DNA of 64,000 bases, from NCBI GenBank assembly GCA_964016885.1, contig OZ024759.1, positions 6,076,001-6,140,000 of the forward strand, in the 5' to 3' direction. The translations under genes were made by a program, and so were the position numbers. The stretch's first letter is position 1, and each line of letters starts with the position of its first letter. Positions 1 to 64,000 of this stretch are shown here, one piece after another. The notes under the pieces are model-generated. The model was not told the DNA's origin. It was given only the letters and a program-made list of their open reading frames with translations, and did no database searches. The DNA is from Eledone cirrhosa (lineage: Eukaryota).

Positions 1-232
1 GAGAATTCATTTAAGTTCATGGTATTAGCTGTCAGAAGTAACTCCACTGTTGGTGAGAATTCATTTAAGTCATGGTATTAGCTGTCAGAAGTAACTCCAT
101 TGTTGGTGAGAATTCATTTAAGTCATGGTACTAGCTGTCAGAAGTAACTCCACTGTTGGTGAGAATTCATTTAAGTTCATGGTACTAGCTGTCAGAAGTA
201 ACTCCACTGTTGGTGAGAATTCATTTAAGTTC
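1..232. repeat. Tandem repeat, 53-54 bp unit, at least 4 copies, running into an assembly gap
   Basis: GAGAATTCATTTAAGT(T)CATGGTA(T/C)TAGCTGTCAGAAGTAACTCCACTGTTGGT recurs at 1, 55, 108 and 161. Confidence 0.95.
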
Positions 233-432
233 NNNNNNNNNNNNNNNNNNNNNNNNNNNNNNNNNNNNNNNNNNNNNNNNNNNNNNNNNNNNNNNNNNNN
301 NNNNNNNNNNNNNNNNNNNNNNNNNNNNNNNNNNNNNNNNNNNNNNNNNNNNNNNNNNNNNNNNNNNNNNNNNNNNNNNNNNNNNNNNNNNNNNNNNNNN
401 NNNNNNNNNNNNNNNNNNNNNNNNNNNNNNNN
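233..432. other. Assembly gap (200 N)
   Basis: Run of N. Confidence 1.
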
Positions 433-691
433 GGGTCTTATTCAGCACAGCATCTCTCCACTCGTCACGGTCCTCCGATATATATATATATATACCATTA
501 TCATCATTACTGTTTCACATCTATTTTTTCAAGCTAGCATGGGTTAGACGTGTTGTCCTGTTGTAAACAAGTCAGACCAAGTGACCATGCCTTACTCATG
601 CAGAACTGTTTTGGGGTTGGTCTCTATGGCTGGACACCCTTCCTAACAGCAACTACAGTGTGTGTGTGAGTGTATATATATCTATATATAA

Positions 692-960
692 AGGGTAAGG
701 GTAAATACCTCCTTCGGTCACAAAAAGACCATGGGATTTGCACCTAGAAAGATCCCCATCGAGCCAGAAGTCCTGGCAAGGTTGTTTGTGGAAGACCAGC
801 AGTCACTCATGCATATCAGTCTCCCCTCTCCATGTCACTGACGTTGTCCAAGAGAAAGGCAATGGCCAATACAGCTTGGCACCAGTGACGTCACAACCCA
901 TTTCTACAGCTGAGTAAACTGGAGCAACGTGAAATAAAGTGTCTTGCTCAAGAACCGAAC
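692..960 (-). mobile_element. 5'-truncated CORE-type SINE (core plus 3' tail)
   Basis: Minus strand has TTCTTGAGCAAGACACTT (CORE-like), shared with 13604-13660, and ends in a TTACCCTTACCCTT tail. Confidence 0.6.
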
Positions 961-1351
961 TGACGACCTCTCTATTGCAAACATGGAGAGGGGAGACTGC
1001 TATGCATGGGTGACTGCTGATCTTCCACAAACAAACCTTGCCCAGGCTTGTGCTTCAGCGAGAAACTTTCTAGGTGCAAAACCCTTAGTGACCAATGGTG
1101 GGGCGCTAAGATAAGATATATATATATAAAATGAAATTTACAGTGTACACCTATACATGTTTAGTTTGACCTGCTTTAAGGGGGCTTCTCCAGTGTTTTA
1201 ATGATAGGGACCCCACTGCTATCACAAAAGGCAACGTGAACCGACTTGGTCAAGAATGCCACATGTTGCCTGGCTCCAGGAATCTAACCCATGACCTTGT
1301 GACCAACAATCCAATGCCCTAACCACTAGAACACCTTCACTATATAGATAT

Positions 1352-1551
1352 ATAAGTATAAAGAAAGTGCTCATGTGCAAAAATGTTATAAAGATAGCTT
1401 ATAAAATAGGGTGAACACCCTTAAAAGACAGAAAAAGAAGTTGCCATCAGCTGCTATGAGGGATTGAACCCCATATCTTCCAGATATCTTCACCCTATTT
1501 TATAAGCTATCCTTATAGCATTTCTGCGCATGAGCACTTTCTTTATACTTA
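1352..1551. mobile_element. MITE-like foldback element with ~63-bp terminal inverted repeats
   Basis: TAAGTATAAAGAAAGTGCTCATG...ATAAAATAGGGTGAA is mirrored by TTCACCCTATTTTAT...CATGAGCACTTTCTTTATACTTA. Confidence 0.7.
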
Positions 1552-2007
1552 TCATCATCATCATCGTTTAACATCTATCTTCCACACTAGCATGGGTTTA
1601 GACGGGAATTGTCCCACGTAAGGCCAGATTGGTTGTCTCACTCGTATAGGACTGTCTGGCAGGTTTTCTACGGCTGGATGCCCTTCCTAACACCAACCAC
1701 ATTCACAGTGTGGACTGGGAGGTTTTTACCGTGTTACCTACACAGCCACATTACAACGTGGACTGTGTGTTTTTTTTTTTGTTGTGACACCTACACGATC
1801 TCATTAGGACTGGATGTTGTGGTACCAACATAAATTTTACAGAGAAGGAGGGGGGGGCGTAGATGAGGGGGGGTAGTGGGATGGGGGTGTATTTTTGGTT
1901 AAGAGATGCCTACTGACTGTATATATGTTTTTCATATATATGTGTGTGTGTCCATGGTTAATAATAAAGTGAGTCATCATCATGTGTGTCTGTGTGTTCA
2001 TATAGAC

Positions 2008-2348
2008 CAGAGGTTCTCACACTTTTCAGGCGCCCCTCCCCCTTCCAGCCACATAATACCCCAGCAACCCCCACCCCTTCCAGACAGACCTACCTACACA
2101 CGAATTGTAATATATAATAAATAAAATTGTTAATTTATATATAATAAATAATATAATATATACTGTCTAAATAAATATATATATTCTTTTTATTTTCCTA
2201 TATTTATATATATATGTACCTTTTGATATTTAATATACTTTTATATCATCTCTACCACCCAGCCCCCTTAAGCGCCAGCGTCCCCCCTGGACCTTCTCAA
2301 TGTCCCCCCCCGGGGGGGGGGGAGTAACGCCCACTTTGAGAACCCCTG
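2008..2348. mobile_element. Non-autonomous hAT(Charlie)-like MITE
   Basis: Termini CAGAGGTTCTCACA ... TTTGAGAACCCCTG match the CAGGGGTTCTCAAA TIR type. The 8-bp TSD is only partly preserved. Confidence 0.65.
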
Positions 2349-2411
2349 ATATCATATTTGCCACAAGGGTGATGGATGAGGGATTCATTAGAAAGACGAC
2401 GAGTTTTAATT

Positions 2412-2800
2412 TAGGTACATGACCAGCAAATTTTGGATGAAGGGGAAGTCGATTAAACCTCAGTACCTTACTGAGACCCTAGTTTATAGACTTATCCCGG
2501 AAGGGTAAAAAGTTGACCCTACCCCCAGTACTTTACTGACACCCTAGTTTATAGACTTACCCCGGAATGGTGAAAAGTTGACCCTACCCCCAACACCTTA
2601 CTGACACTCTAGTTTATCGACTTACCCCGGAATGGTGAAAAGTTGACTCTACCCCCAGTACTTTACTGACACTCTAGTTTATCGACTTACACCGGAAGGG
2701 GGCAAAATTGACTCTACCGAGATTTCAACTCAGAAGATAGACTGTCGTAACTAAATATCATAAAGCACTTTGTCCAACACTCTACCGATTCTGGCAACCC
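2412..2800 (-). mobile_element. Deu/Nin-domain tRNA-derived SINE with four internal 65-bp tandem copies
   Basis: Reverse-complement homolog of 2830-3045. TTACTGA recurs at 2468, 2533, 2598 and 2663. Confidence 0.7.
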
Positions 2801-2829
2801 CCCTCCCCAACCTCTTAGACATCATTATT

Positions 2830-3045
2830 GTGGATTGGTAGACTCAGTAGAGCGTCCAACAACATGCTTAGCGGTATAGGGTTACGGCCCTTTACGTTCT
2901 CAGTTCAAATCCCGTCAAGGTTAGCTTTGCCTTTCATCCTTACGAAGTCGATAAAATAAAGTACCAGTAATGCACTGGTGTCGATTTAAGCGACTTTCTC
3001 TTCCCACCAATATTGTTGGCCTTGTGCCTGAATTAGAAACAATTA
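2830..3045 (+). mobile_element. Deu/Nin-domain tRNA-derived SINE
   Basis: tRNA-like head (B box GTTCAAATCC) and central GCCTTTCATCCTTACGAAGTCGATAAAATAAAGTACCAG, resembling the DeuSINE/Nin domain. Other copies at 13050-13175, 13437-13910 and 25571-25760. Confidence 0.8.
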
Positions 3046-3327
3046 ACAATAATAAATGAAATATATATATTTAGGTTTGTTGGTTCACCACTGGATAGAA
3101 CTGGTCATTCCGTATAGTCAACCTTGATGTAATATTAGGGAGTGCCCGGACTAGCAACTGTTAATTTTGGGCCGCCTTCTCGTCTTGGGCATCTCTCTCT
3201 GCTTTTCAGCCCTTTCGATTGTGTCTATTATTATAGTCTTTTGCTGAAGAGGACCCGTCCCACCCTTGCAAGCAGGGAAAAGCGGACGTAAATGATGATG
3301 TGTGTGGGTGTGTGTAAAGAATCTTAC

Positions 3328-3711
3328 CTTGCCAACCAGCTTGCTTCCTGCATCGCCCATGGCCGTTTTCAACGCCACGCCGGCAGCAATTCCAACTTCG
3401 GCTATAAGGTTGTGTCCACAGGCGTGTCCAATATCTGGTAGAGCATCGTACTCGCACATGATGGCGATGTGTGGACCTTTCCCTGCGCCGGTTGTTTCAA
3501 ATGTCGCCCGAAACGCTGTGGGAATTATATATTTTCTTTCAACTATGAGGCCATAATTCTCCAGAAAATCCGTCAATATATCATGAGCCTTGAACTCTTT
3601 AAACCCTAACTCAGGGTTTGTCCATATCTCTTTGCTAATGTCGGCGAGTTCTTGGGCGAAAATCTCATTAGTAAATATATCATGTACGAGAGCTTTAACG
3701 TCAATTTCCAT
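3328..3711 (-). CDS. PM20D2: Peptidase M20 domain-containing protein 2 (Xaa-Arg dipeptidase / ACY1L2), first coding exon (128 codons)
   Basis: Motifs IWTNPELGFKEFKAH, PTAFRA and EYDALPDIGHACGHNLIA are typical of the M20D/AbgB-like family. AAG|GTAAGA phase-0 donor at 3327; the ORF read-through past it is intronic. Confidence 0.92.
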
Positions 3712-3960
3712 TGTTGTTATTGTTTAAATATATTTAAATATAAATAAATATATACACTATATATAATGTTGTATAATATCAAGTATTGTTTGATATGGTG
3801 TCGTCAACAGTAATTCTTTTTTTTTTTAAATATGTACAGTGTAGGATATCCAGGTAAGAAAGATGTGAGGACACGTCCTGCCTTAGGGGTGGCAGTAGCC
3901 CTGATTGAGTGCTTACTTAGTCTCTGACAACCCGCCCAGCCTAGCGGACGATAAACGATG

Positions 3961-3962
<2 letters not shown>

Positions 3963-3995
<33 letters not shown>

Positions 3996-4477
3996 GTGTG
4001 TTATTTAAGTATAAGTAGGAAGGTAATATGGGAGATATTTAGTGTGGTTTATTTATTCATCTATGTAAATAATATATCTTCTATCTGTTATATAGATATG
4101 TATATACACGATCTCTTAAAGGTGTATCTATCTACTTCTATCACATGTATATATGTAGGTGTGTATATATCTACCTCTCTCTCTATATATATATATGTGT
4201 GTATATATGTATGTCTATACCTATATATATATGTATGTTTATATCTCTCTCTATATATATATATAAGTGTGTATATATGTATGTCTATATCTCTCTATAT
4301 ATGTATGTCTATATCTCTATATATATATATATATCTATATGTGTGTATATATGTATGTCTATATCTCTCTATATTTATATGTATGTCTATATCTATCTCT
4401 CTCTCTATATATATGTGTGTGTATATATGTATGTCTATATCTCTCTCTATATATATGTATGTCTATATCTCTCTCTC

Positions 4478-4508
<31 letters not shown>

Positions 4509-4555
4509 ATATATGTATGTCTATATCTCTCTATATATATGTATGTCTATATCTA

Positions 4556-4586
<31 letters not shown>

Positions 4587-4675
4587 GTGTGTGTGTGTAT
4601 ATATGTATGTCTATATCTCTATATATATGTGTGTGTATATATGTATGTCTATATCTCTATATATATGTGTGTGTT
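3963..4675. repeat. Compound (TA)n/(TC)n/(TG)n microsatellite with a ~40-bp superperiod
   Basis: Low-complexity tract that generates spurious Y/I/C/M-rich ORFs. Confidence 0.9.
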
Positions 4676-4941
4676 TAAGTCCTATGTTCGTCCTCTGAAA
4701 CCCCCAAGAAAGCTGACCTCCGTTCAAACTTATTACATAATCAACACTTAAAACAAATTGACAGTAATGTTCCTGGGGATGTTTTTTAAAGGGGGCCAAA
4801 CCAAAAACTAATATCTATGATGACCAAAATAACAACAACGAAGGAAAATGAGGAGTAAACTGAAATAACAGCAACAGCAACAACAACTTAAACGGCTTTT
4901 TAAGGAAATTATTGAAAATTAAAGAAAAATAACAGGGAGGA

Positions 4942-4980
<39 letters not shown>

Positions 4981-5400
4981 AGGTGTATATATATATAATA
5001 TAAGGTGTATATATATATAATATAAGGTGTATATATATATATAATCTAAGGTGTATATATATATAATATAAGGTGTGTATATATATATATATATAATCTA
5101 AGGTGTATATATATATATATATATAATCTAAGGTGTATATATATAATATAAGGTGTGTATATATATATATAATCTAAGGTGTATATATATATAATCTAAG
5201 GTGTATATATATAATATAAAGTGTATATATATATATATAATTGTTTCTACTTTTGGCACAAAGCCAACAATTATTCCAGTGTATTACTGGTACTTATAAT
5301 CTAAGGTGTTTATATATATATATAAGGTGTGTATATATATATAATATAAGGTGTATATATAATATAAGATGTATATATATATATAATTTAAGGTGTATAT
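4942..5400. repeat. (TA)n-AAGGTG minisatellite
   Basis: Recurrent ATAA(T/C)(A/C)TAAGGTGTATATATAT units. Confidence 0.85.
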
Positions 5401-6363
5401 AGATGTATCTACTGTTCACTTTAAACAAGGTTTTAAATTATTCTATAAACAAGTTATTATCGGAATAAAGTAATTATAATTGTTGTGTTAAGAGGAGAAA
5501 AAGAGGGTGGTGTAGAGAAGTTGTGGTGCTTATGCCTCTCCGGGAAGCTTACGGTGATCACAACGTAGTAAAGGGATGTATTTCCAACCGGGATGAGAAG
5601 ACTAGACTAATTAGTTACTCCAATCAATAATTAATGAATTGTTCCCTTATATATATAACACATAAACATTTGTGGAGCGAGAAACGTGGGAATGTTTAGT
5701 GGTGGAGAAGATAAAATAGGAGGTAGTGACAATCATGCCTTTCCAGCCACAGAGGTGTGTAAATTGAAATGAAATGAAATAAAAAGGAGTTGAAGTTGAA
5801 TAGAAAGTGGTTTAGGGTTGGAGTGTTGTTACATATAATAGACAATAATAAACAGTTTGGAGATAAAGGGAGTAACAATGAAGTGGTGGGTCCTGTTGTA
5901 TAGTTATATGTATGTATATTATATTAAAGATACTTAACTACACATCCTCAGCCTTTGTCGGAGAGCATATATATATTTAAAGGTATATATATATTTATAA
6001 ATATATATAATACACGTATATGTATATTTATATATATGTATATATATATATATATAAAGTCGTTATCTGAATATCACCAGTCTTATGTGGGGGTGTATAT
6101 ATATATTATACATACATATCTAAATGTATAAATATATTTTGAGTGTCTTAACTGACCATTTTTTAGTTTTTATCTGCGATGAACTCAGCGTTTATAGAAA
6201 CACAGGACAGAAAGTTTAAAAGATGTCAGGATTCGTTCGTTAAAAGTTTGAAAATATTCCGATCCTTTTGGGAGATTTTTTTTTTCGTGTTGTGGGGAGA
6301 TATTGTTGGGGTTTTTTAGCGATCTTTTTTTCTTTTCTAAATATATATATATATATATATATT

Positions 6364-6397
<34 letters not shown>

Positions 6398-6469
6398 ATT
6401 ATTAAACTCCCCCAAACCTAAGACAAAAAGTGAAAGCCGGTGTTTTTAAAATATTGTCCCCTCTCTTAA

Positions 6470-9460
6470 TTTACACCAACTTCTCCATCGATCCATGAAG
6501 ACATGAAAAACATTCCCACCACACGCTTGAAATCGCGCAAATCATTTTGGGAATCTATTAAAACCCTTCAGGACAATAATTTCTGTAGCAAGAGTGGCGA
6601 AGATCGTGGAATGAGTCCAAATTTGCGAACCAAGACCTCGTCCAGGATCCCACATCTAAACCAGACGGCTTTGACCTTCCCAGAAATCAATGGACGTCCT
6701 TTGATCAGATCCACACAACAGAGGTCAGGACAGCCCATCATCTCCATTGATGGGAAATGAAAGAGAGCCAACCATGTGGCTGTGGGGTCCCTGACTAGAC
6801 AGTACTACATGTGGTTGTGGGGTCCCTGACTAGACAGTACTACATGTGGTTGTGGGGAACCTGACCAGACAGTACTACATGTGACTGTGGGGTCCCTGAC
6901 CAGACAGTACTACATGTGACTGTGGGGTCCCTGACCAGACAGTACTACATGTGACTGTGGCGACCCTGACCAGACAGTACTACATGTGGCTGTGGGATCC
7001 CTGACTAGACAGTACTACATGTGACTGTGGGGTCCCTGACCAGACAGTACTACATGTGGCTGTGGGGTCCCTGACCAGACAGTACTACATGTGACTGTGG
7101 GGTCCCTGACCAGACAGTACTACATGTGACTGTGGGGACCCTGACCAGACAGTACTACATGTGACTGTGGCGACTCTGACTAGACAGTACTACATGTGGA
7201 TGTGGGGTCCCTGACCAGACCTGACCAGACAGTACTACATGTGACTGTGGGGTCCCTGACCAGACAGTACTACATGTGACTGTGGCGACCCTGACTAGAC
7301 AGTACTACATGTGGATGTGGGGTCCCTGACTAGACAGTACTACATGTGGATGTGGGGTCCCTGACTAGACAGTACTACATGTGGCTGTGGGGTCCCTGAC
7401 CAGACAGTACTACATGTGACTGTGGGGTCCCTTACCAGACAGTACTACATGTGGCTGTGGGGTCCCTGACCAGACAGTACTACATGTGACTGTGGCGACC
7501 CTGACTAGACAGTACTACATGTGGATGTGGGGTCCCTGACCAGACCTGACCAGACAGTACTACATGTGACTGTGGGGTCCCTGACCAGACAGTACTACAT
7601 GTGACTGTGGGGTCCCTGACCAGACAGTACTACATGTGACTGTGGGGTCCCTGACCAGACAGTACTACATGTGACTGTGGCGACCCTGACCAGACAGTAC
7701 TACATGTGGCTGTGGGATCCCTGACTAGACAGTACTACATGTGACTGTGGGGTCCCTGACCAGACAGTACTACATGTGATGTGGGGTCCCTGACCAGACA
7801 GTACTACATGTGACTGTGGGGTCCCTGACCAGACAGTACTACATGTGACTGTGGGGACCCTGACCAGACAGTACTACATGTGACTGTGGCGACTCTGACT
7901 AGACAGTACTACATGTGGATGTGGGGTCCCTGACCAGACCTGACCAGACAGTACTACATGTGACTGTGGGGTCCCTGACCAGACAGTACTACATGTGACT
8001 GTGGCGACCCTGACTAGACAGTACTACATGTGGATGTGGGGTCCCTGACTAGACAGTACTACATGTGGATGTGGGGTCCCTGACTAGACAGTACTACATG
8101 TGGCTGTGGGGTCCCTGACCAGACAGTACTACATGTGACTCTGGCGACTCTGACTAGACAGTACTACATGTGACTGTGGGGTCCCTGACCAGACAGTACT
8201 ACATGTGACTGTGGGGTCCCTGACCAGACAGTACTACATGTGGCTGTGGGGTCCCTGACCAGACAGTACTACATGTGACTGTGGCGACCCTGACTAGACA
8301 GTACTACATGTGGATGTGGGGTCCCTGACCAGACCTGACCAGACAGTACTACATGTGACTGTGGGGTCCCTGACCAGACAGTACTACATGTGACTGTGGG
8401 GTCCCTGACCAGACAGTACTACATGTGGCTGTGGGGTCCCTGACCAGACAGTACTACATGTGACTGTGGCGACCCTGACTAGACAGTACTACATGTGGAT
8501 GTGGGGTCCCTGACCAGACCTGACCAGACAGTACTACATGTGACTGTGGGGTCCCTGACCAGACAGTACTACATGTGACTGTGGGGTCCCTGACCAGACA
8601 GTACTACATGTGACTGTGGGGTCCCTGACCAGACAGTACTACATGTGACTGTGGCGACTCTGACTAGACAGTACTACATGTGACTGTGGGGTCCCTGACC
8701 AGACAGTACTACATGTGACTGTGGGGTCCCTGACCAGACAGTACTACATGTGACTGTGGCGACTCTGACTAGACAGTACTACATGTGACTGTGGGGTCCC
8801 TGACCAGACAGTACTACATGTGGCTGTGGGGTCCCTGACTAGACAGTACTACATGTGACTGTGGGGTCCCTGACCAGACAGTACTACATGTGGCTGTGGG
8901 GTCCCTGACTAGACAGTACTACATGTGGATGTGGGGTCCCTGACTAGACAGTACTACATGTGGCTGTGGGGTCCCTGACCAGACAGTACTACATGTGACT
9001 GTGGCGACTCTGACTAGACAGTACTACATGTGACTGTGGGGTCCCTGACCAGACAGTACTACATGTGACTGTGGGGACCCTGACCAGACAGTACTACATG
9101 TTACTGTGGGGTCCCTGACTAGACAGTACTACATGTTACTGTGGGGTCCCTGACTAGACAGTACTACATGTGGCTGTGGGGACCCTGACTAGACAGTCCT
9201 ACATGTGGCTGTGGGGACCCTGACCAGACAGTACTACATGTGGCTGTGGGGACCCTGACCAGACAGTACTACATGTGACTGTGGGGACCCTAACCAGACA
9301 GTACTACATGTTACTGTGGGGACCCTAACCAGACAGTACTACATGTTACTGTGGGGACCCTAACCAGACAGTACTGGATGTTGTTTGGGGATTGTCCTCT
9401 CAGACATTTTCCCGGCTGCCTGGAGGCAATCCAAAATGCTGTAAATTATGCCTTGGTCTG
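6470..9460 (+). mobile_element. Degenerate non-LTR retrotransposon 3' end (C-terminal Cys/His knuckle region), split by a minisatellite
   Basis: RLKSRKSF before the array, CDCGVPDQTVLH within it and DCPLRHFPG..IQNAVNYALV after it fit a LINE ORF2 C-terminus. Confidence 0.6.
6774..9376 (+). repeat. 35-bp minisatellite, ~74 copies
   Basis: Unit GTGACTGTGGGGTCCCTGACCAGACAGTACTACAT, with recurrent variants (GGCGACTC; duplicated CTGACCAGAC). Confidence 0.97.
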
Positions 9461-9670
9461 TCTCTCTAACTATTGTGACACCTTGGTCTGGCTCTCTAAC
9501 TATTGTGACACCTTGGTCTGGCTCACCTGTCTCTCTAACTATTGTGACACCTTGGTCTGTCTCTCTCACTAGTGTGACACCTTGGTCTGGCTCACCTGTC
9601 TCTCTAACTATTGTGACACCTTGGTCTGTCTCTCTCACTAGTGTGACACCTTGGTCTGGCTCACCTGTCT
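9449..9670 (+). repeat. 30-39 bp minisatellite, ~6 copies
   Basis: CCTTGGTCTG(GCTCACCTG)TCTCTCTAACTATTGTGACA repeated. Confidence 0.9.
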
Positions 9671-10370
9671 CGTCCTGTCTCTCTATTGAGCATATGTCAT
9701 ACGACAAGAAGAATCAATCCATTCATACATTCTCTTTATTTCTACATGTATAGCTCAGGCTGTAAATGTAGTTGTGTAGGTGTTTAGCTGTATTCTATAT
9801 TAGTAGCAGGGATTACATCCTTAAAGAAGATATAGAGGTAAGGCTGTATGTTTACGTTTCATGGTTGCGGAAAAGATCAGAAGGCATAGCTAAACATAAT
9901 AAAGATTTATTTTTGCTTGACATGAATGCATGTACAAAGGGCGTGAAGTGGTACAAAGATCCTGTATAACAAAGCTGACATGTAATGGCAAATCTCTTAA
10001 TGGTAAGTACTTTAGAACCAAGTTGTCGGTTACAGTAAATGTCCTAAAAGCTGTATAACTACTCATTGTTAGAGAGCAAAGTGACAGGAGTAGGGAAGCC
10101 ATTACGGGCTGCTGGTGTTGACAAAATGCAAGGCGTAACTGCTAGGTAGTTTTGAAAGATGGTGCATTGACCGGGAAAGCCATTTGTAAGTTGCTGGTGT
10201 CGACAAAAAGCAAAAAGCAACTGCTAGCTAGAACTGAAAAAAGGCGCGAAGCAAGTGCTGGGCGGAAGTCATCTTTTGTATTCATACACCACCAACCCTA
10301 AGGGCTGGCGAGTGACAAAGCACGACCAAATTACTCTGCAGCCATAAAATAGTGCCATTGCTTGCTACAG

Positions 10371-11243
10371 GTCACGACTCAAAACACACAGTCCACACTG
10401 TAAATGTGGTCGTGTAAGTGTCACGACTAAAAGCACCTAGTCCACACTGTAAATGTGGTCGTGTAAGTGTCACGACTAAAAGCACCTAGTCCACACTGTA
10501 AATGTGGTCGTGTAAGTGTCACGACTAAAAGCACCTAGTCCACACTGTAAATGTGGTCGTGTAAGTGTCACGACTAAAAGCACCTAGTCCACACTGTAAA
10601 TGAGGTCGTGTAAGTGTCACGACTAAAAGCACCTAGTCCACACTGTAAATGAAGTCGTGTAAGTGTCACAACTAAAAGCACCTAGTCCACACTGTAAGTG
10701 AAGTCGTGTAAGTGTCACGACTAAAAGCACCTAGTCCACACTGTAAATGAGGTCGTGTAAGTGTCACGACTAAAAGCACCTAGTCCACACTGTAAATGAA
10801 GTCGTGTAAGTGTCACAACTAAAAGCACCTAGTCCACACTGTAAATGAGGTCGTGTAAGTGTCACGACTAAAAGCACCTAGTCCACACTGTAAATGAGGT
10901 CGTGTAAGTGTCACGACTAAAAGCACCTAGTCCACACTGTAAATGAGGTCGTGTAAGTGTCACGACTAAAAGCACCTAGTCCACACTGTAAATGTGGTCG
11001 TGTAAGTGTCACGACTAAAAGCACCTAGTCCACACTGTAAATGAGGTCGTGTAAGTGTCACGACTAAAAGCACCTAGTCCACACTGTAAATGAGGTCGTG
11101 TAAGTGTCACGACTAAAAGCACCTAGTCCACACTGTAAATGAGGTCGTGTAAGTGTCACGACTAAAAGCACCTAGTCCACACTGTAAATGAGGTCGTGTA
11201 AGTGTCACGACTAAAAGCACCTAGTCCACACTGTAAATGAGGT
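10371..11243 (+). repeat. 49-bp minisatellite, ~18 copies, inside a SINE/RTE-tail-type element
   Basis: Unit CACCTAGTCCACACTGTAAATG(A/T)GGTCGTGTAAGTGTCACGACTAAAAG. The flank 11243-11398 continues into the element seen in reverse at 1551-1790. Confidence 0.95.
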
Positions 11244-11569
11244 TGGTGCTAGGAAGGATATCTAGTCATAGAAAACCAGCCAGAAACAGTCCTTTATGAG
11301 CAAGACACAGTCACCCAACCCAATTTACCTCTAATGGGACAAACCTGTCTAACCCATGCTAGCATGGAAAATAGACATTAAACGATGATGATGATGATTT
11401 AGCAAAGTTAAAAAATATATAACTCACTTTGTATGTGGAGAGTTATATATAATAGTATATTATGAAACAAAAAGTTCCTACTAAGGACTGAACACAAGAA
11501 AATCAAATTTCCACCTTCGTCACCTCCATCTCTCCCGGTCTCCTCATCTCTCACTATTATAAGTAAATG

Positions 11570-12960
11570 GGGTCCCACACAGTAGCCAACTCCCTGCTGA
11601 TGGTGGCAAGTAGGCAGGTAGTCCTAAGCCAAGGACACCAGTATTCTCCACTGCCATGGACTTGACCACAAACCTGTCGGAGATATTTGGAGAGTTTGCC
11701 CTCCTTGGCCCAAAATGCAGCAGAACCTTGATTAGTCACAGACTGCATAGGTTGCCACTGGAGAAAGTGTTGCTGCATGTGGCATCACACTGCAGAATGG
11801 CAAGATGGTCTTGCCGTCTGGCCCTTTGCCATCCCCTCAGTTCAGCTCTGCCAGCTCAAGTTGAGAGAGGCAGCCTACAGCATCTAAACCATGCTTTAGG
11901 AACTCATTGAGAGCAGCATGGCATAGAAGATGGCCAGCGAGTGGAGGTCGTAAGAGTCTACAGTGGATCCACAGTGACATTTGTATAACTCACAGATCTG
12001 GAGACCAAGCCTCAAGGAAACCCTGATTTGCAGATGAGGGTAAGGTATTGAGCCACGCATCGCTGTGGGGTTGTAAGGCCGAGCAAAAACAATCGAAGCA
12101 GTGCTGCTCGAACTGGCGCACTAGCCTGTCCGAGACCATGTCGCACTAGCCTGTCCAAGGCAATGTCGCACTAGCCTGTCCGAGGCAATGTCGCACTAGC
12201 CTGTCCAAGACCATGTCGCACTAGCCTGTCCAAGGCAATGTTGCACCAGCCTGTCCGAGGCAATGTCGCACTAGCCTGTCCAAGACAATGTCGCACTAGC
12301 CTGTCTGAGGCAATGTCGCACTAGCCTGTCCGAGGCAATGTCGCACTAGCCTGTCCAAGACAATGTCGCACTAGCCTGTCTGAGGCAATGTCGCACTAGT
12401 CTGTCCGAGGCAATGTCGCACTAGCCTTCCGAGACCATGTCGCACTAGCCTGTCCGAGACCATGTCGCACTAGTCTGTCCGAGACCATGTCGCACTAGTC
12501 TGTCCAAGGCAATGTCACACTAGCCTTCCGAGGCAATGTCACACTAGCCTGTCCGAGACCATGTCGCACTAGTCTGTCCGAGACCATGTCGCACTAGTCT
12601 GTCCAAGGCAATGTCACACTAGCCTTCCGAGACCATGTCACACTAGCCTTCCGAGGCAATGTCGCACTAGCCTGTCCAAGACCATGTCACACTGGATGGC
12701 ATCCCATATGCTCTGGGTGGAATTTGACATGGGGAAGAGGAGGATGGACGTCCACTGAGTGGACTCTGAACCATGTCTTGCAGGCAGCCTCACATTCCTC
12801 AATCACAGTGGGTTCTGTTGTATTGTGGAGAACCCCGTTGATGAGGACATGGAAAGAGGTTACCAATGAAAGGAACACTGGCAAAGCCAGCGAGATTGGA
12901 GACGAAGGCCACTGTTTCTGATGGGTAAGGTGGCCTGTTGCCATCCATTGCCAAACAGTT
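11570..12960 (-). mobile_element. Degenerate CRE-like non-LTR retrotransposon, C-terminal zinc finger plus restriction-like endonuclease region
   Basis: Manual minus-strand translation across frameshifts gives DAWLNTLP, LRLGLQICELYKCHCGS, HAALNEFL, GDGKGPDGKTILPF, DATC and MAVENTGVLG. Confidence 0.65.
12116..12692. repeat. 25-bp minisatellite, ~23 copies, inside the CRE-like element
   Basis: Unit ATGTCGCACTAGCCTGTCCGAG(GCA/ACC). Confidence 0.95.
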
Positions 12961-13436
12961 TCAGAATTAGCTCCATGTATTATATATTATTAGTCGGAAG
13001 AAAAAGGGGATTTTTTTTTACGGGAAAAACAAAGTTTGGAAAGATCGACAAAAGCTTTGCCTTCCATCCTTATGGGATCAATAAAATAAAGTACCAGTAA
13101 TGTACTGGGATCGATTTAATCGATTTGCCCCTTCCACCAAAAGTTGTTGGCCTTGTGCTTAAATCAGAAAACATTATATACATTTGTATTTGCTGGGGAC
13201 TCTTGATACTTTGCAGCCCTCTCCAAAACAATAAAGAAACCATTATAGGAATATTATACCTATGCCACAGTATTTAGCTGCTACTCTATCAACCACCCCC
13301 ATGCCCCTGACCCAAACGAAGGATGAGAAAATTAAATGTAAATCTCAATGTGAGTTGAACTAAAAACCTAGAGTCGATGCCATATATCAATCATTTATCT
13401 TCTTTCACTTAAAACTATGTGTTTTATTATTATTTC

Positions 13437-13910
13437 ATTGGCAGAATCAGTAGAGTGTCGGACAAAATGCTTTGCTGTATTTAGTCCTAAAAAATCTCTT
13501 GTCTGTCTTAAGCCAGAAAGCTTGTTAAGCCAATGCTTATCCTGGTTTCAGGGCATGAAGCGACTGAGAGTACAACACTTCCCCATATTTCTGATACTTA
13601 TTTTCAGCTGAGTATACTGGAGCAACGTGAAATGAAGTGTTTTGCTCAAGAACACAACACACAACCCAGCCAGGAATTGAACCCATAGCATTATGATCGT
13701 AAGTCCAACACCCTTACCACTGGGCTATGTGTCTCCATTATATTTAGTTAGGGCTTAATTTTTAAAGTCTGAGTTCAACTCCCACTAAGGTCAGCTTTGC
13801 CTTTCATCTTTCCAAGAGTGATAAAATAAAGTACCAGTAACATACTGGGGTCGATATAATTGTCCTTTCCCACACAATATCGTCTTGTGCCAAATGTAGA
13901 AACTATTATT
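13437..13910 (+). mobile_element. Deu/Nin SINE interrupted by a second SINE
   Basis: Head at 13437-13485; B box and Deu domain resume at 13749. Confidence 0.7.
13486..13740 (-). mobile_element. tRNA-derived CORE-type SINE with 8-bp TSD
   Basis: A box TAGCCCAGTGG, B box GGTTCAATTCC, core TTCTTGAGCAAAACACTT. TATTTAGT is duplicated at 13478-13485 and 13741-13748. Confidence 0.75.
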
Positions 13911-14891
13911 TTTTACAGAAACAATTTCAGTGAGTCTGACACTTGGATAGAGGATGGAAACTCCACTATTCAGGTGTGGCGCCAGAAATGACAGCATAGG
14001 GAGGAGTGGGGATACTAACAAGGCCCTGTCAGAATGTGGTTACTTCTGATAGGACCACTGGGGGGAGTGTTTGAAGAGTCAACCCCCCCCCCCCCCCAGG
14101 AAGAAGAAGAAGTTCAGTTTTCTGCATCCTAGGTTCAAATCCCAGTGTGCCATATAAAATATATTAGTTTCACCTCTTTACTTTCTTTGATGACTTTACT
14201 GGCTTGTAATGTTGTGTTATATTTTACTTTCATTTATTTTACCTTCATAAAATAAGATTTATCCTTATGTGCATAAATACATATACATACATACATATAC
14301 ATACATACATATACATACATAGATACATATACATACATACATATACATACATACATATGGTGGCTGCCAACTGGGTACCATGTGACGACAAGTGCAGAGA
14401 GATCTCCAGATATAAAGCAATGCCTGTGCCGTGAAGCTTTTATAGTGAGCAAAGGCACTGCACAAAGCCAGTCCCACTCTCTTAACCAAGATGATATTTA
14501 CCAAAAAGAAGAACAAGTCAACATCATTGGATACCATCAGGGTTGCAAGTGTTATATCAGAGTTTTCCTTCTCCTAGAATTCTGCCTTGACAAAGGCTAA
14601 GGGGTCATCTCTCCCGGTGATTTTGGATGGCCATTGACTCTTAAGAGCTCCTTTGCCCTTTGACAGGTTTTGTTTTTAGTCCTGCAGGATGTCCAAAGTC
14701 ACCCTCCTCACCAAGAAACCTTGTGAGGTTGCCAGTTTAGTCGCCAACGACCCGACCATGGGACAGGTTGTACTGGCATACATGTTACCAGTAGCACCAA
14801 CTGGTGACCTGACATACCTGACATACACATACATACATACATACATATACATACATACATACATATACATATATACATACATACATACATG

Positions 14892-15870
14892 CATGGATAT
14901 GTTGCCAGGAAGCTCCAGAGTGAGAGTAATATAGATAAGGAAGTAGTCTATCTTGGACCAACAACCGCTATATTGGCTCCCACTTTGAAGGATACGCTTT
15001 TGCAATCCAAGAACAGGAAATTAACACAAAATACCTGATTCACAAAAGAGATAGGGAGGCAAAACACCTAGATGTGATAACAAGTGCAAACTCTGCAGAA
15101 TTAACATCGAGGATATCACCCATGTCATCAGCAACTGTCCAAAGATGTCATCGCGGTACTATCTACCTACGAGGCATGATGTAGTGGCCAAAACACTGTA
15201 CGATGTAGTTCATAAAAAAGATAGCCCCGATAATAAACACATTAAAAGCTACAGCAATGTGGAAGACATACATATACATAATATGAAAGACTACTGGTGG
15301 AATGTTCCAGTAAAAACCCCAATAAAATGCAGGCATAACAGACCAGATATTATGATATGGGACAGGGAAAAGAAGGCAGGCACAGTAGTGGAAGTTAGCT
15401 GCCCAGCAGATGCCAATATAATATCAAAGATTAGTGAAAAGGAGAATATTTATGCAGAACTGATGAGAAATCTGCAGATACTCCACCCTGACTATACCTT
15501 CAGATTTATACCTGTGAATATTGGGGCACTGGGATATGTTAGTAACTGCCTCAATACAAATCTTGAGAAGCTAGGCTTCACAGAAACAGAAAGAACACAA
15601 CTAGTTAGGAAATTACAAGTACAATCCATTAATGGAACAGTAAAAATATGTAAAACATTCCAAAAATTTTGCATCTAATAACTGCATATACACATGTACA
15701 GATACAAAGCATATACACATGCACACATACAATAACATCCATGCATACACATACATACATATCTACCTAGTTGATGTTGTGTAAATTCCAATGAGAGAGT
15801 CTTGTGTCTATGTTAGAAACCGACTCTCTCTCTATTGGCAAAAATTTGTGAAATTATAAAACCAGAAGAA
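14892..15870 (+). mobile_element. 5'-truncated R4/Dong-like non-LTR retrotransposon (CCHC finger plus restriction-like endonuclease, stop at 15678, 3' UTR)
   Basis: FEGYAFAIQEQEI, CKLC..EDITHVISNC, RHD and RPDIMIWD...VVEVSCP..EKE..Y. Both flanks are (CATA)n. Confidence 0.85.
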
Positions 15871-16199
15871 CATACATACATACAAATACATACATATATA
15901 CATATATATACATACATATACATACATATATATACATATACATACATACATACATATATATACATACATACATATACATACATATACATACATACATACA
16001 TACATATACATACATACATATATATACATACATACATCTGGTGGCTGCCAACTCGTTTTCGAGTATGGCCACTACTTTATATCCATGTAGGAGAACCCCT
16101 ACCGATGCGCTGAACGAGTGTGACTTTTTAGTCCAGCCAGTGACTTGATAACTCTGGTACAAACACTACACTTGTGACAATTATTGACACACAGTGCTG

Positions 16200-16600
16200 G
16201 GCCCATGGTACCATGTGACGACAAGTGCAGAGAGATCTCCAGATATAAAGCAATGCCTGTGCCGTGAAGCTTTTATAGTGAGCAAAGGCACTGCACAAAG
16301 CCAGTCCCACTCTCTTAACCAAGATGATATTTACCAAAAAGAAGAACAAGTCAACATCATTGGATACCATTGTGAAAAAATGTAAATTGAGATGGTACGG
16401 GCACGTGACAAGATTTCAGAGCTTACCAACACTGTCCTGCAGAGAACAGTACAAGGAGGGTAGAAGAGAGTCAGACAGAGATGGGAGGACAACATCCCAG
16501 AATAGACAGGCATGAGGCTGGGTGAAACCATGAGGAGGGTGGAGAGGAATGGAAGGAGCTGGTTGTTAGGTCATCTGTGGTGCCCCAATGGTCCATGATG
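16200..16600 (+). mobile_element. Degenerate RTE-type LINE 3' end; ~163 bp of it is duplicated at 14374-14537
   Basis: KLRWYGHVTR motif and (TGA)n tail. Confidence 0.6.
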
Positions 16601-17384
16601 ATGATATCTCTATATATATATAAGCAAAGAGATATTTAATTTGCTGGAATTCAACAAATTTATTTATTATAAAAGATTTGAAGCACTCTACAAGTTTCCT
16701 GGAGTATAATATATATAGAGAATGGAAAATAAAAAATCAGTGATGCATCGGAACTCAATTTATTGTGTGTTACAATTGTTTCCTCGGCGGACAGCTCGGG
16801 GTGTGATCCATGTGTAGATCCAACTGAATCTAGACTTGCAGGTTCCTCGGACACGTGTATTGATTTCGGATCATATCCTCTTTCTGGGGTTTTCTGGCCC
16901 TACAAGCCTACATCGTCCACCTTTATCCGCTTTGAGCGTCCTTGGGTTGGTCACTGGTTAGTGACGTCATCATTATTCTGACCACTTGTAGCAGCCCGCT
17001 GACTGTCAGGGCGGGAGCTGTCACTCACCCACTGTCGCGTTGGCAAAATTACTGCTCGTTGTCAACCCCCACTCCCACACACACACACAGATACTGACAG
17101 ATACATACAGAGTAGCTTGTGTGCTTACGTTCACACACACAAATATACGCATACATGCACACAGAGAGGCACACACGCACGTGTATATACGCACGCATAT
17201 ACACAGACACACACATATACACGCACCCGTATATATGCATGCACACACATACACATACACTCACAGGTATATATACACATACATACATTTACGTACACAC
17301 ATATGCACATCTAAACATACATATGCATACATACACACATACACATACATATATACGCACACACACATATATCTCTCTCTATCT

Positions 17385-18023
17385 CTAGGGCGGGTAAAAT
17401 TCCTGAGATCCATGGACGAGTTCTCTCCAGCGGTCTCTGTCCCTCATTATCGCTGCCGTGTCCTGCGTCTCCAACAGACCAGTGTCTGTCCTTAGGGCAT
17501 CAACATACGTTAACCTTGGTCTTCCTCTTCCAGTGTGTCCATGTAGGGGCTCCCACAGGAGCACTGAGTGCAATGTCAACTCTGGATGTCGGTGAGCATG
17601 TCCAGCTAACCTCAGTCTCCTCTGTGTCACTTTTGAGCTGACTTTTGGGAGGCTCCCATACAGCTCTGAGTTTTTCATCCTCAGTGTATACTGATTAATG
17701 TTCAGAGCCATCCTCAGCATTCTTGTGTAGCACCCATCCACCATCTGAGTGAGTTTCTTGGTCAGTGTCCAAGTCTCAGACCCATACAGCAGCACAGACT
17801 CCACTACAGCAATGAAGAGGCGGATTTTCAGGTCTTTACGAAGGTCCGACTTCCACACCAATCTCAAGCTGTGGCACGCCGCCCAGGCTTTGCTCTTCCT
17901 CTCAACCACATCATCTTCCGTATTCCCAATCTTTGCTCCCAAATACAGGAAGTCCTCAACCAATTCTAGCGGCTTCCTGCCTACATTAGTGATTCCCTCT
18001 GGCTTCTCAACATTCTCTACCAG
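17385..18023 (-). mobile_element. RTE-clade LINE, 3' portion of ORF (open to stop)
   Basis: VEDFLYLG, ESVLLYGSETW, RRLRLAGH and GRPR motifs. Confidence 0.9.
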
Positions 18024-18241
18024 TGGACTATTGTATGCGCCTTGCACTGGAGAAACGCCAGGACTCTGGGTTTACTGTAACACCGGCTCAGAGCAGGAGA
18101 GTTAAGGCGAAAAAGATATCAGATGCTGAATTTGCCGACGACATAGTTTTGGTGACAAATACAGTGAAGGAGGCAGAGGATCTGATGCAGGAGGTTGAGA
18201 CCGTGTCGATGAGTGTGGGGCTGAGAATGAATGAGACTAAA

Positions 18242-18243
<2 letters not shown>
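18023..18243 (+). mobile_element. Inverted 5' segment of the same RTE LINE (RT catalytic FADD region)
   Basis: GFTVTPAQSRR..ISDAEFADDIVL...GLRMNETKT normally lies immediately upstream of the minus-strand part. Confidence 0.85.
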
Positions 18244-18282
<39 letters not shown>

Positions 18283-18390
18283 AATGTATGTATAGTATAT
18301 TTGTATGTTTATCTAAAAACATTTTGAAGACCATTCGCTATGAATTTTAAAGTAGTGACTATGTCACTTATTCTCGGCTGGCAGAGGTCT

Positions 18391-18433
18391 ACAGTCCTGA
18401 TGAAGGGTAATGACCTAGAAACATGTTGATTGT
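18391..18433 (+). ncRNA. Type I hammerhead ribozyme motif (HHR1), palindromic helix III
   Basis: ACAGTC-CTGATGA-aGGGTaatgACCTa-GAAA-CATG-TT/GATTGT. Helix I extends through GAGG/CCTC and CTGGC/GCCAG. Confidence 0.75.
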
Positions 18434-18559
18434 TCCTCAAAGCCAGTTTTGAACAAACAGGTGACGATCGGTCACCAGCACAACTTCAAATCGGGATCGT
18501 TTGTTTACAAACGAATCGAACATTATTATTAATGTTCGATATAACCCTACGTATATATA

Positions 18560-18785
18560 GGTAATTTACTATTTTACGTTCGTAAACTAAACGATTCCCG
18601 AATGTCAATAAAAAAAAAAAACTTTATTAAAATTAATACAATAAACTTTATTAAAATTAATACCTGATACTACTTTTGCAGCATTTTCAATTAGCAGTAA
18701 TTTGTATTAATTTTAATAAAGTTTTTTTTTTTTTCATTGACATTCGTCAATCGTTTAGTTTACGAACGTAAAATAGTAAATTACC
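18560..18785. mobile_element. MITE-like foldback with ~80-90 bp TIRs, flanked by TA
   Basis: GGTAATTTACTATTTTACGTTCGTAAACTAAACGATT... is mirrored by ...AATCGTTTAGTTTACGAACGTAAAATAGTAAATTACC. Confidence 0.75.
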
Positions 18786-19199
18786 TATATATGTATATAT
18801 GTGTGTGTATATATATGTATATATATATATACATATATATACTCCAATATTGTTTGTTGAGTGCTTTATATCAGTTATAAAAATATTTTTAAGTTTGTTG
18901 TATCCCAACAAATTAAATATAACCTAGGGTGAGAAATAAAATTCTAATTACATATATATATATATAAGAAGAAATTAAAAGATGGTTAAAAAAGTTCCAT
19001 GTATTTTATTATGCGCATTTCAAACAACAAATATATATACTCCTATCCAATAAACTGTTGAGTGCTACTTAACCGATATTTGCATTGCTTTATTGTTCTA
19101 CAATAAAACTCACCTCACATATCTGTGTATAAAAGAGTGAAAGCACCGATTCTTTGCTTAAACTTTAATCTGCACTAATAATAAATATTTGCTGTACGG

Positions 19200-19235
<36 letters not shown>

Positions 19236-19594
19236 CCTTATCAAGCCCTCTTCGGATTTTGGCCTTCATAATTATTATTACTATATATATATATAGTGTG
19301 TGTACAGTTCTAATTTTAGACACTCTAAAAGTACAAACGTAAATATACAATGTATACAAATAATTTCTTTGCTGCTGATCTGTCTTAGATGTAGAAGCAT
19401 CACGGAATTATTTCAAAAACTCTATCTTTATTACGACCAGATATTAAATTAATAACTCATAGAAAATACTATTTAACCAGTTAAATTATTGACAACAGAA
19501 AAGCAACTGAAATTTATGATAAAACCCTATTGAAAAGACGACATTTGCTGTTAAAGTCGTTTTATATATATAATTTTGGGCTATTCTAAATCAG

Positions 19595-19688
19595 GCCTCG
19601 GTAGCGCAGTAGGCAGCGCGTCAGTCTCATAATCTAACTAAAATCTCGAGCTATCTGAAGGTCGTGAGTTCGATCCTCACCCGGGGCA
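19595..19688 (+). tRNA. Elongator tRNA-Met(CAT) with a 21-nt intron (19632-19652)
   Basis: Acceptor GCCTCGG/CCGGGGC+A, anticodon CAT at 19628-19630, T loop TTCGATC. The spliced product is 73 nt and nearly identical to metazoan tRNA-Met-e. TATA-like tract ~25-30 nt upstream. Confidence 0.95.
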
Positions 19689-19692
19689 GATA

Positions 19693-19712
19693 TTTTGTTT
19701 CGTTTTCTTTTT
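19693..19712 (+). terminator. Pol III oligo-T terminator of the tRNA gene
   Basis: TTTT 5 nt after the discriminator, followed by further T4-T5 runs. Confidence 0.8.
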
Positions 19713-19859
19713 ATTTCTGGATTTCAATTTTTTTTTGTTTACTTTTCTGTAACTTTGCTTACTAAGAATTTATTTTATTTGGGTATAGTTAGACATTCCC
19801 AGAATTCACCATCAATTAATTTGCTCAAAAGGATTTACTTCTTTTATTTGCCCACATAT

Positions 19860-20320
19860 TCCTGGGAGGGTCGAGAGGGCAGAGTCCTCAGACACTCCTT
19901 CCAGCGGGTCCTGCCAGACTCAACCGTCTCCAACTGATCCAGCTGGATCCCCCAGTGTGACCAGCGAGGCTCATATATGTTACCCACCCATCTTGCTTGG
20001 GGTCTACCACTGGGTCTCTTACCTGTTTCGCCTGTAAAATCTGTCTAGCTATTCTTTCCTGAGACATTCTAACCACATGCCAATAGTATCCGGGTTGTCA
20101 TCTCTTAATTCGGAGAAATATCGGCTCTACCTGAGTGACTCTCTCATCTCGAAGCTACGCACTTTATCGAGTAATGTTACTCCAATGACCCTTTGGAGGA
20201 ACATCATTTCGGCCGCTTGTATTCTTTTATTACACATGATTCATGACCATAGGTATGGGTTGGCATGAAAACTGAATTGAAGACAGCAAGTTTGGCTTGT
20301 ACGCCTACTTTCCTTCTTCT
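19860..20320 (-). mobile_element. Degenerate RTE LINE 3' fragment
   Basis: GHVVRMSQERIARQIL motif. Homologous to 27325-27585 and 28250-28960. Confidence 0.8.
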
Positions 20321-20389
20321 GATATATATATATTGTTATACTTTGGGAGGGTCATGTTGCCAATAACAAACACACGCACCAGGTACTTT

Positions 20390-22175
20390 CACTCCGGAGC
20401 CGTTCGCAATCACGCGTTCCATTCGACAGGGATGCCCTCTCTCCTCCATTCTGTATGTATTGACTCTAGAGCCACTACTGCGGAAATTGGAGCTGTTGCA
20501 GGGCATCCCCCTAGAACCGGGACTGCGCAAAGCGGCGTCGGCTTATGCCGACGACGTGACAGTAATGGTGTCGAGCACCTCGGAAATCGGGGTGATCGGC
20601 AACATACTGAAAGAATACGAAACGCTGACGGGAGCAAAACTAAACCCAGACAAGTCTGTCGGTTTGCAACTCGGTACGTGGAGAGGCAAACCGATGACAT
20701 CCGACAGCGTCGTTGGACGCTGGACGGACGGACCGGTGAAATTGCTCGGGGTCTGGTTCGGTCCAGACCTCCAGGTGGAGAAAAACTGGAACGAGGTCAC
20801 GGCCAAGGTGTTTGCACTCACTCAGAAGTGGGCAGAGTGCAAACTGTCCTTGAAAGGTCGAGCGGAGGTGGCGAACACTTTCATAGCGTCCGTCATCTAC
20901 TACCGCTTGACTGTCGTGCCTTGTCCCCGTGAACACCTCGCCAAGATGGAACGCATGCTCTTTCAGTTTCTGTGGAAGAAGCAGGCTCCGCTGGTGAGAA
21001 GATCCGTCTGCTGTCAGCACCCTTCCAACGGAGGGCTGGGAATGCCGTGGCTGATTATGCGCAAACATGCGCTAAGGCTGCGGCATCTCCAGGTATTCCT
21101 CACCGACCCCCAACCGGTGTGGGCACCGTTTGTGAGACAGGCTTTCCCACAGCTCGTCTCGCTAACGGAGCTGCAGTCCTGGGTGAAGAAAAGACCGAAA
21201 ACGATGGGCGCCTGGCACATTGAATGCGCTCAGGCGCTCACAGTCCTCTGGCAAGCGGGCGCAGCAATCAGTGGAGACTCCACTTCGACATTCTATAGAG
21301 GGATTGTACGTTACAAGGGCGACGACGTGCTCGGAGAGACTCTGGACGTCGAAGACGATGAGCTCACCAGTATGTTTGGTAGGACTTTCCGCCCGGGACC
21401 TATGGACAACTTCCAGAGGTCCCTGGCCTGGCAGTGCTACCGAGGAGCTCTACCGGTTCGTGACAAGATCTACAGGCACGGACGCCCTGGCAGGGATCCT
21501 TCCAAGAGGACGTGTCCAAGATGTGCGCAGGCCATTGAAACAGTTCTGCACGCAATTGTACACTGCCCGGGCGTAAGCGACCTGTGGAACTATGCAGAAC
21601 AACTGCTGTCGCGTATGGGACAAATACAGTTGACTTCCGAGTCCATAGTAAGGATCAAACCGCCAGACTCTTTCAAAAACGAAAGAGAGGCGGTTTTCCT
21701 CTGTACGGTGGCTATGGTGAAAGAAGTTATATGGTGGACGAGGTTGAGAGGACTGAGGACAGATGCCTTTCTCTCCGGACAACAATTGATTCCCTTCTTT
21801 AAGTATCACTTTAGAAGGAGAATCAGGGTGGAGAGAGAGGTACTGCACCCCAGTAAATTTACTGAAAGGTGGGTGAATGAAGCGAAAATGGCCCGAGTGA
21901 TTGGGCCTTCTCTGTTTATAAGCCTGTAGGTTGAGGAAGAGAGCAAAAGGAAGAAAGGAGCACTTGCACAACACGCTCCTCGAGTTGAGGGTTGTTCTAT
22001 CGACGGGGTATTAAACAACCCATTTGTGGCGCCTCCCCCCTATTGGGGATTTCGATTGTTGAAATTGTTTGTTTGTTTTTATATTTTTTTACACGACTGT
22101 ATGTAAAATCCCCGGCATGTCTTTGTATTGTCCCCTTTCTTGTTGCGCCCTTGTGGCTAATAAAGAAATCAATAT
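20390..22175 (+). mobile_element. 5'-truncated Tx1/L1-clade LINE: open ORF2 from the RT domain to the stop at 21929, plus 3' UTR
   Basis: SIRQGCPLS, YADD, LSLKGR, GGLG and zf-RVT CPRC..ETVLHAIVHC. GC/CpG-rich against the flanks. AATAAA near 22159. Confidence 0.92.
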
Positions 22176-22366
22176 TAATATTTTCTCTCTCTCTCTTTCT
22201 TCCCTATCTTTCCCCAGCGTCATTTAAATAAACGGTTGTTTTTTCAATTATTTACACATTCATTTGCATATTCACACATAACTTTAATGTTTCCACTATC
22301 CAGTGAACTTCTGACCGATAAGGTATGATTTTCATGGGTACCTCTTTATTTATAAAACAAACTTTG

Positions 22367-22431
22367 TATTTTATCTGATGAAAGCGCACCAAGATTGGGT
22401 TGGTTGCCCTCGAAATATATATAATAAAATA
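22367..22431 (+). ncRNA. Type I hammerhead motif (HHR2), long helix II
   Basis: TATTTTAT-CTGATGA-[AAGCGCACCAA..TTGGTTGCCCTC]-GAAA-TATATA-TA/ATAAAATA. Confidence 0.65.
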
Positions 22432-22537
22432 AATATGGTTTTATAAATATAGTTTACATTTATTTAATATCATTGAAAATTTAAGTAAGTTAATTTTTTT
22501 GAAAAATTTTTTTTAAAGAAATTTTCTTATTTTACGT

Positions 22538-22600
<63 letters not shown>

Positions 22601-22604
<4 letters not shown>

Positions 22605-23090
22605 ATTAGAATACTGGAGCGTGTTTGAGTCAAACACCCTCTTCGTATTATAGAAATGACAGTAAAAGGTATAGCGCAATGCAGTTAAACAGAGCCGAAA
22701 AATTAAGAGAGTAAAACAAAGAATCCTTTAATACATCAAAAGTTTTTATTAGCCGACAATGTTTCGTCCTATTAAGGACTCATCAGGGCAATCAAAACAA
22801 CAAGAAGTAATTTCGGCAGATACAAGCCAGAAACTCTGAAGAATATGGGGTTTACATTTACTAATGTCTTACAAGGATATAGGATAATAAAAATGAGGAT
22901 AAAACTATAATAACTAAGGATGTAGATGACATTAAGAACCATATTACAAATATGGTCCAAAGTCACCAACTTAAATCTAAACAAATTTGGTTATATAGAA
23001 CAGGAATTATATATAACACAGTATAATACATTCTAATAATAATATATCTATACCAACACTGAAATTCCAAATCAAAAATCAAAAGGTGCG
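22601..23090 (-). mobile_element. Penelope-like pseudo-LTR or non-autonomous element inserted in (TA)n
   Basis: AT-rich segment between (TA)n tracts carrying a canonical hammerhead followed directly by AATAAA. Confidence 0.6.
22752..22789 (-). ncRNA. Canonical minimal type I hammerhead (HHR3)
   Basis: GCC-CTGATGA-GTCCTtaatAGGAC-GAAA-CATTG-TC/GGC with a GUC cleavage triplet. Confidence 0.88.
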
Positions 23091-23142
23091 ATATATATAT
23101 ATATATATATATATATTTGGATTTAATGCTCTGAAATAGCGA

Positions 23143-23258
23143 TATATATGTGAAGACAAACATAGAATATTCGAAAATATTCTGTATGTTTATAATAAAT
23201 GTTTATTATAAACATACAGAATATTTTCGAATATTCTATGTTTGTCTTCATATATATA
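23143..23258. repeat. Near-perfect palindrome, ~56-bp arms
   Basis: TGAAGACAAACATAGAATATTCGAAAATATTCTGTATGTTTATAATAAA-TG-reverse complement. Confidence 0.9.
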
Positions 23259-23540
23259 TATATATATAAACGGAAAAAATGAAACGAAATTTCATTTCCC
23301 ACTCTTACGGAAATGTAAGTAACGGCTGTTACTTAAATATAAGTATGTACACGTACATACATATATGTATACAGACGTACAGTAGTATGTATATATATAT
23401 ACATACATGCACACATATATATATATGTACGTATGGATTCACCGAACATTTATTATAATGCTTGGTGTAAACAAACATCCCGTATTAAGCCGTAGTGTCT
23501 AGCAACCATCGTTGCTCGTTTGTTCAACACTGACAAAGAA

Positions 23541-23583
23541 ACGCTGTACTAGTTTCAAGCTTATTAGCTATCGTCAGCAACGT
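23541..23583 (-). ncRNA. Type I hammerhead motif (HHR4), palindromic helix III
   Basis: ACGTTG-CTGACGA-tAGCTaataAGCTt-GAAA-CTAG-TA/CAGCGT. Confidence 0.75.
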
Positions 23584-23822
23584 ATACCTTCCTGCCAGAT
23601 TGTTGAACGTATATACTTACCTTATGCATATTAACGGGTAAATCAATAATTATTAACCTTATGCATATTAACGGGTTAATCGTTAATTATTAACGGCTGA
23701 GTAGCCCAATTTGCATATCGATTGGGTTAATCGGCCGATTAACCCATATATATATGTGTGCATGTATATATATATACATACTACTGTACGTCTGTATACA
23801 TATATGTATGTATGTGTACATA

Positions 23823-23858
<36 letters not shown>

Positions 23859-24628
23859 AGTAAATAATCGAGAATCAGAATTTCGGCCCACGAAATAACG
23901 ATAAACAAACTTCGACATGTGTAGCAGAGGGCTCAATAGTTTGGATGAACCAGAGCTATAACTATCGTTAAAATACCAACACATAAAGACGATGCTTAGA
24001 ATCAATCGCACAACCGAAAAAAACGACCAGGAAAATTCGGGTCATTCAAATAAAAAATTAATAAATTAATAGATTAAATGAATGTAAAAAACTCACCCGG
24101 ACCCGCTAGAAGGATGTTAAATTCTAGCTTTTTGGGTTTCTGCAGTTCCTTAATCAATTACTGTCAGCCCACATAAAAAAAATATCTGACTTCTAGTAAA
24201 GATGAACGTGGAACGTGCTTTCTCAACGGATGTTTCGTTCAAGAATACAGGGGTCCTGTTACTGGACGCACGTGTAGTCCAGCAAGGGACTATATATGGC
24301 GAAAGAATTCAGTAAGTGTAAATTTTGTAAGAATACAAAAAATCACAAATCGAATAAGAGTTCTCAGCAGACGTGTTAAAATAAACAAGAGCTATTCCCC
24401 AGTCAATAAGATCAGCTAAAAAATCAATAAAATTAACTGGTCAATAGCTAAAGTCTGGAGATTAATACAAGTAAATAATATATATATATCTATATGTAGA
24501 GGTTATATTTAATTTGTTGGGATACAACAAGCAAAATATTTTTATAACTGATATAAAGCACTCAACAAATTATTGGAGTAAATATACAATATATTAACAA
24601 ATGGAAACTATATTTATAAAACCATATT

Positions 24629-24694
24629 TATTTCATTATACATATTTCAAGGGCCACCAAGCCAAACTATGATGCGCTTTCATCAGATAAAATA
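24629..24694 (-). ncRNA. Type I hammerhead motif (HHR5), mirror of HHR6
   Basis: Reverse complement of 24796-24861 with one substitution in helix II. Confidence 0.65.
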
Positions 24695-24795
24695 TAATAT
24701 AGGTTAGTTTTATAAATAAATATTGACATACCCTGAAAAAATACAACCATTTTTCAGGGTATGTCAATATTTATTTATAAAACTAACCTATATTA

Positions 24796-24861
24796 TATTT
24801 TATCTGATGAAAGCGCACCATAGTTTGGCTTGGTGGCCCTTGAAATATGTATAATGAAATA
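24796..24861 (+). ncRNA. Type I hammerhead motif (HHR6), same family as HHR2
   Basis: TATTTTAT-CTGATGA-AAGcgCACCAtagtttggctTGGTGgccCTT-GAAA-TATGTA-TA/ATGAAATA. Confidence 0.68.
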
Positions 24862-25039
24862 AATATGGTTTTATAAATATAGTTTCCATTTGTTAATATA
24901 TTGTATATGTATATATATATTGGTTGGCATGAAAACTGAATTGAAGACAGCAAGTGTTGATGATAATTAATAAAATGATTTACTGGCGGTTTTAATTAAA
25001 TATATTAATGATTCTAAAACGGTTAAAATTGTACATATA

Positions 25040-25530
25040 TATAAATATTAATTGGTGAAACACAGAAAAAAAGCAATACCAGAAAGAACTATAAATGCCA
25101 TAAATGAGAGGGAAAGAGCGTTGGCAAAGGAAGAAGGGGGGGAGGGGGTGACAATATAAAACGAATAGGCTATGTAACCGGTAAACCCTAAAGGGACGCA
25201 ACACACATCGCTATAACGTTTCACCAGCTCCTGTTGTCTATATCTGTTTATGTATTTACCTGTAGATGTGTGTGTATGTAACTAAAGTGTAACATATGTT
25301 ACCAATGGACGACTAAATGATTTTAACTTGTTTTTAATAATTGATGGTGGAAAAGATTTCAAATTGTCTTAACTCAGACTAACTTATGGAGTCTGACCCT
25401 CTTACCGGCTGCATAGCCTCTTTAAAATAAATCAGTATTGGAAAGAACTATAAATGCCATAAATAAGAGGGAAAGAGCAAAGATTATTGGCAAAGAAGGG
25501 GGGGGGAGGTGACAATATAAAACAATAATT
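25040..25530. repeat. Unclassified dispersed repeat; further copies at 26790-27040 and, inverted, at 27135-27240
   Basis: Shared CCCTAAAGGGACGCAACA..CATCGCTA..CGTTTCACCAG block. Internal duplication 25075-25165 / 25435-25525. Confidence 0.7.
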
Positions 25531-25570
25531 ATATCGTAATAAACTTATGGTTGCCATTTGATATTATTAT

Positions 25571-25760
25571 GTGGATTGGCAGTATCAGTAGAGTCGGGCA
25601 CATGCTTTGCAGCATAGAGTTACGGTCCTTTATCGTCTGAGTTCAAATCCCGCCGAGGTTAACTTTGCCTTTCATCCTTACGGGGTCGATAAAATAAAGT
25701 ACCAGTAATACACTGGATATAATTGCTGGCCTTGTGCCAAAAGTAGAAACAATTATTATT
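25571..25760 (+). mobile_element. Deu/Nin-domain SINE
   Basis: GAGTTCAAATCCCGCCGAGG..GCCTTTCATCCTTACGGGGTCGATAAAATAAAGTACCAG and (ATT)n tail. Confidence 0.8.
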
Positions 25761-26270
25761 ATATATGAACAGAGAGAGTGAGAATATTTATATATTTATT
25801 TATATAACCAATGTAATTTAGTGGGGAATGTTTAAAATTCGAAACCGTCAACGTTAAGTCTATAACTCTTGTTGGAGTGAGGTAGAAAAGGTGATACATT
25901 AAATAGGGGGGAGAGAGGGAGGTTGAGAGAAGAAAGAGGAATAAAATAAGAGAAAGTGGGAGAGATTGAGATGAGAGAAGGAGGTAAGAAAGTGAGAGAA
26001 GAAAGAAAGAGAGTAAATAGAGAAAAGAAACAAGAGAGTGAGAGAAAAGAAACAAGAGTGTGAGACAGAGAGAAAAGAAACAAGAGAGTGAGAGTAGAGT
26101 GACAAACAGGGGAGATCACTCTCTATTACCCAATATTGTCGCGGGAAATATTACCTCTAAAATTAATCTGTGCATTGAGAATTTCCTTAAAATGCACAGA
26201 ATTATTAGCAGCAAACAATTTATTTATTTGAATTAAGTTTCCATCATCCATCACACTGGCTTCGGAGGAT

Positions 26271-26354
26271 ATGATAGCAGCCTGTGAAACCCAGGATTTT
26301 CTACCCTTTGGCAGGGAATATATCCATTTACATCCAGGAAAGTTCGAAATACAG
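26271..26354 (+). CDS. ANAPC1: Anaphase-promoting complex subunit 1, first coding exon (absent from the ORF track)
   Basis: MIAACETQDFLPFGREYIHLHPGKFEIQ resembles the vertebrate APC1 N-terminus (MIAARDLQEFVPFGRDHCKHHP, from memory). CAG|GTTAGA phase-0 donor. Confidence 0.88.
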
Positions 26355-27324
26355 GTTAGAAAATGAAAAAAAAATGTTTTTTTTTTGTTCAACTTCAACA
26401 TTTTTCGTGATTTTTATCTCAGTTCTTTGTTGTGAATCTAGTTTTGAACCCTCATGTCAGTCGTATCTATATGGTAAGGAAATATCTAGTGTTTCCTGGT
26501 CCTTGGGTAACACCAGTTGGACTGGTTCTTTCAGCGCATCTCCTTGTGTAACACGTACACAATTCTAACCTCTGGGGGCATGAAACAACATCCACGTGCC
26601 TGTCATGTCTTATTAGCTCTATACGGATGTTTAAATCGATTGAATAAACAAACAAATGTGGTTTATTTGACTGTACTGTTCTCTCTAGCCAAAATATTAA
26701 GCTCAGTCCATCTAGCTGCAACTAGACATCACTGTATTCCTCTGTATTGTGTCTTTAGCCAACGTATTTAGTTCGAATACGTTATGTAGCAGGTAAGCCC
26801 TAAAGGGACGCAACATACATCGCTACAGCGTTTCACCAGCCCCTTCCTTCTGCTATCTGTTTATGTATTTACCTATAGATGTGTGTGTATGTAACTAAAG
26901 TGTAACGTACGTTAGCAATGGACGACTAAATGATTTAAACTTGTTTTTTAACAATTGATGGTGGAAAAGATTTCGAATTGTCTTCAGACCTTAAAAGGCC
27001 GCAACTCATGGTGTCTGACACTCTTGCCGGCTACATAGCTCAGCCCACATAGCTGTAAGTAGATACCATAATGTGGTTAAGATCCCTGTATTGTGACTCT
27101 AGCCAACATATTTAACTCTCACCAATATCACAGGAAAGAATTTTACTGGTGAAACGCTATAGTGAAGTGTGTTGCGTCCATTTAGGGTTTACCGGCTACA
27201 TAGTCTATTCATTAAATATTGATTATTCTGTGTTTATTGATTTTGGTGTTCCTGTACTTTTGTAAAAGTCTTAAAAAGGTGGTTTGATGTGGTACAGGAC
27301 AATGAGAGAGTTCAATATTCTTAT

Positions 27325-27585
27325 TCCTGAGAAGGTCGTGGGGCCAGAGTCCTCAACCACCCCTTCCAGCTGGTCCTGTCAGAAGCAACCGTCTCCAACT
27401 GATCTGGCTGGATCCCCAAGTGAAACCAGCTGAGCTCATGGATGTTATCCATCTTGCTCGGGGTCCACCCCTGGGTCTCCTACCTGTTGGTTTTGCCTGT
27501 AAAATCTGTCCAGCTATTTTTTCCTGAGGTATTCTAACCACATGCCCATATTATCAGAGCTGTGATCTCTTAATTTGGATAAGTG
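27325..27585 (-). mobile_element. Degenerate RTE LINE 3' fragment (intronic)
   Basis: GHVVRIPQEKIAGQIL..RRPRGGPR. Confidence 0.75.
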
Positions 27586-27693
27586 TTCCTGTACTTTTGT
27601 AAAATGTCTTAGAAATGTGGTTTGATGCGGTACAGGACAATAGGAATGTTCAATATTGATTATTTATTGATCTCTCTTTTTTCCTCCTCACAG

Positions 27694-28009
27694 GTACAAC
27701 GGAGTCATCATGCAGATCATGGCCTGCCATTACTTCGCTCGTTCCGTGACATCTCTATCAGTGAACAGAGTCCCAAGGAACAGTGGCAGCTACACTGCAA
27801 GCCGTCATCCAACCCTGTTGGAGCTGTGGAAGAAGAACTGTATATATCTGGTAATACAGTTATCTGGAGTACTGGTAGCAGACAGGAATCTCGGCTTGTC
27901 CTAAAGACATTTACTGTAGAATCCCCAGTTATTCAGGCCATGTACTGCAGCTTCTTGCTTTCCCATAACACCACTGGTACTTCACAACAAACAGATTTAG
28001 ACATACCTG
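27694..28009 (+). CDS. ANAPC1: ANAPC1 second coding exon (donor after 28009 or 28013)
   Basis: Polypyrimidine-CAG acceptor in phase 0. EQWQL..EEELYISGNTVIWSTGS..KTFTVESPVIQAMYCSF matches APC1 DEELYVAGNMVIWSKGS..KAFTVDSPVQQALWCDF. Confidence 0.9.
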
Positions 28010-28249
28010 GTCGGTAAACCTTTCTTCTTGTGTTGTTCTTGGTATTGTTGTTGTTACTGTGGGTGTTCTTGTGGTAGTGGGGTGGTGCTGTTTGTTCTTA
28101 TAACATGATAATGAAAATTATACTCCAAACCCATGCAAGCGTGGAACATGGACGTTAAACGATGATGATGATGATGATGATATTGTGTACAGTGTTCAAG
28201 TGCACTACAACTCATCAAGGTGCATGTACAGTCTTGTTCTTTGCCCACT

Positions 28250-28965
28250 TATTCCTAGGAGGGTCATGGGAGCAGAGTCCTGAGACACTCCTTCCAGAGG
28301 GTCCTGTCAGAAGCAACCATCTCCAAATGATCCAGCTGGATCCTCAAACGAGACCAGCTAAGATCCTGGATGTTACCCAACCATCTTGCTCTGGGTCACC
28401 TACCTGTTGGTTTCGCCCATAAAATCTGTCCAGCTATTCTTTCCTGACACATTCTAACCACATGTCCATAGTATTGGAGTTGTGGGCTCTTAATTTGGAG
28501 AAGTAGCGGCTCTACCTGGAGTGACTCTGATCTCCGAGCTACGTACTTTATCGAGTAACGTTACTCCAAAGACCCTTCGGAGGAACCCTTTTTCGGCCGC
28601 TTGTATTCACGATTGTATTCTTTCGGTCATTACTCGAGGTTCATCACCATAGGTAAGGGTTGGCACGGATACCAAATTGAAGATATCAAGTTTGGCTTTT
28701 ACACCTACTTTCCTTCTTCTGATTGCTGAATGCTGCAGCTGGTGCATTACTGCACCAGCTCCTGCAATTCTTGCACTTAATTCAACCTCCTGCCTTCCAT
28801 CACTTGTGAACACAGCACCAAGATACTTGAACTTCTCTACCTGCTTTACTGGAACTCCACTCACATGTAGCGTGCACTGCGTAGGCTTCCTTGAGAGGGC
28901 GAGTGTCTCAGTTTTCGCAGCACTGATTTTAATTCCAGCCATGCATTAAAACTATCAAGTGCATG
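28250..28965 (-). mobile_element. Degenerate RTE LINE 3' fragment (intronic)
   Basis: GIKISAAKTE, QVEKFKYLG and PTLTYGDE motifs. Confidence 0.85.
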
Positions 28966-30513
28966 TATAGTACATAGAATAATGTACAAATGTCAGGAAA
29001 GTGAATAGTGTATGAGTCATGATATACTCATAGATACATGTGTATATGGAGGGAGAATATCAGGGGTAGTGTTGACGAATTTCGGGAAGAATGGAAGTTT
29101 TGAAGGATGCTGTGTCCCGATAGTTATCAACTGATGCAGGTAGTTTGTTCCATGCTTCTGCAACTCTGAGTTGTGGTGTTGTTACTGTTGTTGTTGTTAC
29201 TGGTTGTGTTGTTATTGTTAAGGGTTTTATATGTACTGATTAGATATTCCTGGTAGTTACCAACTTTTTCTGCTTCTCATGTTCTTAAGGATTTCCCATG
29301 TTTAGCCACCCTCATGTGAGGTAACATCTCATTCAAAGTTTCAAGGTGGAGGTCAATTATAGAGACTCTGTCCCTGTTAGTCCCATCAGCTGCCTTTACA
29401 ATAAGACAAATAGCTAGCCTCTGTCATTACTGGAATGTTTTAGAAGTGAGAATAGAGCAAAAGTGTTGTGACTTTAAAACTCTCCTCAATATATTTCTAA
29501 TGAAAGACATTGCCAAAGATTTTCAAATAGCTTTGAAAATAATCAAGAATTTTGTAAGGATTTAGTAATACAACTAACTTTTTCATTATTAACCCTTTAC
29601 CATTTACATTATTCTATATTTACTATTGTATTTTTATTGTAAAGGCTTTACATAACATAATTATCTCACATAATATCGAATTTATGTGATTTTGATATTA
29701 TTTATTTTGAGAACAATTCTTTAACATCAGTATGAGCAGCCAGTTTGAACAGAAAGAGGTGAGAGAATTCTAGCTGGATATTGGAGGTTTAAATGCTAAA
29801 GAGTTAAGTTGGTGTTTGGAACATAACTTAACAAAAGTTCTAACATAATATTATGGTGAAAGATTTTTAGGTAAATATAAACACTTTGAAACAAACAGTT
29901 ATATATCATAGAACCAGGGGTGTTTGGAACATAACTTAACAAAGGTTCGGTATTGTAGAACCAGGAGCGTTTGATAAAACTTGGTTTGTTTTAAATAGTT
30001 TAACACAGACGATATAAAAATGTTTAACATTAATCTAAACTTTTCAAATTATTTTGAAAATAAATCAAAAACATTTGGAGGGGTTTAGTAAAATAACATC
30101 ATTATTAAGTTATTGGAACATAACTTAACAAAGGTTTTTTTACATAAATTATGATGGAAGACTTTTAGAGACATTGGTTGCTCTCCGATAGGTTGGCAGT
30201 GGAGACTTCTGGTGTTCTTGGCCCTAGGACCACTTCTCTACTTACCACTATAGGCGTAGAGCTGGTTAGCCTTGCGAGTTGGAATAGTTCTTCCAGCACA
30301 TCTCCCTTACCATCCTCCGGAGAAACGCCTTCTCTATTCTGTTCGCTGAGGCTGTGGGGCGGCCAGCGCATGGGACCCCATTTGATCATAATAGTGAGAG
30401 ATGGGAAGGGCGAGAGAGACGGAGGCAATAACAGTGGGAGTGCGGCTCCTCTGTGGACCTGGTGTACATCTGTGTATTTTTACACACAGATAGGCGTAGA
30501 CATTGGTTGAAAA

Positions 30514-33500
30514 AGTACAAAACAATACTATGACTACATCACATTAAATATTAAAGTCTTTACTGTAATACTGTAAATATTCACAACAATCTGTCCACTA
30601 GTAAAGATACTATAAACATTTAGTACAAAACAACACTATGACTACATCACATTAAATATTAAAGTCTTTACTGTAATACTGTAAATGTTCACAACAATCT
30701 GTCCACCAGTAAAGATACTATAAACATTTAGTACAAAACAACACTATGACTACATCACATTAAATATTAAAGTCTTTACTGTAATACTGTAAATGTTCAC
30801 AACAATCTGTCCACCAGTAAAGATACTATAAACATTTAGTACAAAACAACACTATGACTACATCACATTAAATATTAAAGTCTTTACTGTAATACTGTAA
30901 ATGTTCACAACAATCTGTCCACCAGTAAAGATACTATAAACATTTAGTACAACACAACACTATGACTACATCACATTAAATATTAAAGTCTTTACTGTAA
31001 TACTGTAAATATTCACAACAATCTGTCCACCAGTAAAGATACTATAAACATTTAGTACAAAACAACACTATGACTACATCACATTAAATATTAAAGTCTT
31101 TACTGTAATACTGTAAATATTCACAACAATCTGTCCACCAGTAAAGATACTATAAACATTTAGTACAAAACAACACTATGACTACATCACATTAAATATT
31201 AAAGTCTTTACTGTAATACTGTAAATGTTCACAACAATCTGTCTACCAGTAAAGATACTATAAACATTTAGTACAAAACAACACTGACTACATCACATTA
31301 AATATTAAAGTCTTTACTGTAATACTGTAAATATTCGCAACAATCTGTCCACCAGTAAAGATGCTATAAACATTTAGTACAAAACAACACTATGACTACA
31401 TCACATTAAATATTAAAGTCTTTACTGTAATACTGTAAATATTCACAACAATCTGTCCACCAGTAAAGATACTATCAACATTTAGTACAAAACATCACTA
31501 TGACTACATCACATTAAATATTAAAGTCTTTACTGTAATACTGTAAATGTTCACAACAATTTGTCTACCAGTAAGGATACTATCAACATTTAGTACAAAA
31601 CAACACTATGACTACATCACATTAAATATTAAAGTCTTTACTGTAATACTATAAATATTCACAACAATCTGTCTACTAGTAAAGATACTATAAACATTTA
31701 GTACAAAACAATACTATGACTACATCACATTAAATATTAAAGTCTTTACTGTAATACTGTAAATATTCACAACAATCTGTCCACCAGTAAAGATACTATA
31801 AACATTTAGTACAAAACAACACTATGACTACATCACAAAGTCTTTACTGTAATACTGTAAATATTCACAATAATCTGTCTACCAGTAAAGATACTATAAA
31901 CATTTAGTACAAAACAACACTATGACTACATCACATTAAATATTAAAGTCTTTACTGTAATACTGTAAATGTTCACAACAATCTGTCCACTAGTAAAGAT
32001 ACTATAAACGTTTAGTACAAAACAACACTATGACTACATCACATTAAATATTAAAGTCTTTACTGTAATACTGTAAATATTCACAACAATCTGTCCACCA
32101 GTAAAGATACTATAAACATTTAGTACAAAACAACACTATGACTACATCACAAAGTCTTTACTGTAATACTGTAAATATTCACAATAATCTGTCTACCAGT
32201 AAAGATACTATAAACATTTAGTACAAAACAACACTATGACTACATCACATTAAATATTAAAGTATTTACTGTAATACTGTAAATGTTCACAACAATCTGT
32301 CCACTAGTAAAGATACTATAAACGTTTAGTACAAAACAACACTATGACTACATCACATTAAATATTAAAGTCTTTACTGTAATACTGTAAATGTTCACAA
32401 CAATCTGTCCACTAGTAAAGATACTATAAACGTTTAGTACAAAACAACACTATGACTATATCACATTATTAAAGTCTTTACTGTAATACTGTAAATGTTC
32501 ACAACAATCTGTCCACCAGTAAAGATACTATAAACATTTAGTACAAAACACTATGACTACATCACATTAAATATTAAAGTCTTTACTGTAATACTGTAAA
32601 TATTCACAACAATCTGTCCACCAGTAAAGATACTATAAACATTTAGTACAAAAGAATACTATGACTACATCACATTAAATATTAAAGTCTTTACTGTAAT
32701 ACTGTAAATGTTTACAACAATTTGTCTACCAGTAAAGATACTATCAACATTTAGTACAAAACAACACTATGACTACATCACATTAAATATTAAAGTCTTT
32801 ACTGTAATACTGTAAATATTCACAACAATCTGTCTACTAGTAAAGATACTATAAACATTTAGTACAAAAGAATACTGTGACTACATCACATTAAATATTA
32901 AAGTCTTTACTGTAATACTGTAAATGTTCACAACAATCTGTCCACTAGTAAAGATACTATAAACATTTAGTACAAAACAACACTATGACTACATCACATT
33001 AAATATTAAAGTCTTTACTGTAATACGATAAATTTCCACAACAATCTGTCTACCAGTAAAGATACTACAAAGATTTAGTACAAAACAACACTATGACTAC
33101 ATCACAATAAATATTAAAGTCTTTACTGTAATACTGTAAATGTTCACAACAATCTGTCCACCAGTAAAGATACTATAAACATTTAGTACAAAACAACACT
33201 ATGACTACATCACATTAAATATTAAAGTATTTACTGTAATACTGTAAATATTCACAACAATCTGTCCACCAGTAAAGATACTATAAACATTTAGTACAAA
33301 ACAACACTATGACTACATCACATTAAATATTAAAGTCTTTACTGTAATACTGTAAATATTCACAACAATCTGTCCACTAGTAAAGATACTATAAACATTG
33401 AGTACAAAACAACACTATGACTACATCACATTAAATATTAAAGTCTTTACTGTAATACTGTAAATGTTCACAACAATCTGTCCACCAGTAAAGATACTAT

Positions 33501-36500
33501 CAACATTTAGTACAAAACAACACTATGACTACATCACATTAAATATTAAAGTCTTTACTGTAATACTGTAAATATTCACAATAATCTGTCTACTAGTAAA
33601 GATACTATAAACATTTAGTACAAAAGAATACTATGACTACATCACATTAAATATTAAAGTCTTTACTGTAATACTGTAAATATTCACAACAATCTGTCCA
33701 CCAGTAAAGATACTATAAACATTTAGTACAAAACAACACTATGACTACATCACATTAAATATTAAAGTCTTTACTGTAATACTGTAAATATTCACAACAA
33801 TCTGTCCACCAGTAAAGATACTATAAACATTTAGTACAAAACAACACTATGACTACATCACATTAAATATTAAAGTCTTTACTGTAATACTGTAAATGTT
33901 CACAACAATCTGTCCACCAGTAAAGATACTATAAACATTTAGTACAAAACAACACTATGACTACATCACATTAAATATTAAAGTCTTTACTGTAATACTA
34001 TAAATATTCAAAACAATCTGTCTACTAGTAAAGATACTATAAACTTTTAGTACAAAACAATACTATGACTACATCACATTAAATATTAAAGTCTTTACTG
34101 TAATACTGTAAATATTCACAACAATCTGTCCACCAGTAAAGATACTATCAACATTTAGTACAAAACAACACTATGACTACATCACATTAAATATTAAAGT
34201 CTTTACTGTAATACTATAAATATTCACAACAATCTGTCTACTAGTAAAGATACTATAAACATTTAGTACAAAACAATACTATGACTACATCACATTAAAT
34301 ATTAAAGTCTTTACTGTAATACTGTAAATGTTCACAACAATCTGTCCACTAGTAAAGATACTATAAACGTTTAGTACAAAACAACACTATGACTACATCA
34401 CATTAAATGTTAAAGTCTTTACTGTAATACTGTAAATGTTCACAACAATCTGTCCACTAGTAAAGATACTATAAACGTTTAGTACAAAACAACACTATGA
34501 CTATATCACATTAAATATTAAAGTCTTTACTGTAATACTGTAAATATTCACAACAATCTGTCCACCAGTAAAGATACTATAAACATTTAGTACAAAACAA
34601 CACTATGACTACATCACAAAGTCTTTACTGTAATACTGTAAATATTCACAATAATCTGTCTACCAGTAAAGATACTATAAACATTTAGTACAAAACAACA
34701 CTATGACTACATCACATTAAATATTAAAGTCTTTACTGTAATACTGTAAATGTTCACAACAATCTGTCCACTAGTAAAGATACTATAAACGTTTAGTACA
34801 AAACAACACTATGACTACATCACATTAAATATTAAAGTATTTACTGTAATACTGTAAATATTCACAACAATCTGTCCACCAGTAAAGATACTATAAACAT
34901 TTAGTACAAAACAACATTATGACTACATCACATTAAATATTACAGTCTTTACTGTAATACTGTAAATATTCACAACAATCTGTCCACCAGTAAAGATACT
35001 ATAAACATTTAGTACAAAACACTATGACTACATCACATTAAATATTAAAGTCTTTACTGTAATACTGTAAATATTCACAACAATCTGTCCACCAGTAAAG
35101 ATACTATAAACATTTAGTACAAAAGAATACTATGACTACATCACATTAAATATTAAAGTCTTTACTGTAATACTGTAAATGTTCACAACAATTTGTCTAC
35201 CAGTAAAGATACTATCAACATTTAGTACAAAACAACACTATGACTACATCACATTAAATATTAAAGTCTTTACTGTAATACTGTAAATATTCACAACAAT
35301 CTGTCCACCAGTAAAGATACTATAAATATTTAGTACAAAACAACACTATGACTACATCACATTAAATATTAAAGTCTTTACTGTAATACTATAAATATTC
35401 ACAACAATCTGTCTACTAGTAAAGATACTATAAACATTTAGTACAAAACAATACTATGACTACATCACATTAAATATTAAAGTCTTTACTGTAATACTGT
35501 AAATATTCACAACAATCTGTCCACCAGTAAAGATACTATAAACATTTAGTACAAAACAACACTATGACTACATCACAAAGTCTTTACTGTAATACTGTAA
35601 ATATTCACAATAATCTGTCTACCAGTAAAGATACTATAAACATTTAGTACAAAACAACACTATGACTACATCACATTAAATATTAAAGTCTTTACTGTAA
35701 TACTGTAAATGTTCACAACAATCTGTCCACTAGTAAAGATACTATAAACGTTTAGTACAAAACAACACTATGACTACATCATATTAAATATTATAGTCTT
35801 TACTGTAATACTGTAAATGTTCACAACAATCTGTCCACTAGTAAAGATACTATAAACGTTTAGTACAAAACAACACTATGACTATATCACATTAAATATT
35901 AAAGTCTTTACTGTAATACTGTAAATATTCACAACAATCTGTCCACCAGTAAAGATACTATAAACATTTAGTACAAAACAACACTATGACTACATCACAT
36001 TAAATATTAAAGTCTTTACTGCAATACTGTAAATGTTCACAACAATCTGTCCACTAGTAAAGATACTATAAACGTTTAGTACAAAACAAAACTATGACTA
36101 CATCACATTAAATATTAAAGTCTTTACTGTAATACTGTAAATATTCACAATCTGTCCACCAGTTAAGATACTATAAACATTTAGTACAAAACAACACTAT
36201 GACTACATCACATTAAATATTAAAGTATTTACTGTAATACTGTAAATATTCACAACAATCTGTCCACCAGTAAAGATACTATAAACATTTAGTACAAAAC
36301 AACACTTTGACTACATCACATTAAATATTACAGTCTTTACTGTAATACTGTAAATATTCACAACAATCTGTCCACCAGTAAAGATACTATAAACATTTAG
36401 TACAAAACACTATGACTACATCACATTAAATATTAAAGTCTTTACTGTAATACTGTAAATATTCACAACAATCTGTCCACCAGTAAAGATACTATAAACA

Positions 36501-39500
36501 TTTAGTACAAAAGAATACTATGACTACATCACATTAAATATTAAAGTCTTTACTGTAATACTGTAAATATTCACAACAATCTGTCCACCAGTAAAGATAC
36601 TATAAACATTTAGTACAAAAGAATACTGTGACTACATCACATTAAATATTAAAGTCTTTACTGTAATACTGTAAATATTCACAACAATGTGTCCACCAGT
36701 AAAGATACTATAAACATTTAGTACAAAACAACACTATGACTACATCACATTAAATATTAAAGTCTTTACTGTAATACGATAAATTTCCACAACAATCTGT
36801 CTACCAGTAAAGATACTACAAAGATTTAGTACAAAACAACACTATGACTACATCACATTAAATATTAAAGTCTTTACTGTAATACTGTAAATGTTCACAA
36901 CAATCTGTCCACCAGTAAAGATACTATAAACATTTAGTACAAAACAACACTATGACTACATCACATTAAATATTAAAGTCTTTACTGTAATACTGTAAAT
37001 ATTCACAACAATCTGTCCACTAGTAAAGATACTATAAACATTGAGTACAAAACAACACTATGACTACATCACATTAAATATTAAAGTCTTTACTGTAATA
37101 CTGTAAATGTTCACAACAATCTGTCCACCAGTAAAGATACTATCAACATTTAGTACAAAACAACACTATGACTACATCACATTAAATATTAAAGTCTTTA
37201 CTGTAATACTGTAAATATTCACAATAATCTGTCTACTAGTAAAGATACTATAAACATTTAGTACAAAAGAATACTATGACTACATCACATTAAATATTAA
37301 AGTCTTTACTGTAATACTGTAAATATTCACAACAATCTGTCCACCAGTAAAGATACTATAAACATTTAGTACAAAACAACACTGACTACATCACATTAAA
37401 TATTGAAGTCTTTATTGTAATACTGTAAATATTCACAACAATCTGTCCACCAGTAAAGATACTATAAACATTTAGTACAAAACAACACTGACTACATCAC
37501 ATTAAATATTAAAGTCTTTACTGTAATACTGTAAATGTTCACAACAATCTGTCCACCAGTAAAGATACTATAAACATTTAGTACAAAACAACACTATGAC
37601 TACATCACATTAAATATTAAAGTCTTTACTGTAATACTATAAATATTCACAACAATCTGTCTACTCGTAAAGATACTATAAACATTTAGTACAAAACAAT
37701 ACTATGACTACATCACATTACATATTAAAGTCTTTACTGTAATACTGTAAATATTCACAACAATCTGTCCACCAGTAAAGATACTATCAACATTTAGTAC
37801 AAAACAACACTATGACTACATCACATTAAATATTAAAGTCTTTACTGTAATACTATAAATATTCACAACAATCTGTCTACTAGTAAAGATACTATAAACA
37901 TTTAGTACAAAACAACACTATGACTACATCACATTACATATTAAAGTCTTTACTGTAATACTGTAAATATTCACAACAATCTGTCCACCAGTAAAGATAC
38001 TATCAACATTTAGTACAAAACAACACTATGACTACATCACATTAAATATTAAAGTCTTTACTGTAATACTGTAAATGTTCACAACAATCTGTCCACTAGT
38101 AAAGATACTATAAACGTTTAGTACAAAACAACACTATGACTACATCACATTAAATGTTAAAGTCTTTACTGTAATACTGTAAATGTTCACAACAATCTGT
38201 CCACTAGTAAAGATACTATAAACGTTTAGTACAAAACAACACTATGACTATATCACATTAAATATTAACGTCTTTACTGTAATACTGTAAATATTCACAA
38301 CAATCTGTCCACCAGTAAAGATACTATAAACATTTAGTACAAAACAACACTATGACTACATCACAAAGTCTTTACTGTAATACTGTAAATATTCACAATA
38401 ATCTGTCTACCAGTAAAGATACTATAAACATTTAGTACAAAACAACACTATGACTACATCACATTAAATATTAAAGTCTTTACTGTAATACTGTAAATGT
38501 TCACAACAATCTGTCCACTAGTAAAGATACTATACACGTTTAGTACAAAACAACACTATGACTACATCACATTAAATATTAAAGTCTTTACTGTAATACT
38601 GTAAATGTTCACAACAATCTGTCCACTAGTAAAGATACTATAAACGTTTAGTACAAAACAACACTATGACTACATCACATTAAATATTAAAGTCTTTACT
38701 GTAATACTGTAAATATTCACAACAATCTGTCCACCAGTTAAGATACTATAAACATTTAGTACAAAACAACACTATGACTACATCACATTAAATATTAAAG
38801 TATTTACTGTAATACTGTAAATATTCACAACAATCTGTCCACCAGTAAAGATACTATAAACATTTAGTACAAAACAACACTATGACTACATCACATTAAA
38901 TATTACAGTCTTTACTGTAATACTGTAAATATTCACAACAATCTGTCCACCAGTAAAGATACTATAAACATTTAGTACAAAACAACACTATGACTACATC
39001 ACAAAGTCTTTACTGTAATACTGTAAATATTCACAATAATCTGTCTACCAGTAAAGATACTATAAACATTTAGTACAAAACAACACTATGACTACATCAC
39101 ATTAAATATTAAAGTCTTTACTGTAATACTGTAAATGTTCACAACAATCTGTCCACTAGTAAAGATACTATAAACGTTTAGTACAAAACAACACTATGAC
39201 TACATCACATTAAATATTAAAGTCTTTACTGTAATACTGTAAATGTTCACAACAATCTGTCCACTAGTAAAGATACTATAAACGTTTAGTACAAAACAAA
39301 ACTATGACTACATCACATTAAATATTAAAGTCTTTACTGTAATACTGTAAATATTCACAACAATCTGTCCACCAGTAAAGATACTATAAACATTTAGTAC
39401 AAAACAACACTATGACTACATCACATTAAATATTAAAGTCTTTACTGTAATACTGTAAATGTTCACAACAATCTGTCCACCAGTAAAGATACTATAAACA

Positions 39501-42500
39501 TTTAGTACAAAACAACACTATGACTACATCACATTAAATATTAAAGTCTTTACTGTAATACTATAAATATTCAAAACAATCTGTCTACTAGTAAAGATAC
39601 TATAAACTTTTAGTACAAAACAATACTATGACTACATCACATTAAATATTAAAGTCTTTACTGTAATACTGTAAATATTCACAACAATCTGTCCACCAGT
39701 AAAGATACTATCAACATTTAGTACAAAACAACACTATGACTACATCACATTAAATATTAAAGTCTTTACTGTAATACTATAAATATTCACAACAATCTGT
39801 CTACTAGTAAAGATACTATAAACATTTAGTACAAAACAATACTATGACTACATCACATTAAATATTAAAGTCTTTACTGTAATACTGTAAATGTTCACAA
39901 CAATCTGTCCACTAGTAAAGATACTATAAACGTTTAGTACAAAACAACACTATGACTACATCACATTAAATGTTAAAGTCTTTACTGTAATACTGTAAAT
40001 ATTCACAACAATCTGTCCACCAGTAAAGATACTATAAACATTTAGTACAAAACAACACTATGACTACATCACAAAGTCTTTACTGTAATACTGTAAATAT
40101 TCACAATAATCTGTCTACCAGTAAAGATACTATAAACATTTAGTACAAAACAACACTATGACTACATCACATTAAATATTAAAGTCTTTACTGTAATACT
40201 GTAAATGTTCACAACAATCTGTCCACTAGTAAAGATACTATAAACGTTTAGTACAAAACAACACTATGACTACATCACATTAAATATTAAAGTATTTACT
40301 GTAATACTGTAAATATTCACAACAATCTGTCCACCAGTAAAGATACTATAAACATTTAGTACAAAACAACATTATGACTACATCACATTAAATATTACAG
40401 TCTTTACTGTAATACTGTAAATATTCACAACAATCTGTCCACCAGTAAAGATACTATAAACATTTAGTACAAAACACTATGACTACATCACATTAAATAT
40501 TAAAGTCTTTACTGTAATACTGTAAATATTCACAACAATCTGTCCACCAGTAAAGATACTATAAACATTTAGTACAAAAGAATACTATGACTACATCACA
40601 TTAAATATTAAAGTCTTTACTGTAATACTGTAAATGTTCACAACAATTTGTCTACCAGTAAAGATACTATCAACATTTAGTACAAAACAACACTATGACT
40701 ACATCACATTAAATATTAAAGTCTTTACTGTAATACTGTAAATATTCACAACAATCTGTCCACCAGTAAAGATACTATAAATATTTAGTACAAAACAACA
40801 CTATGACTACATCACATTAAATATTAAAGTCTTTACTGTAATACTATAAATATTCACAACAATCTGTCTACTAGTAAAGATACTATAAACATTTAGTACA
40901 AAACAATACTATGACTACATCACATTAAATATTAAAGTCTTTACTGTAATACTGTAAATATTCACAACAATCTGTCCACCAGTAAAGATACTATAAACAT
41001 TTAGTACAAAACAACACTATGACTACATCACAAAGTCTTTACTGTAATACTGTAAATATTCACAATAATCTGTCTACCAGTAAAGATACTATAAACATTT
41101 AGTACAAAACAACACTATGACTACATCACATTAAATATTAAAGTCTTTACTGTAATACTGTAAATGTTCACAACAATCTGTCCACTAGTAAAGATACTAT
41201 AAACGTTTAGTACAAAACAACACTATGACTACATCATATTAAATATTATAGTCTTTACTGTAATACTGTAAATGTTCACAACAATCTGTCCACTAGTAAA
41301 GATACTATAAACGTTTAGTACAAAACAACACTATGACTATATCACATTAAATATTAAAGTCTTTACTGTAATACTGTAAATATTCACAACAATCTGTCCA
41401 CCAGTTAAGATACTATAAACATTTAGTACAAAACAACACTATGACTACATCACATTAAATATTAAAGTATTTACTGTAATACTGTAAATATTCACAACAA
41501 TCTGTCCACCAGTAAAGATACTATAAACATTTAGTACAAAACAACACTTTGACTACATCACATTAAATATTACAGTCTTTACTGTAATACTGTAAATATT
41601 CACAACAATCTGTCCACCAGTAAAGATACTATAAACATTTAGTACAAAACACTATGACTACATCACATTAAATATTAAAGTCTTTACTGTAATACTGTAA
41701 ATATTCACAACAATCTGTCCACCAGTAAAGATACTATAAACATTTAGTACAAAAGAATACTATGACTACATCACATTAAATATTAAAGTCTTTACTGTAA
41801 TACTGTAAATATTCACAACAATCTGTCCACCAGTAAAGATACTATAAACATTTAGTACAAAAGAATACTGTGACTACATCACATTAAATATTAAAGTCTT
41901 TACTGTAATACTGTAAATATTCACAACAATGTGTCCACCAGTAAAGATACTATAAACATTTAGTACAAAACAACACTATGACTACATCACATTAAATATT
42001 AAAGTCTTTACTGTAATACGATAAATTTCCACAACAATCTGTCTACCAGTAAAGATACTACAAAGATTTAGTACAAAACAACACTATGACTACATCACAT
42101 TAAATATTAAAGTCTTTACTGTAATACTGTAAATGTTCACAACAATCTGTCCACCAGTAAAGATACTATAAACATTTAGTACAAAACAACACTATGACTA
42201 CATCACATTAAATATTAAAGTCTTTACTGTAATACTGTAAATATTCACAACAATCTGTCCACTAGTAAAGATACTATAAACATTGAGTACAAAACAACAC
42301 TATGACTACATCACATTAAATATTAAAGTCTTTACTGTAATACTGTAAATATTCACAATAATCTGTCTACTAGTAAAGATACTATAAACATTTAGTACAA
42401 AAGAATACTATGACTACATCACATTAAATATTAAAGTCTTTACTGTAATACTGTAAATATTCACAACAATCTGTCCACCAGTAAAGATACTATAAACATT

Positions 42501-45500
42501 TAGTACAAAACAACACTGACTACATCACATTAAATATTGAAGTCTTTATTGTAATACTGTAAATATTCACAACAATCTGTCCACCAGTAAAGATACTATA
42601 AACATTTAGTACAAAACAACACTGACTACATCACATTAAATATTAAAGTCTTTACTGTAATACTGTAAATGTTCACAACAATCTGTCCACCAGTAAAGAT
42701 ACTATAAACATTTAGTACAAAACAACACTATGACTACATCACATTAAATATTAAAGTCTTTACTGTAATACTATAAATATTCACAACAATCTGTCTACTA
42801 GTAAAGATACTATAAACATTTAGTACAAAACAATACTATGACTACATCACATTACATATTAAAGTCTTTACTGTAATACTGTAAATATTCACAACAATCT
42901 GTCCACCAGTAAAGATACTATCAACATTTAGTACAAAACAACACTATGACTACATCACATTAAATATTAAAGTCTTTACTGTAATACTATAAATATTCAC
43001 AACAATCTGTCTACTAGTAAAGATACTATAAACATTTAGTACAAAACAACACTATGACTACATCACATTACATATTAAAGTCTTTACTGTAATACTGTAA
43101 ATATTCACAACAATCTGTCCACCAGTAAAGATACTATCAACATTTAGTACAAAACAACACTATGACTACATCACATTAAATATTAAAGTCTTTACTGTAA
43201 TACTGTAAATATTCACAACAATCTGTCCACCAGTTAAGATACTATAAACATTTAGTACAAAACAACACTATGACTACATCACATTAAATATTAAAGTATT
43301 TACTGTAATACTGTAAATATTCACAACAATCTGTCCACCAGTAAAGATACTATAAACATTTAGTACAAAACAACACTATGACTACATCACATTAAATATT
43401 ACAGTCTTTACTGTAATACTGTAAATATTCACAACAATCTGTCCACCAGTAAAGATACTATAAACATTTAGTACAAAACAACACTATGACTACATCACAA
43501 AGTCTTTACTGTAATACTGTAAATATTCACAATAATCTGTCTACCAGTAAAGATACTATAAACATTTAGTACAAAACAACACTATGACTACATCACATTA
43601 AATATTAAAGTCTTTACTGTAATACTGTAAATGTTCACAACAATCTGTCCACTAGTAAAGATACTATAAACGTTTAGTACAAAACAACACTATGACTACA
43701 TCACATTAAATATTAAAGTCTTTACTGTAATACTGTAAATGTTCACAACAATCTGTCCACTAGTAAAGATACTATAAACGTTTAGTACAAAACAACACTA
43801 TGACTATATCACATTAAATATTAAAGTCTTTACTGTAATACTGTAAATATTCACAACAATCTGTCCACCAGTAAAGATACTATAAACATTTAGTACAAAA
43901 CAACACTATGACTACATCACATTAAATATTAAAGTCTTTACTGTAATACTGTAAATGTTCACAACAATCTGTCCACTAGTAAAGATACTATAAACGTTTA
44001 GTACAAAACAAAACTATGACTACATCACATTAAATATTAAAGTCTTTACTGTAATACTGTAAATATTCACAACAATCTGTCCACCAGTTAAGATACTATA
44101 AACATTTAGTACAAAACAACACTATGACTACATCACATTAAATATTAAAGTATTTACTGTAATACTGTAAATATTCACAACAATCTGTCCACCAGTAAAG
44201 ATACTATAAACATTTAGTACAAAACAACACTTTGACTACATCACATTAAATATTACAGTCTTTACTGTAATACTGTAAATATTCACAACAATCTGTCCAC
44301 CAGTAAAGATACTATAAACATTTAGTACAAAACACTATGACTACATCACATTAAATATTAAAGTCTTTACTGTAATACTGTAAATATTCACAACAATCTG
44401 TCCACCAGTAAAGATACTATAAACATTTAGTACAAAAGAATACTATGACTACATCACATTAAATATTAAAGTCTTTACTGTAATACTGTAAATGTTCACA
44501 ACAATTTGTCTACCAGTAAAGATACTATCAACATTTAGTACAAAACAACACTATGACTACATCACATTAAATATTAAAGTCTTTACTGTAATACTATAAA
44601 TATTCACAACAATCTGTCTACTAGTAAAGATACTATAAACATTTAGTACAAAACAATACTATGACTACATCACATTAAATATTAAAGTCTTTACTTTAAT
44701 ACTGTAAATATTCACAACAATCTGTCCACCAGTAAAGATACTATCAACATTTAGTACAAAACAACACTATGACTACATCACATTAAATATTAAAGTCTTT
44801 ACTGTAATACTATAAATATTCACAACAATCTGTCTACTAGTAAAGATACTATAAACATTTAGTACAAAACAACACTATGACTACATCACATTACATATTA
44901 AAGTCTTTACTGTAATACTGTAAATATTCACAACAATCTGTCCACCAGTAAAGATACTATCAACATTTAGTACAAAACAACACTATGACTACATCACATT
45001 AAATATTAAAGTCTTTACTGTAATACTGTAAATATTCACAACAATCTGTCCACCAGTTAAGATACTATAAACATTTAGTACAAAACAACACTATGACTAC
45101 ATCACATTAAATATTAAAGTATTTACTGTAATACTGTAAATATTCACAACAATCTGTCCACCAGTAAAGATACTATAAACATTTAGTACAAAACAACACT
45201 ATGACTACATCACATTAAATATTACAGTCTTTACTGTAATACTGTAAATATTCACAACAATCTGTCCACCAGTAAAGATACTATAAACATTTAGTACAAA
45301 ACAACACTATGACTACATCACAAAGTCTTTACTGTAATACTGTAAATATTCAAAATAATCTGTCTACCAGTAAAGATACTATAAACATTTAGTACAAAAC
45401 AACACTATGACTACATCACATTAAATATTAAAGTCTTTACTGTAATACTGTAAATGTTCACAACAATCTGTCCACTAGTAAAGATACTATAAACGTTTAG

Positions 45501-48500
45501 TACAAAACAACACTATGACTACATCACATTAAATATTAAAGTCTTTACTGTAATACTGTAAATGTTCACAACAATCTGTCCACTAGTAAAGATACTATAA
45601 ACGTTTTGTACAAAACAACACTATGACTATATCACATTAAATATTAAAGTCTTTACTGTAATACTGTAAATATTCACAACAATCTGTCCACCAGTAAAGA
45701 TACTATAAACATTTAGTACAAAACAACACTATGACTACATCACATTAAATATTAAAGTCTTTACTGTAATACTGTAAATGTTCACAACAATCTGTCCACT
45801 AGTAAAGATACTATAAACGTTTAGTACAAAACAAAACTATGACTACATCACATTAAATATTAAAGTCTTTACTGTAATACTGTAAATATTCACAACAATC
45901 TGTCCACCAGTTAAGATACTATAAACATTTAGTACAAAACAACACTATGACTACATCACATTAAATATTAAAGTATTTACTGTAATACTGTAAATATTCA
46001 CAACAATCTGTCCACCAGTAAAGATACTATAAACATTTAGTACAAAACAACACTTTGACTACATCACATTAAATATTACAGTCTTTACTGTAATACTGTA
46101 AATATTCACAACAATCTGTCCACCAGTAAAGATACTATAAACATTTAGTACAAAACACTATGACTACATCACATTAAATATTAAAGTCTTTACTGTAATA
46201 CTGTAAATATTCACAACAATCTGTCCACCAGTAAAGATACTATAAACATTTAGTACAAAAGAATACTATGACTACATCACATTAAATATTAAAGTCTTTA
46301 CTGTAATACTGTAAATGTTCACAACAATTTGTCTACCAGTAAAGATACTATCAACATTTAGTACAAAACAACACTATGACTACATCACATTAAATATTAA
46401 AGTCTTTACTGTAATACTATAAATATTCACAACAATCTGTCTACTAGTAAAGATACTATAAACATTTAGTACAAAACAATACTATGACTACATCACATTA
46501 AATATTAAAGTCTTTACTGTAATACTGTAAATATTCACAACAATCTGTCCACCAGTAAAGATACTATAAACATTTAGTACAAAACAACACTATGACTACA
46601 TCACAAAGTCTTTACTGTAATACTGTAAATATTCACAACAATCTGTCCACTAGTAAAGATACTATAAACATTTAGTACAAAACAACACTATGACTACATC
46701 ACATTAAATATTAAAGTCTTTACTGTAATACTGTAAATGTTCACAACAATCTGTCCACTAGTAAAGATACTATAAACGTTTAGTACAAAACAACACTATG
46801 ACTACATCACATTAAATATTAAAGTCTTTACTGTAATACTGTAAATATTCACAACAATCTGTCCACCAGTAAAGATACTATAAACATTTAGTACAAAACA
46901 ACACTATGACTACATCACAAAGTCTTTACTGTAATACTGTAAATATTCACAATAATCTGTCTACCAGTAAAGATACTATAAACATTTAGTACAAAACAAC
47001 ACTATGACTACATCACATTAAATATTAAAGTCTTTACTGTAATACTGTAAATGTTCACAACAATCTGTCCACTAGTAAAGATACTATAAACGTTTAGTAC
47101 AAAACAACACTATGACTACATCACATTAAATATTAAAGTCTTTACTGTAATACTGTAAATGTTCACAACAATCTGTCCACTAGTAAAGATACTATAAACG
47201 TTTAGTACAAAACAACACTATGACTATATCACATTAAATATTAAAGTCTTTACTGTAATACTGTAAATATTCACAACAATCTGTCCACCAGTGAAGATGC
47301 TATAAACATTTAGTACAAAACAACACTATGACTACATCACATTAAATATGTAAGTATTTACTGTAATACTGTAAATATTCACAACAATCTGTCCACCAGT
47401 AAAGATACTATAAACATTTAGTACAAAACAACACTTTGACTACATCACATTAAATATTAAAGTCTTTACTGTAATACTGTAAATGTTCACAACAATTTGT
47501 CTACCAGTAAAGATACTATCAACATTTAGTACAAAACAACACTATGACTACATCACATTAAATATTAAAGTCTTTACTGTAATACTATAAATATTCACAA
47601 CAATCTGTCTACTAGTAAAGATACTATAAACATTTAGTACAAAACAATACTATGACTACATCACATTACATATTAAAGTCTTTACTGTAATACTGTAAAT
47701 ATTCACAACAATCTGTCCACCAGTAAAGATACTATCAACATTTAGTACAAAACAACACTATGACTACATCACATTAAATATTAAAGTCTTTACTGTAATA
47801 CTGTAAATATTCACAACAATCTGTCCACCAGTTAAGATACTATAAACATTTAGTACAAAACAACACTATGACTACATCACATTAAATATTAAAGTATTTA
47901 CTGTAATACTGTAAATATTCACAACAATCTGTCCACCAGTAAAGATACTATAAACATTTAGTACAAAACAACACTATGACTACATCACATTAAATATTAC
48001 AGTCTTTACTGTAATACTGTAAATATTCACAACAATCTGTCCACCAGTAAAGATACTATAAACATTTAGTACAAAACAACACTATGACTACATCACAAAG
48101 TCTTTACTGTAATACTGTAAATATTCACAATAATCTGTCTACCAGTAAAGATACTATAAACATTTAGTACAAAACAACACTATGACTACATCACATTAAA
48201 TATTAAAGTCTTTACTGTAATACTGTAAATATTCACAACAATCTGTCCACCAGTAAAGATACTATAAACATTTAGTACAAAACAACACTATGACTACATC
48301 ACAAAGTCTTTACTGTAATACTGTAAATATTCACAATAATCTGTCTACCAGTAAAGATACTATAAACATTTAGTATAAAACAACACTATGACTACATCAC
48401 ATTAAATATTAAAGTCTTTACTGTAATACTGTAAATGTTCACAACAATCTGTCCACTAGTAAAGATACTATAAACGTTTAGTACAAAACAACACTATGAC

Positions 48501-51500
48501 TACATCACATTAAATATTAAAGTCTTTACTGTAATACTGTAAATATTCACAACAATCTGTCCACCAGTAAAGATACTATAAACATTTAGTACAAAACAAC
48601 ACTATGACTACATCACAAAGTCTTTACTGTAAAACTGTAAATATTCACAATAATCTGTCTACCAGTAAAGATACTATAAACATTTAGTACAAAACAACAC
48701 TATGACTACATCACATTAAATATTAAAGTCTTTACTGTAATACTGTAAATGTTCACAACAATCTGTCCACTAGTAAAGATACTATAAACGTTTAGTACAA
48801 AACAACACTATGACTACATCACATTAAATATTAAAGTCTTTACTGTAATACTGTAAATGTTCACAACAATCTGTCCACTAGTAAAGATACTATAAACGTT
48901 TAGTACAAAACAACACTATGACTATATCACATTAAATATTAAAGTCTTTACTGTAATACTGTAAATATTCACAACAATCTGTCCACCAGTAAAGATGCTA
49001 TAAACATTTAGTACAAAACAACACTATGACTACATCACATTAAATATTAAAGTCTTTACTGTAATACTGTAAATATTCACAACAATCTGTCCACCAGTAA
49101 AGATACTATAAACATTTAGTACAAAACAACACTTTGACTACATCACATTAAATATTACAGTCTTGACTGTAATACTGTAAATATTCACAACAATCTGTCC
49201 ACCAGTAAAGATACTATAAACATTTAGTACAAAACACTATGACTACATCACATTAAATATTAAAGTCTTTACTGTAATACTGTAAATATTCACAACAATC
49301 TGTCCACCAGTAAAGATACTATAAACATTTAGTACAAAAGAATACTATGACTACATCACATTAAATATTAAAGTCTTTACTGTAATACTGTAAATATTCA
49401 CAACAATCTGTCCACCAGTAAAGATACTATAAACATTTAGTACAAAAGAATACTGTGACTACATCACATTAAATATTAAAGTCTTTACTGTAATACTGTA
49501 AATATTCACAACAATGTGTCCACCAGTAAAGATACTATAAACATTTAGTACAAAACAACACTATGACTACATCACATTAAATATTAAAGTCTTTACTGTA
49601 ATACGATAAATTTCCACAACAATCTGTCTACCAGTAAAGATACTACAAAGATTTAGTACAAAACAACACTATGACTACATCACATTAAATATTAAAGTCT
49701 TTACTGTAATACTGTAAATGTTCACAACAATCTGTCCACCAGTAAAGATACTATAAACATTTAGTACAAAACAACACTATGACTACATCACATTAAATAT
49801 TAAAGTCTTTACTGTAATACTGTAAATATTCACAACAATCTGTCCACTAGTAAAGATACTATAAACATTGAGTACAAAACAACACTATGACTACATCACA
49901 TTAAATATTAAAGTCTTTACTGTAATACTGTAAATATTCACAATAATCTGTCTACTAGTAAAGATACTATAAACATTTAGTACAAAAGAATACTATGACT
50001 ACATCACATTAAATATTAAAGTCTTTACTGTAATACTGTAAATATTCACAACAATCTGTCCACCAGTAAAGATACTATAAACATTTAGTACAAAACAACA
50101 CTGACTACATCACATTAAATATTGAAGTCTTTATTGTAATACTGTAAATATTCACAACAATCTGTCCACCAGTAAAGATACTATAAACATTTAGTACAAA
50201 ACAACACTGACTACATCACATTAAATATTAAAGTCTTTACTGTAATACTGTAAATGTTCACAACAATCTGTCCACCAGTAAAGATACTATAAACATTTAG
50301 TACAAAACAACACTATGACTACATCACATTAAATATTAAAGTCTTTACTGTAATACTATAAATATTCACAACAATCTGTCTACTAGTAAAGATACTATAA
50401 ACATTTAGTACAAAACAATACTATGACTACATCACATTACATATTAAAGTCTTTACTGTAATACTGTAAATATTCACAACAATCTGTCCACCAGTAAAGA
50501 TACTATCAACATTTAGTACAAAACAACACTATGACTACATCACATTAAATATTAAAGTCTTTACTGTAATACTATAAATATTCACAACAATCTGTCTACT
50601 AGTAAAGATACTATAAACATTTAGTACAAAACAACACTATGACTACATCACATTACATATTAAAGTCTTTACTGTAATACTGTAAATATTCACAACAATC
50701 TGTCCACCAGTAAAGATACTATCAACATTTAGTACAAAACAACACTATGACTACATCACATTAAATATTAAAGTCTTTACTGTAATACTGTAAATATTCA
50801 CAACAATCTGTCCACCAGTTAAGATACTATAAACATTTAGTACAAAACAACACTATGACTACATCACATTAAATATTAAAGTATTTACTGTAATACTGTA
50901 AATATTCACAACAATCTGTCCACCAGTAAAGATACTATAAACATTTAGTACAAAACAACACTATGACTACATCACATTAAATATTACAGTCTTTACTGTA
51001 ATACTGTAAATATTCACAACAATCTGTCCACCAGTAAAGATACTATAAACATTTAGTACAAAACAACACTATGACTACATCACAAAGTCTTTACTGTAAT
51101 ACTGTAAATATTCACAATAATCTGTCTACCAGTAAAGATACTATAAACATTTAGTACAAAACAACACTATGACTACATCACATTAAATATTAAAGTCTTT
51201 ACTGTAATACTGTAAATGTTCACAACAATCTGTCCACTAGTAAAGATACTATAAACGTTTAGTACAAAACAACACTATGACTACATCACATTAAATATTA
51301 AAGTCTTTACTGTAATACTGTAAATGTTCACAACAATCTGTCCACTAGTAAAGATACTATAAACGTTTAGTACAAAACAACACTATGACTATATCACATT
51401 AAATATTAAAGTCTTTACTGTAATACTGTAAATATTCACAACAATCTGTCCACCAGTAAAGATACTATAAACATTTAGTACAAAACAACACTATGACTAC

Positions 51501-54500
51501 ATCACATTAAATATTAAAGTCTTTACTGTAATACTGTAAATGTTCACAACAATCTGTCCACTAGTAAAGATACTATAAACGTTTAGTACAAAACAAAACT
51601 ATGACTACATCACATTAAATATTAAAGTCTTTACTGTAATACTGTAAATATTCACAACAATCTGTCCACCAGTTAAGATACTATAAACATTTAGTACAAA
51701 ACAACACTATGACTACATCACATTAAATATTAAAGTATTTACTGTAATACTGTAAATATTCACAACAATCTGTCCACCAGTAAAGATACTATAAACATTT
51801 AGTACAAAACAACACTTTGACTACATCACATTAAATATTACAGTCTTTACTGTAATACTGTAAATATTCACAACAATCTGTCCACCAGTAAAGATACTAT
51901 AAACATTTAGTACAAAACACTATGACTACATCACATTAAATATTAAAGTCTTTACTGTAATACTGTAAATATTCACAACAATCTGTCCACCAGTAAAGAT
52001 ACTATAAACATTTAGTACAAAAGAATACTATGACTACATCACATTAAATATTAAAGTCTTTACTGTAATACTGTAAATGTTCACAACAATTTGTCTACCA
52101 GTAAAGATACTATCAACATTTAGTACAAAACAACACTATGACTACATCACATTAAATATTAAAGTCTTTACTGTAATACTATAAATATTCACAACAATCT
52201 GTCTACTAGTAAAGATACTATAAACATTTAGTACAAAACAATACTATGACTACATCACATTAAATATTAAAGTCTTTACTGTAATACTGTAAATATTCAC
52301 AACAATCTGTCCACCAGTAAAGATACTATCAACATTTAGTACAAAACAACACTATGACTACATCACATTAAATATTAAAGTCTTTACTGTAATACTATAA
52401 ATATTCACAACAATCTGTCTACTAGTAAAGATACTATAAACATTTAGTACAAAACAACACTATGACTACATCACATTACATATTAAAGTCTTTACTGTAA
52501 TACTGTAAATATTCACAACAATCTGTCCACCAGTAAAGATACTATCAACATTTAGTACAAAACAACACTATGACTACATCACATTAAATATTAAAGTCTT
52601 TACTGTAATACTGTAAATATTCACAACAATCTGTCCACCAGTTAAGATACTATAAACATTTAGTACAAAACAACACTATGACTACATCACATTAAATATT
52701 AAAGTATTTACTGTAATACTGTAAATATTCACAACAATCTGTCCACCAGTAAAGATACTATAAACATTTAGTACAAAACAACACTATGACTACATCACAT
52801 TAAATATTACAGTCTTTACTGTAATACTGTAAATATTCACAACAATCTGTCCACCAGTAAAGATACTATAAACATTTAGTACAAAACAACACTATGACTA
52901 CATCACAAAGTCTTTACTGTAATACTGTAAATATTCAAAATAATCTGTCTACCAGTAAAGATACTATAAACATTTAGTACAAAACAACACTATGACTACA
53001 TCACATTAAATATTAAAGTCTTTACTGTAATACTGTAAATGTTCACAACAATCTGTCCACTAGTAAAGATACTATAAACGTTTAGTACAAAACAACACTA
53101 TGACTACATCACATTAAATATTAAAGTCTTTACTGTAATACTGTAAATGTTCACAACAATCTGTCCACTAGTAAAGATACTATAAACGTTTAGTACAAAA
53201 CAACACTATGACTATATCACATTAAATATTAAAGTCTTTACTGTAATACTGTAAATATTCACAACAATCTGTCCACCAGTAAAGATACTATAAACATTTA
53301 GTACAAAACAACACTATGACTACATCACATTAAATATTAAAGTCTTTACTGTAATACTGTAAATGTTCACAACAATCTGTCCACTAGTAAAGATACTATA
53401 AACGTTTAGTACAAAACAAAACTATGACTACATCACATTAAATATTAAAGTCTTTACTGTAATACTGTAAATATTCACAACAATCTGTCCACCAGTTAAG
53501 ATACTATAAACATTTAGTACAAAACAACACTATGACTACATCACATTAAATATTAAAGTATTTACTGTAATACTGTAAATATTCACAACAATCTGTCCAC
53601 CAGTAAAGATACTATAAACATTTAGTACAAAACAACACTTTGACTACATCACATTAAATATTACAGTCTTTACTGTAATACTGTAAATATTCACAACAAT
53701 CTGTCCACCAGTAAAGATACTATAAACATTTAGTACAAAACACTATGACTACATCACATTAAATATTAAAGTCTTTACTGTAATACTGTAAATATTCACA
53801 ACAATCTGTCCACCAGTAAAGATACTATAAACATTTAGTACAAAAGAATACTATGACTACATCACATTAAATATTAAAGTCTTTACTGTAATACTGTAAA
53901 TGTTCACAACAATTTGTCTACCAGTAAAGATACTATCAACATTTAGTACAAAACAACACTATGACTACATCACATTAAATATTAAAGTCTTTACTGTAAT
54001 ACTATAAATATTCACAACAATCTGTCTACTAGTAAAGATACTATAAACATTTAGTACAAAACAATACTATGACTACATCACATTAAATATTAAAGTCTTT
54101 ACTGTAATACTGTAAATATTCACAACAATCTGTCCACCAGTAAAGATACTATAAACATTTAGTACAAAACAACACTATGACTACATCACAAAGTCTTTAC
54201 TGTAATACTGTAAATATTCACAATAATCTGTCTACCAGTAAAGATACTATAAACATTTAGTACAAAACAACACTATGACTACATCACATTAAATATTAAA
54301 GTCTTTACTGTAATACTGTAAATGTTCACAACAATCTGTCCACTAGTAAAGATACTATAAACGTTTAGTACAAAACAACACTATGACTACATCACATTAA
54401 ATATTAAAGTCTTTACTGTAATACTGTAAATATTCACAACAATCTGTCCACCAGTAAAGATACTATAAACATTTAGTACAAAACAACACTATGACTACAT

Positions 54501-57500
54501 CACAAAGTCTTTACTGTAATACTGTAAATATTCACAATAATCTGTCTACCAGTAAAGATACTATAAACATTTAGTACAAAACAACACTATGACTACATCA
54601 CATTAAATATTAAAGTCTTTACTGTAATACTGTAAATGTTCACAACAATCTGTCCACTAGTAAAGATACTATAAACGTTTAGTACAAAACAACACTATGA
54701 CTACATCACATTAAATATTAAAGTCTTTACTGTAATACTGTAAATGTTCACAACAATCTGTCCACTAGTAAAGATACTATAAACGTTTAGTACAAAACAA
54801 CACTATGACTATATCACATTAAATATTAAAGTCTTTACTGTAATACTGTAAATATTCACAACAATCTGTCCACCAGTGAAGATGCTATAAACATTTAGTA
54901 CAAAACAACACTATGACTACATCACATTAAATATGTAAGTATTTACTGTAATACTGTAAATATTCACAACAATCTGTCCACCAGTAAAGATACTATAAAC
55001 ATTTAGTACAAAACAACACTTTGACTACATCACATTAAATATTAAAGTCTTTACTGTAATACTGTAAATGTTCACAACAATTTGTCTACCAGTAAAGATA
55101 CTATCAACATTTAGTACAAAACAACACTATGACTACATCACATTAAATATTAAAGTCTTTACTGTAATACTATAAATATTCACAACAATCTGTCTACTAG
55201 TAAAGATACTATAAACATTTAGTACAAAACAATACTATGACTACATCACATTAAATATTAAAGTCTTTACTGTAATACTGTAAATATTCACAACAATCTG
55301 TCCACCAGTAAAGATACTATAAACATTTAGTACAAAACAACACTATGACTACATCACAAAGTCTTTACTGTAATACTGTAAATATTCACAATAATCTGTC
55401 TACCAGTAAAGATACTATAAACATTTAGTATAAAACAACACTATGACTACATCACATTAAATATTAACGTCTTTACTGTAATACTGTAAATGTTCACAAC
55501 AATCTGTCCACTAGTAAAGATACTATAAACGTTTAGTACAAAACAACACTATGACTACATCACATTAAATATTAAAGTCTTTACTGTAATACTGTAAATA
55601 TTCACAACAATCTGTCCACCAGTAAAGATACTATAAACATTTAGTACAAAACAACACTATGACTACATCACAAAGTCTTTACTGTAAAACTGTAAATATT
55701 CACAATAATCTGTCTACCAGTAAAGATACTATAAACATTTAGTACAAAACAACACTATGACTACATCACATTAAATATTAAAGTCTTTACTGTAATACTG
55801 TAAATGTTCACAACAATCTGTCCACTAGTAAAGATACTATAAACGTTTAGTACAAAACAACACTATGACTACATCACATTAAATATTAAAGTCTTTACTG
55901 TAATACTGTAAATGTTCACAACAATCTGTCCACTAGTAAAGATACTATAAACGTTTAGTACAAAACAACACTATGACTATATCACATTAAATATTAAAGT
56001 CTTTACTGTAATACTGTAAATATTCACAACAATCTGTCCACCAGTAAAGATGCTATAAACATTTAGTACAAAACAACACTATGACTACATCACATTAAAT
56101 ATTAAAGTCTTTACTGTAATACTGTAAATATTCACAACAATCTGTCCACCAGTAAAGATACTATAAACATTTAGTACAAAACAACACTATGACGACATCA
56201 CATTAAATATTACAGTCTTTACTGTAATACTGTAAATATTCACAACAATCTGTCCACCAGTAAAGATACTATAAACATTTAGTACAAAACAACACTATGA
56301 CTACATCACATTAAATATTAAAGTCTTTACTGTAATACTGTAAATATTCACAACAATCTGTCCACCAGTAAAGATACTATAAACATTTAGTACAAAACAA
56401 CACTTTGACTACATCACATTAAATATTACAGTCTTCACTGTAATACTGTAAATATTCACAACAATCTGTCCACCAGTAAAGATACTATAAACATTTAGTA
56501 CAAAACACTATGACTACATCACATTAAATATTAAAGTCTTTACTGTAATACTGTAAATATTCACAACAATCTGTCCACCAGTAAAGATACTATAAACATT
56601 TAGTACTAAAGAATACTATGACTACATCACAATAAATATTAAAGTCTTTACTGTAATACTGTAAATGTTCACAACAATTTGTCTACCAGTAAAGATACTA
56701 TCAACATTTAGTACAAAACAACACTATGACTACATCACATTAAATATTAAAGTCTTTACTGTAATACTGTAAATATTCACAACAATATGTCCACCAGTAA
56801 AGATACTATAAACATTTAGTACAAAACAACACTATGACTACATCACATTAAATATTAAAGTCTTTACTGTAATACGATAAATTTCCACAACAATCTGTCT
56901 ACCAGTAAAGATACTACAAAGATTTAGTACAAAACAACACTATGACTACATCACATTAAATATTAAAGTCTTTACTGTAATACTGTAAATGTTTACAACA
57001 ATCTGTCCACCAGTAAAGATACTATAAACATTTAGTACAAAACAACACTATGACTACATCACATTAAATATTAAAGTCTTTACTGTAATACTGTAAATAT
57101 TCACAACAATCTGTCCACTAGTAAAGATACTATAAACATTGAGTACAAAACAACACTATGACTACATCACATTAAATATTAAAGTCTTTACTGTAATACT
57201 GTAAATGTTCACAACAATCTGTCCACCAGTAAAGATACTATCAACATTTAGTACAAAACAACACTATGACTACATCACATTAAATATTAAAGTCTTTACT
57301 GTAATACTGTAAATATTCACAATAATCTGTCTACTAGTAAAGATACTATAAACATTTAGTACAAAAGAATACTATGACTACATCACATTAAATATTAAAG
57401 TCTTTACTGTAATACTGTAAATATTCACAACAATCTGTCCACCAGTAAAGATACTATAAACATTTAGTACAAAACAACACTGACTACATCACATTAAATA

Positions 57501-60500
57501 TTGAAGTCTTTATTGTAATACTGTAAATATTCACAACAATCTGTCCACCAGTAAAGATACTATCAACATTTAGTACAAAACAACACTATGACTACATCAC
57601 ATTAAATATTAAAGACTTTACTGTAATACTGTAAATGTTCACAACAATCTGTCCACCAGTAAAGATACTATAAACATTTAGTACAAAACAACACTATGAC
57701 TACATCACATTAAATATTAAAGTCTTTACTGTAATACTATAAATATTCACAACAATCTGTCTACTAGTAAAGATACTATAAACATTTAGTACAAAACAAT
57801 ACCATGACTACATCACATTAAATATTAAAGTCTTTACTGTAATACTGTAAATATTCACAACAATCTCTCCACCAGTAAAGATACTATCAACATTTAGTAC
57901 AAAACAACACTATGACTACATCACATTAAATATTAAAGTCTTTACTGTAATACTATAAATATTCACAACAATCTGTCTACTAGTAAAGATACTATAAACA
58001 TTTAGTACAAAACAATACTATGACTACGTCACATTAAATATTAAAGTCTTTACTGTAATACTGTAAATGTTCACAACAATCTGTCCACCAGTAAAGATAC
58101 TATAAACATTTAGTACAAAACAACACTATGACTACATCACAAAGTCTTTACTGTAAAACTGTAAATATTCACAATAATCTGTCTACCAGTAAAGATACTA
58201 TAAACATTTAGTACAAAACAACACTATGACTACATCACATTAAATATTAAAGTCTTTACTGTAATACTGTAAATGTTCACAACAATCTGTCCACTAGTAA
58301 AGATACTATAAACGTTTAGTACAAAACAACACTATGACTACATCACATTAAATATTAAAGTCTTTACTGTAATACTGTAAATGTTCACAACAATCTGTCC
58401 ACTAGTAAAGATACTATAAACGTTTAGTACAAAACAACACTATGACTATATCACATTAAATATTAAAGTCTTTACTGTAATACTGTAAATATTCACAACA
58501 ATCTGTCCACCAGTAAAGATGCTATAAACATTTAGTACAAAACAACACTATGACTACATCACATTAAATATTAAAGTCTTTACTGTAATACTGTAAATAT
58601 TCACAACAATCTGTCCACCAGTAAAGATACTATAAACATTTAGTACAAAACAACACTATGACGACATCACATTAAATATTACAGTCTTTACTGTAATACT
58701 GTAAATATTCACAACAATCTGTCCACCAGTAAAGATACTATAAACATTTAGTACAAAACAACACTATGACTACATCACATTAAATATTAAAGTCTTTACT
58801 GTAATACTGTAAATATTCACAACAATCTGTCCACCAGTAAAGATACTATAAACATTTAGTACAAAACAACACTTTGACTACATCACATTAAATATTACAG
58901 TCTTCACTGTAATACTGTAAATATTCACAACAATCTGTCCACCAGTAAAGATACTATAAACATTTAGTACAAAACACTATGACTACATCACATTAAATAT
59001 TAAAGTCTTTACTGTAATACTGTAAATATTCACAACAATCTGTCCACCAGTAAAGATACTATAAACATTTAGTACTAAAGAATACTATGACTACATCACA
59101 ATAAATATTAAAGTCTTTACTGTAATACTGTAAATGTTCACAACAATTTGTCTACCAGTAAAGATACTATCAACATTTAGTACAAAACAACACTATGACT
59201 ACATCACATTAAATATTAAAGTCTTTACTGTAATACTGTAAATATTCACAACAATATGTCCACCAGTAAAGATACTATAAACATTTAGTACAAAACAACA
59301 CTATGACTACATCACATTAAATATTAAAGTCTTTACTGTAATACGATAAATTTCCACAACAATCTGTCTACCAGTAAAGATACTACAAAGATTTAGTACA
59401 AAACAACACTATGACTACATCACATTAAATATTAAAGTCTTTACTGTAATACTGTAAATGTTTACAACAATCTGTCCACCAGTAAAGATACTATAAACAT
59501 TTAGTACAAAACAACACTATGACTACATCACATTAAATATTAAAGTCTTTACTGTAATACTGTAAATATTCACAACAATCTGTCCACTAGTAAAGATACT
59601 ATAAACATTGAGTACAAAACAACACTATGACTACATCACATTAAATATTAAAGTCTTTACTGTAATACTGTAAATGTTCACAACAATCTGTCCACCAGTA
59701 AAGATACTATCAACATTTAGTACAAAACAACACTATGACTACATCACATTAAATATTAAAGTCTTTACTGTAATACTGTAAATATTCACAATAATCTGTC
59801 TACTAGTAAAGATACTATAAACATTTAGTACAAAAGAATACTATGACTACATCACATTAAATATTAAAGTCTTTACTGTAATACTGTAAATATTCACAAC
59901 AATCTGTCCACCAGTAAAGATACTATAAACATTTAGTACAAAACAACACTGACTACATCACATTAAATATTGAAGTCTTTATTGTAATACTGTAAATATT
60001 CACAACAATCTGTCCACCAGTAAAGATACTATCAACATTTAGTACAAAACAACACTATGACTACATCACATTAAATATTAAAGACTTTACTGTAATACTG
60101 TAAATGTTCACAACAATCTGTCCACCAGTAAAGATACTATAAACATTTAGTACAAAACAACACTATGACTACATCACATTAAATATTAAAGTCTTTACTG
60201 TAATACTATAAATATTCACAACAATCTGTCTACTAGTAAAGATACTATAAACATTTAGTACAAAACAATACCATGACTACATCACATTAAATATTAAAAA
60301 TCTTTACTGTAATACTGTAAATATTCACAACAATCTCTCCACCAGTAAAGATACTATCAACATTTAGTACAAAACAACACTATGACTACATCACATTAAA
60401 TATTAAAGTCTTTACTGTAATACTATAAATATTCACAACAATCTGTCTACTAGTAAAGATACTATAAACATTTAGTACAAAACAATACTATGACTACGTC

Positions 60501-63500
60501 ACATTAAATATTAAAGTCTTTACTGTAATACTGTAAATGTTCACAACAATCTGTCCACTAGTAAAGATACTATAAACGTTTAGTACAAAACAACACTATG
60601 ACTACATCACATTAAATATTAAAGTCTTTACTGTAATACTGTAAATATTCACAACAATCTGTCCACCAGTAAAGATACTATAAACATTTAGTACAAAACA
60701 ACACTATGACTACATCACATTAAATATTACAGTCTTTACTGTAATACTGTAAATATTCACAACAATCTGTCCACCAGTAAAGATACTATAAACATTTAGT
60801 ACAAAACAACACTATGACTACATCACAAAGTCTTTACTGTAATACTGTAAATATTCACAATAATCTGTCTACCAGTAAAGATACTATAAACATTTAGTAC
60901 AAAACAACACTATGACTACATCACATTAAATATTAAAGTCTTTACTGTAATACTGTAAATGTTCACAACAATCTGTCCACTAGTAAAGATACTATAAACG
61001 TTTAGTACAAAACAACACTATGACTACATCACATTAAATATTAAAGTCTTTACTGTAATACTGTAAATGTTCACAACAATCTGTCCACTAGTAAAGATAC
61101 TATAAACGTTTAGTACAAAACAACACTATGACTATATCACATTAAATATTAAAGTCTTTACTGTAATACTGTAAATATTCACAACAATCTGTCCACCAGT
61201 AAAGATACTATAAAAATTTAGTACAAAACAACACTATGACTACATCACATTAAATATTAAAGTCTTTACTGTAATACTGTAAATGTTCACAACAATCTGT
61301 CCACTAGTAAAGATACCATAAACGTTTAGTACAAAACAAAACTATGACTACATCACATTAAATATTAAAGTCTTTACTGTAATACTGTAAATATTCACAA
61401 CAATCTGTCCACCAGTTAAGATACTATAAACATTTAGTACAAAACAACACTATGACTACATCACATTAAATATTAAAGTATTTACTGTAATACTGTAAAT
61501 ATTCACAACAATCTGTCCACCAGTAAAGATACTATAAACATTTAGTACAAAACAACACTTTGACTACATCACATTAAATATTACAGTCTTTACTGTAATA
61601 CTGTAAATATTCACAACAATCTGTCCACCAGTAAAGATACTATAAACATTTAGTACAAAACACTATGACTACATCACATTAAATATTAAAGTCTTTACTG
61701 TAATACTGTAAATATCCACAACAATCTGTCCACCAGTAAAGATACTATAAACATTTAGTACAAAAGAATACTATGACTACATCACATTAAATATTAAAGT
61801 CTTTACTGTAATACTGTAAATGTTCACAACAATTTGTCTACCAGTAAAGATACTATCAACATTTAGTACAAAACAACACTATGACTACATCACATTAAAT
61901 ATTAAAGTCTTTACTGTAATACTATAAATATTCACAACAATCTGTCTACTAGTAAAGATACTATAAACATTTAGTACAAAACAATACTATGACTACATCA
62001 CATTAAATATTAAAGTCTTTACTGTAATACTGTAAATATTCAAAACAATCTGTCCACCAGTAAAGATACTATAAACATTTAGTACAAAACAACACTATGA
62101 CTACATCACAAAGTCTTTACTGTAATACTGTAAATATTCACAATAATCTGTATACCAGTAAAGATACTATAAACATTTAGTACAAAACAACACTATGACT
62201 ACATCACATTAAATATTAAAGTCTTTACTGTAATACTGTAAATGTTCACAACAATCTGTCCACTAGTAAAGATACTATAAACGTTTAGTACAAAACAACA
62301 CTATGACTACATCACATTAAATATTAAAGTCTTTACTGTAATACTGTAAATATTCACAACAATCTGTCCACCAGTAAAGATACTATAAACATTTAGTACA
62401 AAACAACACTATGACTACATCACAAAGTCTTTACTGTAATACTGTAAATATTCACAATAATCTGTCTACCAGTAAAGATACTATAAACATTTAGTACAAA
62501 ACAACACTATGACTACATCACATTAAATATGAAAGTCTTTACTGTAATACTGTAAATGTTCACAACAATCTGTCCACTAGTAAAGATACTATAAACGTTT
62601 AGTACAAAACAACACTATGACTACATCACATTAAATATTAAAGTCTTTACTGTAATACTGTAAATGTTCACAACAATCTGTCCGCTAGTAAAGATACTAT
62701 AAACGTTTAGTACAAAACAACACTATGACTATATCACATTAAATATTAAAGTCTTTACTGTAATACTGTAAATATTCACAACAATCTGTCCACCAGTAAA
62801 GATGCTATAAACATTTAGTACAAAACAACACTATGACTACATCACATTAAATATTAAAGTCTTTACTGTAATACTGTAAATGTTCACAACAATCTGTCCA
62901 CTAGTAAAGATACTATAAACGTTTAGTACAAAACAAAACTATGACTACATCACATTAAATATTAAAGTCTTTACTGTAATACTGTAAATATTCACAACAA
63001 TCTGTCCACCAGTTAAGATACTATAAACATTTAGTACAAAACAACACTATGACTACATCACATTAAATATTAAAGTATTTACTGTAATACTGTAAATATT
63101 CACAACAATCTGTCCACCAGTAAAGATACTATAAACATTTAGTACAAAACAACACTTTGACTACATCACATTAAATATTACAGTCTTCACTGTAATACTG
63201 TAAATATTCACAACAATCTGTCCACCAGTAAAGATACTATAAACATTTAGTACAAAACACTATGACTACATCACAATAAATATTAAAGTCTTTACTGTAA
63301 TACTGTAAATGTTCACAACAATTTGTCTACCAGTAAAGATACTATCAACATTTAGTACAAAACAACACTATGACTACATCACATTAAATATTAAAGTCTT
63401 TACTGTAATACTGTAAATATTCACAACAATATGTCCACCAGTAAAGATACTATAAACATTTAGTACAAAACAACACTATGACTACATCACATTAAATATT

Positions 63501-64000
63501 AAAGTCTTTACTGTAATACTGTAAATATTCACAACAATCTGTCCACTAGTAAAGATACTATAAACATTGAGTACAAAACAACACTATGACTACATCACAT
63601 TAAATATTAAAGTCTTTACTGTAATACTGTAAATGTTCACAACAATCTGTCCACCAGTAAAGATACTATCAACATTTAGTACAAAACAACACTATGACTA
63701 CATCACATTAAATATTAAAGTCTTTACTGTAATACTGTAAATATTCACAATAATCTGTCTACTAGTAAAGATACTATAAACATTTAGTACAAAAGAATAC
63801 TATGACTACATCACATTAAATATTAAAGTCTTTACTGTAATACTGTAAATATTCACAACAATCTGTCCACCAGTAAAGATACTATAAACATTTAGTACAA
63901 AACAACACTGACTACATCACATTAAATATTGAAGTCTTTATTGTAATACTGTAAATATTCACAACAATCTGCCCACCAGTAAAGATACTATCAACATTTA
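30514..64000. repeat. 108-bp AT-rich satellite array, ~310 copies, continuing past the window end
   Basis: Unit AGTACAAAACAACACTATGACTACATCACATTAAATATTAAAGTCTTTACTGTAATACTGTAAATATTCACAACAATCTGTCCACCAGTAAAGATACTATAAACATTT. TATGAC at 30529 and 30637 gives the period. Confidence 0.99.

Follow-up and report, generated by a model that had tools for sequence, protein, structure and literature searches.

The window analysed here is a 64,000-nt stretch of Eledone cirrhosa DNA (contig OZ024759.1), and all positions below refer to it. It holds two segments, copy A and copy B, which are truncated copies of dispersed, protein-free tandem-repeat families. Copy A and its immediate neighbours comprise the following features.

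18272..18374, minus strand: truncated piece of lineage J, which over 115 nt matches the J unit of locus L274 at 81% identity (E 1e-25)
18378..18559, plus strand: copy A, covering positions 157-342 of the family A unit (427 bp), 90% identity to a natural unit (L017)
18391..18433, plus strand: type I hammerhead of copy A, with helix I at 18391-96/18428-33 and the core at 18397 (sequence and core scan), helix II at 18405-16, palindromic CATG at 18422-25 and the predicted cut at 18427/18428
18460..18476, plus strand: hairpin P2, GGTGAC/GTCACC, both-side changes in 6 of 6 pairs across families
18478..18485, plus strand: 5' strand of the module:tail helix, a family-level pairing; one substitution, partner strand absent in copy A
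18498..18513, plus strand: tetraloop hairpin P4, CGTTTG-TTTA-CAAACG, incompatible with the long stem of the initial annotation
18515..18540, plus strand: hairpin P5, both-side changes in 8 of 9 pairs
18560..18785, strand not assigned: unrelated element with terminal inverted repeats of ~37 bp and TA flanks, sitting inside the TA spacer of copy A

A 5' truncation removed the promoter and the distal outer-stem arm of copy A, its tail is lost too, and the TA spacer, which lies within hairpin P6, is split by the inverted-repeat element. The J piece is also 5'-truncated, ends at its first 3' site followed by (TA)n, and stands head-to-head with copy A across a 3-nt junction. Copy B is more complete.

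23341..23737, minus strand: copy B, covering positions 79-416 of the family B unit (416 bp), 95-98% identity
23744..23825 (approximate limits), plus strand: inverted 5' fragment of copy B from the TA-rich hairpin region, which stops at site 1 and has no tail
23709..23717, minus strand: start of the upstream promoter element (TATGCAAAT...), of U6/U6atac type, with a putative promoter function
23610..23615, minus strand: TATA box (putative function), position kept in A, B, B2, B3, C and H
23541..23583, minus strand: type I hammerhead, core at 23577, predicted cut 23547/23546
23441..23516, minus strand: downstream module, with P2 at 23516-23501, the long-range strand at 23495-23488, P4 without its 3' arm, and P5 at 23466-23441
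23345..23436, minus strand: P6, a long internal TA/TG-rich hairpin that lineages D, H and J do not have
23268..23340, minus strand: tail of the Penelope-like element (PLE) type, between site 1 (23341/23340) and site 2 (23268/(AT)n)

Copy B retains most of the unit and the tail, with a 6-nt deletion in P4 and an insertion of ~12 nt in the tail, where a small site-1 hairpin is followed by the 3' strand of the long-range helix (23327-23322), a tail hairpin and a T6 run. An internal duplication (37-bp tandem, 23619-23694) places its upstream promoter element ~50 nt away from the TATA box. The copy B module scores 109 bits with a model (R1) trained on other B copies. The element extends beyond the limits given in the initial annotation; the unit is 416-427 bp long, and ~180 of these were covered by that finding. 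The initial annotation had also read CC.TACGTA with the following (TA)n as an insertion junction. In A, B, B3 and C this (TA)n opens hairpin P6, and the true ends lie ~85 and 150 nt beyond it.

Elsewhere, the window has a tRNA with a CAT anticodon (19595-19688, plus strand) and an insert of ~23 nt in the anticodon loop, probably an intron; a 108-bp satellite with 313 copies and 94% matches (30514-64000); several other minisatellites (6773-12693); and an exon with 85% identity to an Octopus bimaculoides protein. Next to the copy B tail, an AT-rich palindrome (23127-23247) ends in a J-like tail piece (77% over 66 nt).

A core scan of the window recovered four hammerhead-like cores, at 18397 (plus), 23577 (minus), 22375 (plus) and 22786 (minus), the last two being those of other, separate families. 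The first two, CTGATGA at 18397 and CTGACGA at 23577, had been proposed in the initial annotation and were found again by sequence and core scan. Helices I, II and the palindromic helix III are present in both copies, as is the outer CTGGC stem. The position of the predicted cut after 18427 agrees with the sequence (triplet GUU), and its predicted equivalent in copy B is after 23547 (GUA). Rfam, run against the window, returned neither the copy A nor the copy B hammerhead at E <= 1. Full cores with covarying helices I-III occur in A, B, B2, B3, C, D, D2, H, J and G. Where helix III is a 4-nt palindrome, as in A and B, cleavage would probably take place in dimers, and family H has a closed helix III; for frog retrozyme dimers, the available part of a preprint (10.64898/2026.07.22.740005) gives in vitro cleavage in only one of nine tested.

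Two PLE-related repeats with hammerheads are also found in the window. On the minus strand, 22600-22960 is a PLE-1 terminal repeat that includes a hammerhead of its own, scored by Rfam as Hammerhead_1 at 31.7 bits, which is below the cut-off. A full PLE-1 of 4.85 kb in locus L303 has an RT/EN ORF, presumably Hydra-like, and 96 of the 100 PLE-1 copies listed run into TA repeats. On the plus strand, 22300-22484 is a hammerhead repeat named PLE-4, often head-to-head, with 2,520 first-look candidates and no ORF in 15 loci.

In terms of abundance, a first look at genome G000 (3.0 Gb) gave 2,301 candidates for copy A and 1,066 for copy B. A pattern joining the hammerhead core to TGAACAAAC had 6,957 exact matches there, against 0 for the reversed-pattern control. 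Patterns joining promoter and core had 9,006 and 25,838 matches (~35,000 units) against one for each control, and among the first 100 matches listed per pattern 3 of 200 look like chance, L194 being one. The flanks of copies give a unit length of 416-427 bp for families A and B, arranged as follows: a tail of ~60 nt, the upstream TATGCAAAT element, the TATA box, the long outer stem enclosing the hammerhead, and then P2, P4, P5 and P6.

We distinguish at least six diverged lineages, A, B (with B2 and B3), C, D (with D2), H and J, plus single degenerate copies of G and I. Lineage J (317-bp unit) was reached via the window's own flank and has hammerhead, module and tail, without the upstream element. 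Over all lineages the tandem units span 308-482 bp (308-469 bp for seven reference units, 317-482 bp for periods). Arrays reach at least 7 units in B and more than 25 near-identical units in C. GC content is 0.36-0.41 in the seven reference units, in all of which the longest ATG ORF is of 30-112 aa, that is, without protein-coding capacity.

Searches outside these families returned little. Rfam had no match to the units at gathering score in 13 loci or at E <= 1 in the window, and the module pattern had 0 matches in metagenome contigs. The read sets of organisms B and C (25% of words) gave 12 and 1 contig pieces, too few for covariation. A SINE-type head derived from a small RNA (tRNA, 5S, 7SL or snRNA), with its internal promoter, is absent from the units, which lack an Rfam match and have their promoter-like elements upstream of the predicted start.

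The family had been described as unrecognised in the initial annotation. It falls in a known class, the non-LTR retrozymes, as characterised in the available text of PMC7229834; this assignment is made because of the size of the unit, its type I hammerhead, the tandem arrangement, the low GC content and the absence of an ORF. We consider it very probable that the units are of the retrozyme class and are moved by PLE enzymes. The earlier proposal of a non-coding, hammerhead-bearing mobile family targeted to (TA)n is supported.

Next, the downstream module. In alignment A5, which was fitted to the tested structure and has related rows (3 of 19 partial or spurious), both-side changes occur in 19 of 24 pairs, a result equalled by 0 of 500 shuffles, in agreement with the selected, covarying module of the initial annotation. 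The GGTGAC/AGCAAC hairpin and the terminal hairpin were both confirmed. One correction to the initial annotation is that its TGAACAAAC/GTTTGTTTA stem shows no covariation. The module folds with z = -4.6 in copy A and z = -1.9 in copy B.

A covariance model trained solely on 19 B/B2 copies gave 76-85 bits in A, 56-73 in B3, 15-39 in C, 16-32 in H and 17-18 in D, each match directly after a hammerhead. Matches in D and the weaker ones in C and H count by position alone, because TA-rich noise reaches ~25 bits (one reverse-strand match had 33). A hairpin scan free of any alignment found P2, P4 and P5 in this order in most of 15 copies. P4 is absent in D2 and below threshold in J, and P6 is absent in D, H and J. 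The single G and I copies have no module.

This ordered multi-hairpin architecture, kept across lineages, could be taken, as the initial annotation had suggested, as a second catalytic RNA fold, for example a ligase or a second self-cleaving motif. Such a fold is very improbable, given that loops and whole hairpins vary or drop out, that no invariant block of unpaired bases is present, and that Rfam has no match either in the window (E <= 1) or in 13 loci (gathering score).

The TGAACAAAC/GTTTGTTTA stem has the same sequence in A and B, and a comparison of the two therefore yields no covariation for it. Across families it has 0 both-side changes, 66.7% of cells paired and 368 of 500 shuffles as good, in a test that used an alignment fitted to the rival structure. 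When nine intact copies were folded with the upstream arm, its probability was 0.00 in eight and 0.58 in one. The stem can form in copy B because the 6-nt deletion takes out the competing CAAAC arm, and copy A is without the competing upstream arm because of its 5' truncation. A conformational switch between this stem and P4, set by the upstream arm, was considered and set aside as weak (1 of 9 copies favours the stem without the arm). We also rejected a local hairpin P3, the weakest helix (81.6% paired), whose strand is taken by the long-range helix. A short closing helix round P4 and P5 (CGGGAT with CC.TAC) appears in single folds only, and on the alignment 140 of 500 shuffles were as good.

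As for the ends of the insertions, family B arrays stop at one of two fixed points separated by 63 nt, and in most cases (TA)n follows. Among 62 distinct B array ends (60 loci), 21 are at site 1 and 16 at site 2 into (TA)n; 6 more are tailed with another flank and 19 were left uncalled by the regular expression. Contigs from an independent read set have loose ends at the end of the tail (unit position 63), followed by AT repeats. The first 3' site of C, D, H, J and B3 is as in B. Head-to-head junctions number 38 in 156 loci, 37 of them between members of the same family, the exception being the J/A junction of the window. Ten B insertions have two arms, and in nine of them the tail is on exactly one arm (one had no call).

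A tail with two ends, partial tandems and inverted 5' copies make up the PLE signature (available text of PMC8557442), and the PLE tail corresponds to the stretch of RNA from one internal RT start site to a second, one of the two lying in a stem-loop (PMC11167929). As an internal control, an intact RT/GIY-YIG PLE of G000 has two ends 55 nt apart into (TA)n, and the autonomous PLE-2 has the same two-end pattern as the units. The young intact PLE of G000 was scored at 99-100% identity in 129 places. One such element (L123, G000:C4:322581000-322590900) forms 4,211-bp tandems with two overlapping ORFs, the first of 476 aa without a Pfam match and the second of 775 aa with RT and GIY-YIG; where they overlap, a TTTTTTA run may serve for a -1 frameshift.

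The initial annotation had suggested looking for the module at the ends of RT/GIY-YIG Penelope elements. It was not found in the five PLE terminal repeats examined (PLE-1, -2, -3, -4 and -7), where neither the tail profile nor the module model R1 had a match, and the post-hammerhead regions of PLE-1 and PLE-2 have folds unlike the module:tail domain. By their motifs, we take PLE-1 to be Hydra-like and PLE-2 to be Neptune-like. No ORF was seen in PLE-4. A tail pattern search gave 194 matches, with D-like copies in the 100 listed. PLE-3 has its own terminal repeat in nine loci, among the matches listed (30 loci).

These results bear on the possibility that the units are detached terminal repeats (pLTRs) of a so far unfound autonomous PLE, with arrays grown mainly by DNA recombination as satellites. 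PLE pLTRs do have a promoter, a hammerhead and a tail (available text of PMC8557442 and PMC6765202), satellite growth by recombination is discussed in the accessible part of 10.64898/2026.07.22.740005, and some arrays have more than 25 near-identical units. Moreover, our comparison covers five PLE terminal repeats, against 34,553 first-look candidates for PLE proteins in G000. On the other hand, no PLE ORF stands in line upstream of a unit in 156 loci. Four candidate partners were rejected: L184 is a D-like copy fused to a PLE-3 fragment, so chimeric; in L305 a separate J insertion lies behind a PLE fragment; and the PLE fragments of L017 and L158 are on the opposite strand. The tail is followed by a promoter and the next hammerhead, with no ORF, and arrays on many contigs share fixed 3' ends and inversions, which are not a product of recombination. 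We regard detached pLTRs as improbable.

Structurally, the module is connected to this tail. An 8-bp helix, absent from the initial annotation, pairs the strand just after P2 with a strand of the tail. In an unbiased search for the best long-range helix it ranked first or joint first by frequency in A, B, B2, B3 and H and came second in C; for D, D2 and J, individual copies gave it. Within families 78 of 80 positions pair (10 chosen representatives), against 6.3 of 8 across families. Both sides change at 6 of the 8 positions, and the remaining two pairs are invariant. For six distant lineages, 1 of 720 permutations, the true assignment, reaches the pairing score of the helix. Module windows were shuffled as a control because the 5' strand had been chosen by complementarity, and 10-485 of 20,000 shuffles per lineage matched the observed pairing. 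Of 74 B-group copies, 70 have Watson-Crick pairs at each of the two varying positions tested.

The helix is the closing stem of a multibranch loop with P4, P5, the optional P6 and a small hairpin containing site 1, which is located just ahead of the tail strand in B, B3, C, D, H and J. Unconstrained circular folds of natural monomers contain it in three of four cases (B, C and B3; not J). The minimum-energy fold of J is without it, and the linear fold of B has an alternative pairing in its place. We are highly confident that the module and the tail helix form a selected structure. Since the helix closes the loop around site 1, the domain is read as a start signal for reverse transcriptase (RT), a modelled function that we hold to be probable. 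The RT-recognition role guessed in the initial annotation thereby gains structural support, from a module that pairs with a PLE-type tail around the first 3' end and would bind the protein.

Alternatively, the module and tail helix could be a scaffold for stability or processing (circle compactness, nuclease resistance, ligation, export or a host RNP), with the PLE reading only the tail sequence and AT microhomology. Circular monomers are 59-71% paired, like other retrozyme circles (available text of PMC7229834), P4 and P6 are dispensable, the primary sequence of the tail is kept across lineages, and retrocopies of U6atac suggest that RNAs without the module are copied. A scaffold is nonetheless unlikely. 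In each of the six lineages tested, the best-conserved long-range helix pairs into the tail and encloses site 1, and the two invariant pairs out of eight suggest recognition, beyond stability. The U6atac retrocopies (L301/L299), one head-to-head with a family H unit and one on (TA)n, suggest that the machinery moving the units may also copy host Pol III RNAs.

Upstream of the hammerhead, the units have the TATGCAAAT element and a TATA box. In the same genome, three U6 genes and one promoter-bearing U6atac gene have TATG(C/G)(A/T)AAT at -77 to -79 and TATA at -30; the element is in 4 of 4 Pol III snRNA genes and in 0 of 8 Pol II (U1/U2) snRNA genes. A matrix built from the four Pol III genes scores 17.0 in A and 13.8 in B, against a maximum of 13.8 over 59,562 positions of the window, and both families were found independently of the element. 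One mutated A copy scores 8.1. Families C, D, G and H were chosen through the promoter pattern, so their match to it is not independent. Spacing from element to TATA is 43-46 nt in the units versus 47-49 in U6/U6atac, that is, 3-5 nt short. Furthermore, A and B have a U1/U2-like TCAG 26-27 nt before TATA, which U1/U2 genes have at -56 to -58. With these features the promoter is a hybrid, which speaks against a straightforward Pol III assignment.

By all three rulers (U6, U1 and U2 spacing) the predicted start falls 74-78 nt downstream of the element, immediately ahead of helix I. In all 9 placeable arm-bearing copies (11 lineage copies), the distal outer stem pairs with bases upstream of this start, which implies selection on read-through or circular RNA. 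The tail has T4-T6 runs in A, B, B3, C and J, and such runs are absent from the transcribed region in A, B3, C and H; Pol III would stop before the next promoter because of these runs in the tail. Judged on sequence, a functional snRNA-type promoter is likely, and Pol III is slightly favoured as the polymerase.

Some observations concern the snRNA genes themselves (L061-L063, L297, L073-L075, L354-L361). The Pol III snRNA genes of the genome share the element at -78 and TATA at -30, and U1/U2 share TCAGT at -57 and a TATA-like stretch, all of which would be useful for octopod expression cassettes. In family H (L233-L239), judged by eye, the promoter region is a short tandem of octamer-like and GATCAGT motifs, and a motif like the U1/U2 3' flank follows P5, a possible Pol II 3' box.

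Taken together, we favour, at a probability of roughly 0.68, non-LTR retrozymes with a predicted snRNA-type promoter, a hammerhead and a module:tail domain that likely marks the start site for a trans-acting PLE reverse transcriptase. From this promoter, transcription would begin slightly upstream of helix I, by a few bases, as the U6, U1 and U2 spacing indicates. Read-through over tandem units would be followed by successive hammerhead cuts, probably as dimers, giving unit-length RNA that is likely circularised, as in other retrozymes. The external promoter would survive retrotransposition because the monomer RNA includes the promoter of the next unit. The 8-bp helix, whose pairing is backed by covariation, would join module to tail around P4, P5, the optional P6 and the site-1 hairpin and present them to the protein. 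A putative (TA)n-cutting PLE endonuclease/RT may then begin synthesis either at site 1 or at site 2, which is ~60 nt farther along. An RT running round the template would account for tandem arrays truncated at the 5' end and for head-to-head pairs in which a single arm has the tail.

A more far-reaching view, which we put forward tentatively, is a distinct class of PLE parasites: circular self-processing RNAs that include the snRNA promoter of the next unit, have their RT start on a multibranch domain closed by the module:tail helix, and are able to carry host Pol III RNAs such as U6atac. If true, this would be the first RT-recruitment fold defined by covariation for the telomerase-related PLE enzymes, and one recognised in trans, the terminal repeat of the enzyme's own element being of different sequence.

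Compared with known systems, the units resemble the metazoan non-LTR retrozymes of coral, mussel and axolotl in the available text of PMC7229834: type I hammerheads with a weak helix III, low-GC tandems (below 45-50%) of 150-450 bp, ranging from dimers to multimers, and no ORF or LTR layout (that text gives these retrozymes no LTR, PBS, PPT or ORF). A U.U or A.A mismatch at the helix II base is shared with the axolotl HHR_Amex2 described there. Beyond the retrozymes in that text, the units have a defined predicted promoter, PLE tails, head-to-head inversions and a covarying module:tail domain; in the part of PMC7229834 available, "promoter" is used solely for T7 constructs. RNA expression and circles are demonstrated in it for its retrozymes, whereas the units here are known from genomic sequence.

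The retrozyme class is already known, and the link to PLEs has been proposed in 10.64898/2026.07.22.740005. In the accessible part of that preprint, retrozymes are proposed as non-autonomous PLE derivatives, co-occurring with endonuclease-positive PLEs. As far as that part goes, its basis is Xenopus pLTR similarity and co-occurrence, with no mollusc; here it is the insertion signature, which suggests PLE enzymes working in trans, and no pLTR homology was found.

Among PLEs, Poseidon of Anolis (PMC11167929) likewise has a hammerhead, after which a tail is delimited by two internal RT start sites. Partial tandemisation, inverted copies of the 5' part and AT-rich or microsatellite targets are shared with Poseidon (PMC11167929) and, in the available text of PMC8557442, with Naiad and Chlamys; the same text describes non-autonomous head-to-tail Chlamys elements, without canonical hammerheads. 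The units differ from PLEs in having no ORF, in a tail of ~45-63 nt versus 30-40, and in the non-coding covarying fold between hammerhead and tail, where a PLE has ORF sequence.

Lastly, units that combine promoter and hammerhead are also known elsewhere, and the units here differ from schistosome Sm-alpha and newt satellite 2 in their U6/U6atac-type upstream element and in a mapped insertion signature and RT-start fold. The Sm-alpha promoter is tRNA-type and internal, and that of newt satellite 2 is snRNA-type. In the available text of PMC6765202, Sm-alpha (Pol III) and newt satellite 2 (Pol II) have promoter and hammerhead within the unit, as here, so that an upstream unit transcribes the next.

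Within the literature covered on retrozymes and PLEs (supplements, Repbase and Dfam lie outside this scope), we found no description of a promoter, a direct insertion signature or a start-site fold. Likewise, the words hammerhead and ribozyme are absent from the main text of the cephalopod repeat papers checked (supplements and Repbase/Dfam again outside this scope). The superfamily, with ~35,000 matched units of 300-480 bp, makes up a sizeable share of the repeats of an octopod genome and is probably mislabelled.

For animal retrozymes, the open points are how they are transcribed and which enzyme moves them, and for PLEs it is the RNA feature that sets the internal RT start sites. The natural variation of this superfamily addresses all three, retrozyme transcription, retrozyme mobility and the choice of PLE start site: its promoter can be compared with the snRNA genes of the host, its insertion signature with PLE enzymes, and its 8-bp helix, with compensatory changes and bracketing the start site, is amenable to disruption and rescue in an in vitro assay that already exists.

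Follow-up and report, generated by a model that had tools for sequence, protein, structure and literature searches.

Copy B of a repeated RNA module (minus strand, 23430–23598; coordinates refer to the window, i.e. the whole analyzed stretch of 64,000 nt from Eledone cirrhosa) carries a type I hammerhead motif with CUGACGA…GAAA, a GUA triplet, and a palindromic helix III. The motif and the helices of this copy are real. It is reasonably probable that B belongs to an octopodid repeat family of many copies, being a member that has decayed slightly, and that the type I hammerhead of this family has U·U throughout. The family is likely a retrozyme-type non-autonomous Penelope derivative; its RNA would be a weak cleaver as a monomer and a better one as a dimer. 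The U·U variant is not new, since it has an active precedent in the axolotl. The locus and the homologous copy A comprise the following features, each with its basis, where one applies, in parentheses.

23250–23268, no strand assigned: part of the B locus
23266–23333, minus: downstream piece ending in a 14-mer, the putative start of a permuted unit (loose ends of runs X1, X4, and X5)
23334–23424, no strand assigned: TA-rich arm downstream of the module, with an inverted copy upstream (93% over 91 nt with 23746–23832)
23442–23465, minus: 3' hairpin of 9 bp, one pair broken in B (A/B comparison, X1 tally)
23467–23527, minus: two 10-nt blocks (23527–23518 and 23476–23467), identical in A and B, 7 nt of them complementary (alignment)
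23494–23531, minus: strands of the claimed pseudoknot (23531–23526 with 23499–23494), unsupported before the cut (fold)
23501–23516, minus: hairpin P3, AGCAAC/GUUGCU, in A GGUGAC/GUCACC (A/B covariation; P 0.8–1.0)
23522–23608, minus: distal helix I and its extension (fold)
23541–23583, minus: proximal helix I, 6 bp, 23583–23578 with 23546–23541 (A/B covariation, family variation)
23547–23577, minus: catalytic core, helix II, and minimal helix III, GUA triplet, predicted cut at 23547/23546 (sequence)
23548–23553, minus: helix III palindrome ACUAGU, too short for closing alone, a predicted dimer helix (sequence)
23557–23570, minus: helix II, the U10.1·U11.1 mismatch followed by A-U, G-C, C-G, and U-A (fold)
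23609–23737, minus: upstream family sequence with a 59-nt insertion (contig joints, tandem duplication)
23724–23832, plus: fold-back palindrome (23724–23745) at the 5' breakpoint, then the inverted TA-rich arm (23746–23832)
18378–18562, plus: copy A, a diverged homolog of B with A·A at 10.1/11.1 and a GUU triplet (nhmmer, alignment)

On the minus strand, 23577–23547 reads CUGACGA, a 14-nt helix II segment, GAAA, CUAG, and UA, in agreement with the sequence-only reading, which had described here a minus-strand core CTGACGA...GAAA-CTAG-TA with a GUA triplet. In this numbering, C3 to A9 occupy 23577 to 23571, U10.1 lies at 23570 and U11.1 at 23557, G12 to A15.1 correspond to 23556–23553, C15.2-U-A-G16.2 to 23552–23549, U16.1 to 23548, and A17 to 23547. 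Copy B conforms to the type I core formula CUGANGA…GAAA…UH. Helices I (open), II, and III are present round the core; I and II covary, and III consists only of a 6-nt palindrome, a trait of animal motifs of the dimer type. The usual Watson-Crick pair at 10.1–11.1 is absent, being replaced by U·U in B and its family and by A·A in A, so that the first pair of helix II is mismatched in both copies, as had been noted from the sequence. Outward from U10.1·U11.1, the pair probabilities of helix II in B are 0.0, 0.94, 1.0, 1.0, and 0.9. Distal helix I pairs 23587–23591 with 23539–23535 and is extended by two stems, CUGGC (23598–23594) with GUCAG (23534–23530) and 23608–23601 with 23529–23522, both with a pair probability of about 1.0.

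Copy A is the sole homolog of B within the window, 5 kb off and on the opposite strand. Its core lies at 18397 (plus strand), with A10.1 at 18404 and A11.1 at 18417, and the place of helix III is taken by another palindrome, ACAUGU. The alignment relates 23598 to about 23420 of B to 18378–18562 of A (nhmmer E=4e-13; blastn 68% over 187 nt). A pattern of the core plus two downstream blocks occurs at exactly two places in the window, A and B, a number reached by none of 100 shuffles. Among 31 listed pairs, eight show changes on both sides between A and B, three are changed on one side, and two are broken. Both sides differ in three of the six pairs of helix I, one of the four of helix II (with one further one-sided change), three of the six of hairpin P3, and one of the nine of the 3' hairpin, while the helix I extension has one of five pairs changed, one-sidedly. 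The only broken pairs are 10.1/11.1 and one at 23463 in the 3' hairpin of B. These eight double-sided changes support the helices of copy B, and the downstream stems that had been proposed as common to both copies, P3 and the 3' hairpin, do align and covary. Directly 3' of copy A, at 18553–18792, lies a MITE-like inverted repeat with 91-nt arms (94.5%) between TA runs.

For the family as a whole, contigs of public runs were used for the tally in place of whole-genome copies. A search of public runs gave 18 rows in 14 studies that contain part of the stretch, only one of which contains half or more of it; no RNA run was among those listed. Contigs from four of the 23 listed runs were placed on 23432–23744 (313 nt) at a likeness of at least 80%, and differences were listed from 5%. 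Run X1 yielded 4,081 contigs, whose depth is not a copy number and which do not necessarily stem from the species of the window; X4, X5, and X7, labelled as other organisms, yielded 6, 25, and 8, all counts being confined to contigs at least 80% alike to B. In X1, 1,034 contigs are at least 99% alike to B, 1,419 lie at 95–99%, 1,283 at 90–95%, and 345 under 90%, and this spread points to many distinct copies of the family. Position 10.1 (23570) has no variant row in any of the four runs. The A at 11.1 (23557) that would restore a standard pair accounts for 0.14% of X1 depth (34 contigs), and a single contig apiece carries it in X5 (0.9%) and X7 (5.9%); no alternative letter reaches 5% at 10.1 or 11.1 across the X1 contigs. 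The sequence-only reading had taken the mismatch as a family trait rather than decay and had suggested checking for a normal pair at this position across copies; for the U·U of B's family, fixed among 4,081 X1 contigs, this has been borne out. A minor variant with A11.1 and U17, like copy A, is represented by two contigs, one from X5 (depth 11.3) and one from X7 (depth 2), its letter at 10.1 being unreadable. The A·A of copy A may be a subfamily trait or decay, since the tally is limited to B-like contigs and A is too diverged from B to be among them.

The remaining variation in X1 is distributed in a way that spares the core, where no letter varies at 5% or more save the free position 7. Four sites in 23541–23583 reach this level: position 7 (5%), loop II (25%), 23580 (12% and 24%), and 23544 (48%). 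The last two are partners of one helix I pair, and their letters, unphased in X1, permit U·G, G·U, A-U, and U-A. Family variation is what selection on the fold predicts, with statistics that are post hoc and weak (P about 0.06 for no variable site among 21 constrained sites, and about 0.09 for two sites being partners). Two changes are private to B: at 23539, 99.6% of X1 depth has the other letter, which strengthens the distal helix, and at 23463, 96% has the pairing letter. The insertion at 23629–23687 is a local 37-nt duplication that family contigs skip, joining 23628 to 23688 in three of the four runs. The tally, the private helix-weakening changes, and this insertion together mark U·U as a property of the family and B as a slightly decayed copy of it. 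Standing alone and carrying its private changes, B itself is probably a poor cleaver.

Outside the octopods, the axolotl hammerhead HHR_Amex2, with about 60,000 copies, also begins helix II with a U·U mismatch and self-cleaves, 22% in 1 h as a monomer and much more as a dimer; circular RNAs were reported from tissues, and the motif is classed as canonical type I (PMC7229834). The pair G10.1–C11.1 has been termed highly conserved (PMC4209133). A pattern scan of metagenome contigs, allowing A or U at 10.1 and 11.1 (G-C excluded) and A, C, or U at 17, gave 107 matches in 106 loci. In seven of them helix II pairs 2–4 are intact and helix I has a run of at least four, and all seven are U·U; A-U, U-A, and A·A are absent among these well-folded matches, and none of the ten A·A matches among the 107 folded as a hammerhead. 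The seven comprise five distinct cores, all GUA (A17), or six of six counting that of B; as the pattern left out G-C, the U·U count is no frequency among all hammerheads, and the link between U·U and GUA could be explained by shared ancestry. The core of L018 differs from that of B by one letter. In L018, L027, L068, and L109 (cores at 601, 601, 601, and 301), (TAACCC)n lies about 60 nt past the U·U/GUA core, a layout described for telomeric Penelope-like elements (PMC8557442). As regards a possible tertiary contact between loops I and II, eight of eight aligned motifs have a U in the bulge of helix I, and the A's in loop II are partly forced by the search pattern. The downstream blocks of B and A are unmatched in the metagenome U·U loci, where nhmmer matches span the hammerhead only. 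The pattern of core plus downstream blocks has no match in viral or metagenome contigs, and the loose core pattern has 14 matches in viral contigs, none with both helices.

A shifted register, with the U as a bulged 9a, fails by inspection in both copies, the third pair being C·C in B and the first G·A in A. It does accommodate a further 52 T…T matches from the metagenomes, of which 45 have a single core; all 52 were excluded from the U·U count. The 45 (L015–L117), on contigs of one assembly, form a repeat family whose hammerhead has one helix II core in a bulged-U, G·U register and two alternative helix III palindromes.

In Rfam, Hammerhead_1 (RF00163) has the same topology as B, yet neither B (309 nt, no match of any kind at E<=10) nor A is matched by it at that threshold, and both stay below its gathering score of 34 bits. 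A match of A to snR84 (21 bits against a gathering score of 109) was taken as chance, and miRNA matches are TA/CA microsatellite hairpins. A canonical type I hammerhead with G10.1–C11.1 and GUC lies at 22748–22792 on the same strand, 760 nt downstream of B; it scores 31.7 bits with Hammerhead_1, has no second copy in the window, and shares no homology with the flanks of B. Since Rfam misses both copies while scoring this neighbor, one part of an earlier inference, that an atypical hammerhead here would escape standard searches, stands; the variant itself is not new, U·U hammerheads of the axolotl having been published.

The flanks of B bear on the kind of unit it belongs to. Family contigs that run past 23737 (loose ends of X1, X4, and X5) contain the 14-mer lying just upstream of 23737. 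This 14-mer occurs once in the window, at 23267–23280 on the same strand, 150 nt past the 3' end of B, with 0.01 occurrences expected. By this one match of 14–15 nt, 23737 to 23266 would be one turn, about 16 nt short, of a circular or tandem unit of approximately 430 nt, and the locus suggests a permuted monomer of that length between (TA)n tracts beside an inverted repeat. The TA-rich arm could be a host palindrome or a MITE, as at the 3' flank of A, and another long palindrome (23145–23250) lies just past the (TA)n tract at the downstream end of B. There is no tandem array at the B locus. GC content is 0.29 in 22001–24000, retroelement fragments surround B, and an ANAPC1 exon lies 4 kb from it on the opposite strand. 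B has no frame of at least 100 aa, and 22 frames (6 + 16) scanned with Pfam revealed no RT or GIY-YIG family beside it; 15 of the 16 short frames round B have no Pfam hit at all, the sixteenth being an RT fragment at 17993–18280.

Three alternative accounts were weighed, one of which concerns the domain downstream of the core and is compatible with a retrozyme-type repeat. Here, AGUGU/ACACU would cross AACAAAC/GUUUGUU round P3 as a functional pseudoknot, forming only once the cut frees the 5' strand and acting as a switch or an RT-binding signal, a doubtful proposal. The segments AGTGT/ACACT and AGTT/AACT are present as the sequence-only reading wrote them, and the geometry is possible. In both uncut copies, however, helix I continues outward (CUGGC with GYCAG, in B plus a further 8 bp, P about 1.0) and thereby occupies the 5' strand, leaving the proposed stem with P=0.0. 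After the cut, AGUGUU/GACACU is predicted as an ordinary stem in B (about 0.6), its probability in A remaining 0.0, and the stem between the 10-nt blocks has a probability of at most 0.10 in all four folds; ViennaRNA, which was used here, models no pseudoknots, so the two stems were scored separately. Equally long Watson-Crick runs arise in 25% and 59% of 5,000 shuffles, a complementarity no greater than chance would give. Among loose ends read by eye, the variants in X4 and X7 differ on the 3' strand yet keep pairing, and both 10-nt blocks are identical in A and B; against this, ACACT is missing from one consensus of X1 loose ends (built from 23 contigs with a median of 14 letters, its far part weak), 24% of X1 depth has a one-sided change at 23518, and neither stem shows a double-sided change. 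The covarying pseudoknot claimed earlier is thus unsupported by these models and would be possible only after the cut. P3 itself has a third paired version, read by eye in the loose ends of all four runs. HDV-like ribozymes have a nested double pseudoknot with a 3-bp P3, a 7-nt L3, and P1.1. The downstream domain, with a P3 of 6 bp, a loop of 4–5 nt, and no Rfam match, was rejected as such. A pseudoknot-containing hammerhead was likewise rejected, helix II being a plain hairpin (P 0.8–1.0): members of that published class, which resemble the proposal for B in combining a hammerhead core and a pseudoknot, have the knot in place of helix II and retain G10.1–C11.1, whereas the knot proposed for B lies 3' of the cut (PMC11300833). 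A wider version, in which U10.1·U11.1 and A17 form a widespread, co-adapted Penelope-lineage subtype missed by Rfam, and in which the cut in the octopodid family flips the downstream RNA from extended helix I to a pseudoknot recruiting the telomerase-related Penelope RT, is decidedly improbable.

The other two accounts concern the origin of the family. B would be a truncated pseudo-LTR of an autonomous Penelope-like element (PLE) with its ORF elsewhere, the hammerhead processing the tandem PLE transcript. PLEs characteristically leave inverted 5'-truncated copies and target (TA)n, and B matches such insertions in its (TA)n flanks, its fold-back junction, the inverted partial repeat, and the one-sided extension (PMC8557442), with inverted copy and (TA)n target present in outline and the inverted arm possibly being host DNA. 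Some metagenome U·U cores, moreover, adjoin telomeric repeats, and recently active Penelope families have been reported for Octopus vulgaris (PMC13282606). What makes this origin unlikely is that family sequence from upstream of B recurs downstream of it, implying a short unit, that no PLE ORF is among the frames scanned nearby, and that a 6-bp helix I and a 4-bp helix II without a 9a bulge are unlike PLE minimal hammerheads (PMC4209133); the latter's extra 9a, G10.1–C11.1, long helix II, and short helix I are not those of B. The last account takes the ribozyme to be dead, U·U being a defect of a source copy that was multiplied passively, in the manner of a SINE. Fixation by itself shows no activity, and the fixed letter can equally descend from a dead source copy; G10.1–C11.1 is highly conserved elsewhere (PMC4209133), copy A has a different mismatch with the rarer GUU triplet, and a dimer of B cores is predicted to misfold. 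Yet variation within the family spares the core and, in helix I, is of a compensatory kind, and U·U occurs in five distinct metagenome cores with intact helices and in the active axolotl family (PMC7229834), which renders a dead ribozyme very improbable indeed.

As a retrozyme-type repeat, by contrast, the family would work like a non-LTR retrozyme. Tandem source transcripts would form a single helix III from their ACUAGU palindromes and be cut after GUA, the monomers of about 430 nt would be ligated or circularized, and a Penelope-like RT/endonuclease acting in trans would reverse-transcribe them into (TA)n sites. That B spans its own cut site intact and is followed by sequence that lies upstream in the family would be accounted for by a ligated or multimeric template. 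U·U most likely reduces monomer activity without abolishing it, as in HHR_Amex2. Motifs with a short palindromic helix III cleave as dimers (PMC6765202; PMC4209133), GUA is a natural, somewhat slower triplet (PMC1636495), and one PLE hammerhead required its protein for cleavage (PMC11167929). Animal retrozymes have been proposed as non-autonomous PLE derivatives and also occur as solo monomers (bioRxiv 10.64898/2026.07.22.740005). Against this reading, a co-fold of two 44-nt B cores misfolded, the cores of A giving the helix III dimer, and no autonomous partner element was found in the frames near B.

Among known systems, the closest is the axolotl HHR_Amex2 of retrozyme Rtz_353, alike in being a type I, high-copy animal repeat with U·U at the helix II base and a 2-bp helix III (Cervera and de la Peña, 2020, PMC7229834). 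The helix III of B has a 2-nt palindromic loop, that of the axolotl a tetraloop, and B has a long helix I extension and downstream hairpins of its own; activity, circles, and tandems are demonstrated for the axolotl element. With non-LTR animal retrozymes (PMC7229834; bioRxiv 10.64898/2026.07.22.740005) it shares a type I hammerhead of canonical size, the lack of a detected ORF, low GC, and a self-paired RNA (z=-5.6 for B, inflated by TA-rich hairpins), and solo monomers occur in such families; B differs in that its locus has no tandem and its putative length is slightly above the 170–400 nt first described. The hammerheads in PLE pseudo-LTRs, including telomeric Athena/Terminon elements (PMC4209133; PMC8557442), resemble B in the palindromic minimal helix III, the inverted partial copy, and the (TA)n target, and the metagenome U·U cores in lying beside (TAACCC)n, but near B there is no detected RT/GIY-YIG ORF and no telomeric repeat, and B lacks the 9a bulge and long helix II.

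The surroundings of B contain further hammerhead-like sequences. A third family, whose helix II segment is long and whose triplet is apparently AUA, is present at 22375–22415 (plus), 24645–24686 (minus), and 24804–24845 (plus); the last two are arms of a 162-nt, 99% inverted repeat (24579–24911) and are 86–87% alike to the first. Together with A, B, and the canonical motif, six hammerhead-type cores fall within 6.5 kb. Of the remaining window, 19595–19688 (plus) is a tRNA gene with a CAU anticodon and an intron-like insert of about 23 nt (Rfam, 54.4 bits), 20367–21929 (plus) a 520-aa frame with RT plus zf-RVT, accompanied by RT pieces round 17385–18280, and 30514–64000 a 108-bp satellite in 313 copies with 94% matches. 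The exon at 3328–3711 is 85% identical to a peptidase of Octopus bimaculoides and 65% to one of Argonauta, which marks the host as an octopodid. A 207-aa frame at 15055–15678 (plus) without a Pfam hit resembles a restriction-like endonuclease of non-LTR elements.

In the literature searched, no paper on octopus hammerheads, no description of B's family, and no cephalopod retrozyme was found, and in the available part of PMC13282606 the word 'ribozyme' occurs 0 times. For the giant squid, 235 Rfam Hammerhead_1 loci have been reported (PMC6962438). Rfam-based counts of cephalopod hammerheads overlook a U·U subtype, which is also seen in unrelated contigs from metagenomes, and the U·U/GUA pairing bears on how much the hammerhead core tolerates. 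The importance is modest, the variant itself having a published active precedent. For the octopods, an abundant hammerhead-bearing repeat family is indicated, and the conserved stretch of its RNA that follows the cut may serve as a cis-signal through which Penelope-like RTs mobilize it.
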